This document shows positions 1-64,000 of a DNA stretch of 64,000 bases, piece after piece. The translations under genes were made by a program, and so were the position numbers. Where the stretch lies: assembly GCF_016901775.1 (NCBI RefSeq), contig NZ_JACJKW010000004.1:1-64000 (forward strand), written 5' to 3'. This stretch comes from Intestinimonas butyriciproducens. GTDB taxonomy: Bacteria > Bacillota > Clostridia > Oscillospirales > Butyricicoccaceae. The notes below the pieces were generated by a model. The model did no database searches, was not told the origin of the DNA, and saw only the letters and a program-made list of their open reading frames with translations. Every line of letters begins with the position of its first letter. Within the stretch, counting starts at the first letter, position 1.

Positions 1-3
1 CAT

Positions 4-157
4 GTTTTCGCTTGTCCCCTTTGCGGGACGAGAAAACGGCCATGAAATCGGTATCATAACCGCTCTGTGGTTATGATACCACAAAGCGAAGCGAAGTGGT
101 ATATTGGCCGTGTTTTCGGTTGTCCCCTTTGTGGGACGAGAAAACGGCCATGAAATC
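4..157 (+). repeat. Two direct copies (4-49 and 112-157) of a 46-bp hairpin-forming unit, GTTTTCG[C/G]TTGTCCCCTTTG[C/T]GGGACGAGAAAACGGCCATGAAATC. The 62-bp spacer contains a perfect 12-bp inverted repeat, GGTATCATAACC / GGTTATGATACC. The window starts inside copy 1, so more copies may lie upstream.
   Basis: Read directly. The two copies differ at 2 positions. Nested stems GTTTTC/GAAAAC and GTCCC/GGGAC. Lies in the 5' region of the cupin gene. Confidence 0.7.
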
Positions 158-256
158 AAGTACCACACAATTCCCCGACGGCACCCCTCTTTTCTTGTGT
201 TTTTCCCTGGAAGAAGCTATACTGGTATTATCATCTTGAGAAAGGAAGATGCCTTT

Positions 257-601
257 ATGATCCGCCGGAAAGAACAGATGCGCACATCGGAAAAGCCCAA
301 CCTGCGGGGTGGGGAGGGCGTGATCCACGCCTACGACCTGCTGGAAAATCCGGAGATGCGGGAAAAGCTGAAGCTGTGCTCCATTCTGACCATTGAGCCG
401 GGCTGCTCCATCGGCGAACATCCTCACGGCCCTGACGCCGAGTTCTATTACCTGCTGGAAGGGGAGCTGGAGATCACAGACAACGGGGAAAAGACCACCT
501 TCCATCCCGGCGATGCCATGTTCACCGCCTGCGGCGAGACCCACAGCGCCAGAAACAACACCCAGAAGGACGCAAAGCTGCTGGCCATCGTCATCGCCTA
601 G
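257..601 (+). CDS. Cupin domain protein (114 aa).
   Basis: ORF track 104..601. Start ATG at 257, preceded by GAGAAAGGAAG as RBS. Sequence is cupin beta-barrel-like (GxHxH...E...H pattern: GEHPHGPDAEFYYLLEGE...GETHSA). Confidence 0.75.
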   Translation: MIRRKEQMRTSEKPNLRGGEGVIHAYDLLENPEMREKLKLCSILTIEPGCSIGEHPHGPDAEFYYLLEGELEITDNGEKTTFHPGDAMFTACGETHSARNNTQKDAKLLAIVIA

Positions 602-612
602 GTCCAGTGCCT

Positions 613-676
613 GGACGGCCATAGTCCGGTGTCCGGACAGCCATAGTCCGTTGTCCGGACGGCCATACTACGGGGC
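613..676. repeat. 22-bp tandem repeat of about 3 units (GGACGGCCATAGTCCGGTGTCC).
   Basis: Read directly in the intergenic region between the convergent cupin and peptidase genes. Confidence 0.7.
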
Positions 677-728
677 TGGGTGCAGGAAAGGACTTGGGTG
701 ATTGTCCCGGGCCTGCCACAATTTAATA

Positions 729-756
729 GAAAAAGCGGCCAAAAGGCCGCTTTTTC
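729..756. terminator. Bidirectional rho-independent terminator (AAAAAGCGGCCaaaaGGCCGCTTTTTC).
   Basis: GC hairpin flanked by an A-run and a T-run, between convergent genes. Confidence 0.7.
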
Positions 757-764
757 TATTATTT

Positions 765-2692
765 CTATTTCAGAGGAATATCCAGGATCTTCAAAAAGGC
801 TTCCGCCATTTCCTGTGAGCCGACTCCCGCCTCCAGCTGGGCCAGGCGAACACATTCTTCCAGCGTGCGCTCCCCGTCCATGGCAAAGAGCAGCAGGGTC
901 TCAAAGAGCATGGCATCGGGGCAGCCTTTCCGGTACTGCTCCTCATAGGCTTTGTAGGCCTTTTTCTTTTCTTCATCTTCCCGGGGCATATCCTCCAGAT
1001 GGATAATGGGGCCTTTCAAGGTGCGATGGGGCACTTTCCCCGCCTTTTTCTCCGGCGCCGGGGGATTGCCCAGTGCTTCCAGAGTTTCTTCCATGGCCCG
1101 GCGCAGGCTTCCCTCTGCGTGCAGGCCTATTTCTTTGGCCGCCGGGCACAGCCGGATGGCGTCTTTGCAGCCCCGCACATAGAACTGGGTGATGGCTCTG
1201 GCCTTTTCGCCCAGAGTGGTTTTGTCCTCCCCCATCAGACAGGCATCGCCCAGCCGCTCCATTTCTTCCCCATGGCGTCCTTTCAGCCGCCACAAAGTGC
1301 GCCCCGCCTCTTCTTCCCCGAAATTGGCCAGGCAGTAGGCAAAGCCTGCGGCAATGCACAAGGAGTTGTGGAGCATCTGGGGGTCCACCTGCTCCGGTGT
1401 ATCCCCGCTGGTGTGATAATAGAGATCCGGCCACTGACCCAGCATGGGACAGGGAATGCCCACCAAAGGATCGGAAAGGATCATGTGGTCGCTTCCCGGA
1501 ACAAAGGGGCCGATAAAGCTGTTGAACAGCGGAGCCATGTTCCCCTCCTTCAGCACTTCGCACTGGCTCTTCACCTGGCGCAGCACCACATCGCTGAGGG
1601 CGGTGACCAGAGGGGAGGAACTCCAGGGCTGATCCGACAGGGTGAGGGGGCCATAGCCCCGGCTCTGCCGTCCGCCCACCATGTCCAGATTGATGGCTCC
1701 CACAATGCGGCAAAGCTCCCCTTCCCGCTGGCAGAGATAGGGATAGGTGCCGCTGAACTCGGGCAGAAGGCACACCCGGATCCCCCGCTGAAGAGGTGGC
1801 AGTTCCCCCCGCTCTATCAGCTCATGGAGGGTGCGCAGCAGCTCCATGGCCACGGCGCAGCCGCTGGCGTTGTCATTGGCCGAAGGCCGGGGATGGCACA
1901 GGTGGGCCAGCACCAGCACCTCTTCCCCGGTCTCGCCGGGGAGGAAAGCTTCCACCACTTCCAGCTCACCAGGATACAATCTGGTGTCCATTTTGCACAG
2001 GGCCTGGGGATATTTCTCCTCTTCTCTCATTTCCCGGCAAAGCTCCGCCAGGGCGTCTCCCTGGCGAGGCGTGAGGACGAAGCCGAAGATGTGCGGCTCT
2101 TTTTCCCAGTCCTTCCACCAGAAGGAGGTATAATTGCGGATGTCGTACAGATCCTCCCGGCTGCGCACTCCCGGCACTTCCCGCAGGTAATCGGTGACAA
2201 AGCCCACCGCCCCTTTTTCGGTGAAGGCCCAGTCCATATAGGCTGCAAAAGGCTCCCGGAGGAAAAGCAGCTTGCCCTCAAGGTCCACGCCCTCATAATC
2301 CTCTTTCCGGCTGCCCTTGTCCATAAGGACGATGTCCAGGGGCTGGCTGGAATAATCACAGGGGCCGCTCTTCTGCATCACCGAGGTGGCGCAGGTGTCA
2401 AAGTCCGCCAGCCGCTGCCGTCCCTTTTCCGTCAGCAGATCCAGCCAGCCTCCCTTGCAGTCCCACTCCAGGAAGGAACGCTGCCCCCAATACCATTGCT
2501 TTTCGTCAAAGGGATAGGAAATCACCCGGGCGCAGATCCCCTGGCTCTCCAGCACCTGCTGGCAATGGTGGGCCGCCTGACGCAGACCGGTGGAGCACTG
2601 GATGCGGTGGAAGGATGCGATCTCCCTCACCCGCTGATGGGCCCGCTCTCCACTGCCGAAGGAGCTGATCTTTTCCAGATATTCTTTCACTG
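765..2692 (-). CDS. M28-family or DUF4910 aminopeptidase-like protein (about 642 aa).
   Basis: ORF 765..2855. Start trimmed to the GTG at 2692, which is preceded by AGGAGGGG. The upstream part of the ORF reads through repeat copy A. Metallopeptidase-like motif HLCHPRPSANDNASGCAVAMEL. Confidence 0.7.
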
Positions 2693-2749
2693 TGGTCCCC
2701 TCCTTGCTCTTGATGAAAAAGGCCCGGTTTGCTCCGGGCCTTTCCCGTG

Positions 2750-2941
2750 TGGAAAAAGGGACAAAAGCCACTTTTTCGAGTTTTTGCAAGGGTCTGGCGG
2801 CGAGCCGCCGCTCCCATTTTTTCTTTGCTCCGGTAGGTTGTGTACGCCCGGGCAAAAAATGTTTGCCTGCGGGGTCACCCCGCCCTTGAGAAGTGTAAAA
2901 ACCGCCGCACGGGTCACCGGTTTTTACAAATTGATGAAAGA
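2750..2941 (-). repeat. Terminator-associated intergenic repeat, copy A (long form, inverted orientation).
   Basis: Homologous to copies at 12327-12514, 14204-14329, 49276-49400 and 51891-52025. Shares the 95-bp internal module with copy B. Confidence 0.8.
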
Positions 2942-2996
2942 CCGGACAAATAACCCCTCTAACCAGATCAGTTTTGGGGTAATCAGGCTTTTTTGA

Positions 2997-3863
2997 TTAT
3001 TTCTGATAATATTTGATCAGGGCCTGGGTGCCGTCATTGTCCAGCCCCATCCGGCTCATTTCCTCATACATTTTCAAAACAGAATCCAGCATGGAAAGCT
3101 CCACGCCCCACTTACCCGCTTCTTCCTCGATGATCTTCATATCCTTGATGAAGTGCTTGACGAAAAAGCCGGGGGCCAGATCCCCCTTCAGCACCCGGGG
3201 AGCCATGTTGCTCAGCTGCCAGCTGCCTGCCGCACCGGCGCCGATGGCGGTCAGCATCTTTTCCGGCTCCAGACCGGCCTTCTGGGCATAGACCAGAGCT
3301 TCGGTATAAGCGGCGGTGGCGCCGGCCACGGCAATCTGATTGGCCGCCTTGGTGTGCTGGCCAAAACCGGCCGGGCCCATGTGGACGATATTCTTGCCCA
3401 TGCATTCAAACAGGGGCAGGGCTTCCTCAAAGTCCTTCTCGTCGCCGCCCACCATAATGGACAGCGTGCCGTTGCGGGCGCCGGAATCGCCGCCGGACAC
3501 CGGAGCATCCATCACCCGCAGGCCCTTTTTCTTCCCTTCCTCATAAAGGCGCTGGGCCAGAGAGGGAGAGGATGTGGTCATATCGATGAGCAACGCCCCT
3601 TCCTTGGCGTTTTCAAAGATGCCCCCTTCTCCCAGGAACACTTCTTCCACATCCTTGGGATAACCCACCATGACAAAGACCACATCGGCCCCTTCTACCG
3701 CCTGGGCGATGGTCTCACAGGGCACCAGGCCAAACTCTTCTTTCAGAGCCTCCAGCTTGTCCGCAGAGCGGTTGTAAGCCTTCACCGGATAGCCCTTTTT
3801 GGCCAGGTGGCCCGCCTGCTGGCCCCCCATGACGCCAGTGCCGATCCATGCGATCTGTTTCAT
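2997..3863 (-). CDS. NAD(P)-dependent oxidoreductase of the 3-hydroxyisobutyrate / 2-hydroxy-3-oxopropionate (tartronate semialdehyde) reductase family.
   Basis: N-terminal Rossmann motif MKQIAWIGTGVMGG. Start ATG at 3863 with AGGAGG RBS. The ORF track begins upstream at 3971. Confidence 0.8.
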   Translation of the reverse strand: MKQIAWIGTGVMGGQQAGHLAKKGYPVKAYNRSADKLEALKEEFGLVPCETIAQAVEGADVVFVMVGYPKDVEEVFLGEGGIFENAKEGALLIDMTTSSPSLAQRLYEEGKKKGLRVMDAPVSGGDSGARNGTLSIMVGGDEKDFEEALPLFECMGKNIVHMGPAGFGQHTKAANQIAVAGATAAYTEALVYAQKAGLEPEKMLTAIGAGAAGSWQLSNMAPRVLKGDLAPGFFVKHFIKDMKIIEEEAGKWGVELSMLDSVLKMYEEMSRMGLDNDGTQALIKYYQK

Positions 3864-4065
3864 TTTGTTTCCTCCTTTTAGGGTGTTTCGGTTTGTTTCA
3901 GTATAGCATAAACCTGCCCTCCTATGCCACAAAGAACCAAAGGTTTTTTCGTCTTTTCCCATTTCCACCATCCCCCTCTTGCCAAAACAGGAGGAAATGA
4001 ATTACACTGTACTTGGCCCCTTTTCCCTAAAAAAAAGGGATAGAAACAGAGAGAGGAAGGATTTT

Positions 4066-5088
4066 ATGAAACGACAACTGGCATCCCTGCTGGTTCTGGC
4101 CTTGTGCGCCGCTTCCCCCATCAAGGCGGCCTCCCCCACATTTTACGATGTGCCCTCCAGCCACTGGGCCTATAAGGACATCCAGCAGGCCGCCCAGAAG
4201 GGCATTCTGCAAGGCACCGGCACAGACCAAAACGGCAACCGGCTCTTTGAGCCCCAGTCCTCCCTGACCACCGCCCAGTTCATCACCATTGTGGTGCGGG
4301 GTTACTACGCCGGGCAGGCGGGAAGCGCCGGGGATGGCCCCTGGTATGCGCCCTATGATCAGGTGGCCCAAAGCCACGGTTTGTACCAAGGCATTCAGAA
4401 GGTGGATCTCACCGCCACCATTCCCCGCTATCACATGGCGGTGATCCTGCAGAACATCCTGGAAGATCTGGGAATCGCCCTGCCCCCGGAGGAAGAGCTG
4501 GAAAGCGCCGCAGCCAAAATCGGCGACTGGAAAAGCATTCCCGTGGAATACCAGAAGGCCGTGTCGGTGGTTTATGCCTCCGGGATCATCGGCGGCATGG
4601 ATGAAACCGGCACCTTTGCCGGAGAAAGCTCCGTCAGCCGTGCCCAGGCCGCAGCCATCTACACCCGGCTGGAAACCTATGCAGAGCCCTACATCCAGGC
4701 CGCAGCCCTGGACTACAAGCGCCAGGAAATGCTGGACGAAATCAATCTGCTGCGAAAAAATGTCGGTCTCGCCCCCCTGAGCCTGGACGAAAGAGTGTGT
4801 GATTATGCCCAGATCCGTGCTCAGGAGATCACCGAAAGCTTTTCCCACACCCGCCTCAATGGAGAAAACTACTGGGACGAGCTGGGACGGATGGGCATCG
4901 ATTACTATCCCGGCGGCGAGAACATCGCAGCAGGCAACAGCACGGTACAGGCTACCATGAACCAATGGATGAACTCCCCAGGCCACAAGGCCAATATCCT
5001 GAAAGAGGGCATTGGAAAGGTGGGCATCGGTTATGTGCAGGTGGAAGGCGGCTATCACCACTACTGGGTGCAGATCTTCGTGCCATAA
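4066..5088 (+). CDS. Secreted protein with an N-terminal SLH domain and a C-terminal CAP/SCP (cysteine-rich secretory protein) domain.
   Basis: Signal peptide MKRQLASLLVLALCAAS. SLH-like FYDVPSSHWAYKDIQ. CAP motifs HTRLNGENYW, NSPGHKANIL, YWVQIF. RBS GAGAGGAAGG. Confidence 0.75.
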   Translation: MKRQLASLLVLALCAASPIKAASPTFYDVPSSHWAYKDIQQAAQKGILQGTGTDQNGNRLFEPQSSLTTAQFITIVVRGYYAGQAGSAGDGPWYAPYDQVAQSHGLYQGIQKVDLTATIPRYHMAVILQNILEDLGIALPPEEELESAAAKIGDWKSIPVEYQKAVSVVYASGIIGGMDETGTFAGESSVSRAQAAAIYTRLETYAEPYIQAAALDYKRQEMLDEINLLRKNVGLAPLSLDERVCDYAQIRAQEITESFSHTRLNGENYWDELGRMGIDYYPGGENIAAGNSTVQATMNQWMNSPGHKANILKEGIGKVGIGYVQVEGGYHHYWVQIFVP

Positions 5089-5101
5089 ATGCAGACATAG
5101 C

Positions 5102-5138
5102 AAAAAATCCCCCATTCTGGGGGATTTTTTTATTTTTT
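5102..5138 (+). terminator. Rho-independent terminator (AAAAAATCCCCCattcTGGGGGATTTTTTT).
   Basis: Perfect stem followed by a T-run, immediately after the stop of the SCP gene. Confidence 0.8.
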
Positions 5139-5274
5139 GTCTCTGTCCGAGATAAGTATTGGTGAATGAAAATATACACATACATAGGATAATTATCCCC
5201 TTTGACCTGAAAGGTATTTTAGACTAACAAATGTCGTAAATTTTCGTTCATGGAGTGAGACAAGTAGGGGCAAA

Positions 5275-5286
5275 TATGCTATAATG
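5275..5286 (+). promoter_or_regulatory. Candidate extended -10 element (TGcTATAAT) for the alpha/beta hydrolase gene.
   Basis: Motif only, in an AT-rich region 80 nt upstream of the start codon. Weak. Confidence 0.3.
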
Positions 5287-5365
5287 CAGGTGTAATTGGA
5301 ATATTTTGCTGTTTTTCCGTCTATATACAAAGACAAACTTGAATTTGGCGAGGTGAGTATACAAC

Positions 5366-6295
5366 ATGAAGATTCATAATGCACAGTATAAAATTGATGA
5401 TAGCAGTATTTTGAACTACTATGAGGTTGGAACCGAAAAAAACAAACTATTACTGCTTCATGCCCAGGGAACAAACTCTTGTAGCTTCTATAGTGTTGTT
5501 ACAAAACTCGCAAAGCACTATCATGTGTACCTGGTAGATTATTACGGACACGGAAAGAGTTCCCACAATCCAGAAAAATACAATCTGGTCAGTATCGGCA
5601 ACGACATTATGGACTTTATTGAAAATGTGATTTTTGATTCTGTTGCCGTGTTGGGTCATTCATCGGGTGGGCTGATTGCAGCATACATTGCAGCACACTC
5701 TCCCAGATGCTCCAAACTAATATTGGAAGACCCTCCGTTCTTCTCAAGCTGGGGCGAAAGAAGATATCATACATACAATTACAAAGATTTATCCTCTGTC
5801 TGCCATAATTTCCTTTTACAGGATGTGGAAAAGGATTTCGTCTATTACTATTTCAAGAATCAGTATTGCTGGAATTTCTTTCCCGATAAATCCAGAGAAA
5901 CTGTCAGAGAAAAACTGAGTGGTTTTGCATTGAAATACCGAACCAAACATCCCGACAAAAATCTGAAAGTTCTGTTTTGGCCTAAAAAGTTTTTAGAAGG
6001 CTTTAATGGCCTGCAATATTATGACCCTCATTTTGGAGAAGCCTTTTATAACGATTCGTTCAATGACACTGTTGATTACAATGACCTTCTTTCTAAAATC
6101 AAATGCAAAACTCTGTTTATGAAAGCAAAGACAACGATTGGTGAAAATGGTTTGTTGCAAGGCGCATTGTCTGATGAAGATTTGCAGAGAGTCAATGCCT
6201 TGATTGAAAATATGAAAATCCAGCAATTTGATTGTGGGCACGGTATTCATACAGAAAAGGCAAACCAGTTTGTGGAAGCAATAATTTCAATTTGA
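5366..6295 (+). CDS. Alpha/beta-fold hydrolase (309 aa), inside a low-GC island.
   Basis: GHSSGG nucleophile elbow and HGKSSH motif. Good RBS GGCGAGGTGAG. Local GC is far below the surrounding 60%. Confidence 0.75.
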   Translation: MKIHNAQYKIDDSSILNYYEVGTEKNKLLLLHAQGTNSCSFYSVVTKLAKHYHVYLVDYYGHGKSSHNPEKYNLVSIGNDIMDFIENVIFDSVAVLGHSSGGLIAAYIAAHSPRCSKLILEDPPFFSSWGERRYHTYNYKDLSSVCHNFLLQDVEKDFVYYYFKNQYCWNFFPDKSRETVREKLSGFALKYRTKHPDKNLKVLFWPKKFLEGFNGLQYYDPHFGEAFYNDSFNDTVDYNDLLSKIKCKTLFMKAKTTIGENGLLQGALSDEDLQRVNALIENMKIQQFDCGHGIHTEKANQFVEAIISI

Positions 6296-6442
6296 CCAAT
6301 TGGGATTTGTTGAACTGAATAGCATATATCCCATAGGAGCAAGGTTGAAATATACCTTGCTCCTTTTCGTTGGGCATTCATAAAAAATGAATAAAAAGGT
6401 CAGTTATACACACCAATACTTATCTAATACAGAGATTATTTT

Positions 6443-7009
6443 TTAAAACATATGCTCGATGAAGATCTTCAGACCGATGCCCACCAGGATGCAGCCGCCG
6501 AAGATCTCGGCAAAGCGGCCCAGGAGACTGCCGAACTTTTTCCCCAGCCAGGTACCGGCCAGGCTGCAGAAAAAGGTGATGAAGCCGATGGACAAGGCGG
6601 CGATGGCGATATCCACCTTCATAACGGCAAAGCTGATGCCCACGGCCAGAGCATCGATGCTGGTGGCCACTGCCTGCATCACCATGGTGCGCCTATCCAG
6701 GGTGCGGTGCACATCGCACTGCTCCTTTTCCCCCATCTCCCGAATGGATTCGATGACCATTTTGCCCCCGATGAACCCCAGCAGGATCAAAGCGATCCAG
6801 TGATCCAGGGAGGAGATGAAATCGCTGAAGCTGCGCCCGGCCACAAATCCGATCACAGGCATGCCCGCCTGGAACAGGCCGAACAGCCCGGCATAGGCGG
6901 CAGCCGCCTTTCCTTTGGCATTTTTGTAGCAGATGCCGTTGGAGACCGACACGGCTGTGGCGTCCATGGCCAGCCCCAGGGCCAGCAGAACGAGGGTAAG
7001 TGTTCCCAT
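6443..7009 (-). CDS. mntP: Manganese efflux pump MntP.
   Basis: 188 aa, 6 TM segments, MntP-family sequence (DATAVS...GMPVIGF...). Confidence 0.85.
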   Translation of the reverse strand: MGTLTLVLLALGLAMDATAVSVSNGICYKNAKGKAAAAYAGLFGLFQAGMPVIGFVAGRSFSDFISSLDHWIALILLGFIGGKMVIESIREMGEKEQCDVHRTLDRRTMVMQAVATSIDALAVGISFAVMKVDIAIAALSIGFITFFCSLAGTWLGKKFGSLLGRFAEIFGGCILVGIGLKIFIEHMF

Positions 7010-7037
7010 GTTTTTCCTCTCTTTCTTTGGCGGGGCA

Positions 7038-7196
7038 GTAAAAAAGACCCACGCCCGGCAAAGCCCCCCAAAAAGGGGGCGCCGGGCATGAGTCTTGTTC
7101 TTTAAGGCAAGCCAGGCCCTATGGGGCCATTGTGTTGACTTGACACGCGGAAACCGCGCAAACTACTCCCTCACGCCGAACTTGATTTTCTCGACG
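7038..7196 (-). promoter_or_regulatory. Putative yybP-ykoY (Mn2+) riboswitch leader with an intrinsic terminator (7038-7087).
   Basis: The minus-strand leader contains GAGGGAGUAGUUUGCG and CAAGUCAACACAAUGGC, resembling the conserved yybP-ykoY cores. It is followed by the hairpin GCCCGGCGCCCCCuuuuuGGGGGGCuuuGCCGGGC plus a U-run, directly upstream of mntP. Confidence 0.6.
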
Positions 7197-7202
7197 AGTT
7201 TC

Positions 7203-7231
7203 ATTATGCCAAATTTCCGAAAAAGTGTCAA
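7203..7231 (-). promoter_or_regulatory. Sigma-A-type promoter for the mntP leader (-35 TTGACA, 17-nt spacer, -10 CATAAT).
   Basis: Motif match read from the minus strand. Confidence 0.55.
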
Positions 7232-7243
7232 GAGGGAAACTTT

Positions 7244-9257
7244 TTATTCGTTGCCCACATACCGATAGAGCCAGCTCTTGATCTCCTTCAGGCGGCGCAG
7301 GCGGTGACGGGGCTTGCCCGAACGGGACAGCTCGTGGTTCTCCCCTTTGAAAATGCACATCCGGGAGGGAACGCCGTTGAGCTGCAAAGCGGTATACATG
7401 GAAATGCCTTCGGGCATCCAGCACCGGTAGTCCTCTGTGCTGTTGATGAAGAGGGTGGGGGTGCGGGCCTTGTCGGCAAATTTCATGGGGGACTGATCCC
7501 ACATCTTGTACATATCGGTGAAGGGCGTGGCCTGGACTTCCCGCAGGTCAAAGCTGAGGCCGATGTCGCAGGTGCCGAACAGGGTGATCCAGCTGGCGAT
7601 GGACCGCTGGGAAGCTGCTGCCTTGAACCGGTGGGTGTGGCCGATGATCCAGTTGCACATAAAGCCGCCGTAGGAGCCGCCCAGCACGCCCAGACGCTCC
7701 TTGTCGATGGCCGGGTACTTTTCCAGCACCACATCCACAAACTGCATCAGATCCTCATAATCGATGGTGCCATAGCGGCCGGCGATGTTGGCAAACTTGT
7801 CCCCCCTTCCACCGGAACCGGTGGGATTGCAGAACATGACAAAGCAGCCGTCAGAAGCCATGGTCTGCATCTGGTGGAAGAAGCAGGTGCCGAAGGTGGC
7901 CCGGGGGCCGCCGTGGATGTCCAGCATGGCGGGATAGGTCTTGCTTTCATCGTAGTCCTTGGGCAGAAGCACCCAGCCTTCGATGGTATTCCCCTCTTTG
8001 TTCACAAAGGTCAGGGGCTGGGGTGTGGCCACATATTTGCCCTTGAGAGCGTTTTTATTGAAGCCGGTGACTTTTTTCTGGCTTCCGTCCTTTTCCAGGC
8101 GGTAAACTTCCTGCAGATCGTTTCCGGCAAAGCCCACAGTGAAGATTTTGCCATCCCGGATGTCGAAAAAGTCCACCGAACAGTCTTCCCCGGTGAGCAC
8201 CTCCGGCTCTTTCCCGGGCTGCCAACGGTAGAGCACGCTGTAATGGGCCCGGGCCGAGACATAATAGAGGGCATCCTCACAGGCTTTCATGTGGATACCG
8301 CTGCCATAGCGGCAGTCGCTGCCGGGATTTCCGCCGAAGTCCTCGGTTTCGGCCACCGGCACGGCCATAACAGGCTCTCCTCCTGCAAGGGGGATGGAAT
8401 AGAGGTTTGTGCCCCCGAAGCGCATCCAATCCTCCCCGTGTTCCTCGGCGGAGAAGATCAGCTGATCGCCCACAAAGGCCAGCGAACCCAAACCGCTGAA
8501 TCGGTCGGGCCCGAACAGCTCTTTTCTTTCCCCGGTTTCCAGATCGTAGAGGTACAGGCCGGAGTGCATATTCAGCTTTTTGTCGGTAAGGGCCCCGGCA
8601 TAGGCCAGAGTCTTTCCGTCGGGGGACAGGGTGAAACCCCGGGTTTCAAACATGGGCTCGGTCACAGGCCGGAGTTTCTTCCGCTTCACATCATACAGCC
8701 ACAGCCGGTTGCGCTTTTTGTTCACAAAGCCCCGGCCGTTGAACCAGAAGGGAGCCTCGTCACATACCTGGTAGTCCTTTTCCTCCTGGTAGTCCAGAAG
8801 GGCACAGCGGCGTTTTTCCCCCTTGAGGGATTCAAAATCCGGCCTGGCGTTGTCGTGGACAGCGGTGATGAGATAGAGCCCTTCCCGCACCAGATGGGCG
8901 CTGGCTCCCTGCAAAGGCAGGCGGAAGCACTCCCGGCTTTCGCCTCCGTCCAGGGGCAGCTGGTAAAAGACGGTGAGCAGTTCTCCATTTTCCACCCGCT
9001 TTTTGTCCTTCTTTTCCCGGATGGCAGGGAAAATGACGCTTTTGTCCCCAAAGAGGGCAAAGCTGCGCACATCCCCATGGGAGGTCAGGGGCCGGGCCGC
9101 GCCGGTTTTGCAATCCACCAGATACAGGTCGGAGCGGTAGCAGTTGTCCTCCAGATCGGCCTTGGCGGCGATCACCAGGGCCCGGTCATCGGGAAGCAGC
9201 TTGAGTCCGGACAAAAATTTATAATCCTGCAAGTCTGTGTCCAGTATTCGTTCCAAG
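7244..9257 (-). CDS. S9-family serine peptidase (prolyl oligopeptidase / acylaminoacyl-peptidase-like), paralog 1.
   Basis: GGSYGGFM nucleophile motif and beta-propeller N-terminus. The TTG start at 9257 (RBS AGGAGGG) was chosen because LERILDTDL aligns with MERIQIDDF of the paralog. Confidence 0.8.
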
Positions 9258-9272
9258 AAAATCCCTCCTATC

Positions 9273-9312
9273 GCAGGGCAGCTTGCCCTCGAAAGGGGCA
9301 AGCTGCTGCGCT
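9273..9312. other. GC-rich hairpin (GCAGCTTGCCC-loop-GGGCAAGCTGC) between the GNAT and S9 genes; possible terminator or attenuator.
   Basis: Inverted repeat read directly. The T-rich run lies on the plus side only. Confidence 0.35.
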
Positions 9313-9323
9313 TTCTTTTGTTT

Positions 9324-10154
9324 TTAAAAATCCCCTTCCATCACCACATCGTCGGAAGGATCCTGCACAAAGCCCTGGGAAAGATAGAACTCCTCCATGG
9401 CCTTGTCCTCCCGGGGGAAATGGACGGTGATACGGGGCACGCCCCGGCTTCTGGCCTGGCCGACGGCATAGGAAAGACCCTTTTCCAGATCTCCATGAAG
9501 CCCTGCGATATACAGAGCACGCTTCGGCTGGAACCGGGCGCCCAGGGCCAGAACACAGCCTTCTCCTTCGTAGAGCCAGCCCTGGGAGACAAAGCCCCCA
9601 TAGGTGCCCTCATTCATCTGGTAGAAGGTGTGATTACAGCACATGGTATCCCCGAACGCCTGTCGACAAGGCTCCAGCAGAAAAGCGGCCCGGTCTTTGT
9701 CCGCCACCAGAGCCAGGCCATCGGCCTTATTCCGGGGCGCTTTTTCCACTTCCAGGGTCATGCCTTTGAATTCTCTTCCCCGGTGCAGGCCGTTTTTTTC
9801 TGCCAAGGCGGCGCTGGCCACATTTTTGACCCCGGTATACATGGCCGCCCGGGGGCAGCCCATATCCTTTATCTGCTCCAGGTACCGGCGGTAGATGGCC
9901 ATGCCCATGCCCCGGCGCTGGAACTGGGGATCCACCCGCAAAAGCTCCAGCCAGGCCGAACCGTCAAAGAGCACCGTCAGTTTGCCGAACCCGGCGGGCT
10001 CACCGTCGGCCAGGGCCACGGTGAGCTCCCCACGGGTGGTGGTGAAATAATCGGCCACATCGGCAAAATACCGGTTTTTCGGGGCGGTATGTTCTTCGAT
10101 GAGAAGGCAGCGGGACAGATCGTCCTTTCGGAAAGGTCTGGTGGAAATTTCCAC
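9324..10154 (-). CDS. GNAT-family N-acetyltransferase.
   Basis: Acetyl-CoA-binding motif QFQRRGMGMAIY. GTG start with AGGAGGGG RBS. Confidence 0.8.
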   Translation of the reverse strand: MEISTRPFRKDDLSRCLLIEEHTAPKNRYFADVADYFTTTRGELTVALADGEPAGFGKLTVLFDGSAWLELLRVDPQFQRRGMGMAIYRRYLEQIKDMGCPRAAMYTGVKNVASAALAEKNGLHRGREFKGMTLEVEKAPRNKADGLALVADKDRAAFLLEPCRQAFGDTMCCNHTFYQMNEGTYGGFVSQGWLYEGEGCVLALGARFQPKRALYIAGLHGDLEKGLSYAVGQARSRGVPRITVHFPREDKAMEEFYLSQGFVQDPSDDVVMEGDF

Positions 10155-10169
10155 AATCTCCCCTCCTTC

Positions 10170-12167
10170 TTACTTCATGTAATGGTCAAACCAGTTTGTG
10201 ATCTCCCGCAGACGGCGCACCCGGTGCTTGGGTTTGCCGGAACGGGACAGCTCATGGTTCTCCCCGTGGAACAGGCACAGACGGGTGTCCACACCGTGCA
10301 TCCGCAGGGCGGTCATCATCTGAATGGCATCGGCCATCCAGCAGCGATAGTCCTCATCGGACTGGATGAACAAAGTGGGGGTCTTGGCCTTGTCGGCATA
10401 CTTCAGGGGAGAGTTGTTCCACATCCGGTCCATGTTGGTCCAGGGATCGGCCATCATGGCGGACAGGTTGTGGTAGTAGCCGATGTCGGTGGTCAGGCAC
10501 TTGCTCAGGTAGTTGGAGATGGAACGCTGGGAAGCCACCGCCGCAAACCGGTGGGTGTGGCCCACGATCCAGTTGGCCATAAAGCCGCCATAGGAGCCGC
10601 CGGCCATGCCCACACGCTTCTCATCGATCTGGGGATATTTTTCCAGCACCTTGTCGGTGAACTCCATCAGGTCGTTATAATCCCAGACGCCGTAGTGCTC
10701 GCCGCGGATATTGGCAAAGTCGTTGCCCTTGCCGTCGCCGCCACGGGGGTTGCAATAAAAGACGAAATAGCCCTCGTTGGCCCAGAACTGCATCTCATGG
10801 AAGAAGGTCTCGCCGTAAACCGCCTTGGGGCCGCCGTGGACATTGAGGATCGCAGGATACTTCTTGGAAGGATCGTAGTCCACCGGCTCCAGGATCCAGC
10901 CGTCGATGTCCACGCCGTCTTTATCGGTAAAGTGCATATATTTGGGCTCTACCACGCTGTGGGTCTGGAGGTATTCCTGGTTGAAGCTGGTCAGGCAGGT
11001 TTCCTCGCCGCCTTCCTTGCAGCAATAGATCTCCTGCAGGCCATTACAGCGCATACCCACATAATAGAAGGTATCGCCCACCTTCTGGAAGCAGTCCACG
11101 CTGCCGTGGACATCGGGGGAAATGGTCTTGACCTGGCCCTTTTCATCCAGCTTGCGGATGAAAGAATTGAAGCCCATGGTCTCCAGGAAGTAGAAACCGT
11201 CCTTTTCGCCCTTGTTGGAAACGCCTCCGCCATAGCGGCAGTCGCTGCCCACACTGGAGCCCAGGCTGGTGTCCAGATCGGCAAGCTCCTGCATCTTGCC
11301 GGTATTCACATCCACATTGAAGAAGATGGGATTTTCGCTGGAGCCATAGCGCTGGCCGGTGGTGGCGGCCATGAGGATGTGATCGCCTACGAAATCGGCG
11401 GCCTGGACCCGGTATTTGCCGCCCAGATCCATTTCACGGCTCTCGCCGCTCTTCAGATCATACACAAACAACCGGCTGACCTGCTCGTCCATCCACTGAT
11501 AGTCGCTGCCATAGTACAGAGCCAGACCCAGCTCCTTGCTGTATTTCAGGCCGGTGACCTGCATATAGGGGCCGGTGATGGCCTTCTGCTCATCCTTGCA
11601 GATGTCGCAGAGATAGACACGGCCGCGCTTTTTGTTGACGATGCCCTTGCCGTTGAACCAGAAGGGAAGCTCATCGAAGATCTCGTAGTCCTTTTCTTCC
11701 CGGATCTTCTCCATCATCTCTTCCTTCTCGGCCCCATCCAGACCTTCGGTGGTCATGGCATAGTTGTCATACTGGCCGATGCACAGGAATTTGCCGTCGC
11801 CCAGCACGATCAGGTTACTGGCGGGGAAAGGCAGGGCAAAATATTCCTCGGCTTCGCCGCCCTGGGTGGAGATCTTGTTGAACACGGTGTAATGGAAGCC
11901 TTCGTCGGCCATGGCCTTATATTTTCCGGTGCGGTCGCCGGGGAAGAGGATATGCTCTTCATCCAGCCAGTACAGGCTCTTTTCTGCGCCGCCGCTTGTC
12001 AGCTTGCGCACTTTTCCATTTTCCAGCAGGTGGATATGGGACACATATTTGTTGGCCTTCACCTGGGCCTGTGTGACCACAAAGGCCAGCTTCTCGCCGC
12101 TGGGGGAAGCCTGCAGCTGGGACAGCATTTTCACCTGACTGAAATCGTCGATCTGAATCCGTTCCAT
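10170..12167 (-). CDS. S9-family serine peptidase, paralog 2.
   Basis: GGSYGGFM motif. 665 aa. GGAGG RBS. Confidence 0.85.
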   Translation of the reverse strand: MERIQIDDFSQVKMLSQLQASPSGEKLAFVVTQAQVKANKYVSHIHLLENGKVRKLTSGGAEKSLYWLDEEHILFPGDRTGKYKAMADEGFHYTVFNKISTQGGEAEEYFALPFPASNLIVLGDGKFLCIGQYDNYAMTTEGLDGAEKEEMMEKIREEKDYEIFDELPFWFNGKGIVNKKRGRVYLCDICKDEQKAITGPYMQVTGLKYSKELGLALYYGSDYQWMDEQVSRLFVYDLKSGESREMDLGGKYRVQAADFVGDHILMAATTGQRYGSSENPIFFNVDVNTGKMQELADLDTSLGSSVGSDCRYGGGVSNKGEKDGFYFLETMGFNSFIRKLDEKGQVKTISPDVHGSVDCFQKVGDTFYYVGMRCNGLQEIYCCKEGGEETCLTSFNQEYLQTHSVVEPKYMHFTDKDGVDIDGWILEPVDYDPSKKYPAILNVHGGPKAVYGETFFHEMQFWANEGYFVFYCNPRGGDGKGNDFANIRGEHYGVWDYNDLMEFTDKVLEKYPQIDEKRVGMAGGSYGGFMANWIVGHTHRFAAVASQRSISNYLSKCLTTDIGYYHNLSAMMADPWTNMDRMWNNSPLKYADKAKTPTLFIQSDEDYRCWMADAIQMMTALRMHGVDTRLCLFHGENHELSRSGKPKHRVRRLREITNWFDHYMK

Positions 12168-12249
12168 GGATCATCGTCCTCCTTCACAAAAATCGGTGTG
12201 ATTTTACCGCTGTTGTCTGTACACTATTATACCTTTCTCTTTCCCCAAA

Positions 12250-12276
12250 GACAAGGCGGGATTTTACTGCCTTGTC
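12250..12276. repeat. 27-bp hairpin GACAAGGCGGGATTTTACTGCCTTGTC; left direct repeat flanking repeat copy B.
   Basis: Identical copy at 12523-12549. Confidence 0.8.
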
Positions 12277-12326
12277 ACAAACTGCCCGAAACCTATCCTG
12301 CAACAAGAGATGGTTTACTCTATTCT

Positions 12327-12514
12327 TCATCCATCCGCAAAAAGCCGCGACCTGTGCGTGGCTTTTTGCACCTATCAAGGGCGGGGTGACCCCGCAGGCA
12401 AACATTCTTTGCCCGGGCGTACACAACCTACCGGAGCAAAGAAAAAATGGGAGCGGCGGCTCGCCGCCAGACCCTTGCAAAGACTCGAAAAAGTGGCTTC
12501 CGCCACTTTTTCGA
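12327..12514 (+). repeat. Terminator-associated intergenic repeat, copy B (long form).
   Basis: Contains the 5' hairpin GCAAAAAGCC...GGCTTTTTGC and the 3' hairpin GAAAAAGTGGC...GCCACTTTTTC. Shares a 95-bp internal module with copy A. Confidence 0.8.
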
Positions 12515-12522
12515 AACGCTGA

Positions 12523-12549
12523 GACAAGGCGGGATTTTACTGCCTTGTC
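12523..12549. repeat. Right copy of the 27-bp hairpin direct repeat flanking copy B.
   Basis: Identical to 12250-12276. Overlaps the stop codon of the serine hydrolase. Confidence 0.8.
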
Positions 12550-13930
12550 AGGATGCGTCCGCCGGTGCGCACGCCCCAGACCCCTCGTCCTTCTTCCCGG
12601 AGAAGCAGGATATCGCTCTGGGAAAATTCCCCGGGCAGGATGATCAGATCGTGCCCGGCCATGATGAACTGCCGTTCCTTGCCGCCCATGGTCAGGTGGA
12701 GATCCCCGTTTTCCCAGGTGAAGGTGACCTCGTTGCCTTCGGCACTCGCAAACTTGCCCAGGCAGCTCTTCTTTTCCTCTTCGCTCCAGCCGGCGTCCTG
12801 CCAGGTTTTCATGGGCGCGGGCACAGCGGCTCCGGTGACCCAGCGAAGGGCTTCCTCGGCCACCCGGCTGACCGGCACGCCGCTGGTGTTGCACAGCACC
12901 ACAACGCCGGCTTCCAGCTCAGGAGAGAAGGCAAAATGGCTGGAGATGCCGGTCATGCTGCCACCGTGGCCCACCATGCGCACCCCTTCCAGGTCACTCA
13001 TGGCCATGCCGTAGCCATACCACTGGCCGTAGCGGTAATGCTGCCGGGGCTTCATCATCTCCCGGATGCCATAGGGGCTGAGCAGGCGGCCATGCTCCCC
13101 TTTGCCCTCGTTGAGATACATCTGCACATATTTCTTCATGCTGCCCAGGCTGGCCTTGACGGCGCCGCCGCCCATGAGCACAAAAGCGTTGTCATAGTAA
13201 TCCCGGCACCAGTGACGCTTGCCGTCTTTGTGGAAATAGAGCTTTGTGCTGTTAGGGTCCTGGGCCGGGGCGATAAACAGGCCGGTGGCCCGGTCCATCC
13301 CCAGGGGGGCGAACACATTCTTTTCCAGATAGTCCTGGAAGGAATTTTCCCCGCCATAGCGGCGGATGATCTCAGACAGCAGGCCGTAGCTGTCGTTGCT
13401 GTAACTCATGTACTCCCCGGGCAGACCGGTGCGGGCTTCTTCTTCGTCCAAACCCTTGCACACCCGGCGGCAGCCCTCCATGGCCAGACCCGGATGGGGG
13501 CCGATCTCGGCTTTGCCCTCCTGCCAGATGCCCATTGACCGGGCCACCTCTTCCACCAGCATCCGCCGCTTGGGAAGAAATCCCCCGGCGTGGCTGAGCA
13601 GATGGGCCACCGTCACCGGCTGGGCGGCGTGGGCGTTGTGGAACTCCGGCAGATACCGGCTCACCGGCCCCCATAGGTCGATCACTCCCTTCTCCGCCAG
13701 CTGCATGATGCTCAGGGCCGTAAAGGACTTGGACACCGACGCCAGACCAAAAATGGTGTTTTCGTCAATGACCGTCTGATTTTCCCCATCCCGGAAGCCA
13801 AAAAATTTCTGATACAGGGTCACATTCTTGTCGACCACCGCCATTGCCAGACCGGCAGCCTCATAATGGGCCATCATCTTTTCGATCCACTGTTCCAGAG
13901 GGCGGATGCCCTCCATAGTGCCTTTGTTCA
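12537..13930 (-). CDS. Serine hydrolase of the beta-lactamase / D-aminopeptidase family (class C-like).
   Basis: SxxK motif (ASVSKSF). About 464 aa. Start assigned to the GTG at 13930 with AAAGGAG RBS. The ORF track begins upstream at 13973. Confidence 0.7.
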
Positions 13931-14038
13931 CCTGAAAAACTCCTTTCCCAAGGCCGGGGCCTTTTCTGTCCACATTGTATCACGAAAGAGGCCCTCTGTG
14001 GGATTTTTTCTTCAAAACTTCTTGGACGCAAAGAAAAA

Positions 14039-14098
14039 GCAAATGCCCCCATTTGGTAGCAAATGCCCCCGTTTGGTAGCAAATGCCTCCATTTGGGG
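14039..14098. repeat. Three tandem 20-bp units (GCAAATGCCCCCATTTGGTA), each containing the inverted repeat CAAATG(N5)CATTTG.
   Basis: Read directly. About 110-170 bp upstream of the serine hydrolase start. Followed by a purine-rich tract at 14100-14200. Confidence 0.75.
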
Positions 14099-14203
14099 GC
14101 CAAAGAAAAGGAAAAGACAAAGGCAAAAACAAAAACGAAGACGAAGAAAAAAGAGAGGGGGAGGGTGAAGAAAAAGAAAAAAGGTCTCCCTTCCCTATCC
14201 CTA

Positions 14204-14329
14204 ATCAATCTGCAAAAAGCCGGGACCTGTGCGTGGCTTTTTGCACCTCTCAAGGGGCAAGTGTGCGCCAAAGGCGTGCATGCAGGCCCTTGCAAAAACT
14301 CGAAAAAGTGGCTTTTGCCACTTTTTCGA
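14204..14329 (+). repeat. Terminator-associated intergenic repeat, copy C (short form).
   Basis: Same end hairpins as copy B. Downstream of the MATE gene. Confidence 0.8.
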
Positions 14330-14428
14330 CACCCCTCCCAGGACGAAAACCACGCCTGGGAGGGAGTACACTGATGGCATAGGCCGGAGCCTTCCCAGCG
14401 GGAGCCATGGGAAAAGGCCCGGGAAAAC

Positions 14429-15766
14429 TCAGAACAGCCGGCCTTTTTTCCCCAGATGCCGGTAATAGAGCAGGCACAGGGCGATCTGCACCAGGGAAGA
14501 GGCGGGAGTACCCAGCCCCACATGGAACAAAGTGGCGCCGGGGAGGGCGCTCATGAGATAAACCACCGGGATACGGACACAGAATGCGCCGATGACCCCC
14601 TGGAGCATGACAAACACCGTTTTGCCGCAGCCGTTGAAAAAGCCCACAAAGCAGAAGAGGATGGCGGTGAGCAGGCAGTCGATGGCGTAGGCTTTCAGGT
14701 AGGAATGGGCGGCCGATATGACCCCTGTCTCCCGGGAAAACAGGTTGGCCAGCCCGTCGCCGAAAAACAGGGCCAGGGCCCCCATCACAGCCCCGGAGAA
14801 AAGGGCCATGCGGATGCCGTAAGAAAGGGCCTTGCGGCTGCGGTCCTGCAATCCTGCCCCGTTGTTCTGGGCCACAAAGGCAGAAATGGACTGCATAAAG
14901 GCCGAGGCGGTGAGCATGAGAAAGACGCAGACCTTTTCGGCCACGCCCACTGCCGCCGATTCCACCACACCCATACCGTTGACCACGATCTGGATGAAGA
15001 GGAAGGAAAAGTGCACCAGCACATCCTGCAAAGCAATGGGAATTCCCACCTTCAGAATGGGAAGAAGGCAGTTTTTGAAAAAACGCACATGGGAAAGGGA
15101 GAATGCAAAGGGCAGACCCCGCTTCCAGATGACCACAAGGGAAATGAGCACGCTGAGGGCCTGGGCAGCCACCGTGGCAATGGCGGCGCCCTTGGCTCCC
15201 ATTCCCAGTCCGGCCACCAGAAACAGGTCCCCCACAATGTTGAACAGGCAGGCCACCGCCACGGTGAACAAAGGCGTTCTGGAATCTCCCAATCCCCGGA
15301 AAATGGCCCCCAATACATTATAGAAAACGATGAACACCATGCCTGCGCCGCACACCTGGATATAATCCTGGGTAGGACCGAAAGCCTCCTGGGGTGCATG
15401 AACCAGGCGGGTGAGCACCTCACTGCCAGGCACCATGATCGCCGTTCCCACAACGGCCACCAGGGCAAAGAGCACAATGCTGGTGCCCACACCCCGGGCG
15501 GCATTTTCCTTTTCCCCGGCCCCCATGCACCGGGCCACAAACACCGTCACGCCCATGGTCAGCCCCGCCACCAGCATGGTGGCCGTGTTGAACAGCTGGC
15601 TCCCCGAAGCCACGCCGGACTGATCCCCGGTACCGGCAAACTGGCCCACGATGATCAGATCGGCGGCTCCATACATGGCCTGGAGAAACAGGGCCAGAAA
15701 AACCGGCACGGCAAAGGTGAGCAGGGAGCGGAAAATGCTCCCTTTTGTCAGGCTGTGTTCTTTCAT
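14429..15766 (-). CDS. MATE-family efflux transporter.
   Basis: 446 aa, 12 TM segments, MATE-like sequence. ATG at 15766 with GGAGAGG RBS. Confidence 0.85.
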   Translation of the reverse strand: MKEHSLTKGSIFRSLLTFAVPVFLALFLQAMYGAADLIIVGQFAGTGDQSGVASGSQLFNTATMLVAGLTMGVTVFVARCMGAGEKENAARGVGTSIVLFALVAVVGTAIMVPGSEVLTRLVHAPQEAFGPTQDYIQVCGAGMVFIVFYNVLGAIFRGLGDSRTPLFTVAVACLFNIVGDLFLVAGLGMGAKGAAIATVAAQALSVLISLVVIWKRGLPFAFSLSHVRFFKNCLLPILKVGIPIALQDVLVHFSFLFIQIVVNGMGVVESAAVGVAEKVCVFLMLTASAFMQSISAFVAQNNGAGLQDRSRKALSYGIRMALFSGAVMGALALFFGDGLANLFSRETGVISAAHSYLKAYAIDCLLTAILFCFVGFFNGCGKTVFVMLQGVIGAFCVRIPVVYLMSALPGATLFHVGLGTPASSLVQIALCLLYYRHLGKKGRLF

Positions 15767-16025
15767 TTTTTCCTCTCCTTTTCTGCAAGGGCTCCCGATA
15801 TCAAAAAAGGCCGGATAAGAAAACGGGAAATCTCCCGCCATCTTATCCGGCCGTCCCTTTGCTTCAGGGCTTGCCCTCCGATGTATGGAATATGTTAGCA
15901 TGCCCTTTTTCCTTTGTCCACCGCCCCTTTCCCCTGCTCCATGGAAGATTTCTCCCGGACTTGCAACAGACAAGACCCAAAGGAATATCCTGCTACTACG
16001 GAACTTGTTGGGAGGAATGTTTGCT

Positions 16026-16715
16026 ATGCTCAGTGAAGCCGCCGCCTTTTTGTTTGTCAATTCCCTTTATCTGATGCTGCGGGTCTCTCCCGCCGCCGGC
16101 TCCTTCCCCCGTCCCCTCACTGCCGCCGAAGAGCGGGAAGCTCTGGAAAAATGGGCCCAGGGGGATCTGGGCGCCCGGAACACCCTGATCGAGCACAATC
16201 TGCGTCTTGTGGCTCATGTGATCAAAAAATACTACGCTGCCCGGGAAGAGCAGGATGATCTGATCTCCATCGGCACCTTTGGGCTCATCAAGGCCATTTC
16301 TTCCTTTGATCCCAGCAAAGGAGCCCGCCTGGCCACCTATGCTTCCCGCTGCATCGAAAACGAGATCCTGATGCATTTCCGCTCCCGGAAAAAGCAAAGC
16401 TGCGAGGTGTCCCTTTCCGAGCCCATCGACAGCGACAAGGACGGCAATGTGCTTTCTTTGGTGGATGTGATCCGCTGCGACGAGGATATGATGGAAAAAC
16501 TGGAGCAGGACGAAAGGCAGCAGCTGCTGCTGGAAAAAGTAGAGACGGTGCTGGAAAGCCGGGAAAAGCAGATCATCGTCATGCGCTATGGCCTGTATGA
16601 CACCCAGCCCCTGCCCCAACGGGAAGTGGCAGAAAAATGCGGCATTTCCCGCTCCTATGTGTCCCGGCTGGAAAAAAAGGCCCTTCTCAAGCTGCGCCAG
16701 GCACTGGAAGACTGA
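16026..16715 (+). CDS. sigK: RNA polymerase sporulation sigma factor K (pro-sigma-K), uninterrupted.
   Basis: FPRPLTAAEE...ARNTLIEHNLRLVAHVIKKY...LISIGTFGLIKAI...YASRCIENEILMHFR matches B. subtilis SigK. The start could be 16017 or 16026. Confidence 0.75.
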   Translation: MLSEAAAFLFVNSLYLMLRVSPAAGSFPRPLTAAEEREALEKWAQGDLGARNTLIEHNLRLVAHVIKKYYAAREEQDDLISIGTFGLIKAISSFDPSKGARLATYASRCIENEILMHFRSRKKQSCEVSLSEPIDSDKDGNVLSLVDVIRCDEDMMEKLEQDERQQLLLEKVETVLESREKQIIVMRYGLYDTQPLPQREVAEKCGISRSYVSRLEKKALLKLRQALED

Positions 16716-16783
16716 TCCCATTGCCTTTGCGCCCTATTTCAGGTATGATAAGAAAAACGCCGGACAGGAAAGGAGAAAGGGCC

Positions 16784-17536
16784 ATGGAAATACAGCAGAT
16801 GTGGGCCAGCCCCCATTTGGGGAAAAAAGGCCACTATGCCCGCTTCCTTCTGGGAAGCATGGGCGGTATCCTGCTTGTGGGGCTGTTTCTGTCCGTAGGG
16901 GGCGCCATTTTGCTGATGCCTCTGGGAACAAAAAAAGCCCTTCCCTCCCTGTTTCTCTGCCTGGGCACCGCCCTTCTCATGGGTGTGCTGGCCCTGGCCG
17001 CAGGACGGAAAAGCGCCATGGAATGCACTTTCTTTTTTCAAACCACCCAGGGGGAGCTGTACGCTTTCGATGCCCGGTCCTTTCCCTCGGGCAAGGTGCT
17101 CCTCTTTTTTCAGGGCATCTGGGAGACCCAGCGCACCCTCTCTTCCCTGGCCATCAGCCCCCGCATCCCCCCAGGGGCCCGGAAGATCGTCCGGGTGGCA
17201 GCCATTGTACCCCATCGCACCTATTTTCTGCTGCGCTTGCAGGATCAGGGGCCCATCTATCTGATCTCCCGCCGTTTGGAAGGAGTGGACAGCCTTGTGT
17301 CCCTGCTCCGGCAGAAAACCGGCCCTTCCTGGGGAAAAAACACCCGGGAGAAAAAAGGACTTTGGGGCATTTTGGGCTGCGGCACGGCTCTGCTGCTTTT
17401 TTCCCTTCTTGCCTGTCTGTGCCATCCCAGCCTGGGAGCGTTTCCCTTTTTCCTCTACGCTCCCTGCGTGCTTCTGGCTTTCGGAAGTTTTTCTCTTTTG
17501 GTCTATTTCTTTGTGCTCCGCCACCGGGGGCTGTGA
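16784..17536 (+). CDS. Hypothetical membrane protein (2 N-terminal and 2 C-terminal TM segments around a cytoplasmic domain).
   Basis: RBS AAGGAG then ATG. No recognisable family. Confidence 0.55.
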   Translation: MEIQQMWASPHLGKKGHYARFLLGSMGGILLVGLFLSVGGAILLMPLGTKKALPSLFLCLGTALLMGVLALAAGRKSAMECTFFFQTTQGELYAFDARSFPSGKVLLFFQGIWETQRTLSSLAISPRIPPGARKIVRVAAIVPHRTYFLLRLQDQGPIYLISRRLEGVDSLVSLLRQKTGPSWGKNTREKKGLWGILGCGTALLLFSLLACLCHPSLGAFPFFLYAPCVLLAFGSFSLLVYFFVLRHRGL

Positions 17537-17570
17537 CCGGCCCATTTTCTGAAAGAAAGGAGGGGGCCAG

Positions 17571-19052
17571 ATGGCAAAGGTCCTCATTGTGGGCGGCGGC
17601 ATTTCCGGCCTATGTGCCGGCGTGCTGGCTGCAAAAAACGGCTTTACCGTAGAAGTCTATGAAAAAAACGCTCAGCCCGGCGGGCTGTGTGCCGGGTGGA
17701 CCCGGCGGGGTTTTCGCCTGGATACCGGCCCCCGCTGGCTTTCCGGCGCCGCTCCCGGGGGCGAAATGCGCCCCCTTTGGCAGGCCGTAGGCGCTTTGGG
17801 GGAGGAAATGGGTCCAGGAGAAGCCCGGCCTGCTTTGGCCTTTTCCCTGGGCCAGGGGCAGACCATGCTGCCTTTGCTTCGCTGTCCGGAGGACCTGGAA
17901 GAGGCCATGCTCCACCTTTCGCCCCGGGACGGCCCGGAAATCGGCGAGCTTTGCCGCCTGCTGCGCCGCACCAGTCAGCTGTCCTTTCCCAGAGAAAAAC
18001 CTCTGGACATGATGATGGCCTGGGAAAAGGTGCGCCTGGGGGCCCATCTCACGGCCCGGGGCCGGCTTTTGCCCTATGCCCGGCAAAGCGCCGGGGAATA
18101 TGCCCGCTCTTTCCACCATCCCCTGCTTCAGGCTCTTCTGGAAAAGGTGCCCCCGCCGGGCGCCTCTGCCTCCTTTGCCCTTTTGTGGCTGGGGCAGGCC
18201 CTGCATCCCCACGGGCTGTACCTGCCTCAGGGAGCCATACTGGCCCAGCGGATGGCCGCCGCCCTGGAGGCCCTGGGTGGCCGGCTCTTTACCGGCCAGG
18301 GCGTGGAGCGCATTTTGCTTTCCGGAAGCCGTGCCCGGGGGCTGCTGCTCCGCAGCGGGCGTACTGCTCTGGGAGATTATGTGATCTGCGCCTGTGATCC
18401 CTGGCTGGTGCGCAGCCGTTTGCTGGGGCCTTCCTATCTGGACCCCCTGCTGGGACAGTGGTACAGTGCGCCGGAAAAATACCCGGTCTCCAGCTTTCTC
18501 ACCGTCTATCTGGCCATCCCCGGCCAAAGCCCCCTGCCCCTGGAGGCCCCGGCTTTGCTGCCCTGTCCTCCCTTTTCCCTGGCTGGGGAAACATACGATG
18601 CCCTGTGGCTGCGGCGTCACCCCGGCGGCGCGCCCAATGGCTTCACCCTGCTCTCCTGCCAGATCAGCCAAAGCGAGCACCAGTGCGATGCCTGGCTCCG
18701 TCTGGCCCAGAACAAGGAGGCCTATGGCGTGGAAAAACACCGGGTGGCTGTGATGATCAAGGAAAGACTGGAACAGGCCCTGCCCTCTTGGGGCCAGAGC
18801 CGCTTGCTCAGCGCCACCACCCCTGCCAGTTTTCATCGGGTCACCGGGGCCTACAAAGGCTCCCCCATGGGCTTTTATCTGGCCCCCGGCGGCAAACTGC
18901 AAAACAGCCCGGGCCTGGTGCCCGGGGCGGACAACTGCCTGCTCACCGGCCAATGGCTCCAGCCCCCCGGCGGCCTGTCCGCCGCTCTCACCATGGCCAA
19001 ATTCACCCTCCAGCGCCTGTGCGCTTTGGAAGGTCAGGAGTTTCATTTATAA
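17571..19052 (+). CDS. NAD(P)/FAD-dependent oxidoreductase (phytoene-desaturase / amine-oxidase fold).
   Basis: N-terminal motif VGGGISGL...EKNAQPGG. RBS AAAGGAGGGGG. Confidence 0.8.
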   Translation: MAKVLIVGGGISGLCAGVLAAKNGFTVEVYEKNAQPGGLCAGWTRRGFRLDTGPRWLSGAAPGGEMRPLWQAVGALGEEMGPGEARPALAFSLGQGQTMLPLLRCPEDLEEAMLHLSPRDGPEIGELCRLLRRTSQLSFPREKPLDMMMAWEKVRLGAHLTARGRLLPYARQSAGEYARSFHHPLLQALLEKVPPPGASASFALLWLGQALHPHGLYLPQGAILAQRMAAALEALGGRLFTGQGVERILLSGSRARGLLLRSGRTALGDYVICACDPWLVRSRLLGPSYLDPLLGQWYSAPEKYPVSSFLTVYLAIPGQSPLPLEAPALLPCPPFSLAGETYDALWLRRHPGGAPNGFTLLSCQISQSEHQCDAWLRLAQNKEAYGVEKHRVAVMIKERLEQALPSWGQSRLLSATTPASFHRVTGAYKGSPMGFYLAPGGKLQNSPGLVPGADNCLLTGQWLQPPGGLSAALTMAKFTLQRLCALEGQEFHL

Positions 19053-19092
19053 TACAAAAAGTTATTTTTTAATAATATTCTCCAAAAGAGAG

Positions 19093-19126
19093 AAAAAAGC
19101 CGCCCTTTGCAGGCGGCTTTTTTGTT
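19093..19126. terminator. Bidirectional intrinsic terminator (AAAAAAGCCGCCctttgcaGGCGGCTTTTTT).
   Basis: Hairpin with A- and T-runs, between the convergent oxidoreductase and trmO genes. Confidence 0.8.
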
Positions 19127-19129
19127 TGC

Positions 19130-19579
19130 TTATTTTGTTTTTTCGGCACGGCTTTGGGCCCAGCCCTGATGCCAGGCGGGCGTTCCCGCCCTCTCCACCC
19201 GATCGCAGCCGGGAACATAGGGCTTGATATCCAGTACCGGTGTGCCATCCCAGGCATCGCTTTGATCGATGCGCAAAAGGCCCTTGCCGTGGTTCACCCA
19301 ATAGACCTTCACCACATCCAGGGCGATGGGATTGGGCCGGTGGGGGGTGCGGGTGGCAAAAACCCCCAGCCGCTGGGGCGCATGGGCATGGGGCGTTTTC
19401 ACCAGCAGCCTTTCTCTGCTGTGAGGGTCCTGGCTCTGATCGAACCACCACAAAAGATAAAGGTACTCATACTCTTCAATGCCCTTGAGGGCCGGGCGGT
19501 AGGAAGGCAGAATCTCCACAAAGACCCGCTTCCCTTCCCGGCGGATATGTCCCACTGGATACAGACGCAGCTCTTCCAT
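19130..19579 (-). CDS. trmO: tRNA (N6-threonylcarbamoyladenosine37) methyltransferase, TrmO / TsaA (YaeB) family.
   Basis: 149 aa, TsaA-like sequence. ATG at 19579 with AGGAGGGG RBS. The ORF track begins upstream at 19717. Confidence 0.75.
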   Translation of the reverse strand: MEELRLYPVGHIRREGKRVFVEILPSYRPALKGIEEYEYLYLLWWFDQSQDPHSRERLLVKTPHAHAPQRLGVFATRTPHRPNPIALDVVKVYWVNHGKGLLRIDQSDAWDGTPVLDIKPYVPGCDRVERAGTPAWHQGWAQSRAEKTK

Positions 19580-19637
19580 CCCATCCCCTCCTTTTTTCTT
19601 CCAGTATACCCCATTTCCCTTTTTCCTGCAAGGGGGC

Positions 19638-19937
19638 CTACTGCCCCTGGCAGTACAGCCGGCGCAATACGCCCAGCAGCTGAGGGAGCCTTTCATCCGA
19701 CAGGGAATAGACCACATACTGGCCCTGCTTTTCCCCCTGCACCAGTCCCCCTTCCCGCAGGAGATGCAGATGCTGGGACAGAGCGGGCCGGGTCAAGGAG
19801 GGCACCTTTTCCCCGATCTGCCCCACAGTCTTGGGACCGTCCTCCAAGGCGCACAGAATGAGAAGCCGGTTGTGGTTTGAAAGCCGCCCCAGAAGCTCCG
19901 CCACCTGGCGGGCCTGTTCCTCCAGCCCCCGGCTCAT
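19638..19937 (-). CDS. ArsR/SmtB-family metalloregulator (99 aa).
   Basis: Winged-HTH sequence LSNHNRLLILCAL...TRPALSQHLHLLREGGLV. The ATGA overlaps the upstream gene. Confidence 0.8.
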   Translation of the reverse strand: MSRGLEEQARQVAELLGRLSNHNRLLILCALEDGPKTVGQIGEKVPSLTRPALSQHLHLLREGGLVQGEKQGQYVVYSLSDERLPQLLGVLRRLYCQGQ

Positions 19938-20530
19938 GGCTGAGCCTTTCCGGCCTTCGCCCGGCAGATCAGCTGGGTCATGGTGCCCATGGGGCAAAAG
20001 ACACACCAGGAGCGGGGCATCCACAGCACCATGGCAATAAAGCCGATGAGGGTGGAAGTGAGCATCAAAGAATAAAACCCAAAGGCAAACTGAGCCACCC
20101 AAGGGGCGAACAGGGTGCCATGGTAGGCCCAGTGCCAGGGCAGGCGGAAAGTCCAGAAGAGCTTCACCGTCTGCCCCAGTTCCTGCTGCCCTGCCCCTAC
20201 CAGATAGGTGGTGAAGAGCATCTGGAAGAACATGGCGAAAAAGAAGATCAGAAATCCATAGCGGAACCAGCGGCTTCCCAACCACCGTGGGGTGGGACGG
20301 CGGCGGGACAGGCCCAGCTTGCCTCCCAGCAGGGCAAAGAACCGGCCCCGGTCACAGTAGCGGTTGCAATAGAGTTTTCCCCCGCCAGCCAATGCGATGA
20401 TCAGGGGCAGACAAAAGAAAATCATCCCCAGCCAGGCAAAGAGGATGTTGAAAAATCCCAGTCCCAGATAAATGGGGGTCACGATCCACAGGTATTCATA
20501 CCAGGGCCGCTTCCTGCCGGTTTTCTTCAT
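19934..20530 (-). CDS. Polyferredoxin-like 4Fe-4S-binding integral membrane protein (NapH/MauN-like).
   Basis: TM segments plus CNRYC and CVFCPMG cysteine motifs. Translationally coupled to its neighbours. Confidence 0.6.
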   Translation of the reverse strand: MKKTGRKRPWYEYLWIVTPIYLGLGFFNILFAWLGMIFFCLPLIIALAGGGKLYCNRYCDRGRFFALLGGKLGLSRRRPTPRWLGSRWFRYGFLIFFFAMFFQMLFTTYLVGAGQQELGQTVKLFWTFRLPWHWAYHGTLFAPWVAQFAFGFYSLMLTSTLIGFIAMVLWMPRSWCVFCPMGTMTQLICRAKAGKAQP

Positions 20531-20730
20531 TGCTGCACCTCCCGTTCGATCACATGAATGGCCGAGGCCGGGCACTCCTTAGCGCATTTTCCGCAGCCCA
20601 CGCACTTTTCTCCCCTTACCTGGGCGATGACGCCCTTCCAGATGGAAATGGCCCCCAAAGGGCACACCTCCAGACAGCTGCCGCAGGCCACACAGTTTTT
20701 GCCCACCTGGGCCAGTCTTTTTGCAGCCAT
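20527..20730 (-). CDS. 2x[4Fe-4S] ferredoxin (67 aa).
   Basis: Two CxxCxxCxxxCP motifs. AGGAGGG RBS. Confidence 0.8.
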   Translation of the reverse strand: MAAKRLAQVGKNCVACGSCLEVCPLGAISIWKGVIAQVRGEKCVGCGKCAKECPASAIHVIEREVQQ

Positions 20731-20800
20731 GTCTTCCCTCCTGGGTATAATTAAGTAATTAAGCAATTACTAATATATCATCTTTTCTATTCCGGTGCAA
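20721..20800. promoter_or_regulatory. Divergent promoter region carrying the 7-4-7 inverted repeat AGTAATTaagcAATTACT (20754-20771) as a candidate ArsR operator. The plus-strand promoter is TTGCAG/TATAAT; the minus-strand promoter is TTGCAC/TATATT.
   Basis: Motifs read on both strands. The operator overlaps the predicted minus-strand TSS and lies at +3..+20 of the plus-strand promoter. Confidence 0.5.
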
Positions 20801-20876
20801 GGGCATATTTTTTCTTCTCTCCCCATAGAGTGGAGATGTAGGACTGGCCCTCCCAAAAGAAAGGTGTGAAAAAAAC

Positions 20877-23558
20877 ATGGAACGGACAACATCCCCCTCC
20901 CTGGCCGCCCGGGGGCTTTCTCCCCAGGCTGTGGAGCGATCCCGGCAAAAGCACGGCTCCAACGCTCTGACCAAACAGGGGCGGTCGGGTTTCGGAAAGC
21001 AGCTGCTGAGCAATTTTGGCGATCCCATCATCAAAATCTTGCTGGCCGCCCTTTTGCTCAATCTTCTTTTTGTATTCAAAGAACAAAACTGGTTTGAATC
21101 GGTGGGCATTGCCATCGCCATTTTCCTGGCCACCTTCGTGTCCACCCTGTCGGAATACGGCAGCGAATCGGCCTTCCTCCGTTTGCAGCAGGAAGCCCAG
21201 GCCTTGCGGTGCCGGGTGATGCGGGAGGGAAAGATCGCCCTCATCCCCCTGGAAGAAGTGGTGGTGGGGGACCTGGTGCTGCTGGAAAGCGGCGAGCGGG
21301 TTCCGGCCGACGGCCTTCTGGTGGAAGGCAAGCTGGCGGTGGACCAATCCTCCCTCAACGGAGAAAGCCGGGAAGCCCAGAAAACCCCGGGAGGCGCCCG
21401 GGAGGGCTGGAATCTTTCCCGGGAAAACCAGCTGTTCCGGGGCACGGTGGTGTGCGCCGGAAATGGGCTCATGCAGGTGCAGCGGGTGGGCGACAGCACC
21501 TTTTACGGCGGCATGGCCCGGCAGATGCAGCAGGACACCCGGCAAAGCCCCCTGAAGCTGCGTCTGGAAGGGCTGGCCGACACTCTCAGCCGCCTGGGCT
21601 TTGCCGCCGCCATCCTGGTGGCTCTGGCCGACCTGCTGGGGGAGGTATGGCAGCTCACCGGCTTTCAGACCCCGGCCCTTCTGTCCCTTTTTTCCCAGCC
21701 GCCCCAGTTTCTGGGGCTTTTGCTGGAAAGCCTGACTTTGGCCGTCACCGTTTTGGTGGTGGCCGTGCCCGAGGGTCTGCCCATGATGATCACCGTGGTG
21801 CTCTCTTCCAATATGCGCCGGATGCTCCGGGACCATGTGCTGGTGCGCAAGCTGGTGGGCATCGAAACCTCCGGCAGCCTGAACATCCTGTTTACCGACA
21901 AAACCGGCACCCTCACCCGGGGCAAACTGCAAGTGCGGGAGCTGGTCACCGGAGAGGGCGGGCACTTTGCCAGCCCCCAATCCCTGCGGGAGCACTCCCT
22001 TCCCCTCTACCGGCTGTGCTTCCTCTGCGGGGCCTACAACAACGAAAGCAGCCTGTCCGGCCAGGGCCAGCCGGTGGGAGGCAACGCCACCGACCGGGCC
22101 TTGCTTCAGTTTTTCCTCACCCAGGCCCGGCAGTATACCGCCCCGGCTCCCTCCTGGCGCTCCCCCTTTGACAGCCGCCGGAAGTTTTCGGCGGTGACCC
22201 TGCGGGACAGCGGCCAGACCCTCACTTTGGTGAAAGGGGCGCCGGAGCAGATCCTCCCGGGCTGCACCCAGTATCTCTCTTCCGACGGCTCTGCCCTGCC
22301 CTTTTCCCAGGAAAAAATCCGCCGCACATGGCAGGAACTGACAAAGAAAGCCTACCGGGTGCTGGCCCTGGCCTATGCCCCCGGAGAAACAGGGGGCAAC
22401 ACTCTGTCCGGGCTCACCTTCCTGGGGTTCATCGCCATCGGCGACACCCTGCGGCCCCAGGTGAAAAAGGCGGTGGAACAGGTGAAAAGGGCCGGAGTGC
22501 AGGTGGTGATGATCACCGGGGACAACAAGGATACCGCCCTGGCCATGGGAGAAAAGGCCGGGCTGTGCCGGGAAAATGACCGCTTGGCCCTGACCCATGA
22601 CGAACTGGCCGCCCTGTCCGATGAAGAGGTCAAGGCCCTTCTGCCCCGGCTGCGGGTGGTGGCCCGGGCCATGCCCCAGGACAAAAGCCGGCTGGTCACC
22701 CTGGCCCAGGAGATGGGGCTGGTGGCCGGCATGACCGGCGACGGCATCAACGACGCTCCCGCCCTCAAGCTGTCCGATGTGGGCTTTGCCATGGGCAGCG
22801 GCACCGAGGTGGCCAAGGAGGCGGGGGACATCGTCATTCTGGACGACAACTTCCAGAGCATCGGCAAGGCCATCCTCTATGGCCGCACCATTTTCAAAAG
22901 CATCCGGAAGTTCATCGTCTTTCAGCTGACCATGAACCTGTGCGCCGTGGGTGTTTCGGTGCTGGGGCCCTTCCTGGGGGTGGAAAACCCCATCACGGTG
23001 GTGCAGATGCTGTGGGTGAACATCATCATGGACACCCTGGCCGCCCTGGCCTACGCCGGGGAAGCCCCCCTGGAAGAATACATGGAAGAGCCGCCCAAAA
23101 AGCGGGATGAGCCCATCTTTACCTCCGCCATGCTCCATCAGGTGCTGTGCATGGGCCTTTACACCATCCTGCTCTGCCTGGCCTTCCTGAAACTGCCCCT
23201 GCTTACCCAGGTCCTTTCGCCCCGGCAGGCCTCCTTCCATTTGCTCACCGGATTTTTTGCCCTGTTCATCTTCTGCGGAGTGTTCAACAGCTTCAATGCC
23301 CGCACCGAACGGCTGAATCTGCTGGCCCATCTGGGAAAAAACCCCCGCTTCCTCTTGATTATGATCATGGTGGGACTGGTTCAGTGCCTGCTGATCTACC
23401 GGGGCGGTTCCTTGTTCCGCACCTCCCCGCTGCCCCTTCCCGCTTTCCAACTGGTGCTGCTTCTGGCCTTCTCGGTGATCCCGGTGGACTTTGTCCGCAA
23501 GCTCATCCTGCGCCGGGGCCCCGGCAGCCGTCTCCGCCGCAGCCCCAGTCCTTTTTAA
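20877..23558 (+). CDS. P-type cation-translocating ATPase (P2-type, Ca2+-ATPase-like).
   Basis: DKTGTLT, PEGL and MTGDGINDAPALK motifs. N-terminal cation-ATPase domain. 893 aa. Confidence 0.85.
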   Translation: MERTTSPSLAARGLSPQAVERSRQKHGSNALTKQGRSGFGKQLLSNFGDPIIKILLAALLLNLLFVFKEQNWFESVGIAIAIFLATFVSTLSEYGSESAFLRLQQEAQALRCRVMREGKIALIPLEEVVVGDLVLLESGERVPADGLLVEGKLAVDQSSLNGESREAQKTPGGAREGWNLSRENQLFRGTVVCAGNGLMQVQRVGDSTFYGGMARQMQQDTRQSPLKLRLEGLADTLSRLGFAAAILVALADLLGEVWQLTGFQTPALLSLFSQPPQFLGLLLESLTLAVTVLVVAVPEGLPMMITVVLSSNMRRMLRDHVLVRKLVGIETSGSLNILFTDKTGTLTRGKLQVRELVTGEGGHFASPQSLREHSLPLYRLCFLCGAYNNESSLSGQGQPVGGNATDRALLQFFLTQARQYTAPAPSWRSPFDSRRKFSAVTLRDSGQTLTLVKGAPEQILPGCTQYLSSDGSALPFSQEKIRRTWQELTKKAYRVLALAYAPGETGGNTLSGLTFLGFIAIGDTLRPQVKKAVEQVKRAGVQVVMITGDNKDTALAMGEKAGLCRENDRLALTHDELAALSDEEVKALLPRLRVVARAMPQDKSRLVTLAQEMGLVAGMTGDGINDAPALKLSDVGFAMGSGTEVAKEAGDIVILDDNFQSIGKAILYGRTIFKSIRKFIVFQLTMNLCAVGVSVLGPFLGVENPITVVQMLWVNIIMDTLAALAYAGEAPLEEYMEEPPKKRDEPIFTSAMLHQVLCMGLYTILLCLAFLKLPLLTQVLSPRQASFHLLTGFFALFIFCGVFNSFNARTERLNLLAHLGKNPRFLLIMIMVGLVQCLLIYRGGSLFRTSPLPLPAFQLVLLLAFSVIPVDFVRKLILRRGPGSRLRRSPSPF

Positions 23559-23722
23559 CTCATTCCGCCCGGCTCAGTGCCTGGGCTCCCAACCTTTTCT
23601 TTGCCTGAATCGCTCACAATCGCCTGTTCAAAAATATTTTTCTTACGGCAGCTTTTCAACAAAGTCCGGTTCTCCTTGGGGCCGGGCTTTGTTTTGTCCC
23701 GTTGAAAATCTTCTGACCCCTC

Positions 23723-23751
23723 TTGACAGTCACATGACCATGTAGTATAAT
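23723..23751 (+). promoter_or_regulatory. Consensus sigma-A promoter (TTGACA, 17-nt spacer, TATAAT) for the DUF1836-nfeD-floT operon.
   Basis: Exact consensus hexamers with optimal spacing, 65 nt upstream of the start codon. Confidence 0.7.
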
Positions 23752-23815
23752 CAAATCAACCCGATAGCACAGACCCCTGACCCTTTCTTTTGGCGGGGGA
23801 GAAAGGAGAATCGCC

Positions 23816-24376
23816 ATGCTGAAAACCTTGCCCGGCGCCACAGTGGAAGTGGACATCTCAAACCCCCAGGCCGCCGATGACATTCTCAGTTCCCTGTTTC
23901 TCACCGGGGGGCTGATGCTCTCTCAGGTGTCCCAATTCACCGGGCTGGAGCCCCACACCATCCAGAATTGGGTCAAGCGGGGCTTTTTGCCTCCGCCCCA
24001 GAACAAGCGCTACGATCGCAGCCAATTATGCCGCATTCTCATCATCCATATGCTAAAAGACACGCTGGCCCTGCCCACCATCTGCCGTTTGCTTTCCTAT
24101 ATCAACGGCCAGCTGGACAAAAACTCCGATGACAGCATTGACGACAGCCAGCTCTATCTCTATATCATCCAGGTGGTCTTTTCTCTGGAAAATGACAAGC
24201 TGGAAGGATTATCCCATCTGGAAGAGCGGTGCCGCCAGGCGCTGGAGGGGTACCGGGAGCCTTTTGCCGGGGCAAAAGACCGGGTGCTGCTGGTGCTGCG
24301 CATCATCGTCACCGCCCACCTGGCCTCCCATCTGACCCAGCAGGCCAACCTGCTGGTGGGGCGTATGGAAGACTGA
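23816..24376 (+). CDS. DUF1836-like HTH domain protein.
   Basis: 186 aa. RBS GAAAGGAG. Membership of the DUF1836 family is assigned from memory. Confidence 0.6.
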   Translation: MLKTLPGATVEVDISNPQAADDILSSLFLTGGLMLSQVSQFTGLEPHTIQNWVKRGFLPPPQNKRYDRSQLCRILIIHMLKDTLALPTICRLLSYINGQLDKNSDDSIDDSQLYLYIIQVVFSLENDKLEGLSHLEERCRQALEGYREPFAGAKDRVLLVLRIIVTAHLASHLTQQANLLVGRMED

Positions 24377-24429
24377 GAGGCTTTTGATAGAAAAAAACAC
24401 CACCGCCTTTGAAATGGAGGAAAAGGGAT

Positions 24430-25086
24430 ATGCTCAACTGGTGGAACTCACTGGACGCTTTGCAGCACTTTTTTGCCTATGTGGCCATTCCTGCCACCCT
24501 GATCCTGTGCATCCAGACCATCCTGCTGCTCTTCGGCCTGGGCGCCGGAGGGGACGGGGAGCTGGACAGCGACACATCCGGGCTGGACACCGGAGACGGC
24601 ACCGCACCCGATCTGGATGCCCCGGACACCGATGTCCCGGACAGCTGGGATGGGGAAAGCGGTCATGATCTGGCCCACGACCCAGGGCTGCGCATTTTTA
24701 CCATCCGAGGTCTTGTGGCCTTCTTCTCGGTGTTCGGCTGGGCCGGTCTGGCCCTCAGCCGCAGCGGCGTGCCGGGAGGGGTATCCACCCTCATCGCCTT
24801 TTTGCTGGGCCTTGGGGCCATGGTAGTGCTGGCCCTGATGCTCCGGGGGGCCCTGGGTCTGCAATCCGACGGCACCATGAACCTGAAAAATGCCCTGGGC
24901 CTTTGCGGTACCGTTTATCTCACCGTACCCCCCCGCCGCCAGGGCACAGGAAAAATCACATTGGTTCTGCAAGGGCAGCTGGGGGAATTTGAAGCCCTCA
25001 CCGATGAGCCGGAACCGCTCAAAACCGGCCAGTCCGTCCAGGTCATCGGCCTGTCCGGCCCCATTATGGTAGTCTGCCGCAAATAA
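24430..25086 (+). CDS. NfeD-family membrane protein (YuaF-like).
   Basis: TM-rich N-terminus and an OB-fold-like C-terminus. Sits immediately upstream of the flotillin gene. GGAGG RBS. Confidence 0.7.
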   Translation: MLNWWNSLDALQHFFAYVAIPATLILCIQTILLLFGLGAGGDGELDSDTSGLDTGDGTAPDLDAPDTDVPDSWDGESGHDLAHDPGLRIFTIRGLVAFFSVFGWAGLALSRSGVPGGVSTLIAFLLGLGAMVVLALMLRGALGLQSDGTMNLKNALGLCGTVYLTVPPRRQGTGKITLVLQGQLGEFEALTDEPEPLKTGQSVQVIGLSGPIMVVCRK

Positions 25087-25127
25087 AGCGGCTTTTCACA
25101 AAAAGAAAAAGAAAAGAGGTATGAAGA

Positions 25128-26552
25128 ATGGAAACTTTGATTCTGGTCTGCGTCATTGCACTGCTGCTTTTCTCCATGATCCTGCTGATTTTGTCCCGGT
25201 ACAAAAAATGTCCCTCCGACAAGGTGATGGTCATTTATGGTAAAGTGGGCAACAACAAGGACGGCAGCGCCCGCAGCGCCAAGTGTATCCACGGCGGCGC
25301 CGCCTTTGTCTGGCCGGTGATCCAGGCCCGGGAATTTCTGGACCTGACCCCCCTGTCCATTTCGGTGGATCTGGAAAATGCCCTGTCCCGGCAGAACATC
25401 CGCATCAATGTGCCCTCCCGGTTCACCGTGGGCATCTCCACCGAGCCCGCCGTCATGCAGAACGCCGCCGAGCGGCTGCTGGGGCTCAAGCTGGAGGAAG
25501 TCCAGGAACTGGCCAAGGACATCATCTTCGGCCAGCTGCGTCTGGTCATTGCCACCATGGACATCGAGGAGATCAACACCGACCGGGATAAATTCCTGGA
25601 AGCGGTCTCCCGGAATGTGGAAGGCGAACTGAAGAAGATCGGCCTGCGGCTGATCAATGTGAATGTCACCGACATCAGCGACGAAAGCGGTTACATCGCC
25701 GCCCTGGGCAAGGAAGCCGCGGCCAAGGCCATCAACGATGCCAAAAAGAGCGTGGCTGAAAAAGACCGTGACGGCTCCATCGGCGAAGCCAATGCCCACC
25801 GTGACCAGCGTGTCCAGGTGGCCCAGGCCGATTCCGAGGCCATCAAGGGCGAAAACGCCGCCAAGATGGAAGTGGCCATGTCCAACGCCGCCCGGCGTGA
25901 AAAGGAAGCGGAAGCTTTGAAGATCGCCACCTCCGCCGAAAAAATCCAGGCCGCCCGTGCTCTGGAAGAGGCTTACGCCGCCGAGCAGCAGGCTGAAGTG
26001 GCCCGTGCCGCCCGGGAAAAAGCCACCCAGGAAGCCGATATCATCGTCAAGACCGAGATCGAAAAGCGGAAGCTGGAGCTGGAAGCCGAGGCCCAGGCCG
26101 AGCAGATCCGCCGGAAGGCCAAAGGTGAAGCCGATGCCATCCTGGCCAAGATGCAGGCCGAAGCCACCGGTATGCAGGCCATGCTCACCAAGCAGGCCGA
26201 TGGTCTGCGAGAGATCGTGCTGGCTGCCGGCGGCGATCCCGATGCCGCTCTGCGTCTGCTGCTGGCCGACAAGATGGAAGATCTGCTGCGTGTCCAGGTG
26301 GAAGCGGTGAAGAACATCAAGATCGACAAGGTCACCGTTTGGGACAGCGGCGAAAATGGCCAGGGCAAAACGGCCACCGCCGGATTTGTCTCCGGGCTGA
26401 TGAAATCTCTCCCCCCCATGAACGAACTGTTCGACATGGCCGGAATGAATCTGCCCTCTTTCCTGGGCAGCGACAAAAAGGAGGAAACCGAAAAACCAGC
26501 CCCCGCCCTGTCCCCCAAGGAAACACAGCCTGAAACGGCCGAAACAAAATAA
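25128..26552 (+). CDS. floT: Flotillin (SPFH / band-7 family, FloT / YuaG-like).
   Basis: N-terminal TM segment, SPFH domain, long Ala/Glu-rich coiled-coil EA-repeat region. Confidence 0.8.
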   Translation: METLILVCVIALLLFSMILLILSRYKKCPSDKVMVIYGKVGNNKDGSARSAKCIHGGAAFVWPVIQAREFLDLTPLSISVDLENALSRQNIRINVPSRFTVGISTEPAVMQNAAERLLGLKLEEVQELAKDIIFGQLRLVIATMDIEEINTDRDKFLEAVSRNVEGELKKIGLRLINVNVTDISDESGYIAALGKEAAAKAINDAKKSVAEKDRDGSIGEANAHRDQRVQVAQADSEAIKGENAAKMEVAMSNAARREKEAEALKIATSAEKIQAARALEEAYAAEQQAEVARAAREKATQEADIIVKTEIEKRKLELEAEAQAEQIRRKAKGEADAILAKMQAEATGMQAMLTKQADGLREIVLAAGGDPDAALRLLLADKMEDLLRVQVEAVKNIKIDKVTVWDSGENGQGKTATAGFVSGLMKSLPPMNELFDMAGMNLPSFLGSDKKEETEKPAPALSPKETQPETAETK

Positions 26553-26567
26553 GAATCCCCTATCCGT

Positions 26568-26599
26568 GCGCCCCGGAAAACCCGGGGCGCAATTTTTTC
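26568..26599 (+). terminator. Rho-independent terminator (GCGCCCCGGaaaaCCCGGGGCGC plus TTTTTT).
   Basis: Read directly after the floT stop. Confidence 0.8.
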
Positions 26600-26618
26600 G
26601 AAAAAACAAAAATTTCTC

Positions 26619-26650
26619 TTGCTTTTTTCAAAGGAGCGTGGTATTATAAT
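26619..26650 (+). promoter_or_regulatory. Candidate promoter for tRNA-Arg (TTGCTT ... TGgTATTATAAT).
   Basis: Motif only. Confidence 0.4.
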
Positions 26651-26673
26651 TAAGCGTTCCAAATGCGGAACAT

Positions 26674-26750
26674 GCGCCCATAGCTCAGCTGGATAGAGTG
26701 TCTGACTACGAATCAGAAGGTCACAGGTTCGAATCCTGTTGGGCGTGCCA
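26674..26750 (+). tRNA. tRNA-Arg (anticodon ACG), with encoded CCA.
   Basis: Manual cloverleaf: acceptor GCGCCCA/TGGGCGT, anticodon stem TCTGA/TCAGA, loop CTACGAA, T-loop TTCGAAT. Confidence 0.9.
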
Positions 26751-26754
26751 AAAA

Positions 26755-26788
26755 ACAGCCTGCTCAATAGAGCGGGCTGTTTTTTTAT
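26755..26788 (+). terminator. Intrinsic terminator after tRNA-Arg.
   Basis: Hairpin CAGCC...GGCTG followed by TTTTTTT. Confidence 0.65.
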
Positions 26789-26854
26789 CCTTTTGCAAAT
26801 CAATGGCTGCCGAAACGGTACTCTTCCTGACCAGATCCCTTGTTTCGCTGCAGT

Positions 26855-26887
26855 AAAAAACCGGGAGCCCAAGGCTCCCGGTTTTTT
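26855..26887. terminator. Bidirectional terminator (AAAAAACCGGGAGCCcaaGGCTCCCGGTTTTTT).
   Basis: Perfect hairpin with flanking A- and T-runs, downstream of the minus-strand hutD-like gene. Confidence 0.7.
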
Positions 26888-26902
26888 ACTGCTTTGATTT
26901 TG

Positions 26903-27467
26903 TTATGCCAGCTGCACCCGAGCCAGTGCCAGAATGCTGTCTGTCTGTGCTTTTACATTGAGCTCTCCCGGGCCTTGGCAAAGTAAGCCGTCCCATTCAC
27001 TGAGAGACAGCTCATTTCCCTCTGCGCTGCCCTGGTACAAAAACAGCACGCCTTTTTCCCCGGGGAAAAAGGAAAAGGAATGACTTTCCCCAGCCTTCAG
27101 CCCGAGGCCCTGGATGCAGCCTTTTGCCCCCTCACGGAGCATCAGGTTGAAATCCTGGGCCCTCCCCAGGCTGACGGTGTGCCAGTCACCGGAAAAGGTA
27201 TCCTGCTCCAGCACCGCCAGATCTTTTTCTCCATGGCCCTCATAGAGAAGGCGCAAAGAGCCCTGGAGCACCATGATGTGCCGCTCCACCCCGGGAAGGG
27301 GCGTAAAATCCGAACGGTCGCAATCCACTCCTGCACTGCTCACCCGAAAGAGGAAATCCCCTTTGCCATAGTCGGCGTCTTCCGGGAAAATATACACCTG
27401 GGTGGTGGAGCCGCCTGACCAATTGGAGACCTTGTAGCCCTCACGGGGCAATTTTCTCATTTCCATA
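26903..27467 (-). CDS. HutD / Ves-family protein.
   Basis: 188 aa. The start ATG at 27467 is 4 nt after the nitroreductase stop. The ORF track begins upstream at 27889. Confidence 0.65.
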
Positions 27468-27471
27468 GCTT

Positions 27472-27993
27472 CTAGCGGATGTAGTCCACAGCGCCTTCTA
27501 CCCGCTCTTTGCCCTGGGGTGCTTCTCCCTTGGGATAGCCCAGGATCACGCCGGCCACGCCGATATAGCCCTCCGGAATGCCGGCATCTTTGGCAAATGC
27601 CTGGCCCTGGGGTGTGGTGAGGTAGCGGCCGATGCAGTTGATCCAGCAGGAACCAATGCCCAGAGAAGCCGCCGAAAGGAACATATTCTGGATGGCCAGA
27701 GAACAATCGGCCACAGGGGCGATGTTGTCCTGTTTCCCGGTGACGATCACCAGGGTGGGAGCGCCGTAGAACATATCCCGATCGGTCTCCATCATCTCCT
27801 GGCACCCCTTGCGGATGCGCTGGATGGTCTCCTTGTCCTGGACCACGGTAAAGTGCCAGGACTGCTGGTTCATGGCGCTGGGAGCCCACAGGCCGCAGCG
27901 GATGATCTGCTCCAGCTCTTCTTCCTTGATCTGCTTATCCTCATAGCTGCGCCAGCTGCGCCGGTTCAGGATATTCTGAATCACTTCGTTCAT
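27472..27993 (-). CDS. Nitroreductase-family protein.
   Basis: 174 aa, nitroreductase-like sequence (RRSWRSY...PSAMNQQ). Confidence 0.8.
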   Translation of the reverse strand: MNEVIQNILNRRSWRSYEDKQIKEEELEQIIRCGLWAPSAMNQQSWHFTVVQDKETIQRIRKGCQEMMETDRDMFYGAPTLVIVTGKQDNIAPVADCSLAIQNMFLSAASLGIGSCWINCIGRYLTTPQGQAFAKDAGIPEGYIGVAGVILGYPKGEAPQGKERVEGAVDYIR

Positions 27994-28154
27994 ATGCAAA
28001 ACCATCCTTTCATCTCTGCCCGCACACAGGGCATTTTCTATATTTTAGTGTAGCACACCCTTCCCTGCCCATGCAAGAGGGATATTGCCCCCGGAAGGTG
28101 CAGGTGGTAAAATAAAACGGCATGTGATTTTTTGAAAAAGCAGGTGACCAAGCA

Positions 28155-29270
28155 ATGTCCAAAGTACTGGGATTTTTCCGGCGGGAGCCGGTGCTGTCCA
28201 TTGCGGCCCTGGCCGCGGTGATCACGGCCTTTTTTGCCCCATTTTCCCTGAAGGCCATAGGGGAAGCCATCGACTGGCGGGTGCTGGCCCTTCTCTTCTG
28301 CCTGATGGCGGTGGTGCAGGGCCTGGAAGGGGCCGGGCTGTTTGAAAAATTGGCCCAGAATGCCATCCGGCGGGCCGGGAGCCTACGGGGACTATGCGCC
28401 GTTTTGGTGCTTTTGTGCTTCTTTTCCTCCATGCTGGTGACAAACGATGTAGCCCTTCTGACCTTTGTTCCTTTCGCCGTGCTGGTCCTCAAGGGAGCGG
28501 GCTTTGAAAAGCACCTTTTGTATGTGGTGGTGCTCCAGACGGCGGCAGCCAACCTGGGAAGTATGGCCACTCCGGTGGGCAATCCCCAGAACCTTTTCCT
28601 TTTCTCCCGCTACCAGATGAGCGCCCCCATGTTTTTTTCCCGTGTTCTGCCGGTGGCCGGGCTTTCCCTTCTTTTGCTGCTTCTTCTGCTGCTGCCCATT
28701 CCCCGGGGCCGCCTTTCGGTGCAGAGCGGCCAGAGTCCCCGGCCTCTTTCCTTCAAAAGCATCCTGCCCTATGGCATCCTCTTTGCCCTGTGCCTGTGCA
28801 CCGTTTTGCATCTGGTGCCCTATCCCATCACCTTTTTGCTGGTGCTTTTCTATCTTGCCGCCAAAGACCGTCCCATCCTGCGCCGTGTGGACTACGGCCT
28901 GCTTCTGACCTTTGTGTTCTTTTTCCTCTTTGTGGGCAATCTGGGGGCCATTCCCCCGGTGAAGCAGGCGCTGTATCAGGCCATTCAGGGCCGGGAGATG
29001 ATCGCCTGCACCCTGATGAGCCAGGTGATCAGCAATGTGCCCGCCGCTGTGCTGCTTTCCGGCTTCACCGAAAAGGGCGGCGCGCTGCTGCTGGGCTCCA
29101 ACCTGGGAGGGCTGGGCACGCTGGTGGCCTCCCTGGCCAGCCTGATCTCCTTCCGCATTTACGGCAAAGCCCAGCCGGAGCAAAAGGGCCGGTATCTTCT
29201 GCTTTTCACCCTGGTGAATGTGCTGCTGCTCCTGTTGCTGCTTCCTCTGTGCCTGCTGCTGGACCGGTAA
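28155..29270 (+). CDS. ArsB/NhaD-superfamily anion permease (citrate-transporter-like).
   Basis: 371 aa polytopic membrane protein with two homologous halves. Confidence 0.65.
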   Translation: MSKVLGFFRREPVLSIAALAAVITAFFAPFSLKAIGEAIDWRVLALLFCLMAVVQGLEGAGLFEKLAQNAIRRAGSLRGLCAVLVLLCFFSSMLVTNDVALLTFVPFAVLVLKGAGFEKHLLYVVVLQTAAANLGSMATPVGNPQNLFLFSRYQMSAPMFFSRVLPVAGLSLLLLLLLLLPIPRGRLSVQSGQSPRPLSFKSILPYGILFALCLCTVLHLVPYPITFLLVLFYLAAKDRPILRRVDYGLLLTFVFFFLFVGNLGAIPPVKQALYQAIQGREMIACTLMSQVISNVPAAVLLSGFTEKGGALLLGSNLGGLGTLVASLASLISFRIYGKAQPEQKGRYLLLFTLVNVLLLLLLLPLCLLLDR

Positions 29271-29275
29271 ACACA

Positions 29276-29301
29276 AAAAGCGCCCTTTGGGCGCTTTTTG
29301 T
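29276..29301. terminator. Bidirectional terminator AAAAAGCGCCCtttGGGCGCTTTTT (left copy of a duplicated 25-mer).
   Basis: Identical 25-mer at 29946-29972. Confidence 0.75.
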
Positions 29302-29498
29302 TATTGCTCCACTGTAAAAATTTCTTCAATGGACACCCCAAACACCTTGGCAATGTTCCAGGCCAGCACCAAAGAAGGGTTATATCGTCCCTTCTCCAGA
29401 TTTCCTATGGTCTCCCGCCGGACTCCCACCAGTTTTGCCAGTTCTTCCTGCTTCATGTTGTGACGGGCCCGATATTCTTTGATCCTATTTCTGATCAC
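29301..29498 (-). CDS. XRE-family (Cro/C1-type) HTH transcriptional regulator, about 65 aa.
   Basis: HTH motif [27 protein letters not shown] start at 29498 with GGGGG RBS. An alternative ATG lies at 29528. Confidence 0.75.
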
Positions 29499-29856
29499 AT
29501 TCCAGCCCCCATCTCTCTTTGAATCCATAATAGGCAGCAGACAAGGCGTACACCACCACAGACACGATCCATCCCCAAGCCAGGCCGGTGATCAGCGCCT
29601 TGTTCTCTTTCTGGGAAGCCAGGAAGAAGGCGCCCAACGAAACCAGAGCCATCGCAATCATACCGCAATAAAAGGCTCGGGAAGCCGACCGGTCCATATA
29701 TTCTTCCAACATCTCATCTGACTGAACAAAGAAATATTCAAAATTCACCGCAAAGGCAAAAAAAGATAAAAAAGCTTTTGACTCGGTAAACAAACCAATC
29801 AATCCCAGAAGAGAAAGCAACCCCATCATGCCATACAGTATGCGTCTTGATTTCAT
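29485..29856 (-). CDS. DUF3796-like small membrane protein; partner of the XRE regulator.
   Basis: 123 aa, 4 TM segments. ATG at 29856 with AGGAGG RBS. Overlaps the XRE start by 14 nt. The ORF track begins upstream at 29913. Confidence 0.65.
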
Positions 29857-29874
29857 AGAAATGCCTCCTTTGAT

Positions 29875-29915
29875 ATGTGGTATATTTCTATCTTTATGAT
29901 ATAAATATACCACAT
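29875..29915. promoter_or_regulatory. Perfect 11-bp inverted repeat ATGTGGTATAT(N19)ATATACCACAT in the AT-rich promoter region of the DUF3796-XRE pair; candidate operator.
   Basis: Read directly. 19-59 nt upstream of the DUF3796 start. Confidence 0.5.
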
Positions 29916-29945
29916 TTATTTCTTATGATCAAGACTATATTGGTC

Positions 29946-29974
29946 CTTATGAAAAAAAGCGCCCTTTGGGCGCT
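29946..29974. terminator. Second copy of the terminator AAAAAGCGCCCtttGGGCGCTTTTT (right flank of the XRE cassette, downstream of the EamA gene).
   Basis: Identical 25-mer to 29277-29301. Confidence 0.7.
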
Positions 29975-29977
29975 TTT

Positions 29978-30826
29978 TTATATTTCCTTTTTCAGACTGC
30001 CCCAGATGGCGCAGGCAAAGACCAGGCTGCCCCCCAGCACTTCCCGGAGAGATGGGATCTCTCTCAAAAACAAAGCCGCCAGCAAAATGCCGTATACCGG
30101 CTCCAGGCAGGAAACCACGCTGGCCGTCTGGGCCCGGATGGTGCGCAGGCTGCCGATAAAGAGGGTATGGGACAGAGCGGTGAACACCACTCCCAGCAGC
30201 AAAAGTCCGCCCCAATCGGAAAGAGAGAGGGCAGGACGCAGCCACAAAAAGCAAGGAGTTAAAATCACCGCTGCCCACATCTGTTCCCAGAAGGAGACCA
30301 TGGCCGCGGGAAAGTTTCCCACCCATTTCTGATTGAACAGCCCCAGCAGAGCATAGCTGAAACCGGACAAAAGCCCCCACAAGGCCCCCAGCCACAGCGT
30401 TCCCTCCCCTTCCAGAGGCGTGGCCAGCAAAATGCCGCCGAAGGCCACAAAAGCCAGCACCACATCCCCTCCCCGGGGCTTTTTCCCGGTAAAGAGGGGC
30501 TCCAGAAAGGTGACGAATAGGGGGAAGGCCGAAAAAGAGATCAGACCCATGGCCACAGTGGACACCTGAATGGCCTGATAAAAAGTGCTCCAGTGAAAGG
30601 CCAGCAATGCGCCCAAGGCAGCCAGGGCCGCCTTGGTGCGCCCCGGCACAGCCCAGGGGTTTTCTCCCCGGATCTTCAGCCAAAGAAGGAGAGACAGGGC
30701 GGAAAAAACCACCCTGCCCCAGGTGATGATCAGGGAATGCTGGCGTATCACCTTGCCGAACAGCCCTGAAAGGCCAAAGAGCAGCACCGCCATATGGAGC
30801 TGCCAGAGCCCCGGCCGTTTTTTCAT
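29978..30826 (-). CDS. EamA/DMT-family transporter.
   Basis: 282 aa, 10 TM segments, two EamA repeats. Confidence 0.8.
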   Translation of the reverse strand: MKKRPGLWQLHMAVLLFGLSGLFGKVIRQHSLIITWGRVVFSALSLLLWLKIRGENPWAVPGRTKAALAALGALLAFHWSTFYQAIQVSTVAMGLISFSAFPLFVTFLEPLFTGKKPRGGDVVLAFVAFGGILLATPLEGEGTLWLGALWGLLSGFSYALLGLFNQKWVGNFPAAMVSFWEQMWAAVILTPCFLWLRPALSLSDWGGLLLLGVVFTALSHTLFIGSLRTIRAQTASVVSCLEPVYGILLAALFLREIPSLREVLGGSLVFACAIWGSLKKEI

Positions 30827-30829
30827 GGT

Positions 30830-32155
30830 TTAGCCCTTCTTCTTTTCCAAAAATGCATAGACCGGCAGACCGATCACCGTCAGACCAATGCCCACCAGCG
30901 ACTGGATGGGATCGGAGATCACCGTGCTGACGAGGATATAGATGGCTCCCAGCGCACCCACAATGGGCACCACCGGATAGAGGGGCACCTGATAGGGGCC
31001 TTTTTTGTCCGGGTGTTTTTTCCGCAGGATAAAGACGCCCAGAACACCCATGGTAAAGAAGATCCACAGCACAAAGACCAGCAGGTCAGTGAGGGTGTTG
31101 AAGGAGCCGGACAGGATATAGATGGCCGCCAGAGCGCACTGGAAGATCAGAGCGCTGGCCGGTGTACCGTATTTGGGATGCAGAGCGCCCAGGACCCGGC
31201 TGAACGGCAGCTGGCCCCGCTGGCCCATGGCCAGAGGCACCCGGGCCGCCGTCATGGTATAGCCATTCATGGCGCCGAACACCGACACCATAATGCCGGC
31301 GGTGATAAATGCGGCGCCTTTTTCGCCGAACAGCACCACTGCTGCCGCAGCGCCGGGCGTTGCCGCACCGGCCACCTGGTCATAAGGCAGCACCATAAAG
31401 ACCGCCAGATTGAAGACCACATACACCGCCACCACAAACAAAACGCCGAAAGAAATGACCCGAGGCAGATCCTTGCCCGGATTTTTCAGTTCTCCCGCCA
31501 TATTGGTCACGCCGATCCAGCCGTCATAGGCCCACAAAGTACCCAGAATAGCAGCCCCCAGTCCGGCTGCACCGGCAGAGGTTCCCGCGGCCCAATTCAG
31601 CTCGCCGCCGGAAAGAAGGCCGAAGGCAATAATGGCCGCCACCGGGATCAGCTTGCCGAAGGTGGCCACCGTCTGGATGATGCCGCCATATTTTGTGGAC
31701 AGAATATTCATCCACAGCACAAAAGCCATCACACAAATGGCCAGAGCCTTCTGCTGCCAGGGGCCCATGGGAAAAAATACCGCCGCATAGGTGGCAAAGG
31801 CAATGGCCTGGGCGGCAATGGAAGCCGGATAGGAAATCACCGACTGAACCCATCCCAGGAGGAATCCCCATTTTTTGCCATACAGTTCCTCCAGATATAC
31901 ATACAATCCTCCGGTCTTGGGGATGGCCGAAGCGATCTCCGCCACCGACAAAGCCGCAGCCAGCGTGATAATGCCGCCAGCCGCCCAGGCGATCAAAGCC
32001 ATCGGCAGACTCCCGGCGCTTTCCAGCACCACGCCGGGCTTGAGGAAGATGCCGCTGCCGATGATCATGCCCACCACAATGGCCAGGGCTTCCAAAAAGG
32101 TTACTGATTTTTTCAGCTGTCCCTCCGAAGAGTGTCCATTTTCTTTTTTTCTCAT
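30830..32155 (-). CDS. APC-family amino acid permease.
   Basis: About 441 aa, 12 TM segments. Start at 32155 (RBS AGGAGAGGG) or at 32185 as in the ORF track. Confidence 0.75.
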   Translation of the reverse strand: MRKKENGHSSEGQLKKSVTFLEALAIVVGMIIGSGIFLKPGVVLESAGSLPMALIAWAAGGIITLAAALSVAEIASAIPKTGGLYVYLEELYGKKWGFLLGWVQSVISYPASIAAQAIAFATYAAVFFPMGPWQQKALAICVMAFVLWMNILSTKYGGIIQTVATFGKLIPVAAIIAFGLLSGGELNWAAGTSAGAAGLGAAILGTLWAYDGWIGVTNMAGELKNPGKDLPRVISFGVLFVVAVYVVFNLAVFMVLPYDQVAGAATPGAAAAVVLFGEKGAAFITAGIMVSVFGAMNGYTMTAARVPLAMGQRGQLPFSRVLGALHPKYGTPASALIFQCALAAIYILSGSFNTLTDLLVFVLWIFFTMGVLGVFILRKKHPDKKGPYQVPLYPVVPIVGALGAIYILVSTVISDPIQSLVGIGLTVIGLPVYAFLEKKKG

Positions 32156-32323
32156 ATCCCTCTCCTCTTTACTTGCTTTTTTCATTTTTCTCTTTATCAG
32201 ATCAAATAATTCATATTATTATATCAAATAATGCATATGTTTTCCAATCGTTTTTTCAATAAAATGAATAAAAGACAAAAATTCCCCCTTTTCCCTAAAA
32301 AATGCAAGGAAAAGGGGGGGCTA

Positions 32324-32779
32324 TTATTTGTGATATTTGCTTCCTGCGGCGATGGAAAAAGCCCGGTAGATCTGTTCCAGCACCATCACCCGGGCCAGGT
32401 GGTGGGGAAAGGTCATGGGGGACATGGACAGACGCAGCCCGGCTCTTTTTTTCACCTTGTCCGAAAGGCCCTCGGAAGAGCCGATGACAAAGCACAGGCG
32501 GGAAATGCCGCTGTTTTGCCATTTTTCCATTTTCCGGCTCAGCTCCTGGCTGCTCATCTCTTCCCCTTCGATGCACATGGCCACCACATAGCTCTGGGGA
32601 GGAATGGCGGCCAGAATCTTTTCCCCCTCCCGCTCCAAACCGCCGGGTCGGGTATCCTCGGGAATCTCCAGCACCTCCAGACGGCAAAAAGAGCTCAGCC
32701 GCTTCTGGTATTCCTGGCAGGCTTTCAGGTAAAAATCTTCCTTCAGCTTGCCGGCACAAATCAGTTTGACCCCTGTCAT
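32324..32779 (-). CDS. rlmH: 23S rRNA (pseudouridine1915-N3)-methyltransferase RlmH.
   Basis: SPOUT-family sequence. ATG at 32779 overlaps the upstream stop (ATGA). The ORF track begins upstream at 32965. Confidence 0.85.
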   Translation of the reverse strand: MTGVKLICAGKLKEDFYLKACQEYQKRLSSFCRLEVLEIPEDTRPGGLEREGEKILAAIPPQSYVVAMCIEGEEMSSQELSRKMEKWQNSGISRLCFVIGSSEGLSDKVKKRAGLRLSMSPMTFPHHLARVMVLEQIYRAFSIAAGSKYHK

Positions 32780-33567
32780 CCGGCCGCCCTCCCTTTTCCG
32801 GAAAGGGACAGAAGGGCCTTGTGGGGCGCCACCTGCACCTGCACCTGCTCCCAAAGCCCTGCCTGCCGCAGCGCCCGCTCTGTCTCTTCCAGCGCCCATT
32901 CCGGCCGGTTGTTGTGCTCGCTCAGATGGGCCAGGATCACCTTTTGCAGCCCGTATTTTCCCCATTCTGCCACCGCCTGGGCCGCATCGTCATTGGACAA
33001 ATGCCCCTGGGCAGACAGGATCCGCCGCTTGAGATAATAAGGGTATTCCCCGTTTTTCAGCTGATATACATCGTGGTTGGATTCCAGAAACACCGTCTCG
33101 GCTCCCCGCAGGGTTTCAAACACCCCGGCAGGCAAATGCCCCAGGTCGGTGCAATAGCCCAGTTTTCCCTCCTGGGTCTCCAGCAGAAAGCCGCAGCTGC
33201 CCGGGCAGTCATGGGGGGTGAGGAAGGGAGTGATGCGCACCTCCCCAAGCCAGAAGGGGGCGTCGGGCTCCACGATCTCCAGCCGGTCATGGGCGCACTT
33301 TTCTTTCAGCCCCTCCACGGTGGGGGCCGTGGCATGGATGGGCGCCCGGCAGTGCTTGGTCAGCACCGGCAGAGCGCTGATATGGTCGGAATGGGTGTGG
33401 GTGATGAGCACATCGGTAATATCACCCAAAGCGATGCCCAGCTGGGACAGGGCATTGCGGATGTACTTGGTGTTGGTGCCCCCATCGATGAGCAGGGTGC
33501 GCCCTCCCCCCCGGAACACCGAACAGTTCCCCGAAGAGGAACTGGCCAGGCTGTAAAACTGGGTCAT
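32776..33567 (-). CDS. MBL-fold metallo-hydrolase, WalJ/YycJ-like.
   Basis: HxHxDH motif THTHSDH. Position after yycI and before rlmH. Confidence 0.8.
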   Translation of the reverse strand: MTQFYSLASSSSGNCSVFRGGGRTLLIDGGTNTKYIRNALSQLGIALGDITDVLITHTHSDHISALPVLTKHCRAPIHATAPTVEGLKEKCAHDRLEIVEPDAPFWLGEVRITPFLTPHDCPGSCGFLLETQEGKLGYCTDLGHLPAGVFETLRGAETVFLESNHDVYQLKNGEYPYYLKRRILSAQGHLSNDDAAQAVAEWGKYGLQKVILAHLSEHNNRPEWALEETERALRQAGLWEQVQVQVAPHKALLSLSGKGRAAG

Positions 33568-33653
33568 ACTGTCCTTCCTTGTCTTTCAAAAACAGCGGCG
33601 GCACGGAAAACCCGCGCCGCCGGAACCAATCATTTCTGCTTGTCCTTTGCCTT

Positions 33654-34955
33654 TCACCGGGCCATGGGCACCGCATCCTCCTCGGACACCGTTACCCGGC
33701 GGATGTCGGCTCCCAGCCCCTGGAGTTTTTCCACAATGTTGTCATAGCCCCGCTCGATATAAGCGATCTCTTCCACCTCGGTGACGCCCTTGGCGGCCAG
33801 ACCGGCGATGACCATGGCGGCCCCGGCCCGCAGATCGCAGGAGCGCACCTTGGCACCGGTGAGCTCGCTCACCCCTTCGATGATGGCCACTTTGCCGTCC
33901 ACCTGGATTTTGGCTCCCATCCGCCGCAGCTCTTCCACATAGCGGTAGCGGTTGTCCCACACCCCTTCGGTGATGACGCTGGTGCCTTCGGCCAGACACA
34001 AAGCGGCGGCCAGCTGGGGCTGCATATCGGTGGGGAAGCCCGGATAGGGCAGGGTTTTGATGTTGATGCGCCGCAGGGGCTCTGTACGGCTGACCCGCAC
34101 GGCGTCGTCCATCTCTTCCACCTGGGCGCCCATCTCAATGAGTTTTGCGGTGATGCATTCCAGGTGCTTGGGGATCACATTGCGCACCAGCACGCTGCCG
34201 CCGGTGGCCATGACAGCGGCCATATAGGTGCCCGCTTCGATCTGATCGGGGATCACCGAATAGGTTCCGCCATGGAGCTCTTTCACCCCCCGGATCTTGA
34301 TCACATCGGTACCGGCGCCCATGATCTCAGCGCCCATGGCGTTGAGGAAATTGGCCAGGTCCACGATATGGGGTTCTTTGGCGGCGTTTTCGATCACCGT
34401 CTGGCCTTCGGCCAAAGTGGCGGCCAGCATGATGTTCATGGTGGCACCCACCGATACCACATCCAGATAGATGCTGGTGCCCCGCAGGCCCTGGGGGGCC
34501 TGGGCATAGACAAAACCGTTTTTCACGCTGACCTGGGCGCCCAGGGCTTCAAAGCCCTTCACATGCTGATCGATGGGGCGCACCCCGCCGAAATTACAGC
34601 CGCCGGGCATGGCCACTTCGGCCTTGTGATAGCGGCCCAGCAGGGTGCCGATCAGATAATAGGAAGCCCGCATTTTCCGCATCAGGTCCTCCGGCGTGCG
34701 GATGTTGCGCATATGGCGGCAGTCGATCTCCACCGTGGTGGGATTCATGCTGCGCACCTGGGCCCCCATCTGCTGAAGGATCTCCAGCTGGATGATCACA
34801 TCGCTGACCTGAGGTACATTTTCGATGCGGCAGACGCCGTTGACCAAAATGGTGGCCGGTATAATGGCCACAACGGCATTCTTGGCGCCGCTGACGGTCA
34901 CTTCGCCCCGCAGCGGCTTATTCCCATTGATGACAAATTTATCCAAAATCCTCAT
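33654..34955 (-). CDS. murA: UDP-N-acetylglucosamine 1-carboxyvinyltransferase.
   Basis: 433 aa, MurA sequence throughout (MRILDKFVINGNKPLRGEV...). Confidence 0.9.
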   Translation of the reverse strand: MRILDKFVINGNKPLRGEVTVSGAKNAVVAIIPATILVNGVCRIENVPQVSDVIIQLEILQQMGAQVRSMNPTTVEIDCRHMRNIRTPEDLMRKMRASYYLIGTLLGRYHKAEVAMPGGCNFGGVRPIDQHVKGFEALGAQVSVKNGFVYAQAPQGLRGTSIYLDVVSVGATMNIMLAATLAEGQTVIENAAKEPHIVDLANFLNAMGAEIMGAGTDVIKIRGVKELHGGTYSVIPDQIEAGTYMAAVMATGGSVLVRNVIPKHLECITAKLIEMGAQVEEMDDAVRVSRTEPLRRINIKTLPYPGFPTDMQPQLAAALCLAEGTSVITEGVWDNRYRYVEELRRMGAKIQVDGKVAIIEGVSELTGAKVRSCDLRAGAAMVIAGLAAKGVTEVEEIAYIERGYDNIVEKLQGLGADIRRVTVSEEDAVPMAR

Positions 34956-35161
34956 TCTCCCGGCAGTGTATTCCAGTTGCTCCCTTGCAAGATGCCGCCT
35001 GGGGCGGCAAGAAGAACGACAGAGCTGCGTTCATCAAAAATTTACTGTTGTTTTATATATTTTACCACAGTCCGCTCAGAATGAAAAACAAAATCCCGCA
35101 GATTTTCACCTAAGTTTTCACCAATCCCCAGGGCCGATCCTTGTGCACAATGATCAAAGGC

Positions 35162-35950
35162 TCATTCCACTGGGTTTTCCCCCGTGTCCACCGTGAAACT
35201 TTTTCCTCCCGCTTCCACCTGCCAGACGGGAAAAAGCAGATAGTTGCCGTTGCCCTGATCCCGCAGGCGATAGCTTTCCCGGGCGCTTTCCGGGGGCTGG
35301 GAAAAGCCTTCCTCCCGCCACAGACGGCGCAGGTTCACCACCATCTGATAGCTTTTGGCCCCTTCGCCCACCTGGCGGAGCTGAGGATCCATCAGCCACC
35401 GGCCCTCGGCCACAAGGCTATTTCCCTTCTTCCGGCAGGTGAGGGTGCATTCCATCAGCTCTTCCCCCGAGGGCATTCCCTGGAAAAAGGTCACCCGATC
35501 CCCTTCTTCCTCCCGGCGGCAGTTGCCCATGGGAAAACCGGCTTTTTCCAAAAGCTCTTCCCATTCTTCCCCTGTGAGGGAGGACTCCGTAAACAGTTCC
35601 AGCCGCACTTCTCCCCCGGTGTAAAAAGCCAGGGTGCCCTCTTCCGAAGAAAACCGGGAGACGCCGCCGTCGGTATCGCTTTTTTCGGTGCCCAGAAGGG
35701 CCTGGGCCGCTTTCTTTTCCAAGGCGGTATCCCGGCTTGCGGCATACACCGGCCGCTGGGTGCCCAGGCTTCGGAAAATGTCTTCGTCAAACTCTCCCAC
35801 ATCCTCCTGCAGCAGGGAAAGGGCCTGATCCATGGCCTGACGCTGCTGGGCCCAGCCGTGGCTCACCTGCCACAGAAGATTCCCCGCCAAAAACAGATTG
35901 GTGCAGATGAGCACAATGAGCAAAATGGTTTTGGCCCGGCTCCATTCCAT
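35162..35950 (-). CDS. yycI: YycI / WalI-like regulator of WalK.
   Basis: N-terminal TM segment plus extracellular domain. Located 3' of yycH. Confidence 0.65.
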   Translation of the reverse strand: MEWSRAKTILLIVLICTNLFLAGNLLWQVSHGWAQQRQAMDQALSLLQEDVGEFDEDIFRSLGTQRPVYAASRDTALEKKAAQALLGTEKSDTDGGVSRFSSEEGTLAFYTGGEVRLELFTESSLTGEEWEELLEKAGFPMGNCRREEEGDRVTFFQGMPSGEELMECTLTCRKKGNSLVAEGRWLMDPQLRQVGEGAKSYQMVVNLRRLWREEGFSQPPESARESYRLRDQGNGNYLLFPVWQVEAGGKSFTVDTGENPVE

Positions 35951-35953
35951 GGC

Positions 35954-37243
35954 TTATCCCTCCTTCACCGGCGCGTAGCTGAGATAGGGAGTGAGCTTGC
36001 CCTCCTGCAAAGCGTAGCGGCACTGAAGCCGCACCGGCCCGTTTCCCTCCATGGCCGCGGCCGCCAGAGAATAGGGCAAAATCCTCCGCTCTCCCGTCTG
36101 GGTCAGGGACAAAAGGCTCATCTCCATGGAGACGATGACCCCTTCCTGCACATGGATGGTCACCTGCTGGGAGGAAAGGGGCACCCCCGCGGCCCGGCAG
36201 GAAAACAGAATGGTATATTCTTCCTCTCCCGCTCCCTTCTCCACCCTTTTGAGGGACAGATCCAAAGGCGAGCCCGCGCTGTCCAGAGCGTCCTGGGCCA
36301 CCTGCCAGCCCCGGCCGATCAGCCCCACCAGGGTGTTTTCTGCATTTTCTCCTTCCAGGCCCTCGCCGCCGTCCACGGTAAACTGCACCGTTCCGTCTCC
36401 GCTGAGGCGCAGGGAATAGTTGCCCTGGACAAACACCGCCATCTCTTCTCCGGCGGCATAGCGCTTGGCCAGATAGGGGTTCATGGAAAAGCACTCCAAC
36501 AGCGCCCGGGGCATTTCTCCCCCGCTGACGGCGCCGGTGACCACCTCGGCCACTTTGCATTCATACACCGGCAGCTTGACGGCGCTGCCGGATACCGGCT
36601 GATCGGGGGCCAGCACCGACAGATTGGGATCTTCCATGGCAAAATAGGAACCGTCCGGACTGCATTCTTCCAAAGCTGTCCGGAGTTTTTCGCTGGCCGC
36701 GGCGGTGGCAAACCGGAACCATGCACCCTCCTCGGTCTCCAGAAGCAAGTCCACTCTGTCCTCTTCCGCCAAAAGCACCAGGCGGGAAAAGGCCAGCGCA
36801 TCCTCCCCCGGGGAGGCTCCGCTCCAGGAGCGCATGGCTGTCAGGGGCACCAGGCCGTCATATTCCAGCAAAAACCCCTGTTCTTCCCAAAGGACACGGT
36901 GATAGTCTTGCCGATCCATGGCCTTTTTTTCACTCATGGAGCCCAAAGCTTCCTCCAGCGTGGGCCGCAGCAGAGTGTAGATGGCCGACACCGGCTGCTG
37001 GGTGTAGGCGTAGTACAGATCCCCTTTCTGAAAGGCCGACACCGCCAGAGGATAGGCGGCAGGATCGCTTTGTTCCTCCTGCACCTGGCTGACGGTATTT
37101 TCTCCCCGCAGCCACCGGGACAGGGTGTAAAGAGGGCCCAGAGAAGGGTCCATGCTCACCCCCAGGGACACCGAAAGGGTGAACAGCACCCCCATCAGAA
37201 GGCCATTTGCAATCAGTGCCGCCGTTTTGATCTTTTCTTTCAT
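35954..37243 (-). CDS. yycH: YycH / WalH-like regulator of WalK.
   Basis: N-terminal TM segment, 429 aa. Its start overlaps the walK stop (ATGA). Confidence 0.65.
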   Translation of the reverse strand: MKEKIKTAALIANGLLMGVLFTLSVSLGVSMDPSLGPLYTLSRWLRGENTVSQVQEEQSDPAAYPLAVSAFQKGDLYYAYTQQPVSAIYTLLRPTLEEALGSMSEKKAMDRQDYHRVLWEEQGFLLEYDGLVPLTAMRSWSGASPGEDALAFSRLVLLAEEDRVDLLLETEEGAWFRFATAAASEKLRTALEECSPDGSYFAMEDPNLSVLAPDQPVSGSAVKLPVYECKVAEVVTGAVSGGEMPRALLECFSMNPYLAKRYAAGEEMAVFVQGNYSLRLSGDGTVQFTVDGGEGLEGENAENTLVGLIGRGWQVAQDALDSAGSPLDLSLKRVEKGAGEEEYTILFSCRAAGVPLSSQQVTIHVQEGVIVSMEMSLLSLTQTGERRILPYSLAAAAMEGNGPVRLQCRYALQEGKLTPYLSYAPVKEG

Positions 37244-39009
37244 TGCTGTCCCTCACGCTCCGGCGGACACACCGGCAAAGTGATGGTGACGGTGCTGCCG
37301 GCATCCAGCTGACTCTCCACTCCAATGGTTCCCTGATGCTGCTCCACGATCTCCTTGGCGATGGCCAGCCCCAGGCCGGTGCCGCCTCTTTCCCGGGAAC
37401 GGGCCTTGTCCACCCGGTAAAACCGCTCAAAGAGCCGGGGGATGTCCTCCTGGGGAATGCCGATGCCGGTATCCTGCACCTTTATGACCACCTTGTCCTC
37501 CCGGGAGAAGGCACAGAGGGTGACAGAACCGCCGGGGCGGTTATATTTGATGGCATTGGAAACAATGTTGGCAATGACCTGCTCCATCCGGTTCCGGTCA
37601 GCCAGGATCAGGGGCAGGGGTTCTTCCAGCCTGGTCTCCAGGGTCAGGCCCTGGCCCCGGGCCTCGATGAGCATGGCGCTGGCAATATTCTGCACGATCA
37701 GTTTCACCGGAACCGGGCTCATCTCCATATCCATCTTCCCATAGTCCAGCTGGGACAGCGTGAGCAGGTCCTTGACGATATGGGTCATCCGGTCGGACTC
37801 ATTGTAGATCACCTGAAGGAAATTGCGGCGGGTTTCCCCGTCCAGCTCGTCCCCGGCATCCAGAAGGGTTTCGGTGTAACCCTTCACATTGGTCAGGGGA
37901 GTGCGCAGCTCATGGGACACATTGGCCACAAACTCCCGCCGGGAAGAATCCAGCTTCTTCTGCTCGGTGATGTCGTGGAGCACCGCCATGATGCCGCTGT
38001 TTTCATCCTCCGCCGTGCCGAACATGGCCAGCAGAATCTTGAGGATGCGCTTGTTTGCCGCATAGTCGATCTCGATGTACTGGCCCCCTTCTCCCAGGTC
38101 GCTTTCTTCCACATTCAGATTGGGAAACACCTGGGTATAGGTCAGCTCCTGCCCGAACTCCATGCCCAGCATCTGCTGGGCCGCCGGGTTCATATGAAGG
38201 ATATGGCCGCTTTTGTCAAAGGCCACCACCCCGTCGGCCATATGGGTAAACAGGGTGCTCAGCTTGTTCCGCTCCCCGTTGACTTCGGCCAGGGTATTTT
38301 CCAGCACCTTGGCCATCTCCCCGAAGGTGCGGGTCAGGTTGCCGATCTCGTCCGCCGATTCCGCCTGGGGCTGCTGGGAAAAGTCTCCGGCGGCGATGCG
38401 CTGGGCGGTGCGGGTCAGCCGCTGCACCGGGTTTGTGATGGTGCGGGCCAGAATGAAGCTGAGCAGAATGGCCACCGCCAGGCCGAACATCAATGAGCGG
38501 ATGAGAATGGTGAACATGGTCCAGGTCAGCTCATCCAGCTCCCCTTTGTCGTCCACCACGGCCAGCACATAATTGCCCCCGTCCACCGGCAGAGCCACAT
38601 CGAAATAGGGGGACAGGGCGGTGATGGTCTGCCCCACTTCCCCCTCCATGGCGGTGATCATATTGGGGGTCAGCTCCCGGAAAGGAGTGGCGTCCCGGCT
38701 TTCCGAAGAGGTGAGGAACTCCCCGGTTTTGCCATCCAGAATATAGAAATTCCGGTGGTCATCCAGCCCCAGGCCGCCGTTATAGGCCTCCAGCACCTCT
38801 TCCATCTGATCCAGATCCCCATTGCAGGCGCCGAGCCCTTTTTCCAGCTCCTGCCCCCGCAGGGCGAAAAAATCCACCATCTGGCGCTGAAAATCGCTGC
38901 GGTTATAAGCGGTGACCGAGTTGACCAGAAACACGCCCACCACGGCCATCACCGCCACCACCAGCAGCATCAATATGAGCACCAGCTTCATTTGCAGGCT
39001 TTTCAGCAT
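37240..39009 (-). CDS. walK: Cell-wall-homeostasis sensor histidine kinase WalK (VicK/YycG).
   Basis: 2 TM segments, HAMP, PAS, H-box SHELRTPL and HATPase N/G boxes. Confidence 0.85.
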   Translation of the reverse strand: MLKSLQMKLVLILMLLVVAVMAVVGVFLVNSVTAYNRSDFQRQMVDFFALRGQELEKGLGACNGDLDQMEEVLEAYNGGLGLDDHRNFYILDGKTGEFLTSSESRDATPFRELTPNMITAMEGEVGQTITALSPYFDVALPVDGGNYVLAVVDDKGELDELTWTMFTILIRSLMFGLAVAILLSFILARTITNPVQRLTRTAQRIAAGDFSQQPQAESADEIGNLTRTFGEMAKVLENTLAEVNGERNKLSTLFTHMADGVVAFDKSGHILHMNPAAQQMLGMEFGQELTYTQVFPNLNVEESDLGEGGQYIEIDYAANKRILKILLAMFGTAEDENSGIMAVLHDITEQKKLDSSRREFVANVSHELRTPLTNVKGYTETLLDAGDELDGETRRNFLQVIYNESDRMTHIVKDLLTLSQLDYGKMDMEMSPVPVKLIVQNIASAMLIEARGQGLTLETRLEEPLPLILADRNRMEQVIANIVSNAIKYNRPGGSVTLCAFSREDKVVIKVQDTGIGIPQEDIPRLFERFYRVDKARSRERGGTGLGLAIAKEIVEQHQGTIGVESQLDAGSTVTITLPVCPPEREGQQ

Positions 39010-39021
39010 GGTTCCTTCCGC

Positions 39022-39711
39022 CTATTCTTTGTTGAAATAATACCCGGCCCCCCGGCGGGTGATGAGATAGCGGGGGTCGGCCGGATCGTCCTCCAGCTTT
39101 TCCCGCAGGCGGCGGATGGCCACATCCACCGTGCGCAGATCCCCATAATATTCAAAGCCCCACACCTTTTCCATCAGCTCTTCCCGGGTCACTACCCGGC
39201 CGGCGCATTCCAGAAAATAGCAGAGCATATCAAATTCCCTCTGGGAAAGCTCCAGGGCCTCTCCGTTCTTCCGGGCCAGACGCTTTTCGGTGTCCACCTG
39301 GAAGGGGCCGCCTTCTTTCTTTTCGCCCCCCATGCTGTCCTGCTGGTCGGCCAGACGGCGGCGGATGTTGGCCTTCACCCGGGCCAGCAGTTCCTTGATG
39401 GAAAAGGGCTTTGTGATATAGTCGTCAGCGCCGGTATCCAGCCCCAGCACCTTATCCCGCTCTTCTTCCCGGGCGGTGACCATAATGACGGGCACATTGC
39501 TCTTTTCCCGCAGGCGGCGCAGCAGCTCAAAACCATCCATCCCCGGAAGCATCACATCCAGAAGCACCAGGTCCACCTGGGGAGAAAGGGCCTTTTCCAG
39601 CCCCCCTTTTCCCTCATAGGCTTCCTCCACCTGATAGCCTTCCCGTTTCAGGTTGAAGGCTATGATATCCACAATGGCCTTTTCATCTTCCACGATCAGC
39701 ACTTTTGCCAT
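39022..39711 (-). CDS. walR: OmpR-family response regulator WalR (YycF).
   Basis: Receiver-domain residues DE...D...K plus a winged-helix output domain. Near-canonical YycF sequence. Confidence 0.9.
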   Translation of the reverse strand: MAKVLIVEDEKAIVDIIAFNLKREGYQVEEAYEGKGGLEKALSPQVDLVLLDVMLPGMDGFELLRRLREKSNVPVIMVTAREEERDKVLGLDTGADDYITKPFSIKELLARVKANIRRRLADQQDSMGGEKKEGGPFQVDTEKRLARKNGEALELSQREFDMLCYFLECAGRVVTREELMEKVWGFEYYGDLRTVDVAIRRLREKLEDDPADPRYLITRRGAGYYFNKE

Positions 39712-39727
39712 GGCTCTCTCCTTCTCT

Positions 39728-40228
39728 TTACAGGCTCAAAAGTCCCTTTTCCCGGGCCAGAAGAAGGGCGCTCAGGGTCTTGGCATCCCCGATCTCTCCA
39801 CGCCCCAGGGCATCTTTCAGCCGGGAAAGCTCCCACAGCTCCCCCTCCAGAAATTCCCCTTCGTCGGGCCTGGCCTGGGAAAGGGTCAGGTCTTCCGCCC
39901 AATAAAGGTACATTTTTTCCTCCAGCACATCGGGAGAAGAACAGTAGACCCCCAGCTCTTCCAGCTTTCCGGCGGAAAGTCCGGTTTCCTCCAAAAGCTC
40001 CCGCCGGGCGCACTCTTTCGGGTCCTCCCCCGCTTCCAGCTTTCCCGCCGGAAGCTCCACACATTCCTTCCCCTGGGCATAACGGTACTGGCGCACCAGG
40101 GGAATCTTTCCCTGGTACTGGCACAAAACCGCCACCGCACCCCGATGGCGGCAGACTTCTCCCTCTTCCCCGGGGTATACATCCACCAGAACGCCCCGGA
40201 ACAAAGGCTCGTTCTTCTTGTTTTCCAT
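39728..40228 (-). CDS. NUDIX hydrolase (ADP-ribose pyrophosphatase-like).
   Basis: Intact Nudix box GKLEAGEDPKECARRELLEETG. Start at 40228 (GGAGGA RBS). Confidence 0.75.
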   Translation of the reverse strand: MENKKNEPLFRGVLVDVYPGEEGEVCRHRGAVAVLCQYQGKIPLVRQYRYAQGKECVELPAGKLEAGEDPKECARRELLEETGLSAGKLEELGVYCSSPDVLEEKMYLYWAEDLTLSQARPDEGEFLEGELWELSRLKDALGRGEIGDAKTLSALLLAREKGLLSL

Positions 40229-40230
40229 CT

Positions 40231-40683
40231 TCATTCCTCCCCCAGGGCCCAAAGGGCCAGGGCCGCGGCAGTGCACAGATCGTCCCCTTCCAGCCCCTGG
40301 GACAGGGGCATCCAGAAAAGCCCTTCCGGCGCTTGCCCGCTTCCTTTTCCGGCAAAAACCAGCACTTTTTCCTGTAGCACCGCAGGGGAGGGCATGATTT
40401 CTCCCAAAAACCGGGGCTCCTCTCCGCCCAAGGCGGCAAACAGCCGCACCGCGGCATCCTGCGGGCTTTCCTCCGGAGCCAGAGGAGTGCGGGGCAAGCG
40501 CCCCTTTGCATCGGCCAGCGCCTGACGCTGCTCATCATAAACCAGAGCCAGCACCCGGTGGGGACGACAGATCACCTCCCGGCGGCTCTCTCTTCCGTCC
40601 TCCAGCTCCACCCGGTCCTGGCGGATGGAAAAGCTGGGGCCTTGATACACCGTTTTCTTTTCCAGGCACTTTTCCTCATGCAT
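40231..40683 (-). CDS. NUDIX-like protein with a degenerate Nudix box; tandem paralog of the downstream gene.
   Basis: The N-terminus aligns with the NudF N-terminus (KKTVYQGPSFSIRQDRVELEDGRESRREV). The catalytic box is reduced to LAPEESPQDAAVRLFAALGGEE. Confidence 0.5.
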   Translation of the reverse strand: MHEEKCLEKKTVYQGPSFSIRQDRVELEDGRESRREVICRPHRVLALVYDEQRQALADAKGRLPRTPLAPEESPQDAAVRLFAALGGEEPRFLGEIMPSPAVLQEKVLVFAGKGSGQAPEGLFWMPLSQGLEGDDLCTAAALALWALGEE

Positions 40684-41917
40684 GGTCTATGCCCTCCAGG
40701 TGGCGGCGCACCAGATCAAAGGCGGTGGAAGAGGCCAGACGGCGCAGGCTCTCCCGGCTCTGGCGGGGCCGCAGGATGCGCACCGCCCATGTCCTGTCCC
40801 CCGTGCTGATGCCCACATAGATCAGCCCTACCGGCTTTTCGGGAGTGCCTCCCCCAGGGCCGGCCACGCCGGTGGTGGAAATGCCGATGTCAGCCCCCAG
40901 GGCCTTCCGCACCCCTTGGGCCATCTGGCAGGCGGTGTCTTCGCTCACTGCCCCTTTTGTCATGAGGGTCTCATGGCGCACACCCAGCAGGTTTTCCTTC
41001 ACTTCGTTGTGGTAGGACACAACGCCCCCCAGATAACAGGCGGAAGCGCCGGGCACATCGGTGATGCGCTTGCCCATCAGCCCGCCGGTGCAGCTTTCCG
41101 CCGTGGCCAGGGTCAGGCCCCGGGCGGTCATTTCCTGCACCACTACCTGCTCCAGAGAGTCCACATCCACCCCATAGACCACATCCCCCAGCACCTGCCG
41201 CACTTCCCGGACGGCAGGTTCGGTCATGGCAAAGGCTTCCTCTTTATTTTTCCCCATGGCAGTGATGCGCACCAGGCATTCTCCCTCCTTGGCATAGGGA
41301 GCGGCAGTGGGGTTTTCCCAGCTGTCCATCTGGCGGCTCAGGCGGGATGCCATTTCCGATTCTCCCATGCCGAACACCTTCACATACCGGGAACAAAGTG
41401 CCCCGCCCCGGCGCTTTTCCAAAAAGGGCATCACCTTTTCCCGGAAGAGGGGGGTGCACTCCCGGGGCGGGCCGGGAAGCATGATAACCAGGCACCCTTC
41501 CCCTTCAAAGGCACAGGCCGGGGCGGTGCCCCAGTCGTTTTGAAACACCGTGCTCCCTTCGGGCACATCGGCCTGTTTTTCGTTGTTTTGGGTCATGGTG
41601 CGGCCTTTGAAATGCTCCCGCAGCCTTGCCATGGACTCTTCGTCCCGCACAAGGCCCTTGCCGAAGGCGGCGGCAATGGTCTCTTTGGTGAGATCGTCCG
41701 CCGTAGGCCCCAGGCCGCCGGTGGTGATGATCAGATCGGCTCTCTGTTTGGCCACTTCCAGCACGCTTTTCAGCCGGTCCGGGTTGTCCCCGCACACCGT
41801 CTGAAAATAGACCCCGATGCCCAGTTCCGCCAGGCCCTGGGCGATCATGGGGGCGTCGGTGTTGACGATCTCCCCCAGCAAAAGCTCGGTGCCCACAGCG
41901 ATAATCTCTGTTCTCAC
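40676..41917 (-). CDS. cinA: Competence/damage-inducible protein CinA (MoCF-binding plus nicotinamide-nucleotide amidase domains).
   Basis: 413 aa, CinA N- and C-domains (MRTEIIAVGTELLLGEIVNTD...). Confidence 0.85.
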   Translation of the reverse strand: MRTEIIAVGTELLLGEIVNTDAPMIAQGLAELGIGVYFQTVCGDNPDRLKSVLEVAKQRADLIITTGGLGPTADDLTKETIAAAFGKGLVRDEESMARLREHFKGRTMTQNNEKQADVPEGSTVFQNDWGTAPACAFEGEGCLVIMLPGPPRECTPLFREKVMPFLEKRRGGALCSRYVKVFGMGESEMASRLSRQMDSWENPTAAPYAKEGECLVRITAMGKNKEEAFAMTEPAVREVRQVLGDVVYGVDVDSLEQVVVQEMTARGLTLATAESCTGGLMGKRITDVPGASACYLGGVVSYHNEVKENLLGVRHETLMTKGAVSEDTACQMAQGVRKALGADIGISTTGVAGPGGGTPEKPVGLIYVGISTGDRTWAVRILRPRQSRESLRRLASSTAFDLVRRHLEGIDHA

Positions 41918-41960
41918 AGTAATGGCCTCCCTTTTTATTCCGATCTGTATACTTTTTCTT

Positions 41961-43139
41961 TTAGCCTTCCGCCTTGCAGATGACCTGCTCCACGCCTTCC
42001 AGGGCCTTCTGGATCAGGCCCTCCACATCCAGCTTTTGTTCTTCTTCCAGCACCTTGGGCAGCTTGGGCTTGGTCTGGGGATGGCGGGGGGTAAAGACGG
42101 TGCAGCAATCCTCATAGGGCAGAATGGAAGTCTCGAAGGTGCCGATCTGCCGGGCGATGAGGACGATCTCCTCCTTGTCCATGCCGATGGCCGGACGCAG
42201 CACCGGCAGCTCACACACGGCGTTGGTGACGCCGATGGCCTCCATGGTCTGGCTGGCCACCTGGCCCAGGCTCTCACCGGTAATGAGTGCGCCGCAGTCC
42301 TGGCGCCGGGCCACCCGCTGGGCAATGCGCATCATAAACCGGCGCATGAGCACGGTGAACAGATCCTCCTGGCAATTTTTCCGGATCTGATCCTGGATTT
42401 CGGTAAAGGGCACCACATGGACCTTGATGGGGCCGCAGTAGGACGCCAGGATCCGTGCCAGATGAAGGGTCTTTTCCTTGGCCTCTTCCGAGGTATAGGG
42501 GTAGCTGAAAAAGTGGACGCCCTCCAGGTAAAGTCCCCGCTTGGCCATCATATACCCGGCCACCGGGCTGTCGATGCCGCCGGACAAAAGCAGCATGGCC
42601 TTGCCGTTGGTGCCGGTGGGCATTCCTCCGGCGCCGTGGATCCGGTCGGCATAGACGAAGGCCGCCTTGTCCCGCACTTCGATGTGCACCTGGGTCTGGG
42701 CCCCGTCCATCTTCACCTTCAGCCGGGGATAGGCGGAGAGCAGCGCCCCGCCCACCTGCCGGGCAATCTCCGGAGAGGTGAGGGGAAAGCGCTTGTCCGA
42801 GCGCTTGGCCTGGCAGCGGAAAGTCCCCGTGTGTTCCATGGTGTCTTTCAGGTATTCCACCGCAGCCTGACAGATGCTGTCCATGTCCTTGGGGCAGCTG
42901 ATGGCCCGGCAGATGGCTACCACGCCGAAGATCTTCCGGCACACTGTGAGCGCCTCTTCCACCGGCGCGCCGTTTTTGGGCTCCACATACAGGGTGGACT
43001 GGATGGCATAGACCTCATATTCTCCCAGATGGGAAAGACGGCGGCGAACGATGGACAAAAGCCGGTCCTCAAACCGGGCCCGGTTCAGCCCTTTGAGCAC
43101 CAGCTCTCCGCATTTGAGCAGCAAAACTTCTTGATTCAT
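41961..43139 (-). CDS. thiI: tRNA 4-thiouridine(8) synthase ThiI.
   Basis: THUMP plus PP-loop SGGIDS. GGGAGA RBS. Confidence 0.85.
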   Translation of the reverse strand: MNQEVLLLKCGELVLKGLNRARFEDRLLSIVRRRLSHLGEYEVYAIQSTLYVEPKNGAPVEEALTVCRKIFGVVAICRAISCPKDMDSICQAAVEYLKDTMEHTGTFRCQAKRSDKRFPLTSPEIARQVGGALLSAYPRLKVKMDGAQTQVHIEVRDKAAFVYADRIHGAGGMPTGTNGKAMLLLSGGIDSPVAGYMMAKRGLYLEGVHFFSYPYTSEEAKEKTLHLARILASYCGPIKVHVVPFTEIQDQIRKNCQEDLFTVLMRRFMMRIAQRVARRQDCGALITGESLGQVASQTMEAIGVTNAVCELPVLRPAIGMDKEEIVLIARQIGTFETSILPYEDCCTVFTPRHPQTKPKLPKVLEEEQKLDVEGLIQKALEGVEQVICKAEG

Positions 43140-43157
43140 GGTATTTCTCCCGAAGGC

Positions 43158-44287
43158 CTAGAGGAAAAATCCCAGGGCTTTCTGAAGCCCTGCCAAAAAG
43201 GCCTTCACATCCTCCTGTGTATTTTCCGGGCAGAAGCTCACCCGCAGCGCCCCGTCAATGACGGCGGCGGGCAGCTTCATGGCTTCCAGCACATGGCTGC
43301 GCCTGCCCCGGGCGCAGGCCGATCCCCCGGACACATAGACCCCCTCGTCGGAGAGCACCCGCAGCAGCACTTCGCTGCGGCCCTTTTCCGGGGAAATATT
43401 CAGAATATGGGCCGCCCCGTTCTGGGGGGAATTGATGCGCACCGGGCAGGGCATAGCAGAAAGCCCTTCCACAAGGCTTTGGCGCAGAGCCGCCATGTGC
43501 CGCTGGCTTTCCTCCCGCTTTTCTGCCCGCAGGGCGCTGGCCACCCCCATGGAGACGATCTGGGGCAGGCCCTCTGTGCCCGAGCGCCGGTTTCCCTCCT
43601 GGCCGCCGCCGTGAAGCAGGGGACGCAGGGAGCGGGGATCTTTGCAGTAAAGGGCGCCCACCCCTTTCATGGCCCCGATCTTGTGGCCGCTCACCGACAA
43701 AAAGTCCACCCCCCCAAGGGAGATGGGCAGCTTGCAATAGGCCTGCACCCCGTCGATGTGGCACAGGCAATGAGGGGCCTTTTCTTTGGCTTTTTCCATG
43801 GCCGCCGCGGTGGGCAGAATGGCGCCGGTCTCGCTGTTGACCTCCATCATGGTGAGCAGAATGGTGTCAGGGCGCACCGCTTCCAGCACCCGGTCGCAAG
43901 ACACCGTGCCGTCCTTTTCCGGGGGCACCAGAGTCACCTGGAACCCCTCTTGCTCCAAGGCTTTCAGGGTATCCAGGGTGGCCTTGTGCTCGATCTGGGT
44001 GCTGACGATGTGCCGGCCGAAGGCTTTTCCCTTCCTGGCGGCGCTTTGGATGGCGGTGTTGATGCTCTCGGTGCCGCAGGAGGTGAAGATTACCTGTTCT
44101 GCCTTGCACCCCATCGCTCCGGCCACCTGCCCCCGGGCCTGCTCCATGGCCTCCCGGGCCTGCTTGCCCATGGCATGAAGAGCGGAGGGGTTGCCATAGT
44201 CCTGCCGCATCAGGCGGAGGGCGGCCTGGGCCGCTTCCTCCAACACCTGAGTGGTGGCACTGTTATCCAGATAGTGGATGTTTTCCA

Positions 44288-44288
<1 letters not shown>
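43158..44288 (-). CDS. Cysteine desulfurase (NifS/IscS family, class V aminotransferase).
   Basis: PLP-lysine context SGHK and active-site SGGSAC. Lies upstream of thiI. Confidence 0.85.
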
Positions 44289-45958
<1,670 letters not shown>

Positions 45959-46057
45959 ACTCTATTCCTTTCCGGAGGGTTCCAAAGCCCTCCTTTGAAA
46001 TGGACTCCCCTGGGCTTCTTTTGATCGTCCCCCAGGGGGTTTCAAACTTGATTTGTT

Positions 46058-47716
46058 TTATTTTGCCAGAAATTCTTTCATCTTCCGGAGGCGGGAGAGG
46101 CTGCGCTCCTTGCCCAGAAGGGTCATGATGGACCAAAGGTCGGGGGAATTTTTCCGGCCGGTGATGGCCACCCGCACCACATTGCTCACATCGCCCACAT
46201 GGCCTTTCCAGCCGGTGGGGTCCTGCTTGTACGCCTTGACCTCCGGGCAGAAGCCCAGGCCCTCGCAGATGGCCTTGACCCCGTCAAACCAGGTGTTCTT
46301 GTCGGGGGCTTCCTCATAGGCCTTGGCGTAGGTGTCCAGAATGGCGATCATATCTTCTTTCTGGAGATTCTCCGGCAGGTCGTATTCTCCCTGCCATGTT
46401 TCGTCATAAAAATAGCTCACATAATCCCGCACATCGCTCCACTTGCGGATGTCCTTCCGGGGCTTTTTGCCGCCCCGGTCGATGGCGAAGATGCCCTGGG
46501 CATAGTCTGTGTCCCGATTGAGAAGGGCATACAGCTGCTCATCGTGGCCCTTTGCCCATTCCAGCACATCCTTCGTCACCTTCTCTGCGTCAAAGGCGCC
46601 GATGACGCCGGCGGACACATCGGCCAGCTTCACCAGGTCGAACAAAGCGCCCGACTGGCTCATCTTGTTCAGCTGGAGCTTGTAATCCTGGTAAGGTGCG
46701 GTCTTGTTCTGCCGTCTCCAATCCTCAAAGGGGGAATTGGCCAGGTTGAGCAGATATTCCAGCACCGCTTCCTTGGGATAGCCCTCGTCCACAAAATAGG
46801 AAACGGCGGCTTCCGGGTCTTTCCGCTTGCTCAGCTTCCGCTTGGCTCCATTGTCCTCTTTCATCACAGGGGAGACATGGGCGTACTTGGGCGGCTTGAG
46901 TCCCAGCACATAGAAGAGCTGAAGGTGAGTGGGCACAGAAGAGACCCATTCATCGCTGCGCACCACATGGGTGGTACCCATCAGGGTGTCGTCCACGGCG
47001 TGGGCAAAGTGATAGGTGGGGATGCCGTCTGTTTTGAGAAGCACGATATCGGCGATGTTTTCGTCCATCTCGATCTCGCCCCGGATCACATCCTTGTATT
47101 TGATCCGGCCGCCGGGCTTGCCCGGCGAGCGCAGGCGCATCACATAGGGCTTACCCGCCTTGATGTTCTCCTCCACCTGCTCCATGGTCAGGTCACGGCA
47201 GCGGGCGTAGGTGGTATGGTAGCCGGGCAGGGCCTTTTCCGCCTCCTGCTGCTTGCGGATGGCGGCCAGGTCCTCTTCGGTGCAGAAGCAGGGATAGGCC
47301 AGGCCGCGCTTCACCAGTTCCTTGCAGAAGGCCTGATAAATGGGGCCACGGCGGCTTTGCTGGTAGGGGCCGTAATCGCCCTTTTCCTCGGTCTGGCTCA
47401 TCATGCCTTCGTCAAATTCCACGCCAAAATCACGCAGGCCCGAGACGATACCAGTGATGCCGTCCTCCACTTCCCGCTTCTTGTCGGTGTCCTCGATGCG
47501 CAGGATGATCCTGCCGCCGCTTTGGTGGGCCAGCCGCTCGTTGACCAGGGCGGTGAACAAACCGCCGATGTGGAGAAAGCCGGTGGGGCTGGGGGCAAAC
47601 CGGGTGACCATGGCCCCCTGGGGCAGGTTCCGGGGAGGATAGATCTCTGTGAGATATTCCTCCATGGTTTTGTCGATGTGGGGGAACAGCAGTTCCGCCA
47701 GTTTATTATGATCCAT
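46058..47716 (-). CDS. gltX: Glutamate--tRNA ligase.
   Basis: HIGG motif FAPSPTGFLHIGG and KLSKR motif. Start at 47716. The long upstream ORF extension is read-through of repeats. Confidence 0.85.
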   Translation of the reverse strand: MDHNKLAELLFPHIDKTMEEYLTEIYPPRNLPQGAMVTRFAPSPTGFLHIGGLFTALVNERLAHQSGGRIILRIEDTDKKREVEDGITGIVSGLRDFGVEFDEGMMSQTEEKGDYGPYQQSRRGPIYQAFCKELVKRGLAYPCFCTEEDLAAIRKQQEAEKALPGYHTTYARCRDLTMEQVEENIKAGKPYVMRLRSPGKPGGRIKYKDVIRGEIEMDENIADIVLLKTDGIPTYHFAHAVDDTLMGTTHVVRSDEWVSSVPTHLQLFYVLGLKPPKYAHVSPVMKEDNGAKRKLSKRKDPEAAVSYFVDEGYPKEAVLEYLLNLANSPFEDWRRQNKTAPYQDYKLQLNKMSQSGALFDLVKLADVSAGVIGAFDAEKVTKDVLEWAKGHDEQLYALLNRDTDYAQGIFAIDRGGKKPRKDIRKWSDVRDYVSYFYDETWQGEYDLPENLQKEDMIAILDTYAKAYEEAPDKNTWFDGVKAICEGLGFCPEVKAYKQDPTGWKGHVGDVSNVVRVAITGRKNSPDLWSIMTLLGKERSLSRLRKMKEFLAK

Positions 47717-47773
47717 TACACTTCCACTCCAAATTTCCCGGGAAAATCTTCCCTGGGCACAGTTTGATATTTT

Positions 47774-47803
47774 ATTATATCCTGTTTCTCCCCACATTGC
47801 AAC
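47774..47803 (-). promoter_or_regulatory. Sigma-A promoter for gltX (-35 TTGCAA, 18-nt spacer, -10 TATAAT).
   Basis: Read on the minus strand, about 50 nt upstream of the gltX ATG. Confidence 0.6.
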
Positions 47804-47804
47804 C

Positions 47805-47906
47805 GGGCGGAGTGCCTCCGCTGCCATACTGCGCAGCGCCAAGTCTTGTGAAGGAAACTTCCTTGCTTCACGCTGCGCGGCGGCATTTGCTGCACATGGC
47901 TTCACC
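47805..47906. repeat. Structured direct repeat, unit 1 (about 102 bp), upstream of the gltX promoter.
   Basis: About 85% identical to unit 2 at 47984-48085. Contains hairpin GGCGGAGTGCCTCCGC and a long imperfect hairpin with an inner stem AAGGAA/TTCCTT. Confidence 0.75.
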
Positions 47907-47983
47907 TCAACTAGAGCGGCGTACCACCGGGGGCATACTGGCCCTCCCCGAACTCCAGTGGCACAGGAGCCTGTCATTTGGTC

Positions 47984-48085
47984 GGGCAGAGTGCCTCCGC
48001 TGTCACACTGCGCAGCGCCAAGTCTTGTGGAGAAAACTTCTCTATATCACGCTGCGCAGCGGCATTTGCTGCACAAGGTTTTACC
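47984..48085. repeat. Structured direct repeat, unit 2; the inner stem is changed to GAGAA/TTCTC (compensatory).
   Basis: Begins about 38 nt after the ribokinase stop. Confidence 0.75.
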
Positions 48086-48122
48086 TTAGTGCAAGCTGCT
48101 GCACCTCCCAGCCAGGGGAGGG

Positions 48123-48992
48123 TCAGTTTGGCAGTGCGGCCGCCGCACTGCCGGGGTGTTGGATGGTCTGGGCAGCGGCCCAGGCAGCCTTCTCCAAAGC
48201 CTGTGGGATGCTCTGCCCCATCATGCGGCTGGCCACGAAAAAGCCGGTGAAAGCATCCCCGGCTCCGGTGGTGTCCACTACCGGTACGGAAAAGGCCTTC
48301 TGGAACACCCATTCCCCCTGATGCAGGCACCAGGCCCCCCGGCTGCCCAGGGTGAGCACCAGGGTATCCCCCTGGAACCACTCTTCCAGCCCGCGACGCA
48401 AAACCTCTTCCTCCCGTGCTTCTCCCCCCAGCAGCTGACGCCCTTCCACCTGGTTGAGCACCAGGCAATGTACCTTTTCCAGACATAGCCCCAGCAGCTC
48501 CGGTTCCATGGGCGAAGGGTTGAAAACCACCTGCATTCCCCGTTTTCTCCCTTCTCTGAGCAGCAGGGGCAAACAGCTGATCTCGTTTTGCAGCACCAGC
48601 CAGTCCCCCGGGGCAAAATGCTCCAAGGTCTCCTGCACCTGGTCGGCTGTAATGCACCGGTTGGCTCCGCCATGGAGCAGGATGCAGTTTTCCCCGGCCC
48701 CGTCCCGCTGAATGACGGCGGTGCCGGTGTTCCCCGGCAGCTGCCGCACAAAGGAAATGTCCACACCAGCCCCCTGAAGGGTTTCCAGGAGAAACTCCCC
48801 GTCCTCTCCCACGCTTCCCGCCATATAAGCCTGGGCCCCGGCCCGGCTCAGGGCCACCGCCTGATTCAGCCCTTTGCCTCCGGCCAGCCGCTGCCGGGAC
48901 AGCGCGCTGAGTGTCTCCCCCGCTCCCACAAAATGGGGCACCTGATAGATATAATCAATGTTCAGCGATCCAAAGCACAGCGCCTTCGCCAT
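48123..48992 (-). CDS. PfkB-family carbohydrate kinase (ribokinase-like).
   Basis: N-terminal GSLNIDY and C-terminal DTTGAGDAF motifs. ATG at 48992 with AGGTGAG RBS. Confidence 0.8.
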   Translation of the reverse strand: MAKALCFGSLNIDYIYQVPHFVGAGETLSALSRQRLAGGKGLNQAVALSRAGAQAYMAGSVGEDGEFLLETLQGAGVDISFVRQLPGNTGTAVIQRDGAGENCILLHGGANRCITADQVQETLEHFAPGDWLVLQNEISCLPLLLREGRKRGMQVVFNPSPMEPELLGLCLEKVHCLVLNQVEGRQLLGGEAREEEVLRRGLEEWFQGDTLVLTLGSRGAWCLHQGEWVFQKAFSVPVVDTTGAGDAFTGFFVASRMMGQSIPQALEKAAWAAAQTIQHPGSAAAALPN

Positions 48993-49014
48993 TTTTCTCA
49001 CCTCTCGGAAGAGT

Positions 49015-49045
49015 ATAAAAAAAGACAGCCCATGGCTGTCTTTTT
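49015..49045. terminator. Bidirectional terminator (AAAAAAAGACAGCCcatgGGCTGTCTTTTTT), 3' of tRNA-Gly.
   Basis: Hairpin with flanking runs. Confidence 0.7.
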
Positions 49046-49119
49046 TGGAGCGGGTAAAGGGAATCGAACCCTCCTATTCAGCTTGGGAAGCTGACGTTCT
49101 ACCAATGAACTATACCCGC
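49046..49119 (-). tRNA. tRNA-Gly (anticodon CCC), with encoded CCA.
   Basis: Manual fold: acceptor GCGGGTA/TACCCGC, anticodon stem TCAGC/GCTGA, loop TTCCCAA, T-loop TTCGATT. Confidence 0.9.
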
Positions 49120-49184
49120 ATGGAGTAACTCTATTATAGCGTATCTTTGGAAAATTGCAACCGCTTTTTTTGAAAAATCCCGTC

Positions 49185-49203
49185 GAAACCATAAAAATCC
49201 CCC
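49185..49203. repeat. 19-bp direct repeat AAATCCCCCGGCGCTGCAA, left flank of repeat copy D.
   Basis: Second copy at 49406-49424, where it forms the 5' half of the gap terminator hairpin. Confidence 0.7.
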
Positions 49204-49275
49204 GGCGCTGCAAGATATAGCAAAGAGAAAACCGATCACAGAATAATACAGTATCAGGCGCCCTTTTGCCCTTTT

Positions 49276-49400
49276 TTCAATCTGCAAAAAGCGGCGACCT
49301 GTGCGTCGGTTTTTGCACCTCTCAAGAGACCGGTGTGCGCCAAGGGCGTGCGCCGTGCCTCTTGCAAAAACTGGAAAAAGCGGCTAAGCCGCTTTTTCGA
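49276..49400 (+). repeat. Terminator-associated intergenic repeat, copy D (short form). Its end hairpins carry covarying substitutions.
   Basis: The 3' hairpin GAAAAAGCGGC..GCCGCTTTTTC differs from GAAAAAGTGGC..GCCACTTTTTC of the other copies by a compensatory pair. Confidence 0.8.
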
Positions 49401-49405
49401 AAGGC

Positions 49406-49424
49406 AAATCCCCCGGCGCTGCAA
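49406..49424. repeat. Right copy of the 19-bp direct repeat flanking copy D.
   Basis: Identical to 49185-49203. Confidence 0.7.
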
Positions 49425-49451
49425 TGTGCGCCGGGGGATTGAAAATGGCTC

Positions 49452-50565
<1,114 letters not shown>

Positions 50566-50720
50566 GCACAAAGGAAGAACTTTCCCGCCGGAGGAAGTTT
50601 TTCTTGCAAACAGGCCAATCCCATACTAGAATGGGGATGGATGTTATGCAAAATGTACCAGTCTTTGCCTGAAAAGCAGGCAAAGATGCTCTCTATATCT
50701 GCCGGAAAGGAGGACCTGCC

Positions 50721-51860
50721 TTGGAAAATACCGCTCTGGGGGACATGACCTGGTTCCCCGCCGCCGATGACTATCTGATGATCTGCAGCCCGTCGGGCCG
50801 CATCCTCTTTGTCACAAGCAGCCTGCGTTTTCAGCTGGAAGAGGACCTGGTAGGCCGCTCTCTCAACGACATTTTCCCCGATTCCCTGGCCGCTCAGATC
50901 GTCACCCTGGCCCATGAGGGCCAGAGCCATTCCTTTCACACAAAGCTCCAGGGCAAAGCCGTCCGGTGCAGTATGACCCCCAAAGAGGGGAATATGCTCA
51001 TCACCGTCTTTTTCGCCCAGGAAAACCATCCCCCGGCCATGGCCCTCAGCGCCGCCGAGCTGCTCAGCCGGGAAATCAGCAGCAGCCTGGGCACCATGTT
51101 TGCCGCCTGGGATGCCCTGCCCCCCGCCCAGGACCAAAAAAGCCAATACGCCAAAAGCGTGCTGCGCCAAGGGATGTACCGGCTGATGCGCATGGGCCGC
51201 AATCTGCTGGACTGCGCCCGGGCCGAAAGCGGCCAGCTGGAGCTGAATGTGCGCCAGAGTGATCTGTGCCAGCTTGTGCGGCAGCTGTGCCAGCGGGTAG
51301 AGCCCATGGCCGAAGAAGTGGGCATTCCCTTTTCCTGGGACTGCCCGGAGGAACCCCTGTTCTGCCCCTTCGACCGGGAGCGGGTGGAGCGGGTGATCCT
51401 GGGTCTGATTTCCAATTCCATGAAATACACCCGGCAGAAAAACCAGATGCGGCTGGTGCTCACCAAACGGGAGGACAACGCCGTGATCATCCTGGCCGAC
51501 CGGGGCCGGGGCATTCCCGCTTCGGTGCTGCCCCATCTTTTCAGCCGTCCCCCCGAATCCTCCCTGTCCCGGGGACTGATGGTGGGAGGGGCCGGCTACA
51601 GCCTGATGCTGGCCCGGGCGGTGATGCTGCTCCACGGCGGCACCTGCGTCATTTCCAGCGTTCCCGATGAGGGCACCACCGTCACCCTGTCCCTGCCCCT
51701 GCACCCTTCCACCCCCTATCTGTCCCTGGGCGCTCCGCCCCCGGACTATGCCAGCGGCTTCGACCATGTGCTGCTGGAACTCTCCACCGCCTTGCCCGCT
51801 TCTTTCTATAAAGAGGAGCCCAAAAAATCAAAGTCCTATCCTGCTTCCCCGGAGCAATAA
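50721..51860 (+). CDS. Orphan cytoplasmic histidine-kinase-like protein (PAS-like N-terminus, DHp-like region, intact HATPase_c). The H-box His appears to be replaced by Arg.
   Basis: TTG start with AAGGAGG RBS. N box NSMKYT, G1 box DRGRGIP, G2 box GGAGYSLMLA. The DHp region reads LSREISSSLGTM where SHELRTPL is expected. Confidence 0.7.
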   Translation: MENTALGDMTWFPAADDYLMICSPSGRILFVTSSLRFQLEEDLVGRSLNDIFPDSLAAQIVTLAHEGQSHSFHTKLQGKAVRCSMTPKEGNMLITVFFAQENHPPAMALSAAELLSREISSSLGTMFAAWDALPPAQDQKSQYAKSVLRQGMYRLMRMGRNLLDCARAESGQLELNVRQSDLCQLVRQLCQRVEPMAEEVGIPFSWDCPEEPLFCPFDRERVERVILGLISNSMKYTRQKNQMRLVLTKREDNAVIILADRGRGIPASVLPHLFSRPPESSLSRGLMVGGAGYSLMLARAVMLLHGGTCVISSVPDEGTTVTLSLPLHPSTPYLSLGAPPPDYASGFDHVLLELSTALPASFYKEEPKKSKSYPASPEQ

Positions 51861-51887
51861 AAAAAGAGCCTTTCGGCTCTTTTTTTA
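51859..51887. terminator. Terminator AAAAAAAGAGCCtttcGGCTCTTTTTTT (left copy of a duplicated 34-bp segment).
   Basis: The same sequence recurs at 52066-52102 on the other side of repeat copy E. Confidence 0.75.
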
Positions 51888-51890
51888 ACA

Positions 51891-52025
51891 TGTCGAAAAA
51901 GTGGCCTGGGCCACTTTTTCGAGTTTTGCAAGAAGCTGCATGCACGCCTGTGGCGCACACTGGCTTCTTGATCGGTGCAAAAAGCCACGCACAGGTCGCG
52001 GCTTTTTGCAGATTGATGAAAGATA
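51891..52025 (-). repeat. Terminator-associated intergenic repeat, copy E (short form, inverted).
   Basis: Reverse complement matches copies C and D end to end. Confidence 0.8.
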
Positions 52026-52072
52026 AAACAAAAGAATTTCTCACATGATATGTTTTTTCATCGTCTACGCAA

Positions 52073-52101
52073 TAAAAAAGAGCCTTTCGGCTCTTTTTTT
52101 A
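52073..52101. terminator. Second copy of terminator AAAAAAGAGCCtttcGGCTCTTTTTTT (tatD side).
   Basis: Direct duplicate of 51859-51887. Confidence 0.75.
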
Positions 52102-52106
52102 TTGCG

Positions 52107-52874
52107 TTATGGGATATTGAAAAATCGCTTGCCGTTTTCCAGGGTGATCCGGGCCGCTTCCTCCGTGGAGATGCCCTTGATGTTGCCGATGCACTCGGCC
52201 ACCTTCCACACCTTGGAGGAATCGTTCCGCTCCCGGCGGAAGGGCTCCGGGGTGAGGTAGGGGGAGTCGGTTTCGATCATCACCCGGTCCAGGGGCAGCC
52301 ACTGGAGCACTTCCAGAGCCCGGCGGGCGTTTTTATAGGTGATGACTCCAGTGAAGGAGAGCATCCAGCCCATCTTCACCAAAGTTTTGGCATCCTCCAG
52401 ACTGCCGGAATAGCAGTGGAACACACCTCGCACCCCCGGGTGCTCCCGCACCATCTCCATGCTGTCTCCATGGGCTTCCCGGTCGTGCACCACCACCGGA
52501 AGCCCCAGCTTTTCCGCCAGCTCCATCTGGAGGGCAAAGACTTTCTTCTGGTGCTCTTTGGGGGGATTGTCCTCCCAGTGATAGTCCAGGCCGATCTCTC
52601 CGATGGCCTTGACTTTTTCGTCCCGGGCCAGCTTTTCCAGCTCGTCCATCTGGCTCTCTTCAAAATCCCCGCAGTCCGAAGGGTGAATGCCCACGGCGGC
52701 ATAGACAAAGGGGAAGGTATGGGCCAGTTCCACCGCCTTGCGGGAGGAGGGCAGGTCACAGCCCGGGTTGACGATCAGATCCACGCCCTGCTGGGGCAAA
52801 CCGGCCAGCACCTCCAGCCGGTCTTTGTTGAAGGCTCCCGAGTCGTAGTGGGCGTGGGTATCAAAGACCCCCAT
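52107..52874 (-). CDS. tatD: TatD-family metal-dependent hydrolase (DNase).
   Basis: N-terminal HAHxD and typical TatD motifs. Its start overlaps the metG stop. Confidence 0.85.
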   Translation of the reverse strand: MGVFDTHAHYDSGAFNKDRLEVLAGLPQQGVDLIVNPGCDLPSSRKAVELAHTFPFVYAAVGIHPSDCGDFEESQMDELEKLARDEKVKAIGEIGLDYHWEDNPPKEHQKKVFALQMELAEKLGLPVVVHDREAHGDSMEMVREHPGVRGVFHCYSGSLEDAKTLVKMGWMLSFTGVITYKNARRALEVLQWLPLDRVMIETDSPYLTPEPFRRERNDSSKVWKVAECIGNIKGISTEEAARITLENGKRFFNIP

Positions 52875-54823
52875 CAGGACAAATGGGACCCGGGCACGGC
52901 GCCGTCGGCCAGCACCACCCGCACATCGTTTTCCCCGCAGGTGGCCGACAGGATCATGCCGCAGCTGTCCAGCCCCATCATCTTCCGGGGAGCCAGGTTG
53001 CTCACCACCACCACATTGTGGCCGATCAGGTCCTCCGGCTCATACCACTGGGCGATGCCCGAAAGCACCTGACGCTTTTCATAGCCCAGATCCAGCTCAA
53101 AGCGCAGCAGTTTCTTGCTCTTCTTCACCTTTTCACAGTGGAGCACCTTGGCCACCGTCAGTTCCACCTTGGCAAAATCGTCATAGACGATGGTGTCCTT
53201 GGGTTCGTGAGGGGGCAGGGGCTCCTTCTTTTCCTCCTGGGGGGCATGGGCGGCCTGGAAGGCAGCCACTTCCTCCAGCTTCTTTTCGGCATCCATCCGG
53301 GCGAAGAGGATCTCGGCCTGGCCCACCTGATGGCCTTCCGGCAGCGCGCCGAAGGAGCTGAGACTGTCAAAGTCGGTTTTATCGGTGTTCAGCTGAGCGT
53401 AGATCTTCTGAGCGGCGTCGGGAAGGAAGGCCTCCAGCAGCACGGCGCCGAAGCGGATGCTTTCCAGCAGGTTATAGAGCACGGTGTCCAGTCTTGCCTT
53501 TTTGCTCTCGTCCTTGCCCAGGACCCAGGGCATGGTCTCGTCGATATACTTGTTGGCCCGGCGGAAGATGGCAAAGACCTCGTCCATGGCGTCGCCCACC
53601 TTCAGCTGGTCCATGGCCCGCCGCACCTTTTCGGGGGCCTCCAGGCACACCTGCTTCAGTTCCTCGTCCACCGGCTCGCACACATCATGGCTGCCCATGA
53701 CGCCGTTCTGGTACCGGTGGCACATGGTCACCGTCCGGTTGACCAGGTTGCCCAGGATGTTGGCCAGGTCGCTGTTGGTGCGCTCGATGAGCAGCTCATA
53801 GGTGATGGTGCCGTCGTTGGCAAAGGGCATCTCGTGGAGCAGGTAATAGCGCACAGCGTCCACACCGAACAGCTCTACCAGGTGATCGGCATAGATCACA
53901 TTGCCCTTGGATTTGCTCATTTTGCCCTCGCCCACCAGCAGCCAGGGATGGCCGAAGACCTGGCGGGGCAGCTCCTCGCCCAGGGCCATAAGGAAGATGG
54001 GCCAATAAATGGTGTGGAAACGGAGAATGTCCTTGCCGATGAGATGCACATCGGCAGGCCAGAACTTTTTGTATTCCTCTGTGCTCTCCCCTTCCGGCTC
54101 ATAGCCCAGGAAGGTGATATAGTTGGTCAGAGCATCCAGCCACACATAGACCACATGGCCCGGGTCAAACTCCACCGGGATGCCCCAGCTGAAGGAGGTG
54201 CGGGAAACGCACAGATCCTGAAGGCCGGGCTTGAGGAAATTGTTGACCATCTCATTTTTCCGGGATTCCGGCTGGATGAACTCCGGATGGTCTTCGATAT
54301 ATTGCATCAGCTTGTCGGCGTATTTGCTCATGCGGAAGAAATAGGCTTCCTCCTTGGCCTTCTGCACCGGGGCGCCGCAATCGGGGCATTTGCCGTCTTT
54401 CAGCTGGCTTTCGGTGAAGAAGGACTCGCAGGGGGTGCAATACCAGCCCTCGTAGCTTCCTTTATAGATATCGCCCTGGTCATACAGACGCTTGAAGATC
54501 TGCTGGACCTTCTTTTCGTGCATGGGATCGGTGGTGCGGATAAACCGGTCATAGGAGGTGTGGAGCACATCCCAGTTGCGGCGCACTTCGGCGGCCATCT
54601 CGTCCACGAAGGCCTGGGGGGTCATGCCGGCCTTTTCGGCCTTCTCCTGGATCTTCTGGCCGTGCTCGTCGGTGCCCGTCTGAAAGAGCACATCGTAGCC
54701 GTCCTTCCGCTTATAGCGGGCGATGGCGTCGGCCAGCACGATCTCATAGGTGTTGCCCACATGGGGTTTGCCCGAGGTGTAGGCGATGGCCGTGGTCAAA
54801 TAGTACTTTCCTTTGCTGTTCAT
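52874..54823 (-). CDS. metG: Methionine--tRNA ligase (with C-terminal tRNA-binding domain).
   Basis: HVGN (HIGH-class) and KMSKS motifs. Zn knuckle CPDCG. 649 aa. GGAGG RBS. Confidence 0.9.
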   Translation of the reverse strand: MNSKGKYYLTTAIAYTSGKPHVGNTYEIVLADAIARYKRKDGYDVLFQTGTDEHGQKIQEKAEKAGMTPQAFVDEMAAEVRRNWDVLHTSYDRFIRTTDPMHEKKVQQIFKRLYDQGDIYKGSYEGWYCTPCESFFTESQLKDGKCPDCGAPVQKAKEEAYFFRMSKYADKLMQYIEDHPEFIQPESRKNEMVNNFLKPGLQDLCVSRTSFSWGIPVEFDPGHVVYVWLDALTNYITFLGYEPEGESTEEYKKFWPADVHLIGKDILRFHTIYWPIFLMALGEELPRQVFGHPWLLVGEGKMSKSKGNVIYADHLVELFGVDAVRYYLLHEMPFANDGTITYELLIERTNSDLANILGNLVNRTVTMCHRYQNGVMGSHDVCEPVDEELKQVCLEAPEKVRRAMDQLKVGDAMDEVFAIFRRANKYIDETMPWVLGKDESKKARLDTVLYNLLESIRFGAVLLEAFLPDAAQKIYAQLNTDKTDFDSLSSFGALPEGHQVGQAEILFARMDAEKKLEEVAAFQAAHAPQEEKKEPLPPHEPKDTIVYDDFAKVELTVAKVLHCEKVKKSKKLLRFELDLGYEKRQVLSGIAQWYEPEDLIGHNVVVVSNLAPRKMMGLDSCGMILSATCGENDVRVVLADGAVPGSHLS

Positions 54824-54940
54824 TTTCTTTCCTCCATGGCGCCTTTGCTTCTTCCGGCGAATGAGCCGGCGCGCCGGATATAGTGTGGGTCAAAGGCCTA
54901 CGCAGCCTTTGCCTGCGCATTTTATCATACCATCCCCCAT

Positions 54941-54969
54941 AAAAAAACACAAGCGGCGTGACGCCGCTG
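54941..54969 (-). terminator. Intrinsic terminator inside the metG upstream region (AGCGGCGucacGCCGCU plus U-run), followed by a candidate promoter TTGTGT ... TATGAT.
   Basis: Read on the minus strand. Could be the end of the upstream gene or a leader attenuator. Confidence 0.5.
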
Positions 54970-54970
54970 T

Positions 54971-55024
54971 CATACTTTCTTTGCCTTGGTGAACACAACC
55001 GTCCCTGGCTCTATTGCACAGCGG
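54971..55024. repeat. 54-bp direct repeat, unit 1 (CATACTTTCTTTGCCTTGGTGAACACAACCGTCCCTGGCTCTATTGCACAGCGG).
   Basis: 48 of 54 positions identical to unit 2 at 55066-55119. Between them lies the palindrome GCGGGGgCGCCCCGC. Confidence 0.75.
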
Positions 55025-55065
55025 GGGAGCGCAGTACGGGTGCAGCGTCAGCGGGGCGCCCCCGC

Positions 55066-55119
55066 GGCCATACTTTCTTGGCCCTGGTGAACACAACTGT
55101 CCCTGGCTCTACCGCACAG
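55066..55119. repeat. 54-bp direct repeat, unit 2; overlaps the last codons of the upstream hypothetical gene.
   Basis: See unit 1. Confidence 0.75.
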
Positions 55120-55633
55120 CGGAAACGCCTTTTTGGCCGATGGCTTTTCCCAAGGCAAGCAGGCTTTCCAGAAGCTCCGGGTTACGGCTCTGATAAAAGT
55201 CCTCCCATTCCGTTTCCCACTGGCCCTCTGTGTTTTTCAGCTTCCACACCTTCACCTGTGGCCGCTCCGCCCCGATCAAGGACAGCGCCCAGGCGTCCTT
55301 TCCCTGGCGCATCACAAAGCGAGTAGGGAAATACATCTGTCCCACTTCGGTCATCCGATGGGGCCAGGTGCCCAAAGAAAGATACAGATCCAGCAGATCG
55401 TCATACCGAAGATCTTCTGCCAGCGCCCGGATGGTGCCCTGGGCCCCTTTCCCCGAAACCGGCACGGTGATTCCTCTGTCCACATAGACATACTGAGTTT
55501 CCTGGAAAGGGGAAAGCCCCAGCTTTTCCGTGGGGCCGCCTTCTGCCCAGGAAAACAGGCCTACCACTCCCAGAATTATCGCTGTCAGCAGTACAAGACG
55601 CACAAAAAACCGTTTTCCAATATAGCGGATCAT
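55109..55633 (-). CDS. Hypothetical membrane-anchored protein (174 aa).
   Basis: N-terminal TM segment. No family recognised. Confidence 0.55.
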   Translation of the reverse strand: MIRYIGKRFFVRLVLLTAIILGVVGLFSWAEGGPTEKLGLSPFQETQYVYVDRGITVPVSGKGAQGTIRALAEDLRYDDLLDLYLSLGTWPHRMTEVGQMYFPTRFVMRQGKDAWALSLIGAERPQVKVWKLKNTEGQWETEWEDFYQSRNPELLESLLALGKAIGQKGVSAVR

Positions 55634-55678
55634 TTGAAAACCCTCTTTTTCTCTGTTTCCGATCTTTGCTTCATCTTT

Positions 55679-56146
55679 TCAGGGAAGTTGGTCTTCTCCA
55701 TAACACTGCCGGTATTCCTCCGCAAAGTGTTTCCAGGCCTCCCACTGGGGATTTCCCGGCTGCTTTTGTTCCTCCGGCACGCCCCGCAAAAGTAGCAGCA
55801 ACAACTGAAGCCGGGAACTGTTGCTATAAGTATAGCCGGTTTCCTGCCCAATCAGGGCATACACCTGCTCATCAAAGGGACAGGCCCCTTCCGGAAGCCG
55901 GCTCATCTCCAGCGGCACCGCATCCCGCTCCTCTTCATAAAAAGGGGCGCTTTGCTCTCCCTGGGGAAGACGATAGGCCAAAAAGGCGCCCTCTTTCTTC
56001 CCACAGGCGAAAAAGCTGTTGTCTTCTTGGGTGCTGCGGAAAAATCCGTCCAGACTACCGTAATCCACCAGCTTCGCTCCCCAGGTTTCTTCCAACCAGC
56101 GGGCCAGTTCCTGCGGCGAATGTTCTCTGTTATTCACAGGCATCAT
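55679..56146 (-). CDS. Hypothetical protein (about 155 aa).
   Basis: ATG at 56146 or 56143 after AAGAAGGGG. The ORF track begins upstream at 56254. No family recognised. Confidence 0.5.
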   Translation of the reverse strand: MMPVNNREHSPQELARWLEETWGAKLVDYGSLDGFFRSTQEDNSFFACGKKEGAFLAYRLPQGEQSAPFYEEERDAVPLEMSRLPEGACPFDEQVYALIGQETGYTYSNSSRLQLLLLLLRGVPEEQKQPGNPQWEAWKHFAEEYRQCYGEDQLP

Positions 56147-56304
56147 CCCCTTCTTTGTTGCCTCTATTCTATCTGCTTTCTCTCTTTTTGCAAATATCAG
56201 GATATCCCCCAAGCAGAGATGGAAAACCATTCCTTTTCTTCCATCGACATCCATTTTTATCCGGTGCTATACTTATTATAATATAAAAAAGAGAGGTGTC
56301 CCTG

Positions 56305-56866
56305 ATGAAAAAACGCATCCTTTCCCTCCTTCTGATCCTGTGCCTTTCTCTGGGACTTCTGCCCGCCGGCGCTCTGGCCGCAGGCACCCAGACCGTCAAA
56401 ACGGCTGTGACGGTGGATTACGGCGCCGCCATAGAGGCGGTGGAATATCTCAACCACCACCGCCGACGGCAAGACTTCCGGCTCCTGCCGTGTCACCGTA
56501 TCCAACCCCTCCCAGGGCTCCCACAGCTTCACCGATGTGTCCCAAAGCGATTATTTCTACGACGCCGTCATGTGGTGTGCCGATGAAGGGCTCCTGGATG
56601 AGGCCGGCAATACGGTGGGGGTCTACACCCCTTGCACCCGTGCAGAAATGGTGTACCACCTGTGAAAACTGGCCGGTTCTCCCGAGCCCATCACCTCCAT
56701 CAACGCCTTCTCCCACCTGTCCTCCCTGTCCACTCAGGAGCGAAAAGCCATTCGCCGGGCCGTGGAGGAAAACATCGCCAACGGCACCAGCATCACCACC
56801 TTCTCTCCCAGCATGGTGCTCACCCGGGCCCAGGTATTCACCTTCCTCTACCGGTACTACAACTGA
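56305..56866 (+). pseudogene. Disrupted gene for a secreted SLH-like-domain protein: signal peptide, then a frameshift near 56440-56460, then an in-frame TGA at 56663.
   Basis: MKKRILSLLLILCLSLGLLPAGALA continues in another frame as ...SHSFTDVSQSDYFYDAVMWCADEGLLDEAGNTVGVYTPCTRAEMVYHL*KLAGSPEPITS...YRYYN*. Confidence 0.5.
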
Positions 56867-56880
56867 TCTTTCCCATCCCC

Positions 56881-56911
56881 GAAGCTGCGGCTTCGGGGAT
56901 TTTTTTGTCTG
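56881..56911 (+). terminator. Rho-independent terminator (CCCCGAAGCtgcgGCTTCGGGG plus TTTTTTT).
   Basis: Read directly. Confidence 0.75.
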
Positions 56912-56967
56912 GAAAAGGTGAAAACGGCAGCAAATTCTTAGAAAAGTCTGAACTTTTGACCAAAGGA

Positions 56968-56996
56968 TTGGCATCTTCCCTGTTTTCTGGTATAAT
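56968..56996 (+). promoter_or_regulatory. Promoter for the LCP gene (TTGGCA, 17-nt spacer, TATAAT).
   Basis: Motif match. About 125-nt 5' UTR. Confidence 0.55.
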
Positions 56997-57121
56997 AGCG
57001 GGGCTTACGAAAAAAACAGCGGCTTTCCGGCAACTTTTTGCCGGAGAAATCCGTCTAAAAAAAGACAGTCCGGAAGCAGGCTCCCATGAGCCGCTTGCCA
57101 AAGGAGGCTTTTTTCAGAAAA

Positions 57122-58177
57122 ATGGCACAAGGAAAACGAGTAGTACGAAAAAAACGCCGTCGTCGCCATCGGGGCCGGGTCCTTTTCTGCTGGCTGCTGA
57201 TTTTGCTGGGCCTGGGTGGTGTGGGTTTTTATTTTTGGAGAATGATGACTTCCTATGATTACAATCCCTTAGACGACAGCGATCTGGGCATTGTGCAGCC
57301 CCAGCAGCCGGTGAGCGACAAAATCACAAACATCGCCCTGTTCGGCGTGGACTCCCGAGCCGGGGAAAATTCCCGGTCCGACGCCATGATCATCCTGTCA
57401 GTAGATCCCAAGCGTGGGAAAGTCAAGATGTCCTCCCTGATGCGTGACGCCTATGTGGAGATCGACGATCACGGCATGACCAAGCTATGCCACGCCTATG
57501 CTTATGGCGGGCCGGAGCTGGCCATCAAGACCATCAACCAGAATTTCCAAATGGACATCAGCGAATATGCCACCGTCAACTTTAACCAGATGGCCGATAT
57601 CATCGATGCCATCGGCGGTGTGGAACTGGAGGTCTCCCAGGCCGAAATGGACGAAGCCAACGACGCACTGTGGGAGTATTGTGTGTTCAACGACCTGATC
57701 TGGGATGATTACAAATTCACCGAACCGGGGCTTCAGACCCTGAACGGTCCTCAGGCCGTGGCTTACGGGCGCATCCGCAAAGGGGCCACCGGCGGCGATG
57801 CGGCCCGCACCAGCCGCCAGCAGGAGATTCTGGAAAAGATGATGGACAAGGTGATGGATATGAGCATTGTGAAATATCCCTCCCTGGCCGCAAAACTCCT
57901 GCCCATGGTGGAAACCAGCCTTTCCTCCAAAGAGATTCTTTCTCTGGCCACCCAGGTGCTTTCCGGCGGCAAGCCGGACATCGAACGGGCTACCTTCCCC
58001 TGCGAGGGTGAATGGTCGGAAAAACGCACCTCCAGCGGTCTTTCCGTGGTGGCCTACGAAGATGCATTGGCTGTAAAGCGCCTGCACGCATTCATCTATG
58101 ACGATCTGTCCATCGAGGAACAGAAAGCCCAGGAGCAATCCTCCGGCAGCACTGACACCGATACCGATACGCCATAA
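57122..58177 (+). CDS. LytR-CpsA-Psr (LCP) family cell-envelope phosphotransferase.
   Basis: N-terminal basic region plus TM segment. LCP core SDAMIILSVDP...KLCHAYAYGG. The start could instead be 57086. Confidence 0.8.
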   Translation: MAQGKRVVRKKRRRRHRGRVLFCWLLILLGLGGVGFYFWRMMTSYDYNPLDDSDLGIVQPQQPVSDKITNIALFGVDSRAGENSRSDAMIILSVDPKRGKVKMSSLMRDAYVEIDDHGMTKLCHAYAYGGPELAIKTINQNFQMDISEYATVNFNQMADIIDAIGGVELEVSQAEMDEANDALWEYCVFNDLIWDDYKFTEPGLQTLNGPQAVAYGRIRKGATGGDAARTSRQQEILEKMMDKVMDMSIVKYPSLAAKLLPMVETSLSSKEILSLATQVLSGGKPDIERATFPCEGEWSEKRTSSGLSVVAYEDALAVKRLHAFIYDDLSIEEQKAQEQSSGSTDTDTDTP

Positions 58178-58353
58178 CATTCAACCATACTTTTTATCGC
58201 GATCTGTGAATACGGCCAGAACTTCCGTAACAAGCGGTCAGACTGTATGTGCTTCCACATCGGCCCTAATGGGAGATCTGAGCCGCTTCCAGTTGGCGAT
58301 TGACCGCATCAAAAATAAGAGCATCGATTTGTGATCAATGGAGGAAAAAGTCA

Positions 58354-58554
58354 ATGGACTATTTATGGCTGCTGGCTTTGCTGATTTTAGGGGGCTGTAT
58401 GCTATGTTATCCAAAAACATTATGGAAGATAGAGAATCTATTAACGGTCAAGAATGGTGAGCCATCCGAATTATATTTATTTTTGATGCGGATCGGCGGC
58501 GTATTTTTTATTCTTTGTTCGCTCGGCATAACCGTGTATCTATTGATGAAATAA
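58354..58554 (+). CDS. Small hypothetical membrane protein (66 aa) in a low-GC region.
   Basis: GGAGG RBS 9 nt before the ATG. Two hydrophobic helices. Confidence 0.45.
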   Translation: MDYLWLLALLILGGCMLCYPKTLWKIENLLTVKNGEPSELYLFLMRIGGVFFILCSLGITVYLLMK

Positions 58555-59013
58555 ACCGCCCTTATCGGCATTCTGCTCTGGCCTTGTATCCTATCGTATC
58601 TAAAAAGCTCTAATAAAAAGCCGCTGTAAAGCATTGGATGGTTTTACAGCGGCTTTTTATATCCATCCCCATGCCACCATACATGGAAAAATCTGTGAAC
58701 ACACAGAAAAAGACAGTTTTTGAAAAATCTTTCTATCGTTACTTGGAAAAAAGCAGAGGAGATGCTATCAAAAGGGAACTATCTTACCACTGTTCCCTAT
58801 AAAATCTCGGAACTGGAATATATCCGCAAAGTAGAGCTTGTTTATCGCAGCGAAACATACGATACATACTTCATGCTTTATTACTGCTTCTATGTAGAAT
58901 TGCCTGAGCAAGAAGGGAAAAATGGACTGAAAACCTATGGCACATATTGTGTACCAGCGGTAAGATCTGATCATATTTCCAACATTCCAACATCGGCAGG
59001 AAACTTTAACCAG

Positions 59014-59059
59014 CCAAAACAAAACGCCGCAAGAAGTATCTTGCGGCGTTTTGTTTTGG
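59014..59059. terminator. 20-bp-arm perfect inverted repeat (CCAAAACAAAACGCCGCAAG aagtat CTTGCGGCGTTTTGTTTTGG); bidirectional terminator-like.
   Basis: Read directly. Abuts the tRNA-like fragment. Confidence 0.7.
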
Positions 59060-59086
59060 CACCCCCAATAGGAATCGAACCTATAA
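59057..59086 (-). other. tRNA 3'-end-like fragment (T-arm ATAGG-TTCGATT-CCTAT, acceptor 3' strand TGGGGGT, discriminator G, CCA) with no 5' half; candidate att core or integration scar.
   Basis: The reverse complement reads ...AGTTATAGGTTCGATTCCTATTGGGGGTGCCA. No matching 5' acceptor, D-arm or anticodon arm upstream. Confidence 0.5.
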
Positions 59087-59241
59087 CTGCCCCTTAGGAG
59101 TGAGGTTGAGCCAATGAACCGCCGTGTTCCACAGTATCCTTACACATTTTATTGTGAAATACTAACACAAAACGGTCTTTGATGCAAGTGTCTCTTTGTG
59201 CATATTTTGCATCATGGCGTGTCGTCGGGATGAAAAACTGC

Positions 59242-59288
59242 TGATTAGCAAAGAATTAGCACACCCTTGATTAGCAGAAAATTAGCAG
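59242..59288 (+). repeat. Iteron-like direct repeats: 2x (TGATTAGCA-RAGAATTAGCA), giving four ATTAGCA cores; upstream of the ICE HTH gene.
   Basis: Read directly. Confidence 0.6.
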
Positions 59289-59382
59289 AAATCATCCCAC
59301 TTGCAATGTGTTTCTTCATGTAACTATGCGCTTTTTCAAGCCATCTTGCTTGTGGGGGAACTACCTTGAAAGGAGCTTCCTC

Positions 59383-60519
59383 ATGTTAGGCTATCAAGTT
59401 GAAATCAAGCAGCTCGTGGATTACCCCCGTTGCCGAGTACATCGGGAATTTATCCAAACGCTCATCGCAGACCGGAGCCTCCGAACCAACAACGGATGCT
59501 CCGGCCTTTTTTATTATGCCGTCCTCTGCTCCTATGCCAACTTCCGCACCTCCTACCGGCGGATCGATGGCATCACCTACACGATTTATCCTGGCGAATG
59601 GGTCTGCACATTTAAGGAACTGGCAGAATGGCTGCGCCTCCGAACAAAGCGGCGCATCTTTGACGTCCTGGACAGGCTTCAGGATGACCACCTGATCGAC
59701 TACAAGATTTTGGGGCGGGACAAGCTGGTGCGCTATCAGATCAAGGACTGGCGGCGGCATAACACTGTCCTGGACTATAACTGCCCCTGCCAAAAGGACA
59801 CAGGCTTCTACTTCCTCCCCGTGTCAACGGCCACCGACCTGATCAGCGTCGGCAGATGCTCAGAAATGGACATCCTGCTGGATCTCTGGATCTCAGCGGT
59901 CTACAATGATGAACGGGTACAGGGTTCCTTTACCGGGCCGGTAGCCTATTTCCGAAACGGGAGCGGGAAGCCGCTGGTGTCCTATGCGGATCTCGCCGCC
60001 CGCTGGGGGATCTCGAAGGCGACGGTTGGCCGGGTGCTGAAGAAGCTCTCCCGGCTGGGCCATATTACACTGGTGACCTTCCCAGGGCGCCACGGGACAG
60101 CCATCTACTTGAAAAACTATCTCTCCACCATGTTTCAAATCTCCGATGTCATGGTGGACAAGGCGGAGGTAGCCCTCTCGCTGAACATCAAGTTTCTTCC
60201 GCCCGACACGGAGCCAGAGGCGGCGGAGCGTTTCGCCTGCGGCCCAACGAGACTGCTTTTCGTTTCAAAAGCGTTCATGGACAATGTGGCGCAGAATGTC
60301 CTGCAACTCCTTGAGCGGCAAGGGGTTGCGTGCTCTCAATGCCCCCGTTGCTCCTATCAGTTATATCCATTATCCGACGATGGAAAGGGTGAGTGTATGG
60401 GAGAGCAGGAACAGCCGCATCGGTTCCGCATGGAGGTTTTCTGCGGCCCGGGTACTCCCCGCTATGTATTTGTCCTGTCCCTTGGCATCCTGCAGGAAGG
60501 GGTGACGGAGCATGGCTAA
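59383..60519 (+). CDS. ICE-associated HTH-domain protein with a C-terminal Cys cluster (replication-initiator / regulator-like).
   Basis: RBS AAAGGAG. HTH motif LAARWGISKATVGRVLKKLSRLG. Cys cluster CSQCPRC. Confidence 0.6.
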   Translation: MLGYQVEIKQLVDYPRCRVHREFIQTLIADRSLRTNNGCSGLFYYAVLCSYANFRTSYRRIDGITYTIYPGEWVCTFKELAEWLRLRTKRRIFDVLDRLQDDHLIDYKILGRDKLVRYQIKDWRRHNTVLDYNCPCQKDTGFYFLPVSTATDLISVGRCSEMDILLDLWISAVYNDERVQGSFTGPVAYFRNGSGKPLVSYADLAARWGISKATVGRVLKKLSRLGHITLVTFPGRHGTAIYLKNYLSTMFQISDVMVDKAEVALSLNIKFLPPDTEPEAAERFACGPTRLLFVSKAFMDNVAQNVLQLLERQGVACSQCPRCSYQLYPLSDDGKGECMGEQEQPHRFRMEVFCGPGTPRYVFVLSLGILQEGVTEHG

Positions 60520-61057
60520 AAAGCCCGTTGAGAAAAAGGTGGAAGACGATCCCCGCTACCACGACACCTGGCGCCTGTTGAAAAAGTACCGGGATGTGGT
60601 GTGGAGCCTGGAACTGTCCGTCCAGCAGTTGAAAAAGCAGTTTGAAGTGGAGTATGGGAGCAGTATCGAGGATTTTCTGGAGTCTGTCTACCTGGCCGGC
60701 GCAGATCTGGGCGGCACGGAGATTGAAAACCACGCCCGCTGCATTGAGCGGAGCCACAAGATGCTTTCCCTGCTGAACCATTCTGTGGATCTTCTTCGCA
60801 CCCGGCATAAAAACGGCGAGGAGTACTACTGGATCTTGTACTTCACCTATCTCTCCCCCCAGCAACTGAAAAATGCGGAAGAAATCATTGAGCAGCTCCG
60901 GCCTCATATGCAGGACATCAGTTTTCCCACCTACTACCGCAAGCGCAAAAAGGCGGTGGAGGCCCTCAGTTCCATTCTCTGGGGATATACCTCCCAGGAG
61001 TGCCTGCTGATCTTGGAGCAGTTTTACCCGCCGGAGGAAGGTGCGGCCCGAAAGTAG
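60512..61057 (+). CDS. Hypothetical ICE protein (181 aa).
   Basis: Overlaps the upstream gene by 8 nt. No family recognised. Confidence 0.55.
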   Translation: MAKKPVEKKVEDDPRYHDTWRLLKKYRDVVWSLELSVQQLKKQFEVEYGSSIEDFLESVYLAGADLGGTEIENHARCIERSHKMLSLLNHSVDLLRTRHKNGEEYYWILYFTYLSPQQLKNAEEIIEQLRPHMQDISFPTYYRKRKKAVEALSSILWGYTSQECLLILEQFYPPEEGAARK

Positions 61058-61314
61058 AATCTGTCCTGTTTCCCTCTGCTGATAGAGAATTGATACAGTT
61101 TTGAGAGTGAATTGAGAGGGTTTTGTTATTGTGCGGATAATCTTGATGTGGTACACTGGTCATGCTCAAAACTGTCCCTAAAACTGAAAACATCCGCAAA
61201 AGGCGCTTGCAGCGTCTTTTTTTCTGCCCTTTTGCGGGATCAAGACAGCACCTGGACCATCAGGTGCTGTCTTTGTTTTCAGCGGGAAAACTCGTCAAAG
61301 GAGGTCTTTTTCAG

Positions 61315-61701
61315 TTGAAACCGGAAAAAACGCCGCCCAATCAGCCGAGGCGAAGGGGCCCGAACTTCGCCCGTATCCTCTACATGGGTTATCTCTGTGT
61401 CTGTCTGAGCGTATGCTTTGCCTCTCCCGCATCAGCGGCCACCATTTGGGAGAAAGCGAGCGAGATCATGCAGGATGTCTACACGCAGATCCTCACCATC
61501 TCGACTATTGCGGCCATCGTCACCGCATCCGTGGCGCTCTTGATGATGAACTTCTCCCGCTCCGGCCGAACAGTCGAGGAGTCCCGGGCATGGCTCAAGC
61601 GGATCATCATCACCTGGGTCATCCTCAACGGCCTCGGATTCATTATGGCGTATGTTACGCCCTTCTTCCAGGGGGGCCAGTGGACGCCGTCCAGTCCCTA
61701 A
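61315..61701 (+). CDS. Small exported two-helix membrane protein; conjugative pilin-like (TrbC/VirB2-type topology).
   Basis: TTG start with AAGGAGG RBS. Signal-peptide-like N-terminus followed by two hydrophobic helices. Confidence 0.45.
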   Translation: MKPEKTPPNQPRRRGPNFARILYMGYLCVCLSVCFASPASAATIWEKASEIMQDVYTQILTISTIAAIVTASVALLMMNFSRSGRTVEESRAWLKRIIITWVILNGLGFIMAYVTPFFQGGQWTPSSP

Positions 61702-61707
61702 CCGCCT

Positions 61708-62418
61708 ATGGGAATTTTAGATGGCATTGTGGCCTGGATCGCGGAGCAAGTCATGCACGGCCTGGACTTGATCAATACATCAGTTTTGGGCGCTCTTGGC
61801 TGTGATATGTCCGTCTTTCTCCGCTATTTCCCTGCCGCAGAAACCATGTATGAGGTCTTTGTGGCTCTTGCCATCGGCCTGATCCTGCTGATCTGGATTT
61901 GGAACCTGGTCAAGAACTTCGGGCTTGGCCTTGGCACTGAAGCGGAAGATCCCGTGAAACTGAGCATACGGTCGGTCCTGTTCATTCTGCTGGCCTATTA
62001 TGCCAATGAAATTGTGGATCTCGTTCTCGGCATCGGCGGAACACCCTATGACTGGATCATGAATTCGGCTCTGCCAAGTCTGGATTTCGCGAGCTTTAAC
62101 TCGGTCATGCTTACCATCATCGGGGTCTGTGCAAGCGGAGCGGTGACGATCATCGTGCTGATTTTGGTGCTGATCCTCGCCTGGAACTATCTGAAATTAC
62201 TGTTTGAGGCGGCGGAGCGGTATGTTCTGCTGGGCATCCTGGTCTATACGGCGCCCGTAGCATTTGCGATGGGGTCCTCCCAGGCTACCTCCAATATTTT
62301 CAGGAGCTGGTGCCGGATGTTCGGCGGCCAGATTTTTCTGCTCCTGATGAACGCATGGTGCCTGCGGCTCTTTGTTAGCATGGTAGGCTCCTTCATTTCC
62401 AATCCGCTTTCCATTTGA
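61708..62418 (+). CDS. VirB6/TrbL-like polytopic conjugal transfer membrane protein.
   Basis: 236 aa, 5-6 TM segments. Translationally coupled to the pilin-like gene. Confidence 0.55.
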   Translation: MGILDGIVAWIAEQVMHGLDLINTSVLGALGCDMSVFLRYFPAAETMYEVFVALAIGLILLIWIWNLVKNFGLGLGTEAEDPVKLSIRSVLFILLAYYANEIVDLVLGIGGTPYDWIMNSALPSLDFASFNSVMLTIIGVCASGAVTIIVLILVLILAWNYLKLLFEAAERYVLLGILVYTAPVAFAMGSSQATSNIFRSWCRMFGGQIFLLLMNAWCLRLFVSMVGSFISNPLSI

Positions 62419-62426
62419 CAGGGGGA

Positions 62427-63578
62427 ATGAAAACGAAAAAGAGCATTCAATTTACAAGCATCCTTGTGCTTGCGGTAATTTTTTCTGTGTCCCTCGCGTT
62501 GCCGGCCTCCGCGATCAGTGAGGCCGATGTGCAGGCACAGGTAGACGCTGTCGGCCGTGAAACCGTGACCGGGAACGTGCTGATCTGGTTTTTGTGCGCC
62601 ATCGGCTTTCTCAAAGCGGCCCAAAAGATCGACAGCTTTATGGCCAGCCTGGGCGTCAATGTGGGACACACCGGCGGCTCCATGCTGGCAGAGGCGCTGA
62701 TCGCGGCCAGGGGTGTGGGGACGATTGCCGGCGCGATGGGTCACTCTTTGGGCGCTGCCGGCGGACATCGGGGCAGTTCCGGCGGAAACTCCGCCGCTGC
62801 ATCGGCAGGCGGCTTTTTCAAGGGCGGCCTGATCGGTATGGCCCGGCGCAAGGCTACCAGCGATGCAGTGAGGAGCGCGACATCCAGCACATCGGCCGTC
62901 CGCTCTGAACAGGTCAAGTCCACATCTGAGCAAACCGCCAGCCATTCCGCCCATACCAGCGAGCAGGCCGGTGTCAGGCAGACTGCCACCCATGAGGGAC
63001 ATCAGACTGTCCAGCAAACCGCGGCGAAGACGGCGGAGCATACCAGCCATACCGCCTCAGAAGTGACCCGTACACAACATCATACTGCCTCTTCCTTCCA
63101 GGGCGTCGGGTTGGGCGGCGCGATTTTTGCCAAGTCCTTACTGAAGGGCGGAGATTTCGCCAATGACGTGATCGGCACCGTTGCCCGGGGCGACATCCGC
63201 TCCGCAGGCTCCATCACCGGCGATCTTGCGGCGCAGTCCCTCCAGTCGTATCTGGGTTATACGGCGCTGGGGGCGGACGCCAAGGACACGCCGGCGTTCA
63301 CAAATGTGGAGATCGGCGGTGGCCGGATCACTGGGACCGAGACGGCTCCCGGCAGTTCGGAGGGCGTCGCTTTCGGGATGTACCATGCGGATCAATATAC
63401 CGAGCCGAAGGGGGACTTTACAAAAGTCCATGCCGCTGACGGCTCCCTTTGGTACAAGCAGTACGCCCAGGACGCTGTGGAGCGCAAGCCCTACAATGCG
63501 CCGGATGGCACAGTCGCTTACCAGGAGAGCATCGTCAAGAGGCTGCCTGATCCGCCCAAGCGTAAGGACCGACTGTAA
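62427..63578 (+). CDS. Secreted ICE protein with a Gly/Ser/Thr/His-rich low-complexity centre.
   Basis: Signal peptide MKTKKSIQFTSILVLAVIFSVSLALPASA. Confidence 0.5.
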   Translation: MKTKKSIQFTSILVLAVIFSVSLALPASAISEADVQAQVDAVGRETVTGNVLIWFLCAIGFLKAAQKIDSFMASLGVNVGHTGGSMLAEALIAARGVGTIAGAMGHSLGAAGGHRGSSGGNSAAASAGGFFKGGLIGMARRKATSDAVRSATSSTSAVRSEQVKSTSEQTASHSAHTSEQAGVRQTATHEGHQTVQQTAAKTAEHTSHTASEVTRTQHHTASSFQGVGLGGAIFAKSLLKGGDFANDVIGTVARGDIRSAGSITGDLAAQSLQSYLGYTALGADAKDTPAFTNVEIGGGRITGTETAPGSSEGVAFGMYHADQYTEPKGDFTKVHAADGSLWYKQYAQDAVERKPYNAPDGTVAYQESIVKRLPDPPKRKDRL

Positions 63579-63589
63579 TTAGGAGGTCT

Positions 63590-64000
63590 ATGAAACACGA
63601 AGAACGGGACATCTACACGATCCCACCCAATTTTATCGAGGGCGGCACCCTGCTGGGCGGTATGTTCAGGACCCGGAATGTGGTGGAGGCCGGCATCCTC
63701 GCCGTGGCTATGGGCGGTCCGGTCCTTTCTCTGCACTTTTCCCTTACCGTCCGCATCATCATTCTCTGTTTCACCGCCCTGCCTCTGGCGCTTGTGGCCC
63801 TCATCGGCATCAACGGCAGCAGCCTGTCCTCATTTTTCATCCAGTTGTTTAGTTTCCTCCGAAATCGGAGGGTGCTGTCGGCAGACGAACCGACGGACAC
63901 ACCGAAGAAAAAGCCGATCCTCCCAAGTTGGGCCAGACGCAAGCCGCCAAAGCCGGCGGCCGAGGACGAACAGGAGCGGCCCAAAAGCCGCAATCGCCTT
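63590..64000 (+). CDS. PrgI/VirB3-like small membrane protein (5' part; continues beyond the window).
   Basis: AGGAGG RBS. MKHEERDIYTIPPNFIEGGTLLGGMFRTRNVVEAG. Two TM segments. No stop codon before the window end. Confidence 0.5.
   Translation, partial: MKHEERDIYTIPPNFIEGGTLLGGMFRTRNVVEAGILAVAMGGPVLSLHFSLTVRIIILCFTALPLALVALIGINGSSLSSFFIQLFSFLRNRRVLSADEPTDTPKKKPILPSWARRKPPKPAAEDEQERPKSRNRL

What the first reader, a model, noticed from the sequence alone, without database searches (positions are those of the whole stretch)
51859..52101. Repeat copy E sits between two identical copies of a 34-bp terminator segment, a duplication-on-insertion signature
GCAATAAAAAAAGAGCCTTTCGGCTCTTTTTTTA at 51854-51888 is repeated as GCAATAAAAAAGAGCCTTTCGGCTCTTTTTTTATTGC at 52066-52102. 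The two copies bracket repeat copy E plus 45 bp. Two convergent genes (the HK-like gene and tatD) would normally share one bidirectional terminator. Here that terminator is duplicated with the element between the copies. The same pattern occurs at copy B (27-bp hairpin GACAAGGCGGGATTTTACTGCCTTGTC at 12250-12276 and 12523-12549) and at copy D (19-bp AAATCCCCCGGCGCTGCAA at 49185-49203 and 49406-49424, which is half of the gap terminator stem). Direct duplications of 19-34 bp of hairpin DNA are much longer than the target-site duplications of classical IS elements. They suggest an insertion mechanism that targets terminator hairpins, or repeated recombination at hairpins.
Basis: partly seen in the sequence, partly recalled or inferred. 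Interest (0 to 1): 0.8.

Follow-up and report, generated by a model that had tools for sequence, protein, structure and literature searches.

The report
Terminator-targeting miniature transposon duplicates hairpins
Repeat copy E is a roughly 180-bp non-autonomous transposon (MITE) with the end sequences of IS1182-family insertion sequences; it landed at the foot of the terminator shared by two convergent genes and duplicated the whole hairpin, an under-documented but already recorded habit of that family.

Summary
A 34-nt terminator segment flanks a 181-bp insert at 51854-52105. The two copies differ by one A, and some of the finding's coordinates are a few bases off. Related strains carry the same locus with a single terminator, so this is a target-site duplication (TSD).

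The insert belongs to a 175-245 bp MITE family:
- 15-nt terminal inverted repeats, GAGCGTGTCGAAAAAG ... TTTTTCGACAGTCTG
- three internal hairpins
- five copies in the window, and at least 31 in Ruminococcaceae bacterium AM07-15

Of 72 complete copies, 46 have 13-39 bp flanking duplications, and 30 of those are complete GC-rich hairpins. The left end abuts a hairpin foot in 44 of 46 copies. The right end lands at the other foot, in the loop, or 4-5 bp away.

Full-length 1.57-1.60 kb elements have near-identical ends. Their transposase scores 408 bits against NCBIfam IS1182 (cut-off 270). They show the same whole-hairpin duplications of 17-40 bp.

Most likely a DDE transposase joins the element ends at the 5' feet of an extruded cruciform. 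The cognate transposase was not found in the host lineage. The IS200/TnpB and Y/S-recombinase suggestions are not supported. Verdict: a new member of a known kind.

The parts
50721..51860 (+). Histidine-kinase-like gene (HATPase_c). Its stop codon TAA (51858-51860) lies inside the duplicated segment.
   Evidence: Pfam HATPase_c, E=1e-18; sequence
51854..51887 (+). Left copy of the target-site duplication: bidirectional terminator hairpin GCAAT-A7-GAGCC-TTTC-GGCTC-T7-A.
   Evidence: a single copy at the empty sites L001, L002 and L103
51888..52068 (+). MITE copy E (181 bp), left end to right end on the + strand. It is absent from L001, L002 and L103 and reduced to a 47-bp scar in L045 and L095.
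51888..51921 (+). Left terminal inverted repeat (ACATGTCGAAAAAG) running into hairpin HP1 (CGAAAAAGTGGCC-TGG-GCCACTTTTTCG, 51894-51921). This is the same layout as IRL plus hairpin in the full-length IS1182-family elements.
51929..51970 (+). Middle hairpin of the MITE. This region varies between copies: A and B carry an extra ~85-nt block here.
51977..52009 (+). Hairpin HP2, GCAAAAAGCCACGCACAGGTCGCGGCTTTTTGC. It is terminator-like, and the GCC/GGC versus CCG/CGG forms across copies both keep the stem paired.
52053..52068 (+). Decayed right terminal inverted repeat, TTTTTTCATCGTCTAC (consensus TTTTTCGACAGTCTG). It is part of what the finding called the '45 bp'.
52069..52105 (+). Right copy of the duplication plus ATTGC: the full 37-nt palindrome, which serves as the terminator of tatD on the minus strand.
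52107..52874 (-). tatD-family hydrolase gene, convergent with the kinase gene.
   Evidence: Pfam TatD_DNase, E=3e-83
49195..49424 (-). MITE copy D (49214-49405, minus orientation) with its 19-nt duplication (49195-49213 and 49406-49424). The duplication covers the loop and 3' stem of the gap terminator hairpin (49406-49440). The site is empty in L001.
12249..12550 (-). MITE copy B (12278-12521, minus orientation) flanked by a 29-nt whole-hairpin duplication (12249-12277 and 12522-12550). The duplication includes the stop codon of the beta-lactamase-family gene.
2744..2986 (+). MITE copy A (243 bp). Its left end sits at the 3' foot of hairpin 2716-2743, and the duplication is only ~4 bp (CTTT). 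The site is empty in L028 and L054.
14183..14332 (-). MITE copy C. Its left end abuts hairpin 14333-14365. The right end is degenerate and there is no clear duplication.

Best explanation
Copy E is a non-autonomous miniature transposon (MITE) of the IS1182 family. It has no gene of its own and must be moved in trans by an IS1182-type DDE transposase, which would recognise its 15-nt terminal inverted repeats and possibly the adjacent hairpin.

The transposase selects DNA hairpins, mostly intrinsic terminators, by structure rather than by sequence. The left (IRL-type) end is joined precisely at one foot of the hairpin. The other end is joined at one of three places:
- at the opposite foot, which duplicates the whole hairpin (20-40 bp);
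- in the loop, which duplicates the loop plus the 3' stem (13-22 bp);
- a few bases away, which gives a 4-5 bp duplication.

When the palindrome is extruded as a cruciform, the two 5' feet lie next to each other at the four-way junction. An ordinary short-stagger strand transfer there, followed by gap repair, copies the entire hairpin onto both sides of the element.

At the E site this turned one shared bidirectional terminator into two, one for each convergent gene, with the element's two terminator-like hairpins between them. The insertion is therefore probably close to neutral.

Shown: the element's anatomy, the presence/absence polymorphism, the genome-wide duplication pattern, the polarity of the two ends, and the same behaviour in full-length IS1182-family elements with matching ends.
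Inferred: trans-mobilisation, the cruciform as the actual substrate, and neutrality.
For: 1. Insertion with target duplication. L001, L002 and L103 have one terminator between tatD and the kinase gene; the window, L003, L004, L006 and L096 have two, with the element between them. Single-hairpin sites also exist for D, for A, and for three other copies.
2. MITE anatomy. The element is 175-245 bp with the inverted repeats GAGCGTGTCGAAAAAG / CAGACTGTCGAAAAA and no ORF. It has at least 31 copies in AM07-15, and the scan was truncated.
3. Flanking duplications. They are 13-39 bp in 46 of 72 complete copies (about 34 independent sites), against 76 of 2000 pseudo-elements. 30 of the 46 duplications fold as hairpins (dG <= -5), against 43 of 920 control segments, and the outermost pair usually lies 0-2 nt from the duplication's ends.
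4. Polarity. A hairpin foot lies within 2 nt of the left end in 44 of 46 copies and near the right end in 31 of 46. It is left-only in 14 and right-only in 1.
5. Autonomous relatives. L147:199-1791 is a 1593-bp IS with ends CAGACTGTCGAAAAAGT+hairpin / CAGACCGTAGAAAAA and a 496-aa transposase. That protein scores 407.7 bits against NCBIfam NF033551 'IS1182 family' (cut-off 270) and carries Pfam DUF772 and DDE_Tnp_1_6.
6. Same target behaviour. Homologous full-length elements of 1572-1604 bp have whole-hairpin duplications of 40, 25, 29, 28, 29 and 17 bp in 6 of 11 contexts, and a hairpin abuts every end.
7. Literature. ISfinder lists direct repeats of 2-60 bp for IS1182 (PMC7335449). Some members target palindromes (PMC4923244 and PMC5678879, citing Siguier 2015). 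Wan et al. drew this outcome explicitly: joining at the 5' feet of a cruciform duplicates the whole stem-loop (PMC5678879, Fig 13, pathway b). IS1182 elements are over-represented between convergent genes (PMC9208149).
Against: - No IS1182-family transposase was found in the window or in about 0.7 Mb of loci from the three MITE-bearing genomes (tblastn). That is only about 7% of those genomes.
- The IS-bearing contigs are not from the host lineage.
- An IS with exactly the MITE's left end (GTGGC-type hairpin) was not found. One metagenome scan returned only L251, which is not a transposase locus.
- Five of the 11 full-length IS contexts have different hairpins on the two sides. This could reflect recombination between IS copies, metagenome assembly chimeras, or another insertion mode.
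- The best-studied family member, IS1272, deletes the target hairpin instead of duplicating it (PMC4923244, PMC5678879).
- A ~650-bp two-gene cassette without these inverted repeats is also flanked by a duplicated terminator, so hairpin duplication may not be exclusive to this transposase.
- Cruciform extrusion itself is untested.
- Copy E is old and its right repeat has decayed. It is shared by lineages about 92-96% identical in flanking DNA, so it is probably no longer mobile.
Confidence: 0.8

Rival explanations
1. The duplication is produced by host processing of cruciforms or hairpins rather than by the element's transposase. A structure-specific nuclease would cut or resolve the palindrome, the hairpin ends would be opened and filled in, and any available DNA would be ligated in between.
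For: A ~650-bp XRE-HTH + DUF3796 cassette at 29300-29953 lacks the MITE/IS inverted repeats, yet it is flanked by a 25-nt duplicated terminator and is absent from L085 and L064. Hairpin loops are flipped between empty and filled alleles at two sites, in both copies at once. Opening a hairpin from either side could produce that.
Against: The MITE and IS junctions are exact: the inverted repeat starts 0-2 nt from the hairpin foot in dozens of independent sites, with a strong left-end polarity. That points to an element-encoded activity. Loops are not flipped at three other sites. Flips are explained more simply by inversion between the outer stems of the two copies, or by template switching. The cassette was seen at one locus only.
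Confidence: 0.07
2. The element is a palindrome-associated derivative of an IS200/IS605-type (TnpA-Y1/TnpB) single-strand transposon, or it is moved by a tyrosine or serine recombinase.
For: It has subterminal hairpins and inserts next to hairpins, which superficially recalls IS200/IS605 ends and REP-targeting elements.
Against: IS200/IS605 elements have no terminal inverted repeats and make no target duplication (established knowledge of the family). Here both are present. The duplicated sequences share no common core across about 34 sites, which rules out att-type site-specific recombination. The ends match IS1182-family DDE elements.
Confidence: 0.03
3. The repeat is primarily a functional structured RNA or terminator module that has been spread or retained by selection, and the flanking repeats are by-products of recombination between similar terminators.
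For: The locus folds into five consecutive hairpins (z = -9.7). HP1 and HP2 keep pairing through changes on both sides of the stem. HP1 and HP2 are called terminator-like in copy D.
Against: Rfam has no match at gathering thresholds. The flanking repeats differ at every site and equal the local hairpin present once in empty alleles. Terminal inverted repeats are shared with transposase-encoding elements. Conserved structure is equally expected if the transposase recognises hairpinned ends. This reading is not exclusive of mobility.
Confidence: 0.05

Closest known systems
IS1182 family of insertion sequences (DDE transposase; ISfinder lists direct repeats of up to 60 bp and palindromic targets for some members)
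   Same: The terminal repeats agree at 12 (left end) and 15 (right end) of the 15 terminal positions with L147's IRL, and an adjacent A5G-stem-loop-CT5 hairpin follows the left repeat, as in full-length elements whose transposase scores 408 bits on NF033551. Direct repeats are long and variable, and targets are palindromes or terminators (PMC7335449, PMC4923244). Elements sit preferentially between convergent genes (PMC9208149).
   Different: The window's copies are 175-245 bp with no transposase gene. The cognate autonomous element was not located in the host lineage. The detailed target rules seen here were not found described in the papers searched: left end anchored at a hairpin foot, and three classes of duplication length.
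IS1272 / TnSha1 of staphylococci (IS1182 family): 'stem-loop replacing' transposition
   Same: The transposase family is the same. Insertion goes into terminator hairpins with no primary-sequence specificity, and repeated hits on the same hairpin occur (PMC4923244, PMC5678879).
   Different: IS1272 removes part or all of the target hairpin and leaves no duplication. It is proposed to join at the 3' feet. Here the hairpin is duplicated, which corresponds to joining at the 5' feet (pathway b in Fig 13 of PMC5678879). That paper drew this pathway as a possibility and did not document it.
Bacterial MITEs in general (for example Correia elements, RUP, MITEAba12)
   Same: Small, with terminal inverted repeats, no coding capacity, many intergenic copies, highly structured, and polymorphic for presence or absence between strains.
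   Different: Classical MITEs make fixed short duplications of 2-9 bp. This family's duplications run from about 4 to 39 bp and are set by the secondary structure of the target.
IS1397/ISKpn1 and IS110/IS1111-type elements that insert into REP palindromes
   Same: They target extragenic palindromes.
   Different: Those elements recognise specific REP sequences and give duplications of 3-4 bp or none (my own knowledge, not tested here). This family accepts unrelated hairpin sequences and duplicates them whole.

Membership tests
MITE derived from an IS1182-family insertion sequence | Short, non-coding element bounded by terminal inverted repeats | tested here: met
   175-245 bp with ends GAGCGTGTCGAAAAAG / CAGACTGTCGAAAAA and no transposase similarity.
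MITE derived from an IS1182-family insertion sequence | Ends match those of an autonomous element that encodes an IS1182-family transposase | tested here: met
   L147, L227, L235 and related elements have IRL CAGnCTGTCGAAAAAGT plus a hairpin and IRR rc CAGnCTGTCGAGAAAC. The transposase scores 407.7 bits on NF033551 (cut-off 270). The match is to related elements, not to an identical parent.
MITE derived from an IS1182-family insertion sequence | [quoted passage not shown] | tested here: inconclusive
   None was found in the window plus about 0.7 Mb of host-lineage loci. IS-bearing contigs do not overlap host loci. The metagenome scan for an IS with the exact MITE left end found no transposase locus. 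Whole genomes could not be scanned.
MITE derived from an IS1182-family insertion sequence | Target-site duplication and presence/absence polymorphism (evidence of transposition) | tested here: met
   Empty sites with one copy of the duplicated segment exist at the E, D and A sites and at three others. Duplications are present in 46 of 72 copies.
MITE derived from an IS1182-family insertion sequence | Family-typical long, variable direct repeats and palindromic targets | tested here: met
   MITE duplications are 13-39 bp, plus about 4 bp at copy A. IS duplications are 17-40 bp. 30 of 46 MITE duplications are hairpins. ISfinder's range is 2-60 bp (PMC7335449).
MITE derived from an IS1182-family insertion sequence | Mobilisation by DDE-type strand transfer | not testable with these tools
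   Needs biochemical or genetic assays.
IS1272-type stem-loop-replacing transposition | Target hairpin deleted and no duplication | tested here: not met
   The hairpin is retained and duplicated at E, B and most other sites.
IS200/IS605-derived palindrome-associated elements | No terminal inverted repeats, no target duplication, insertion 3' of a fixed 4-5 nt target | tested here: not met
   Inverted repeats and duplications are present, and the flanks share no common short target.
Site-specific integrative element (tyrosine or serine recombinase) | The same core sequence is duplicated at every insertion (attL/attR) | tested here: not met
   The duplicated sequence differs at each of about 34 sites.
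Known RNA families (Rfam) | Match at the family's gathering score | tested here: not met
   Only two tRNAs matched in the window.

The most novel reading that the evidence does not exclude
Whole-terminator duplication may be the signature of a structure-guided integration pathway that is more general than this one transposon. In this reading, one element end is anchored at the foot of an extruded cruciform and the position of the second joint is set by DNA structure rather than by enzyme geometry. The same pathway, or host cruciform processing, could then also insert DNA without these terminal repeats, such as the XRE/DUF3796 cassette at 29300-29953. The simultaneous flipping of both hairpin loops at two sites might be a mechanistic footprint (hairpin-end intermediates) rather than a later inversion.
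Probability: 0.12. Interest if true: 0.75.

Novelty: new member of a known kind. Interest (0 to 1): 0.45.

Why it matters
The mechanism of the IS1182 family is still listed as unknown (PMC6199540). Its palindrome targeting has been mentioned 'without detailed data' (PMC5678879).

This family supplies dozens of natural insertion sites with matched empty alleles. Together they show three things:
- the target is a hairpin recognised by structure;
- one element end is anchored at the hairpin foot;
- the duplication length tracks the hairpin.

That is natural evidence for the cruciform, 5'-foot joining model, which had only been drawn as a possibility.

It also has two practical consequences:
- Annotation: terminator pairs flanking ~200-bp structured repeats in gut Oscillospiraceae/Ruminococcaceae are transposon scars, not regulatory tandem terminators.
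- Transposon biology: inserting at terminators and regenerating one on each side is a 'safe-harbour' strategy.

Tried and rejected
- Rfam at gathering thresholds on the whole window: only tRNAs.
- blastn of the MITE against PLSDB plasmids and INPHARED phages: no match.
- Searching the 0.7 Mb of fetched loci for inverted-repeat pairs 0.7-3.5 kb apart: no full-length IS.
- All-versus-all ORF clustering to spot a repeated transposase: the only multi-copy family was M20 peptidases.
- Viral-contig scan with the 14-nt right repeat: almost all hits were chance, for example phage tape-measure genes. It did, by luck, yield the IS in L147 and a MITE in L130.
- Look-ups of the window's kinase, peptidase S9 and EamA proteins to find more empty sites: not on record.
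- Cluster-member names for the transposases: none carried an organism name.
- The two NCBI-sourced transposase loci came from other assemblies.
- Metagenome scan for an IS carrying the MITE's exact left end plus the conserved -10 box: one hit, L251, which is a left-end-like hairpin and promoter in front of a 78-aa ORF, not a transposase.
- The simple terminator scan does not call the E hairpins, because their T-run pairs with the A-run. It calls HP1 and HP2 of copy D instead.
- Loop flipping as an intrinsic product of insertion: rejected as the general rule, because three sites are unflipped.
- The 1.1-kb extra DNA next to the L079 copy: considered as a possible transposase, but its only long ORF (332 aa) sits upstream of the terminator as an ordinary-looking gene. 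It was not run against any protein family.
Full report
**1. The observation**

The region 51854-52105 reads as follows:
- the kinase gene's last codons and stop
- GCAAT-A7-GAGCC-TTTC-GGCTC-T7-A (51854-51887)
- a 181-bp insert (51888-52068)
- GCAAT-A6-GAGCC-TTTC-GGCTC-T7-ATTGC (52069-52105)
- the stop codon of tatD on the other strand

The exact 28-mer core occurs twice in the window and never in 100 shuffles. The same holds for the 29-mer around copy B (12249-12277 and 12522-12550) and the 19-mer around copy D (49195-49213 and 49406-49424).

The finding's coordinates are slightly off: by 10 nt for the first D copy and by about 3 nt for the second E copy. The two E copies differ by one A. The flanking genes are a HATPase_c kinase-like gene and a TatD hydrolase gene, which converge on each other.

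**2. It is an insertion**

Contigs that encode the identical TatD protein fall into two classes:
- L001 and L002 have 32 bp between tatD and the kinase gene, with a single terminator.
- L003, L004 and L006 have the window's arrangement.

More alleles came from a 96%-identical TatD:
- L096 is filled.
- L103 has a single terminator.
- L045 (Ruminococcaceae bacterium AM07-15) and L095 keep only a 47-bp scar, made of the element's right end joined to ...TTATTGC.

The '45 bp' that the finding set apart from the repeat is missing from the single-terminator alleles. It therefore belongs to the insert.

Other sites show the same thing:
- At D, L001 has one hairpin, AATCCTCCGGCGC-ATCTTGCA-GCGCCGGGGGATT. 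The filled alleles duplicate the loop plus the 3' stem.
- At A, L028 and L054 are empty, and the duplication is only about CTTT, in the T-run at the 3' foot.

Copy E is shared by lineages whose flanking DNA is about 92-96% identical, and its right terminal repeat has decayed. It is an old copy.

**3. What the element is**

They come from three genomes:
- Ruminococcaceae bacterium AM07-15, with at least 31 copies
- Clostridiales HRGM_Genome_3370
- an uncultured Clostridia MAG

The window is about 94% identical to AM07-15 over orthologous stretches.

Delimiting each copy by its flanking repeat gives a consistent element of 175-245 bp. In order, it contains:
- the left end, GAGCGTGTCGAAAAAG
- hairpin HP1
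- a variable middle hairpin
- hairpin HP2
- about 60 poorly conserved nucleotides
- the right end, TTTTTCGACAGTCTG

The two ends form a 15-nt terminal inverted repeat. The E locus folds into five consecutive hairpins (dG -69 kcal/mol, z = -9.7).

HP1 keeps pairing through double changes: TGGC/GCCA, CGGC/GCCG, AGGC/GCCT and GGAC/GTCC. HP2 occurs as GCC...GGC or as CCG...CGG.

There is no Rfam match and no ORF. This is a MITE.

**4. Target rules**

*How common the duplication is.* Of 72 complete copies, 46 have a flanking direct repeat of 13-39 nt (median 25) in the right geometry. The control was pseudo-elements placed at random positions in the same loci, where 76 of 2000 scored. The 46 copies represent about 34 independent sites.

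*What is duplicated.* 30 of the 46 duplications are themselves stable hairpins, against 43 of 920 random segments. The outermost base pair usually lies 0-2 nt from the ends of the duplication. Several copies scored as 'no duplication' do have the same stem on both sides but different loops.

*Polarity.* The two ends behave differently. A stable hairpin foot lies within 2 nt of the left end in 44 of 46 copies and near the right end in 31 of 46. It is at the left end only in 14 copies and at the right end only in 1.

So the left end is always placed at a hairpin foot. The right end lands at the opposite foot (whole-hairpin duplication), in the loop (half-hairpin, as at D), or a few bases away (as at A).

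*No sequence specificity.* The duplicated sequences share no common motif.

**5. The autonomous relatives**

No transposase lies in the window or in the host-lineage loci.

A scan of viral contigs with the right-end repeat was mostly noise. It did contain L147:199-1791, a 1593-bp element with:
- ends CAGACTGTCGAAAAAGT plus hairpin, and CAGACCGTAGAAAAA
- a 496-aa ORF

That ORF scores 407.7 bits against NCBIfam NF033551, 'IS1182 family transposase' (cut-off 270). It carries Pfam DUF772, DDE_Tnp_1 and DDE_Tnp_1_6.

Its homologues are very abundant in metagenomes. Full-length copies of 1572-1604 bp were recovered for four of them. Their features are:
- IRL CAGnCTGTCGAAAAAGT followed by an A5G-stem-loop-CT5 hairpin, the same layout as the MITE's left end plus HP1
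- IRR ...GTTTCTCGACAGnCTG, matching the MITE's right end (alignment)
- whole-hairpin duplications of 40, 25, 29, 28, 29 and 17 bp in 6 of 11 distinct contexts
- different hairpins on the two sides in the other 5 contexts, which may reflect IS-IS recombination or metagenome assembly chimeras (L226 shares one flank with L227)

Every IS end abuts a hairpin foot. The MITE's ends and its target behaviour are therefore those of this IS1182 subgroup.

The exact parent, with a GTGGC-type hairpin, was not found.

**6. Mechanism**

For a DDE element, the 3' ends are joined to target 5' ends, and the staggered gaps are then repaired. That is established chemistry.

A duplication equal to a palindrome means the two joints lie at the 5' foot of the hairpin on each strand. 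In a cruciform these two positions are neighbours at the four-way junction. A short-stagger enzyme acting there would duplicate the whole stem-loop.

Wan et al. drew exactly this as pathway b of their model, and joining in the loops as pathway c. They concluded that IS1272 itself uses the 3' feet and deletes the hairpin (PMC5678879; see also PMC4923244).

The data here fit pathway b, pathway c and a short-stagger mode, with the IRL-type end as the anchored end. The cruciform as substrate is an inference.

**7. Loop flips**

At the E site, all single-terminator alleles have loop TTTC in the tatD orientation. Both copies in every filled allele, and the one complete terminator left in each scar allele, have GAAA.

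At the L064-1324 site, the window's empty allele is the exact reverse complement, in the loop, of both filled copies.

Three other sites are unflipped, so flipping is not intrinsic to insertion.

The simplest explanation is inversion between the outer stem of one copy and the complementary outer stem of the other. That flips both loops and the element together. Frequent template-switch inversion of hairpin loops is an alternative. This point remains unproven.

**8. Comparison and novelty**

What is already known:
- ISfinder lists direct repeats of 2-60 bp for IS1182 (PMC7335449).
- Some members are said to target palindromes, 'without detailed data' (PMC5678879).
- The family's mechanism is tabulated as unknown (PMC6199540).
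- The family is over-represented between convergent genes (PMC9208149).

Searches of the paper library for IS1182 together with MITEs, or for terminator-duplicating MITEs, found no description of this family.

The finding is therefore a real and well-supported case of a known but poorly documented behaviour, carried by a previously undescribed MITE family of gut Ruminococcaceae/Oscillospiraceae-like Clostridia. It is not a new class of mobile element.

Noticed in passing
window 29275-29984: A ~650-bp low-GC cassette (an XRE-type HTH gene and a DUF3796 membrane-protein gene, both on the minus strand) sits between two copies of the terminator AAAAAGCGCCCTTTGGGCGCTTTTT. The orthologous loci L085 and L064 lack the cassette and have one terminator. 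The cassette has none of the MITE/IS1182 terminal repeats. In seven other contigs it appears to sit at this same locus; L249 holds too little upstream sequence to tell.
   Followed up: partly
E site (L001, L002, L103 versus filled alleles); window 26560-26600 versus L064:6540-6830; L085 versus L064 at the 29.3-kb site: The loop of a target hairpin is often the reverse complement between alleles, and at two sites both duplicated copies are flipped together relative to the empty allele. Inversion between the outer stems, or template switching, is suspected but not shown.
   Followed up: partly
L045:3645-3750 and L095 (orthologues of window 51854-52105): In AM07-15 and one metagenome strain the E copy is reduced to a 47-bp scar: the right-end repeat TCAGACGATGAAAAAACC... 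joined to TTATTGC. The junction looks like a deletion between short T-rich repeats.
   Followed up: partly
window 2790-2880 and 12385-12470 (inside copies A and B); window 54952-55024 and 55050-55122: Copies A and B carry an extra ~85-nt block in place of the middle hairpin. The block is related to a tandem pair of ~73-nt repeats upstream of the metG region, which suggests a second small repeat family nested in the MITE or exchanged with it. A third middle-region variant (GCAGCCGATTGGCCGC...) occurs in L019, L028, L036 and others.
   Followed up: no
window 602-673; L028:7290-7420, L036, L054: 22-bp tandem repeats (GTCCGGACGGCCATAGTCCGG-like) lie next to a terminator at 730-760. In AM07-15 and two MAGs a MITE copy at that terminator is cut off on its right side by this repeat array.
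   Followed up: no
window 3-157 and 14040-14100: Two 47-nt copies, 96% identical and 108 bp apart (TGTTTTCG.TTGTCCCCTTTG.GGGACGAGAAAACGGCCATGAAATC), lie at the window's start. A short ~20-bp tandem repeat (GGTAGCAAATGCCCCCATTT) lies near copy C. The nature of both is unknown.
   Followed up: no
L048:6890-7100, L009:1011-1030, L065:6659-6680, L081:7332-7350, L037: Some hairpins carry a second left-end-like sequence right after the duplicated hairpin, or element ends lying back to back. This suggests repeated hits on the same terminator, or insertion into another copy's HP1 (in L037 the 35-nt 'duplication' includes 26 nt of a MITE left end).
   Followed up: no
L130:3106-3327 (minus strand): A viral contig carries a 221-bp MITE with the same terminal repeats, flanked by a 26-nt hairpin duplication (AGCCTTCCCCCCTCGGGGGAAGGCAG).
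   Followed up: no
L251:1930-2030: A left-end-like sequence with its hairpin (ACTGTCGAAAAAGTGGCGCTCAGCCACTTTTTTT) is followed by TGGTATAAT and a 78-aa ORF that is not a transposase. It may be a solo end supplying a promoter context, or it may be chance.
   Followed up: no
L079:5987-6985: Compared with its orthologue L029, L079 has an extra 1.1 kb holding a 332-aa ORF just upstream of the terminator that carries the MITE. By eye the ORF resembles an abortive-infection (Abi) protein, but it was not run against any protein family.
   Followed up: no

What the first reader, a model, noticed from the sequence alone, without database searches (positions are those of the whole stretch)
54941..55119. 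metG upstream region: 54-bp x2 direct repeat, GC palindrome and internal terminator, but no canonical T-box
Firmicute metG is usually T-box regulated (established knowledge). Instead, two 54-bp direct repeats (89% identical, 95-bp period; containing GGTGAACACAAC[C/T]GTCCCTGG) flank the palindrome GCGGGGgCGCCCCGC. On the minus strand they are followed by a terminator (AGCGGCGucacGCCGCU plus U7) and then a promoter-like TTGTGT-17-TATGAT ahead of metG. No GGGUGGNACCGCG T-box core or S-box core is visible. The repeats overlap the 3' end of the upstream hypothetical gene, so they may be 3'-UTR elements, protein-binding sites or a novel leader.
Basis: partly seen in the sequence, partly recalled or inferred. 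Interest (0 to 1): 0.55.

Follow-up and report, generated by a model that had tools for sequence, protein, structure and literature searches.

The report
Variable tandem hairpin repeat before metG
The repeat upstream of metG is real, but it is a strain-variable tandem array built from a hairpin repeat scattered through this gut bacterium's genome; it ends the upstream gene's transcript and shows no sign of being a methionine-sensing leader.

Summary
There are two direct copies of 73 nt (85% identical, 98-bp period), each ending in a GC hairpin. Only the last hairpin is followed by U7. An extended -10 promoter and metG follow.

The "novel leader" reading is not supported.
- The array lies upstream of the predicted metG promoter, in the 3' UTR of a 174-aa gene. 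Each unit begins with that gene's last 13 nt, including the stop codon.
- Unit number and content vary between strains, from 1 to at least 3 units, some with a ~100-nt insert. The promoter and leader next to the array are 98-100% identical and fixed in length.
- The 3' half of the unit occurs at 10 or more other intergenic sites, in both orientations relative to flanking genes, and is nested in other mosaic repeats.
- The terminal hairpin covaries strongly: 4 of 6 pairs show double changes.
- No Rfam family matches, while the same T-box model detects 7 of 15 related metG leaders.

Best reading: a REP/BIME-, BOX- or MIRU-VNTR-like repeat family amplified locally, acting as a terminator and 3'-end hairpin array. 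It is a new member of a known kind and of low interest.

The parts
55109..55633 (-). Upstream gene: a 174-aa hypothetical protein with a hydrophobic N-terminus, no Pfam match, and relatives only within this species-level group.
   Evidence: ORF list; no Pfam family; only 6 protein clusters, all at least 88% identical. Its last 13-14 nt including the stop codon form the start of each repeat unit.
55050..55122 (-). Repeat copy B, the first unit on the transcribed strand. It holds the ORF end and stop codon, the 48-nt core (AGCCAGGGACAGTTGTGTTCACCAGGGCCAAGAAAGTATGGCC) and the hairpin GCGGGG-GCG-CCCCGC (55065..55051). No U-tract follows.
   Evidence: nhmmer core hit 55102..55049; hairpin covariation.
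55025..55049 (-). Spacer of the 98-bp unit (TGACGCTGCACCCGTACTGCGCTCC). It is a degenerate, inverted copy of the same kind of hairpin module. The intact form GCAGCG-TGA-CGCTGC + ACC-CATACT is seen in L089 and L096, and the reverse complement lies next to a dispersed copy in L086.
   Evidence: Reading. The relation to the module is my inference from sequence comparison.
54952..55024 (-). Repeat copy A, the second unit. It has the same core and ends in the hairpin AGCGGCG-UCA-CGCCGCU (54968..54952).
54941..54968 (-). Intrinsic terminator of the upstream gene: the copy A hairpin plus U7 (54947..54941). With the A-rich CAAAGAAAG tract on its 5' side it looks bidirectional.
   Evidence: The terminator scan lists it on the minus strand, and a weaker site on the plus strand at 54953-54970.
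54924..54952 (-). Predicted metG promoter: -35 TTGTGT (54952..54947), a 17-nt spacer formed partly by the terminator U-tract, and an extended -10 TGG-TATGAT (54932..54924).
   Evidence: Read from the sequence. Identical in window, L002 and L089; L004 differs only in the spacer. Also conserved in L087 and L092. Not listed by the stricter consensus scan. Function is inferred.
54824..54923 (-). metG 5' leader of about 95 nt with SD GGAGG. It is 98-100% identical and fixed in length across strains. No Rfam match.
52874..54823 (-). metG (methionyl-tRNA synthetase, 649 aa), followed by tatD (52107-52874).
   Evidence: Pfam tRNA-synt_1g, Anticodon_3, tRNA_bind and TatD_DNase.
12380..12432 (-). Dispersed relative of the unit's 3' half (GGTTGTGTACGCCCGGGCAAAGAATGTTTGCCT plus hairpin GCGGGG-TCA-CCCCGC). 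It is nested inside composite repeat E2 (12326-12518).
2832..2885 (+). Second dispersed relative of the unit's 3' half, inside composite repeat E1 (2746-2938). Its orientation relative to the co-directional flanking genes is opposite to that of E2.

Best explanation
The feature is a local tandem amplification (98-bp period, a VNTR or minisatellite) of a module from a species-restricted family of hairpin-bearing intergenic repeats. The basic building block is a conserved linear head (...GGCAAAGAAAGTATG), 3 nt, and a 6-bp GC stem with a 3-nt loop.

At this locus the array lies in the 3' UTR of the 174-aa gene. Every unit begins with that gene's last 13 nt and stop codon, so the copies arose in place by slippage or unequal recombination rather than by transposition (inferred).

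Function (inferred): the last hairpin plus U7 terminates the upstream transcript. Internal hairpins lacking a U-tract could at most pause polymerase or shield the 3' end from exonucleases, as described for REP elements. metG would then be transcribed from its own invariant extended -10 promoter, whose spacer is the terminator's T-tract.

The array is not a ligand- or tRNA-sensing leader of metG. Any effect on metG would be limited to how much read-through it lets pass, which would differ between strains with the number of units.

Shown here: the repeat itself, its variability between strains, the dispersal of its core, the hairpin covariation and the absence of any known RNA family. Inferred: termination, stabilisation, promoter use and the mode of amplification.
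For: 1. Anatomy and position: the order on the minus strand is ORF end, unit B, unit A, U7, -35/-10, leader, metG.

2. Variation between strains at the same locus:
- one unit plus a second hairpin in L004
- one unit plus an unrelated 17-bp hairpin terminator in L092
- two units in the window
- two units, the second carrying a ~100-nt insert, in L002 and L003
- three units in L087
- a truncated first unit plus two or three more in L089 and in long-read L096

3. The stop-to--10 distance is 95, 134, 173, 239 or 268 nt, while the promoter-to-ATG stretch is fixed at 112 nt and 98-100% identical. Flanking DNA matches at roughly 85-98% between these strains.

4. The species' GTDB representative contig ends 82 nt before metG. 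This is suggestive of a repeat-induced assembly break but was not checked.

5. Dispersal of the core:
- It recurs at window 12380-12432 and 2832-2885.
- It occurs in metagenome contigs at other loci: L086 with two clear copies, L090 with three, plus L091 and L093.
- The head plus perfect-hairpin module occurs 7 times in the window against about 0.4 in Markov simulations.

6. E1 and E2 are in opposite orientation relative to co-directional genes.

7. The hairpin is under structural constraint: 98.8% of cells are paired, 4 of 6 pairs show double changes, and 0 of 500 shuffles reach the observed score.

8. No Rfam family matches in the window or in the long variant. As a positive control, the T-box model finds 7 of 15 related metG leaders.
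Against: - No transcript data exist, so termination, promoter use and any stabilising effect are untested.
- The complete 98-bp unit, and the 5' part of its core (AGCCAGGGAC...), were seen only at the metG locus. A locus-specific role of that part is therefore not excluded.
- Predicted folds of the units are no more stable than shuffled sequence (z = +0.8 to -0.7).
- The MFE fold of unit A pairs the spacer (GACGCUGC) with the terminator's 5' arm, an antiterminator-like alternative. I attribute this to the two hairpin modules being related near-palindromes, but it could be functional.
- Genome-wide copy number could not be measured.
Confidence: 0.75

Rival explanations
1. The repeats are a novel tandem riboswitch or attenuator leader controlling metG. 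Transcription would start upstream of the array, each unit would sense a signal such as Met, SAM or tRNA-Met, and this would decide between the terminator and an antiterminator.
For: - The last unit ends in a genuine terminator directly before metG.
- The MFE fold of unit A shows an alternative pairing of the spacer with the terminator's 5' arm.
- About half of the related metG genes carry a T-box, so leader control of metG exists in this group.
Against: - Unit number varies from 1 to 3 or more, with insertions and different terminal hairpins between strains.
- The first unit starts inside the upstream ORF.
- The core is dispersed at unrelated loci and in both orientations.
- A conserved promoter lies downstream of the terminator.
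- Rfam gives no hit.
- Fold stability is not significant.
- Only the 6-bp hairpin shows covariation; no aptamer-like fold emerges.
Confidence: 0.04
2. The units are binding sites for a DNA-binding regulator, with direct repeats acting as an upstream activating or operator region of the metG promoter.
For: - They are direct repeats immediately upstream of the -35 element.
- The linear part (GGTTGTGT...GGCAAAGAAAGTATG) is better conserved than the hairpin stem.
Against: - The distance and phase between the last unit and the -35 change between strains. L004 and L089 have an extra hairpin there, L092 a different 17-bp hairpin, and L002 and L096 a ~100-nt insert.
- The same core lies at 3' ends of unrelated genes.
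- Compensatory changes in the stem point to single-strand hairpin formation rather than duplex recognition.
Confidence: 0.05
3. The units are, or give rise to, small RNAs derived from the 3' UTR of the 174-aa gene and acting in trans, with the conserved single-stranded head as a seed.
For: - Each unit has a conserved linear stretch followed by a stable hairpin, and the last also has U7, which is the typical anatomy of a 3' sRNA end.
- The hairpin covaries.
Against: - Dispersed copies occur in both orientations relative to transcription.
- Many copies lack a U-tract.
- Copy number is unstable between strains.
- No expression data or candidate targets were examined.
Confidence: 0.08
4. The family is an active non-autonomous mobile element (REPIN- or MITE-like), mobilised by a transposase encoded elsewhere. 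The metG array would be a secondary amplification of one insertion.
For: - The family is species-restricted and dispersed in intergenic DNA, with nested and mosaic arrangements.
- Hairpin modules occur as inverted pairs, as in the E1/E2 insert, whose fold has z = -2.3.
- The conserved head next to a variable hairpin resembles REP architecture.
- An element X copy at 51891-52025 is flanked by a duplicated 34-nt terminator.
Against: - No transposase or RAYT was identified. None is called within about 10 kb of the locus, and the rest of the genome could not be searched.
- No clear terminal inverted repeats or target-site duplications surround the metG units.
- Each metG unit carries host ORF sequence, so amplification here was local.
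Confidence: 0.3

Closest known systems
REP / BIME elements of Escherichia coli and REPINs of Pseudomonas
   Same: - Short GC-rich imperfect palindromes with a conserved linear head.
- Confined to extragenic DNA.
- Occur singly, as inverted pairs and in mosaic clusters with other motifs.
- Location varies between strains.
- Described roles are terminator or attenuator and stabiliser of the upstream mRNA (bioRxiv 10.64898/2026.03.23.713779; PMC3333891, listed).
   Different: - The head is AGTATG-N3, not GTAG.
- The stem is only 6 bp with a 3-nt loop, and its sequence itself differs between copies.
- The host is an uncultured gut Clostridia lineage.
- No RAYT was found or could be looked for.
- Genome-wide copy number is unknown.
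BOX elements of Streptococcus pneumoniae (boxA-boxB(n)-boxC)
   Same: - A modular interspersed repeat in a Firmicute in which an internal module is tandemly repeated a variable number of times.
- Extensive secondary structure.
- Species-restricted and judged parasitic rather than a dedicated regulator.
- Can sit next to T-box leaders (PMC3049150).
   Different: - No sequence similarity.
- Here the tandem unit is 98 bp and includes host ORF sequence.
- The whole array was seen at one locus only; only sub-modules are dispersed.
MIRU-VNTR loci of Mycobacterium tuberculosis (from memory: Supply et al. 1997, Mol Microbiol 26:991; not checked here)
   Same: - Tandem repeats of 46-101 bp in intergenic regions between co-directional genes.
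- Copy number varies between strains.
- Units overlap the stop codon of the upstream gene.
- The family is dispersed over many loci.
   Different: - MIRUs are not built around GC hairpin-plus-head modules.
- MIRUs are proposed to carry small coupled ORFs; the units here show no conserved ORF.
T-box leader (RF00230) of Firmicute aminoacyl-tRNA synthetase genes
   Same: It lies upstream of an aaRS gene and ends in an intrinsic terminator.
   Different: - There is no covariance-model hit even at E<=10.
- There is no T-box core, Stem I or specifier loop.
- It lies upstream of the promoter rather than between promoter and gene.
- It is variable between strains.

Membership tests
T-box leader (RF00230) | A covariance-model match at or above the gathering score (93 bits). 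| tested here: not met
   No hit at gathering in the window, none at E<=10 in 54700-55300, and none in the long variant L002 3450-3920. As a positive control, the same model scores 96-116 bits in 7 of 15 related metG loci.
T-box leader (RF00230) | Located between the promoter and the regulated gene, with the T-box sequence forming an antiterminator that competes with the terminator. | tested here: not met
   The units lie upstream of the conserved -35/-10. No AGGGUGGNACCGCG-like core is visible. Promoter use is itself unverified.
SAM riboswitches (S-box and related Rfam families) | A covariance-model match. | tested here: not met
   No match at E<=10.
Intrinsic (Rho-independent) terminator | A GC-rich hairpin directly followed by a U-tract on the transcribed strand. 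| tested here: met
   Copy A has a 7-bp stem with 6 GC pairs, a 3-nt loop and UGUGUUUUUU. Copy B's hairpin is followed by GACGCUGC, so the feature is not met for that copy.
REP / BIME / REPIN | Short imperfect palindromes restricted to extragenic DNA and present in many copies per genome. | tested here: inconclusive
   The head-plus-hairpin module occurs 7 times in 64 kb against 0.4 expected. The core is found at 10 or more loci in about 100 kb of available sequence.
REP / BIME / REPIN | A conserved GTAG-type tetranucleotide head adjacent to the palindrome. | tested here: not met
   The head is (A)GTATG-N3. Only the copy at window ~668 reads GTAGTATG.
REP / BIME / REPIN | Occurrence as inverted pairs or mosaic clusters. 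| tested here: met
   The E1/E2 insert is an inverted pair of hairpin modules around a 10-bp stem. Unit hairpin plus inverted spacer hairpin are seen in L089 and L096. Three tandem 22-nt modules lie at window 602-668.
REP / BIME / REPIN | An associated RAYT (Y1 transposase) gene in the genome. | not testable with these tools
   Only the 64-kb window and short contigs are available. No transposase is among the genes called within about 10 kb.
MITE | Terminal inverted repeats and target-site duplications flanking the element. | tested here: inconclusive
   None were recognised around the metG units (and reading). The E1/E2 insert has imperfect inverted arms. The X copy at 51891-52025 is flanked by a duplicated 34-nt terminator, which is atypical for a target-site duplication.
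VNTR / minisatellite (MIRU-like) | Head-to-tail units whose number differs between strains at an orthologous locus. | tested here: met
   The period is 98 bp. Copy numbers are 2.7 in L087, 2.0 in L089, 2.7 in L096, 2 in the window and 1 in L004 and L092.

The most novel reading that the evidence does not exclude
The AGTATG-N3-hairpin modules could be a previously undescribed REP/REPIN-like mobile family in an uncultured gut Clostridia lineage, mobilised by an unidentified Y1-type transposase. Their tandem expansion and contraction between the 174-aa gene and metG would then act as a strain-specific dial on termination and read-through into an essential aminoacyl-tRNA synthetase gene.
Probability: 0.15. 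Interest if true: 0.4.

Novelty: new member of a known kind. Interest (0 to 1): 0.17.

Why it matters
The main value is as a caution. A tidy-looking pair of repeats with a terminator in front of an aaRS gene is not a riboswitch here but repeat DNA.

The practical points are modest:
- The array is a strain-typing (VNTR) marker for this gut species.
- The species' representative MAG contig ends 82 nt before metG, which suggests the array breaks short-read assemblies.
- Hairpin-repeat families of the REP/BOX type also populate uncultured gut Clostridia, where they supply terminator-like hairpins between genes.

If the family proved mobile or tuned read-through into metG, it would add a Firmicute example to the REP-as-3'-UTR-regulator picture. 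That would be incremental.

Tried and rejected
- Rfam at gathering and at E<=10 on the window region and on the longer L002 variant gave nothing relevant. The only matches were weak snoRNA or frameshift-site hits with E>0.8.
- An exact-motif scan of GTDB genomes with GGTGAACACAACNGTCCCTGG gave 0 hits. The species representative's contig stops short of the array.
- A metG-based search for close relatives failed as a source of comparisons. The next metG is only 71% identical, so no orthologous intergenic region from a sister species was available. BLAST of the units against 80 other metG loci gave no significant hit, the best being E = 0.63.
- The viral contig scan and the phage and plasmid BLAST searches found no match.
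- Folding of the 201-nt region and of single units, on either strand, gave z-scores between +0.8 and -0.7, so there is no thermodynamic signal.
- A small ORF in the units was rejected. The AUG after AAGAAAGU opens different, non-conserved reading frames in copies A and B.
- An integron attC site was rejected because GTTGTGT does not fit GTTRRRY.
- A promoter inside the unit (TTGTGT-18-TATGRC) was rejected as a poor match that is not kept in the dispersed copies.
- A lookup of the 665-aa peptidase for a gene map of the E2 region found no record.

Full report
**1. What is in the sequence**

All genes around the finding are on the minus strand. Their order is:
- a 174-aa hypothetical gene (55633..55109)
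- the repeat region
- metG (54823..52874)
- tatD (52874..52107)

The repeat finder reports two direct copies of 73 nt at 54952-55024 and 55050-55122. They are 85% identical with a start-to-start spacing of 98. The self-BLAST E-value is 6e-16. A 26-nt core motif matches only these two places in the window, against 0 expected.

Read on the transcribed strand, each copy has three parts:
- the sequence CCGCTGTGC(GG/AA)TAG; in copy B this is the end of the ORF with its stop codon
- a 48-nt core, AGCCAGGGACRGTTGTGTTCACCARGGCMAAGAAAGTATGNNN
- a 6-7-bp GC hairpin with a 3-nt loop

The two hairpins differ by a compensatory change: GCGGGG/CCCCGC against GCGGCG/CGCCGC. Only the second hairpin is followed by U7, and the scan calls it a terminator.

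Directly after it come TTGTGT, a 17-nt spacer and TGG-TATGAT, which is an extended -10. A leader of about 95 nt, the SD GGAGG and the metG ATG follow.

The period is 98 rather than 95, and the "palindrome between the repeats" is simply the hairpin of the first copy.

**2. Known RNA families**

No Rfam family reaches its gathering score anywhere near the region. Nothing relevant appears at E<=10 in 54700-55300 on either strand.

As a positive control, I ran the same library on 15 metG loci from related Clostridia. It found T-box leaders of 96-116 bits immediately upstream of metG in 7 of them. It found none in the other 8, including the nearest relative. Those 8 show short leaders behind ordinary promoters.

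A T-box before metG is therefore common but far from universal in this group, and its absence here is not remarkable.

**3. The same locus in other strains**

The organism is an uncultured human-gut "Clostridiales bacterium". Its metG is 98% identical to that of MAG HRGM_Genome_3370, and the next-best metG is only 71% identical. The 174-aa protein has relatives only within this species-level group.

Contigs carrying the locus were obtained through the protein lookups and a degenerate-motif scan of metagenomes. They show a strikingly plastic region:

| Source | Structure between the stop codon and the metG promoter |
|---|---|
| L004 | one unit plus a second hairpin |
| L092 | one unit followed by an unrelated 17-bp hairpin terminator |
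| window, L001 | two units |
| L002, L003 | two units, the second with a ~100-nt insert of further hairpins |
| L087 | three 98-bp units |
| L089 | a truncated first unit plus two more |
| L096 (long-read) | a truncated first unit plus three more, the last carrying the insert |

L095 has the same 524-nt intergenic gap as L096, but I did not read its sequence.

The distance from the stop codon to the -10 region is 95, 134, 173, 239 or 268 nt. The stretch from the -10 region to the ATG is always 112 nt and 98-100% identical. Flanking DNA matches at roughly 85-98% between these strains.

The representative MAG's contig ends 82 nt before metG. This is suggestive of an assembly break at the repeat, but I did not check it.

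In L087 every unit begins with CGCTCTGCAGTAG, the last codons and stop of the upstream gene. The units were therefore copied in place.

**4. The unit is built from dispersed modules**

BLAST and an nhmmer profile of the 54-nt 3' half of the unit find relatives at two other places in the window: 12380-12432 (-) and 2832-2885 (+). Identity is 77-85%.

There the sequence is nested inside a second dispersed repeat, which I call X. X is about 130 nt long and has three hairpins, two of which are A5-stem-T5 palindromes. Copies lie at 14196-14331, 49277-49400 and 51891-52025. E1 (2746-2938) and E2 (12326-12518) are X copies with their central module replaced.

E1 and E2 lie between co-directional genes but in opposite orientations.

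The metagenome scan added two further E-type loci (L091 and L093). It also found copies in unrelated contexts:
- next to the stop codons of an amidohydrolase-like gene and a thioredoxin-like gene in L086
- on both sides of a small redox-protein gene in L090

The 26-nt "spacer" of the metG units is itself a degenerate, inverted hairpin module. The intact form, GCAGCG-TGA-CGCTGC followed by ACC-CATACT, is seen in L089 and L096. Its reverse complement follows a dispersed copy in L086.

A simple scan for TATG-N2-4-perfect hairpin finds 7 sites in the window against about 0.4 in simulated sequence. They include three tandem 22-nt copies at 602-668 and one at 47807-47828.

None of these repeats occurs around metG in 80 other species. 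None occurs in viral contigs, phages or plasmids.

**5. Structure**

I aligned 14 distinct copies of the core. In this alignment the terminal hairpin is paired in 98.8% of cells. Four of its six pairs show changes on both sides; the stems seen are GCGGGG, GCGGCG, GTGGCG, GCCCAG and GTCCGG. No shuffle out of 500 and no slid register approaches the observed score. The hairpin is clearly maintained.

The rest of the unit shows no such signal. Predicted folds of the 201-nt region and of single units, on either strand, are no more stable than shuffles.

The MFE fold of unit A pairs the spacer with the terminator's 5' arm. I regard this as a by-product of two related near-palindromes lying side by side, but it is the one observation that a leader model could claim.

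**6. Interpretation**

The data fit a species-restricted family of hairpin-bearing mosaic intergenic repeats. One member, sitting at the 3' end of the 174-aa gene, has been tandemly amplified and keeps expanding, contracting and acquiring inserts.

Mechanistically (inferred):
- The last hairpin plus U7 is the terminator of the upstream gene.
- Internal hairpins without U-tracts may pause polymerase or protect the 3' end, the dual role reported for E. coli REPs (10.64898/2026.03.23.713779).
- metG is driven by its own invariant promoter.

A metG-specific sensor is very unlikely, given the strain variability, the dispersal and the position upstream of the promoter. Mobility of the family (REPIN- or MITE-like) remains open because the genome could not be searched for a transposase.

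**7. Comparison with known systems**

The closest analogues are:
- REP/BIME/REPIN elements, for the head-plus-palindrome architecture, mosaic clusters and terminator/stabiliser roles
- pneumococcal BOX elements, for a Firmicute modular repeat with a variable number of internal modules that was judged parasitic (PMC3049150)
- MIRU-VNTR loci of mycobacteria, for intergenic tandem units overlapping the upstream stop codon with strain-variable number (from memory, not checked here)

It is not a member of the T-box or SAM families; the defining features were tested and not met. REP membership fails on the GTAG head and is untestable for RAYT, so I file it as REP-like in behaviour only.

**8. Verdict**

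This is a new member of a known kind of element and of low general interest. It has some practical value as a VNTR marker, as a possible cause of assembly breaks, and as an example of repeat-borne terminators in gut Clostridia.

Noticed in passing
window 54824-54952 (-), also L002, L004, L089, L006: The metG promoter and ~95-nt leader are 98-100% identical and fixed in length across strains, although the flanking DNA and the adjacent repeat array vary. The leader holds mutually exclusive hairpins: GCGCAG/CUGCGU against CAAAGGC/GCCUUUG, and the palindrome CCGGCGCGCCGG against CCGGC-UCAUUC-GCCGG. The loop of the last one shows U-CAU, the Met anticodon. An anticodon-arm mimic for MetRS autoregulation, like the thrS operator, is a speculative possibility. 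The fold z-score is only -0.84.
   Followed up: partly
window 14196-14331 (+), 49277-49400 (+), 51891-52025 (-); composites at 2746-2938 (+) and 12326-12518 (-): A second dispersed repeat family, which I call X, is about 130 nt long with three hairpins. Two of them are A5-stem-T5 palindromes that look like bidirectional terminators. It lies in intergenic DNA, including between the convergent ends of tatD and a histidine-kinase-like gene. E1 and E2 are X copies whose central module is replaced by an inverted pair of the hairpin modules. It also occurs in the species' representative MAG (L006 5338-5448).
   Followed up: partly
window 51854-51887 and 52069-52101: A 34-nt terminator hairpin (AAAAAAAGAGCCGAAAGGCTCTTTTTTTATTGC) is directly duplicated (97% identical) on both sides of the X copy downstream of tatD. 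This could mean insertion into, or duplication of, a terminator.
   Followed up: no
window 602-668 (-): Three head-to-tail 22-nt modules (TATGGCY-GTCCRG-RCA-CYGGAC) lie after the ...ILDIPLK* ORF and its own terminator hairpin. This is the minimal form of the head-plus-hairpin module. The fold z-score is -2.35.
   Followed up: partly
window 47804-47907 and 47983-48086: A 104-nt repeat pair (86.5% identical, 179-nt spacing) begins with the same hairpin-plus-CATACT module (GCGGAGTGCCTCCGC-TGC-CATACTGCGCAGCG).
   Followed up: no
window 3-49 and 111-157: Two 47-nt copies (96% identical, 108-nt spacing) contain a GTTTTC...GAAAAC stem-loop (GTTTTCTCGTCCCRCAAAGGGGACAASCGAAAAC). They are separated by a perfect 12-bp hairpin (GGTATCATAACC/GGTTATGATACC). 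The pattern runs off the start of the window. The spacing does not fit CRISPR, and there is no Rfam hit.
   Followed up: no
L002 3640-3760, L005 2159-2249, L096 7790-7900: A ~100-nt insert is found in some strains' last unit. It carries an 11-bp hairpin that changes by compensation between strains: CCATGTGTGGC/GCCACACATGG in L002 against CCATGGGTGGC/GCCACCCATGG in L096. It also contains a duplicated GCACTCCGCC motif. There is no Rfam match, and it was not found outside this locus.
   Followed up: partly
L005 1297-2142: In one short metagenome contig, the C-terminal 108 residues of the 174-aa protein are fused in frame to an AA_kinase (carbamate-kinase-like) N-terminus. This is either a chimeric assembly or a real recombination at a shared IRALAEDL-like stretch.
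   Followed up: no
L088 378-2043 versus window 161-2937: In a low-coverage contig, the segment carrying the peptidase-like gene next to E1 is inverted relative to window 161-711. This could be an inversion between repeats or a misassembly.
   Followed up: no
window 7244-9301 (-) and 10170-12167 (-): Two paralogous genes for S9-peptidase-like proteins (my reading of the translations; not run against Pfam) lie about 1 kb apart. They are 69% identical at the DNA level over 718 nt. A gene I read from its translation as acetyltransferase-like lies between them.
   Followed up: no

What the first reader, a model, noticed from the sequence alone, without database searches (positions are those of the whole stretch)
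58180..59106. Low-GC segment ending in a 20-bp-arm inverted repeat and a tRNA 3'-end fragment: the junction of a mobile element
After the LCP gene the GC content drops sharply for about 0.9 kb. The segment holds only a small membrane ORF and a doubtful ORF, 58720-59097, that runs through a terminator hairpin. It ends in a perfect 46-bp palindrome that directly abuts a 30-nt tRNA 3' fragment (T-arm, acceptor strand and CCA on the minus strand, no 5' half). Partial tRNA 3' ends are the classic direct-repeat cores left by tyrosine-integrase elements.
Basis: partly seen in the sequence, partly recalled or inferred. Interest (0 to 1): 0.65.

Follow-up and report, generated by a model that had tools for sequence, protein, structure and literature searches.

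The report
Conjugative element junction in tRNA-Arg gene
The tRNA scrap at 59.1 kb is the displaced 3' half of the host's tRNA-Arg(CCT) gene, split in its anticodon loop by a large conjugative element that runs rightwards out of the window; this is a textbook kind of junction, and the low-GC stretch and the palindrome are decayed host DNA and the tRNA's own terminator.

Summary
GC falls to 0.41 over 58180-59106. There is a perfect palindrome at 59013-59060 (22-nt arms, 4-nt loop). It overlaps the GCCA end of a minus-strand tRNA 3' fragment, which is 44 nt long (59057-59100), not 30. The fragment is C32 to A76 of tRNA-Arg(CCT).

A sister strain (L013) has the empty site: an intact tRNA-Arg(CCT) followed by the same type of terminator. 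To the right of 59100 lies a conjugative element, with VirB6-like, VirB4 and VirD4 genes, a sortase and an adhesin. I followed it for at least 45 kb in near-identical copies.

Copies of this element whose first protein is 99-100% identical sit in at least four other host alleles. They share the arm ...CAACCTCA|CTCCTAAG and then carry each host's own tRNA-Arg(CCT) 3' half. About 30 more distant relatives do the same, and one sublineage uses tRNA-Thr(GGT).

So 59100/59101 is the attR junction, with the crossover in the anticodon loop. The palindrome is the tRNA's own terminator. The low-GC stretch is a decayed, strain-variable host patch: a DUF6199 gene plus the 3' remnant of a 404-aa gene.

I did not recover the far end, the restored tRNA or the recombinase, so "tyrosine integrase" remains an inference. 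This is an ordinary kind of feature and of low interest.

The parts
57086..58177 (+). LCP (LytR_cpsA_psr) gene, host chromosome, left flank
   Evidence: Pfam PF03816, E = 1.7e-41. 97%-identical protein P0121 in sister-strain contigs L013-L022.
58354..58554 (+). DUF6199 small membrane protein gene, a strain-variable islet
   Evidence: Pfam PF19701, E = 9e-12. Present after LCP in L016 and L021. Not called in L013, L014, L015, L017, L018 or L019.
58613..58660 (.). Inverted repeat (18-nt arms, 12-nt spacer) flanked by A and T runs; probable terminator after DUF6199
   Evidence: Collinear with L016.
58733..58736 (.). Deletion junction at a CTAT microhomology. Relative to L016, 1.56 kb is missing here: the ECF sigma gene and about the first 310 codons of the 404-aa gene.
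58733..59012 (+). 3' remnant (pseudogene) of the 404-aa gene that follows an ECF sigma factor gene in sister strains. Its stop codon is lost, so ORF 58720-59097 reads on through the terminator and the tRNA fragment.
   Evidence: 79% nt identity to L013 12805-13126. 70% aa identity over 92 residues, E = 3e-42.
59013..59060 (.). Perfect palindrome (22-nt arms, 4-nt loop): the bidirectional intrinsic terminator of the tRNA-Arg(CCT) gene. Host DNA.
   Evidence: A homologous terminator follows the intact tRNA at the empty site, L013 20095-20140.
59057..59100 (-). Displaced 3' half of tRNA-Arg(CCT), positions 32-76: anticodon loop CTCCTAA, 3' strand of the anticodon stem, variable loop AGTT, T arm, 3' strand of the acceptor stem, G73, CCA
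59093..59100 (-). Core CTCCTAAG shared by every insertion of the element; the crossover lies within it or at its edge
59101..59382 (+). Left arm (P arm) of the conjugative element. AT-rich, with four ATTAGCA direct repeats starting at 59244, 59255, 59270 and 59281.
   Evidence: 92.5-95.5% identical over the arm in L028 and L030, and identical over the part read in L141-L143, up to the core. The repeats are the only 4 ATTAGCA in the 64 kb and are conserved in relatives.
59383..60519 (+). First gene of the element: 378-aa protein with a winged-helix HTH at about residues 191-236
   Evidence: Pfam MarR_2, E = 4.7e-8. 518 relatives in the metagenome scan.
60512..61057 (+). 181-aa element protein, no family hit
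61315..61701 (+). 128-aa membrane protein of the transfer region
   Evidence: Gene call in L001.
61753..62418 (+). 221-aa multi-pass membrane protein, weakly TrbL/VirB6-like
   Evidence: Pfam PF04610, E = 0.0011, below the cut-off. Gene call.
62427..63578 (+). 383-aa secreted or surface protein of the element
63590..64000 (+). 5' end of the 981-aa VirB4/TraC-like ATPase gene, cut by the end of the window
   Evidence: L001 11603-14548, TraC-like and P-loop_TraG.

Best explanation
Position 59100/59101 is the attR junction of a large integrative conjugative element (ICE) of at least 45 kb. The ICE is inserted by site-specific recombination into the anticodon loop of the host's tRNA-Arg(CCT) gene, which lies on the minus strand. 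The ICE occupies 59101 to beyond 64000.

The 44 nt at 59057-59100 are the host's own displaced 3' half of that tRNA, still followed by the tRNA's hairpin terminator (59013-59060). The crossover lies in or at the edge of CTCCTAAG, that is, the anticodon loop plus G39.

The low-GC 0.9 kb to the left is not mobile-element DNA of this event. It is a strain-variable host patch that has decayed by deletions. It consists of a DUF6199 gene and the 3' stump of a 404-aa gene, fused after a 1.56-kb deletion at a CTAT microhomology. A 7-kb block (aldo-keto reductase gene to the 207-aa gene) that separates this patch from the tRNA in sister strains is also missing.

Shown: the fragment's identity, the empty site, the conjugation genes, and the same element end at the same tRNA position in other hosts.

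Inferred: that the recombinase is a tyrosine integrase encoded near the far end, and that the far end carries a regenerated or chimeric tRNA.
For: 1. Fragment. The 41-mer is identical to 10 intact tRNA-Arg(CCT) genes. Similarity stops exactly at position 31/32.

2. Empty site. L013 comes from a strain whose LCP protein is 97% identical to the window's (flanking DNA about 93% identical). It has an intact tRNA-Arg(CCT) at 20137-20211 on the minus strand, followed by a homologous terminator. Window 59016-59100 matches L013 20095-20180 at 93%.

3. Element. The Logan contig SRR11789411_80 is identical to the window over 11.6 kb. It and near-identical copies show this gene order:
- HTH protein, VirB6-like, VirB4 (981 aa), DUF5697, DUF6100, VirD4 (664 aa), S1-domain protein;
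- sortase, 1736-aa TED/SpaA adhesin, C39 peptidase, SSB, DUF932, YkgJ, N6-methylase/SNF2.

4. Same end, other hosts. L028, L030, L141, L142 and L143 have an HTH protein 99-100% identical to the window's. They share ...GGCTCAACCTCA|CTCCTAAG and then continue with four further, different tRNA-Arg(CCT) 3' halves and terminators.

5. Family habit. About 30 relatives (57-69% HTH identity) carry CTCCTAA plus a tRNA-Arg 3' half 248-453 nt upstream of the HTH gene. One sublineage carries TTGGTAA plus a tRNA-Thr(GGT) 3' half. None of the 56 loci scanned contains an intact tRNA.

6. Hot spot. L014-L016 have the same 44-nt fragment, broken at the same base, but next to a different element.

7. Low-GC patch. 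It is collinear with sister strains. The equivalent DNA there is also low in GC: intergenic 0.36, sigma gene 0.47, 404-aa gene 0.41, DUF6199 region 0.40.

8. Known pattern. In the Islander survey, 3760 of 3919 islands have 3' tDNA fragments and 2083 have anticodon-centred attP sites (PMC4383910).
Against: - No integrase (PF00589 or a serine recombinase belonging to the element), no relaxase and no intact or chimeric tRNA turned up in about 45 kb of element followed in near-identical copies, nor in more distant relatives.
- The far junction of this genome lies outside the data.
- The window's fragment has AGTT in the variable loop where sister strains have CGTT. I read this as strain polymorphism, but it could also mean that the crossover lay further 3'.
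- Only one junction is seen. A shared recombination core cannot be told apart from a 7-8 bp target-site duplication.
Confidence: 0.88

Rival explanations
1. The junction is as described, but the element is not moved by a tyrosine integrase. A serine recombinase, a DDE transposase or an unrecognised enzyme inserts it at the anticodon loop. CTCCTAAG would then be a short crossover or a target duplication, and the tRNA would not be restored.
For: No PF00589 protein in about 45 kb of the element or in relatives. The Vescimonas relative L145 has no annotated integrase or relaxase, though PLSDB's gene table is incomplete. The same element sits in hosts whose tRNA 3' halves differ strongly, so a single element-borne 3' half could not pair with every host's 5' half. 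In L083 the core is followed by non-tRNA DNA.
Against: Anticodon-loop targeting with a displaced 3' fragment is the commonest signature of tyrosine integrases (PMC4383910). A sublineage has moved to another tRNA at the same sublocation. The right-hand part of the element was never reached, so the absence of an integrase is not established.
Confidence: 0.2
2. The low-GC segment 58180-59056 is itself foreign. Either it is the decayed remnant of an older element that entered the same tRNA, so that the fragment and terminator are that element's copy, or it is flank carried in from a low-GC Congzhengia-like donor.
For: GC is 0.41 against 0.57-0.59 for the chromosome. The 41-mer is identical to tRNAs of genomes with 36-44% GC. 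The DUF6199 gene and the sigma/404-aa genes are present or absent among strains.
Against: The fragment plus terminator is 93% identical to the native tRNA locus of the sister strain. The same element in other hosts carries those hosts' own 3' halves, so the 3' half is not transported. The patch is collinear with strains that lack this element (L013, L016). No second tRNA fragment lies near 58180. No part of the patch other than the tRNA matches the Congzhengia loci.
Confidence: 0.07
3. The tRNA-like stretch is a chance resemblance or a terminator-associated motif, not a gene fragment.
For: ARAGORN and Rfam report nothing here.
Against: Exact 41-nt identity to 10 annotated-quality tRNA-Arg(CCT) genes. 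Zero matches expected by chance. An intact gene sits at the homologous place in L013.
Confidence: 0.01

Closest known systems
Genomic islands and ICEs integrated at tRNA genes by tyrosine integrases, anticodon-loop ('A') sublocation (Williams 2002; Islander database, PMC4383910)
   Same: A displaced 3' tDNA fragment in the tRNA's orientation, bounded exactly by foreign DNA. The break is in the anticodon loop. Relatives have an empty site with an intact tRNA. Several different elements use the same tRNA.
   Different: The regenerated tRNA and the integrase gene, which Islander requires, were not seen. The same element occurs in hosts with quite different tRNA-Arg(CCT) sequences.
Conjugative elements of Clostridia whose VirD4-like coupling protein NCBI names 'CD1115 family', annotated in Oscillospiraceae (Vescimonas fastidiosa pMM35_02)
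   Same: The module order is similar: HTH protein, VirB4/PrgI-like, DUF5697, DUF6100, VirD4, S1-domain protein, pilin and sortase, C39 peptidase, SSB, DUF932, N6-methylase, ParM. In pMM35_02, however, the C39 peptidase gene precedes the VirB4/PrgI-like gene.
   Different: The Vescimonas and Subdoligranulum copies (54-56% HTH identity) sit on large secondary replicons without a tRNA fragment at their end. The window's lineage is chromosomal and specific for tRNA-Arg(CCT).
Bidirectional intrinsic (Rho-independent) terminators downstream of tRNA genes
   Same: A GC-rich stem (CGCCGCAAGA/TCTTGCGGCG) flanked by an A-run and a T-run, directly after CCA. It is conserved at the empty site.
   Different: The arms are unusually long and perfect (22 nt), because the A and T tracts and the tRNA's GCCA pair as well. 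The simple terminator scan did not call it.

Membership tests
tRNA-integrated island/ICE (Islander criteria) | tDNA fragment identical or near-identical to part of a tRNA gene, in the correct orientation, at the edge of foreign DNA | tested here: met
   44-nt 3' half of tRNA-Arg(CCT) at 59057-59100 on the minus strand. Conjugation genes begin on its 5' side.
tRNA-integrated island/ICE (Islander criteria) | Uninterrupted tRNA at the homologous site in a relative without the element | tested here: met
   L013 20137-20211, intact tRNA-Arg(CCT) plus terminator. The flank is 93% identical.
tRNA-integrated island/ICE (Islander criteria) | Intact (regenerated) tRNA gene at the other end of the element in the same replicon | not testable with these tools
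   The element runs past 64000. Contigs that could be fetched stop or diverge before the far end.
tRNA-integrated island/ICE (Islander criteria) | Integrase gene (Pfam PF00589) inside the element | tested here: inconclusive
   None among the genes of about 45 kb of the element and its relatives. The rightmost part was not reached.
tRNA-integrated island/ICE (Islander criteria) | Site specificity: the same element end joined to the same tRNA position in independent hosts | tested here: met
   Five host alleles (the window and four others) among copies whose HTH protein is 99-100% identical, plus about 30 relatives.
Integrative conjugative element (ICE) | Type IV secretion ATPase (VirB4) and coupling protein (VirD4) | tested here: met
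   981-aa TraC-like/P-loop_TraG protein; 664-aa T4SS-DNA_transf/TraG-D_C protein.
Integrative conjugative element (ICE) | Relaxase | tested here: inconclusive
   No relaxase family hit in Pfam (precomputed) or NCBIfam for the proteins examined. PLSDB types the Vescimonas relative as non-mobilizable.
Terminal inverted repeat of a transposable element | The inverted repeat belongs to the element and is absent from the empty site | tested here: not met
   The palindrome is present downstream of the intact tRNA in L013 and lies on the host side of the junction.
Intrinsic terminator | GC-rich hairpin followed by a U tract directly downstream of a gene | tested here: met
   Sequence and fold. Termination itself was not tested, and the consensus scan missed it.

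The most novel reading that the evidence does not exclude
This widespread family of gut Oscillospiraceae conjugative elements may insert into the anticodon loop of tRNA-Arg(CCT) without a canonical tyrosine integrase and without restoring the tRNA. The enzyme would be one not yet recognised. One candidate is the conserved terminal 378-aa double winged-helix protein, acting on the conserved ATTAGCA repeat pairs that lie between it and the core.
Probability: 0.07. Interest if true: 0.6.

Novelty: new member of a known kind. Interest (0 to 1): 0.25.

Why it matters
It fixes to the nucleotide one end of a large conjugative element that is shared at 99-100% protein identity among several gut Oscillospiraceae, including Intestinimonas butyriciproducens. 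It also identifies tRNA-Arg(CCT) as a hot spot used by at least two unrelated elements in this species.

That helps genome annotation in three ways: the ORF 58720-59097 should be marked as a pseudogene remnant, the tRNA scrap as a fragment, and 59101 onwards as mobile DNA. It also helps tracking of horizontal transfer in gut communities.

It does not reveal a new mechanism.

Tried and rejected
1. Carried-in flank. I suspected that the fragment and the low-GC flank came from a low-GC Congzhengia-like donor, because the 41-mer hit only genomes of 36-44% GC. I rejected this after finding the native locus in sister strains and host-specific 3' halves in other hosts.

2. tRNA-Gly(CCC) at 49046 or tRNA-Arg(ACG) at 26674 as the intact partner. 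Rejected: the fragment is Arg(CCT). The only resemblance is 22 of 25 bases with Arg(ACG) in the T arm and acceptor stem.

3. Walking to the far end.
- Ids from the listing of cluster members were accepted, which gave three steps.
- A homologue search on the sigma-like gene followed, with look-ups on P0353, P0377 and P0356.
- All of these ended in variable cargo or further backbone (Y-family polymerase, ParM). None reached an integrase or a tRNA.

4. IMG/VR scan with the HTH protein: no relatives.

5. PLSDB: only relatives at 54-56% identity, without tRNA junctions.

6. Structure of the 378-aa protein. The single-sequence model had pLDDT 41 and is unusable, so I ran no fold search. The PDB profile search gave only weak winged-helix hits. 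NCBIfam and Pfam gave only HTH hits.

7. Rfam on 57000-64000: only a spurious miRNA hit on the DUF6199 terminator.

8. Literature search for a described ICE family at tRNA-Arg in Oscillospiraceae: nothing specific.

Full report
**What is in the sequence.**
- GC is 0.413 over 58180-59106, against 0.587 to the left and 0.556 to the right.
- The inverted repeat is perfect, with 22-nt arms (59013-59034 and 59039-59060) and a 4-nt loop. Together with the tRNA scrap it folds at -53.5 kcal/mol, z = -9.2.
- ARAGORN finds only tRNA-Arg(ACG) at 26674 and tRNA-Gly(CCC) at 49046 in the window, and nothing at 59.1 kb. Rfam finds nothing relevant.
- Read on the minus strand, 59100 to 59057 is CTCCTAA-GGGGC-AGTT-ATAGGTTCGATTCCTAT-TGGGGGT-G-CCA. 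These parts are an anticodon loop with anticodon CCT, the 3' strand of the anticodon stem, a 4-nt variable loop, a T arm, the 3' strand of the acceptor stem, the discriminator base and CCA.
- The last four bases, GCCA, are part of the right arm of the palindrome.

**Is it a real tRNA piece?** Yes.
- The 25-mer from the T arm to CCA is expected 0.00 times by chance.
- An exact scan of one genome per species with the 41-mer found 10 places. All are intact 75-nt tRNA-Arg(CCT) genes.
- Aligned to them, the window is identical from C32 to the 3' end and unrelated upstream of position 31.
- The fragment is therefore 44 nt and starts in the anticodon loop.

**The empty site.**
- A search with the neighbouring LCP protein found a 97%-identical protein (P0121) on 22 contigs of the same or a sister species.
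- In L013 the LCP gene is followed by these genes: ECF sigma factor, 404-aa protein, aldo-keto reductase, LysR, MerR, flavodoxins, CMD and a 207-aa protein. Then, on the minus strand, comes an intact tRNA-Arg(CCT) (20137-20211) with a palindromic terminator (20095-20140), and then an MFS transporter gene.
- Window 59016-59100 matches L013 20095-20180 at 93%.
- The only difference within the tRNA part is A for C in the variable loop.
- The tRNA and its terminator are thus native host DNA. The palindrome is the tRNA's terminator, not an element end.

**What lies to the right.**
- Within the window from 59383: a 378-aa winged-helix protein, a 181-aa protein, small membrane proteins, a weakly TrbL/VirB6-like protein, a 383-aa protein, and the start of a 981-aa VirB4-like ATPase.
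- A Logan contig identical to the window over 11.6 kb, together with contigs 97-99% identical to it, continues with these genes:
  - DUF5697, DUF6100, VirD4, an S1-domain protein, sortase, a 1736-aa TED/SpaA adhesin, C39 peptidase;
  - a sigma factor, SSB, DUF932, YkgJ, an N6-methylase/SNF2 protein, and an HTH_16/sigma-like pair.
- Then comes variable cargo. In relatives the backbone goes on with a Y-family polymerase and ParM.
- Several of these proteins are identical to annotated Intestinimonas butyriciproducens proteins such as WP_204750561.1.
- This is a large conjugative element of at least 45 kb.

**Where exactly it ends.**
- A metagenome scan with the 378-aa protein gave 518 relatives, of which 80 loci were kept.
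- In copies with a 99-100% identical protein (L028, L030, L141-L143), the DNA upstream of the gene matches the window (92.5-95.5% over the arm) as far as ...GGCTCAACCTCA|CTCCTAAG. It then switches to four other, mutually different tRNA-Arg(CCT) 3' halves, each with its own terminator.
- About 30 relatives at 57-69% identity show the same thing 248-453 nt upstream of the gene. One sublineage shows TTGGTAA plus a tRNA-Thr(GGT) 3' half.
- None of the 56 loci scanned holds an intact tRNA. This fits the HTH-gene end always being the fragment (attR) side.
- So the element's left end is at 59100/59101, the core is the anticodon loop, and the rest of the fragment is supplied by each host.
- In sister strains L014-L016 the same fragment, broken at the same base, adjoins a different element with an HTH_17 gene. 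The tRNA is therefore a hot spot.

**The low-GC stretch.** It lies on the host side of the junction.
- Relative to L016, the window is collinear through LCP, the DUF6199 gene and its terminator, as far as 58736.
- It then lacks 1.56 kb (the sigma gene and about 310 codons of the 404-aa gene), with a CTAT microhomology at the junction.
- It resumes in the last roughly 92 codons of the 404-aa gene (79% nt and 70% aa identity).
- That gene's stop codon has been replaced (TAA to CAG). This is why ORF 58720-59097 runs through the terminator into the tRNA scrap.
- The 7-kb block between this gene and the tRNA in sister strains is absent from the whole window.
- The 404-aa gene's own terminator and the tRNA's terminator resemble each other in L013. 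A deletion between them is therefore a plausible origin of the present single terminator, but this is an inference.
- The equivalent DNA in sister strains is also low in GC (0.36-0.47). Low GC is thus a property of this accessory patch, not a sign of the element.

**Mechanism.**
- The anatomy matches the standard model for tRNA-targeting elements. Recombination occurs between an attP core and the anticodon loop, leaving a displaced 3' tDNA fragment at one end.
- The Islander survey counts 3760 of 3919 islands with 3' fragments and 2083 with anticodon-centred sites, attributed to tyrosine integrases (PMC4383910).
- I could not show three things: the other junction, a regenerated tRNA, or the recombinase. 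No integrase or relaxase family hit appeared in about 45 kb.
- PLSDB relatives at 54-56% identity have neither tRNA junctions nor annotated integrases.
- Because one element occurs in hosts with very different tRNA-Arg sequences, full restoration of the tRNA in every host is doubtful.
- I put about 0.88 on the attR/ICE reading and about 0.65 on a tyrosine integrase specifically.

**Verdict.** The feature is a new member of a well-known kind and of low general interest.

Noticed in passing
window 59244-59287: Four direct ATTAGCA repeats lie in two pairs, 11 bp apart within each pair, between the att core and the 378-aa HTH gene. They are the only four ATTAGCA in the 64 kb. Pairs with the same 11-bp spacing recur upstream of the gene in relatives with only 57-69% protein identity. 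They are likely binding sites: arm-type sites or an operator.
   Followed up: partly
L014 20095-20181, L015 18112-18198, L016 13124-13210: Sister strains carry the same 44-nt tRNA-Arg(CCT) fragment, broken at the same base, but next to a different element. That element has an HTH_17 gene about 230 bp away, and the assemblies break there. The tRNA is an integration hot spot for at least two unrelated elements.
   Followed up: partly
L049, L061, L067, L074, L090 (upstream of the HTH gene): A sublineage of the element family abuts TTGGTAA plus a tRNA-Thr(GGT) 3' half instead of tRNA-Arg(CCT). The target tRNA has switched, but the anticodon-loop sublocation is the same. Other relatives (L032, L145) end at ...CCTAATTTCAT with no tRNA.
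   Followed up: partly
L083 about 9690-9700; L093, L096, L106: In L083 the core CTCCTAA is followed not by a tRNA half but by the terminator of another conjugative element (VirB4-like, VirD4, RepA_N, DUF5697-like). This could be tandem accretion or a secondary site. In L093, L096 and L106 the core is followed by a degenerate tRNA-like stretch next to Fic and methyltransferase genes.
   Followed up: partly
window about 56296-57000 (alignment break at 56454-56456): Relative to L013, the window lacks about 614 bp inside the SLH/CAP-domain gene that precedes LCP (L013 8756-9369). Sister strains show other deletion variants here. This region of the window has only overlapping short ORFs and is probably a decayed surface-protein gene.
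   Followed up: no
L002 18713-20140 and L107-L128: Element proteins are 100% identical to RefSeq proteins of Intestinimonas butyriciproducens or of 'Eubacteriales/Oscillospiraceae' (WP_204750561.1, WP_204750567.1, WP_204750578.1, WP_204750579.1). The host LCP's best named relative is Acidaminobacterium chupaoyuni at 61%. This points to recent transfer between genera.
   Followed up: partly
L111 11035-14571: In one copy of the element the 387-aa gene after the S1-domain gene is cut short. It is followed by resolvase fragments and a 539-aa large serine recombinase gene, which suggests a secondary insertion inside the element.
   Followed up: no
L121-L128 around 19173: Copies of the element diverge just after the sigma-like/HTH_16 gene pair, and several assemblies end within about 1 kb of that point. 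This looks like a cargo hot spot: response regulator, SpoIIE, BlaR/BlaI-type (Peptidase_M56/Penicillinase_R) or ABC transporter genes, depending on the copy.
   Followed up: partly
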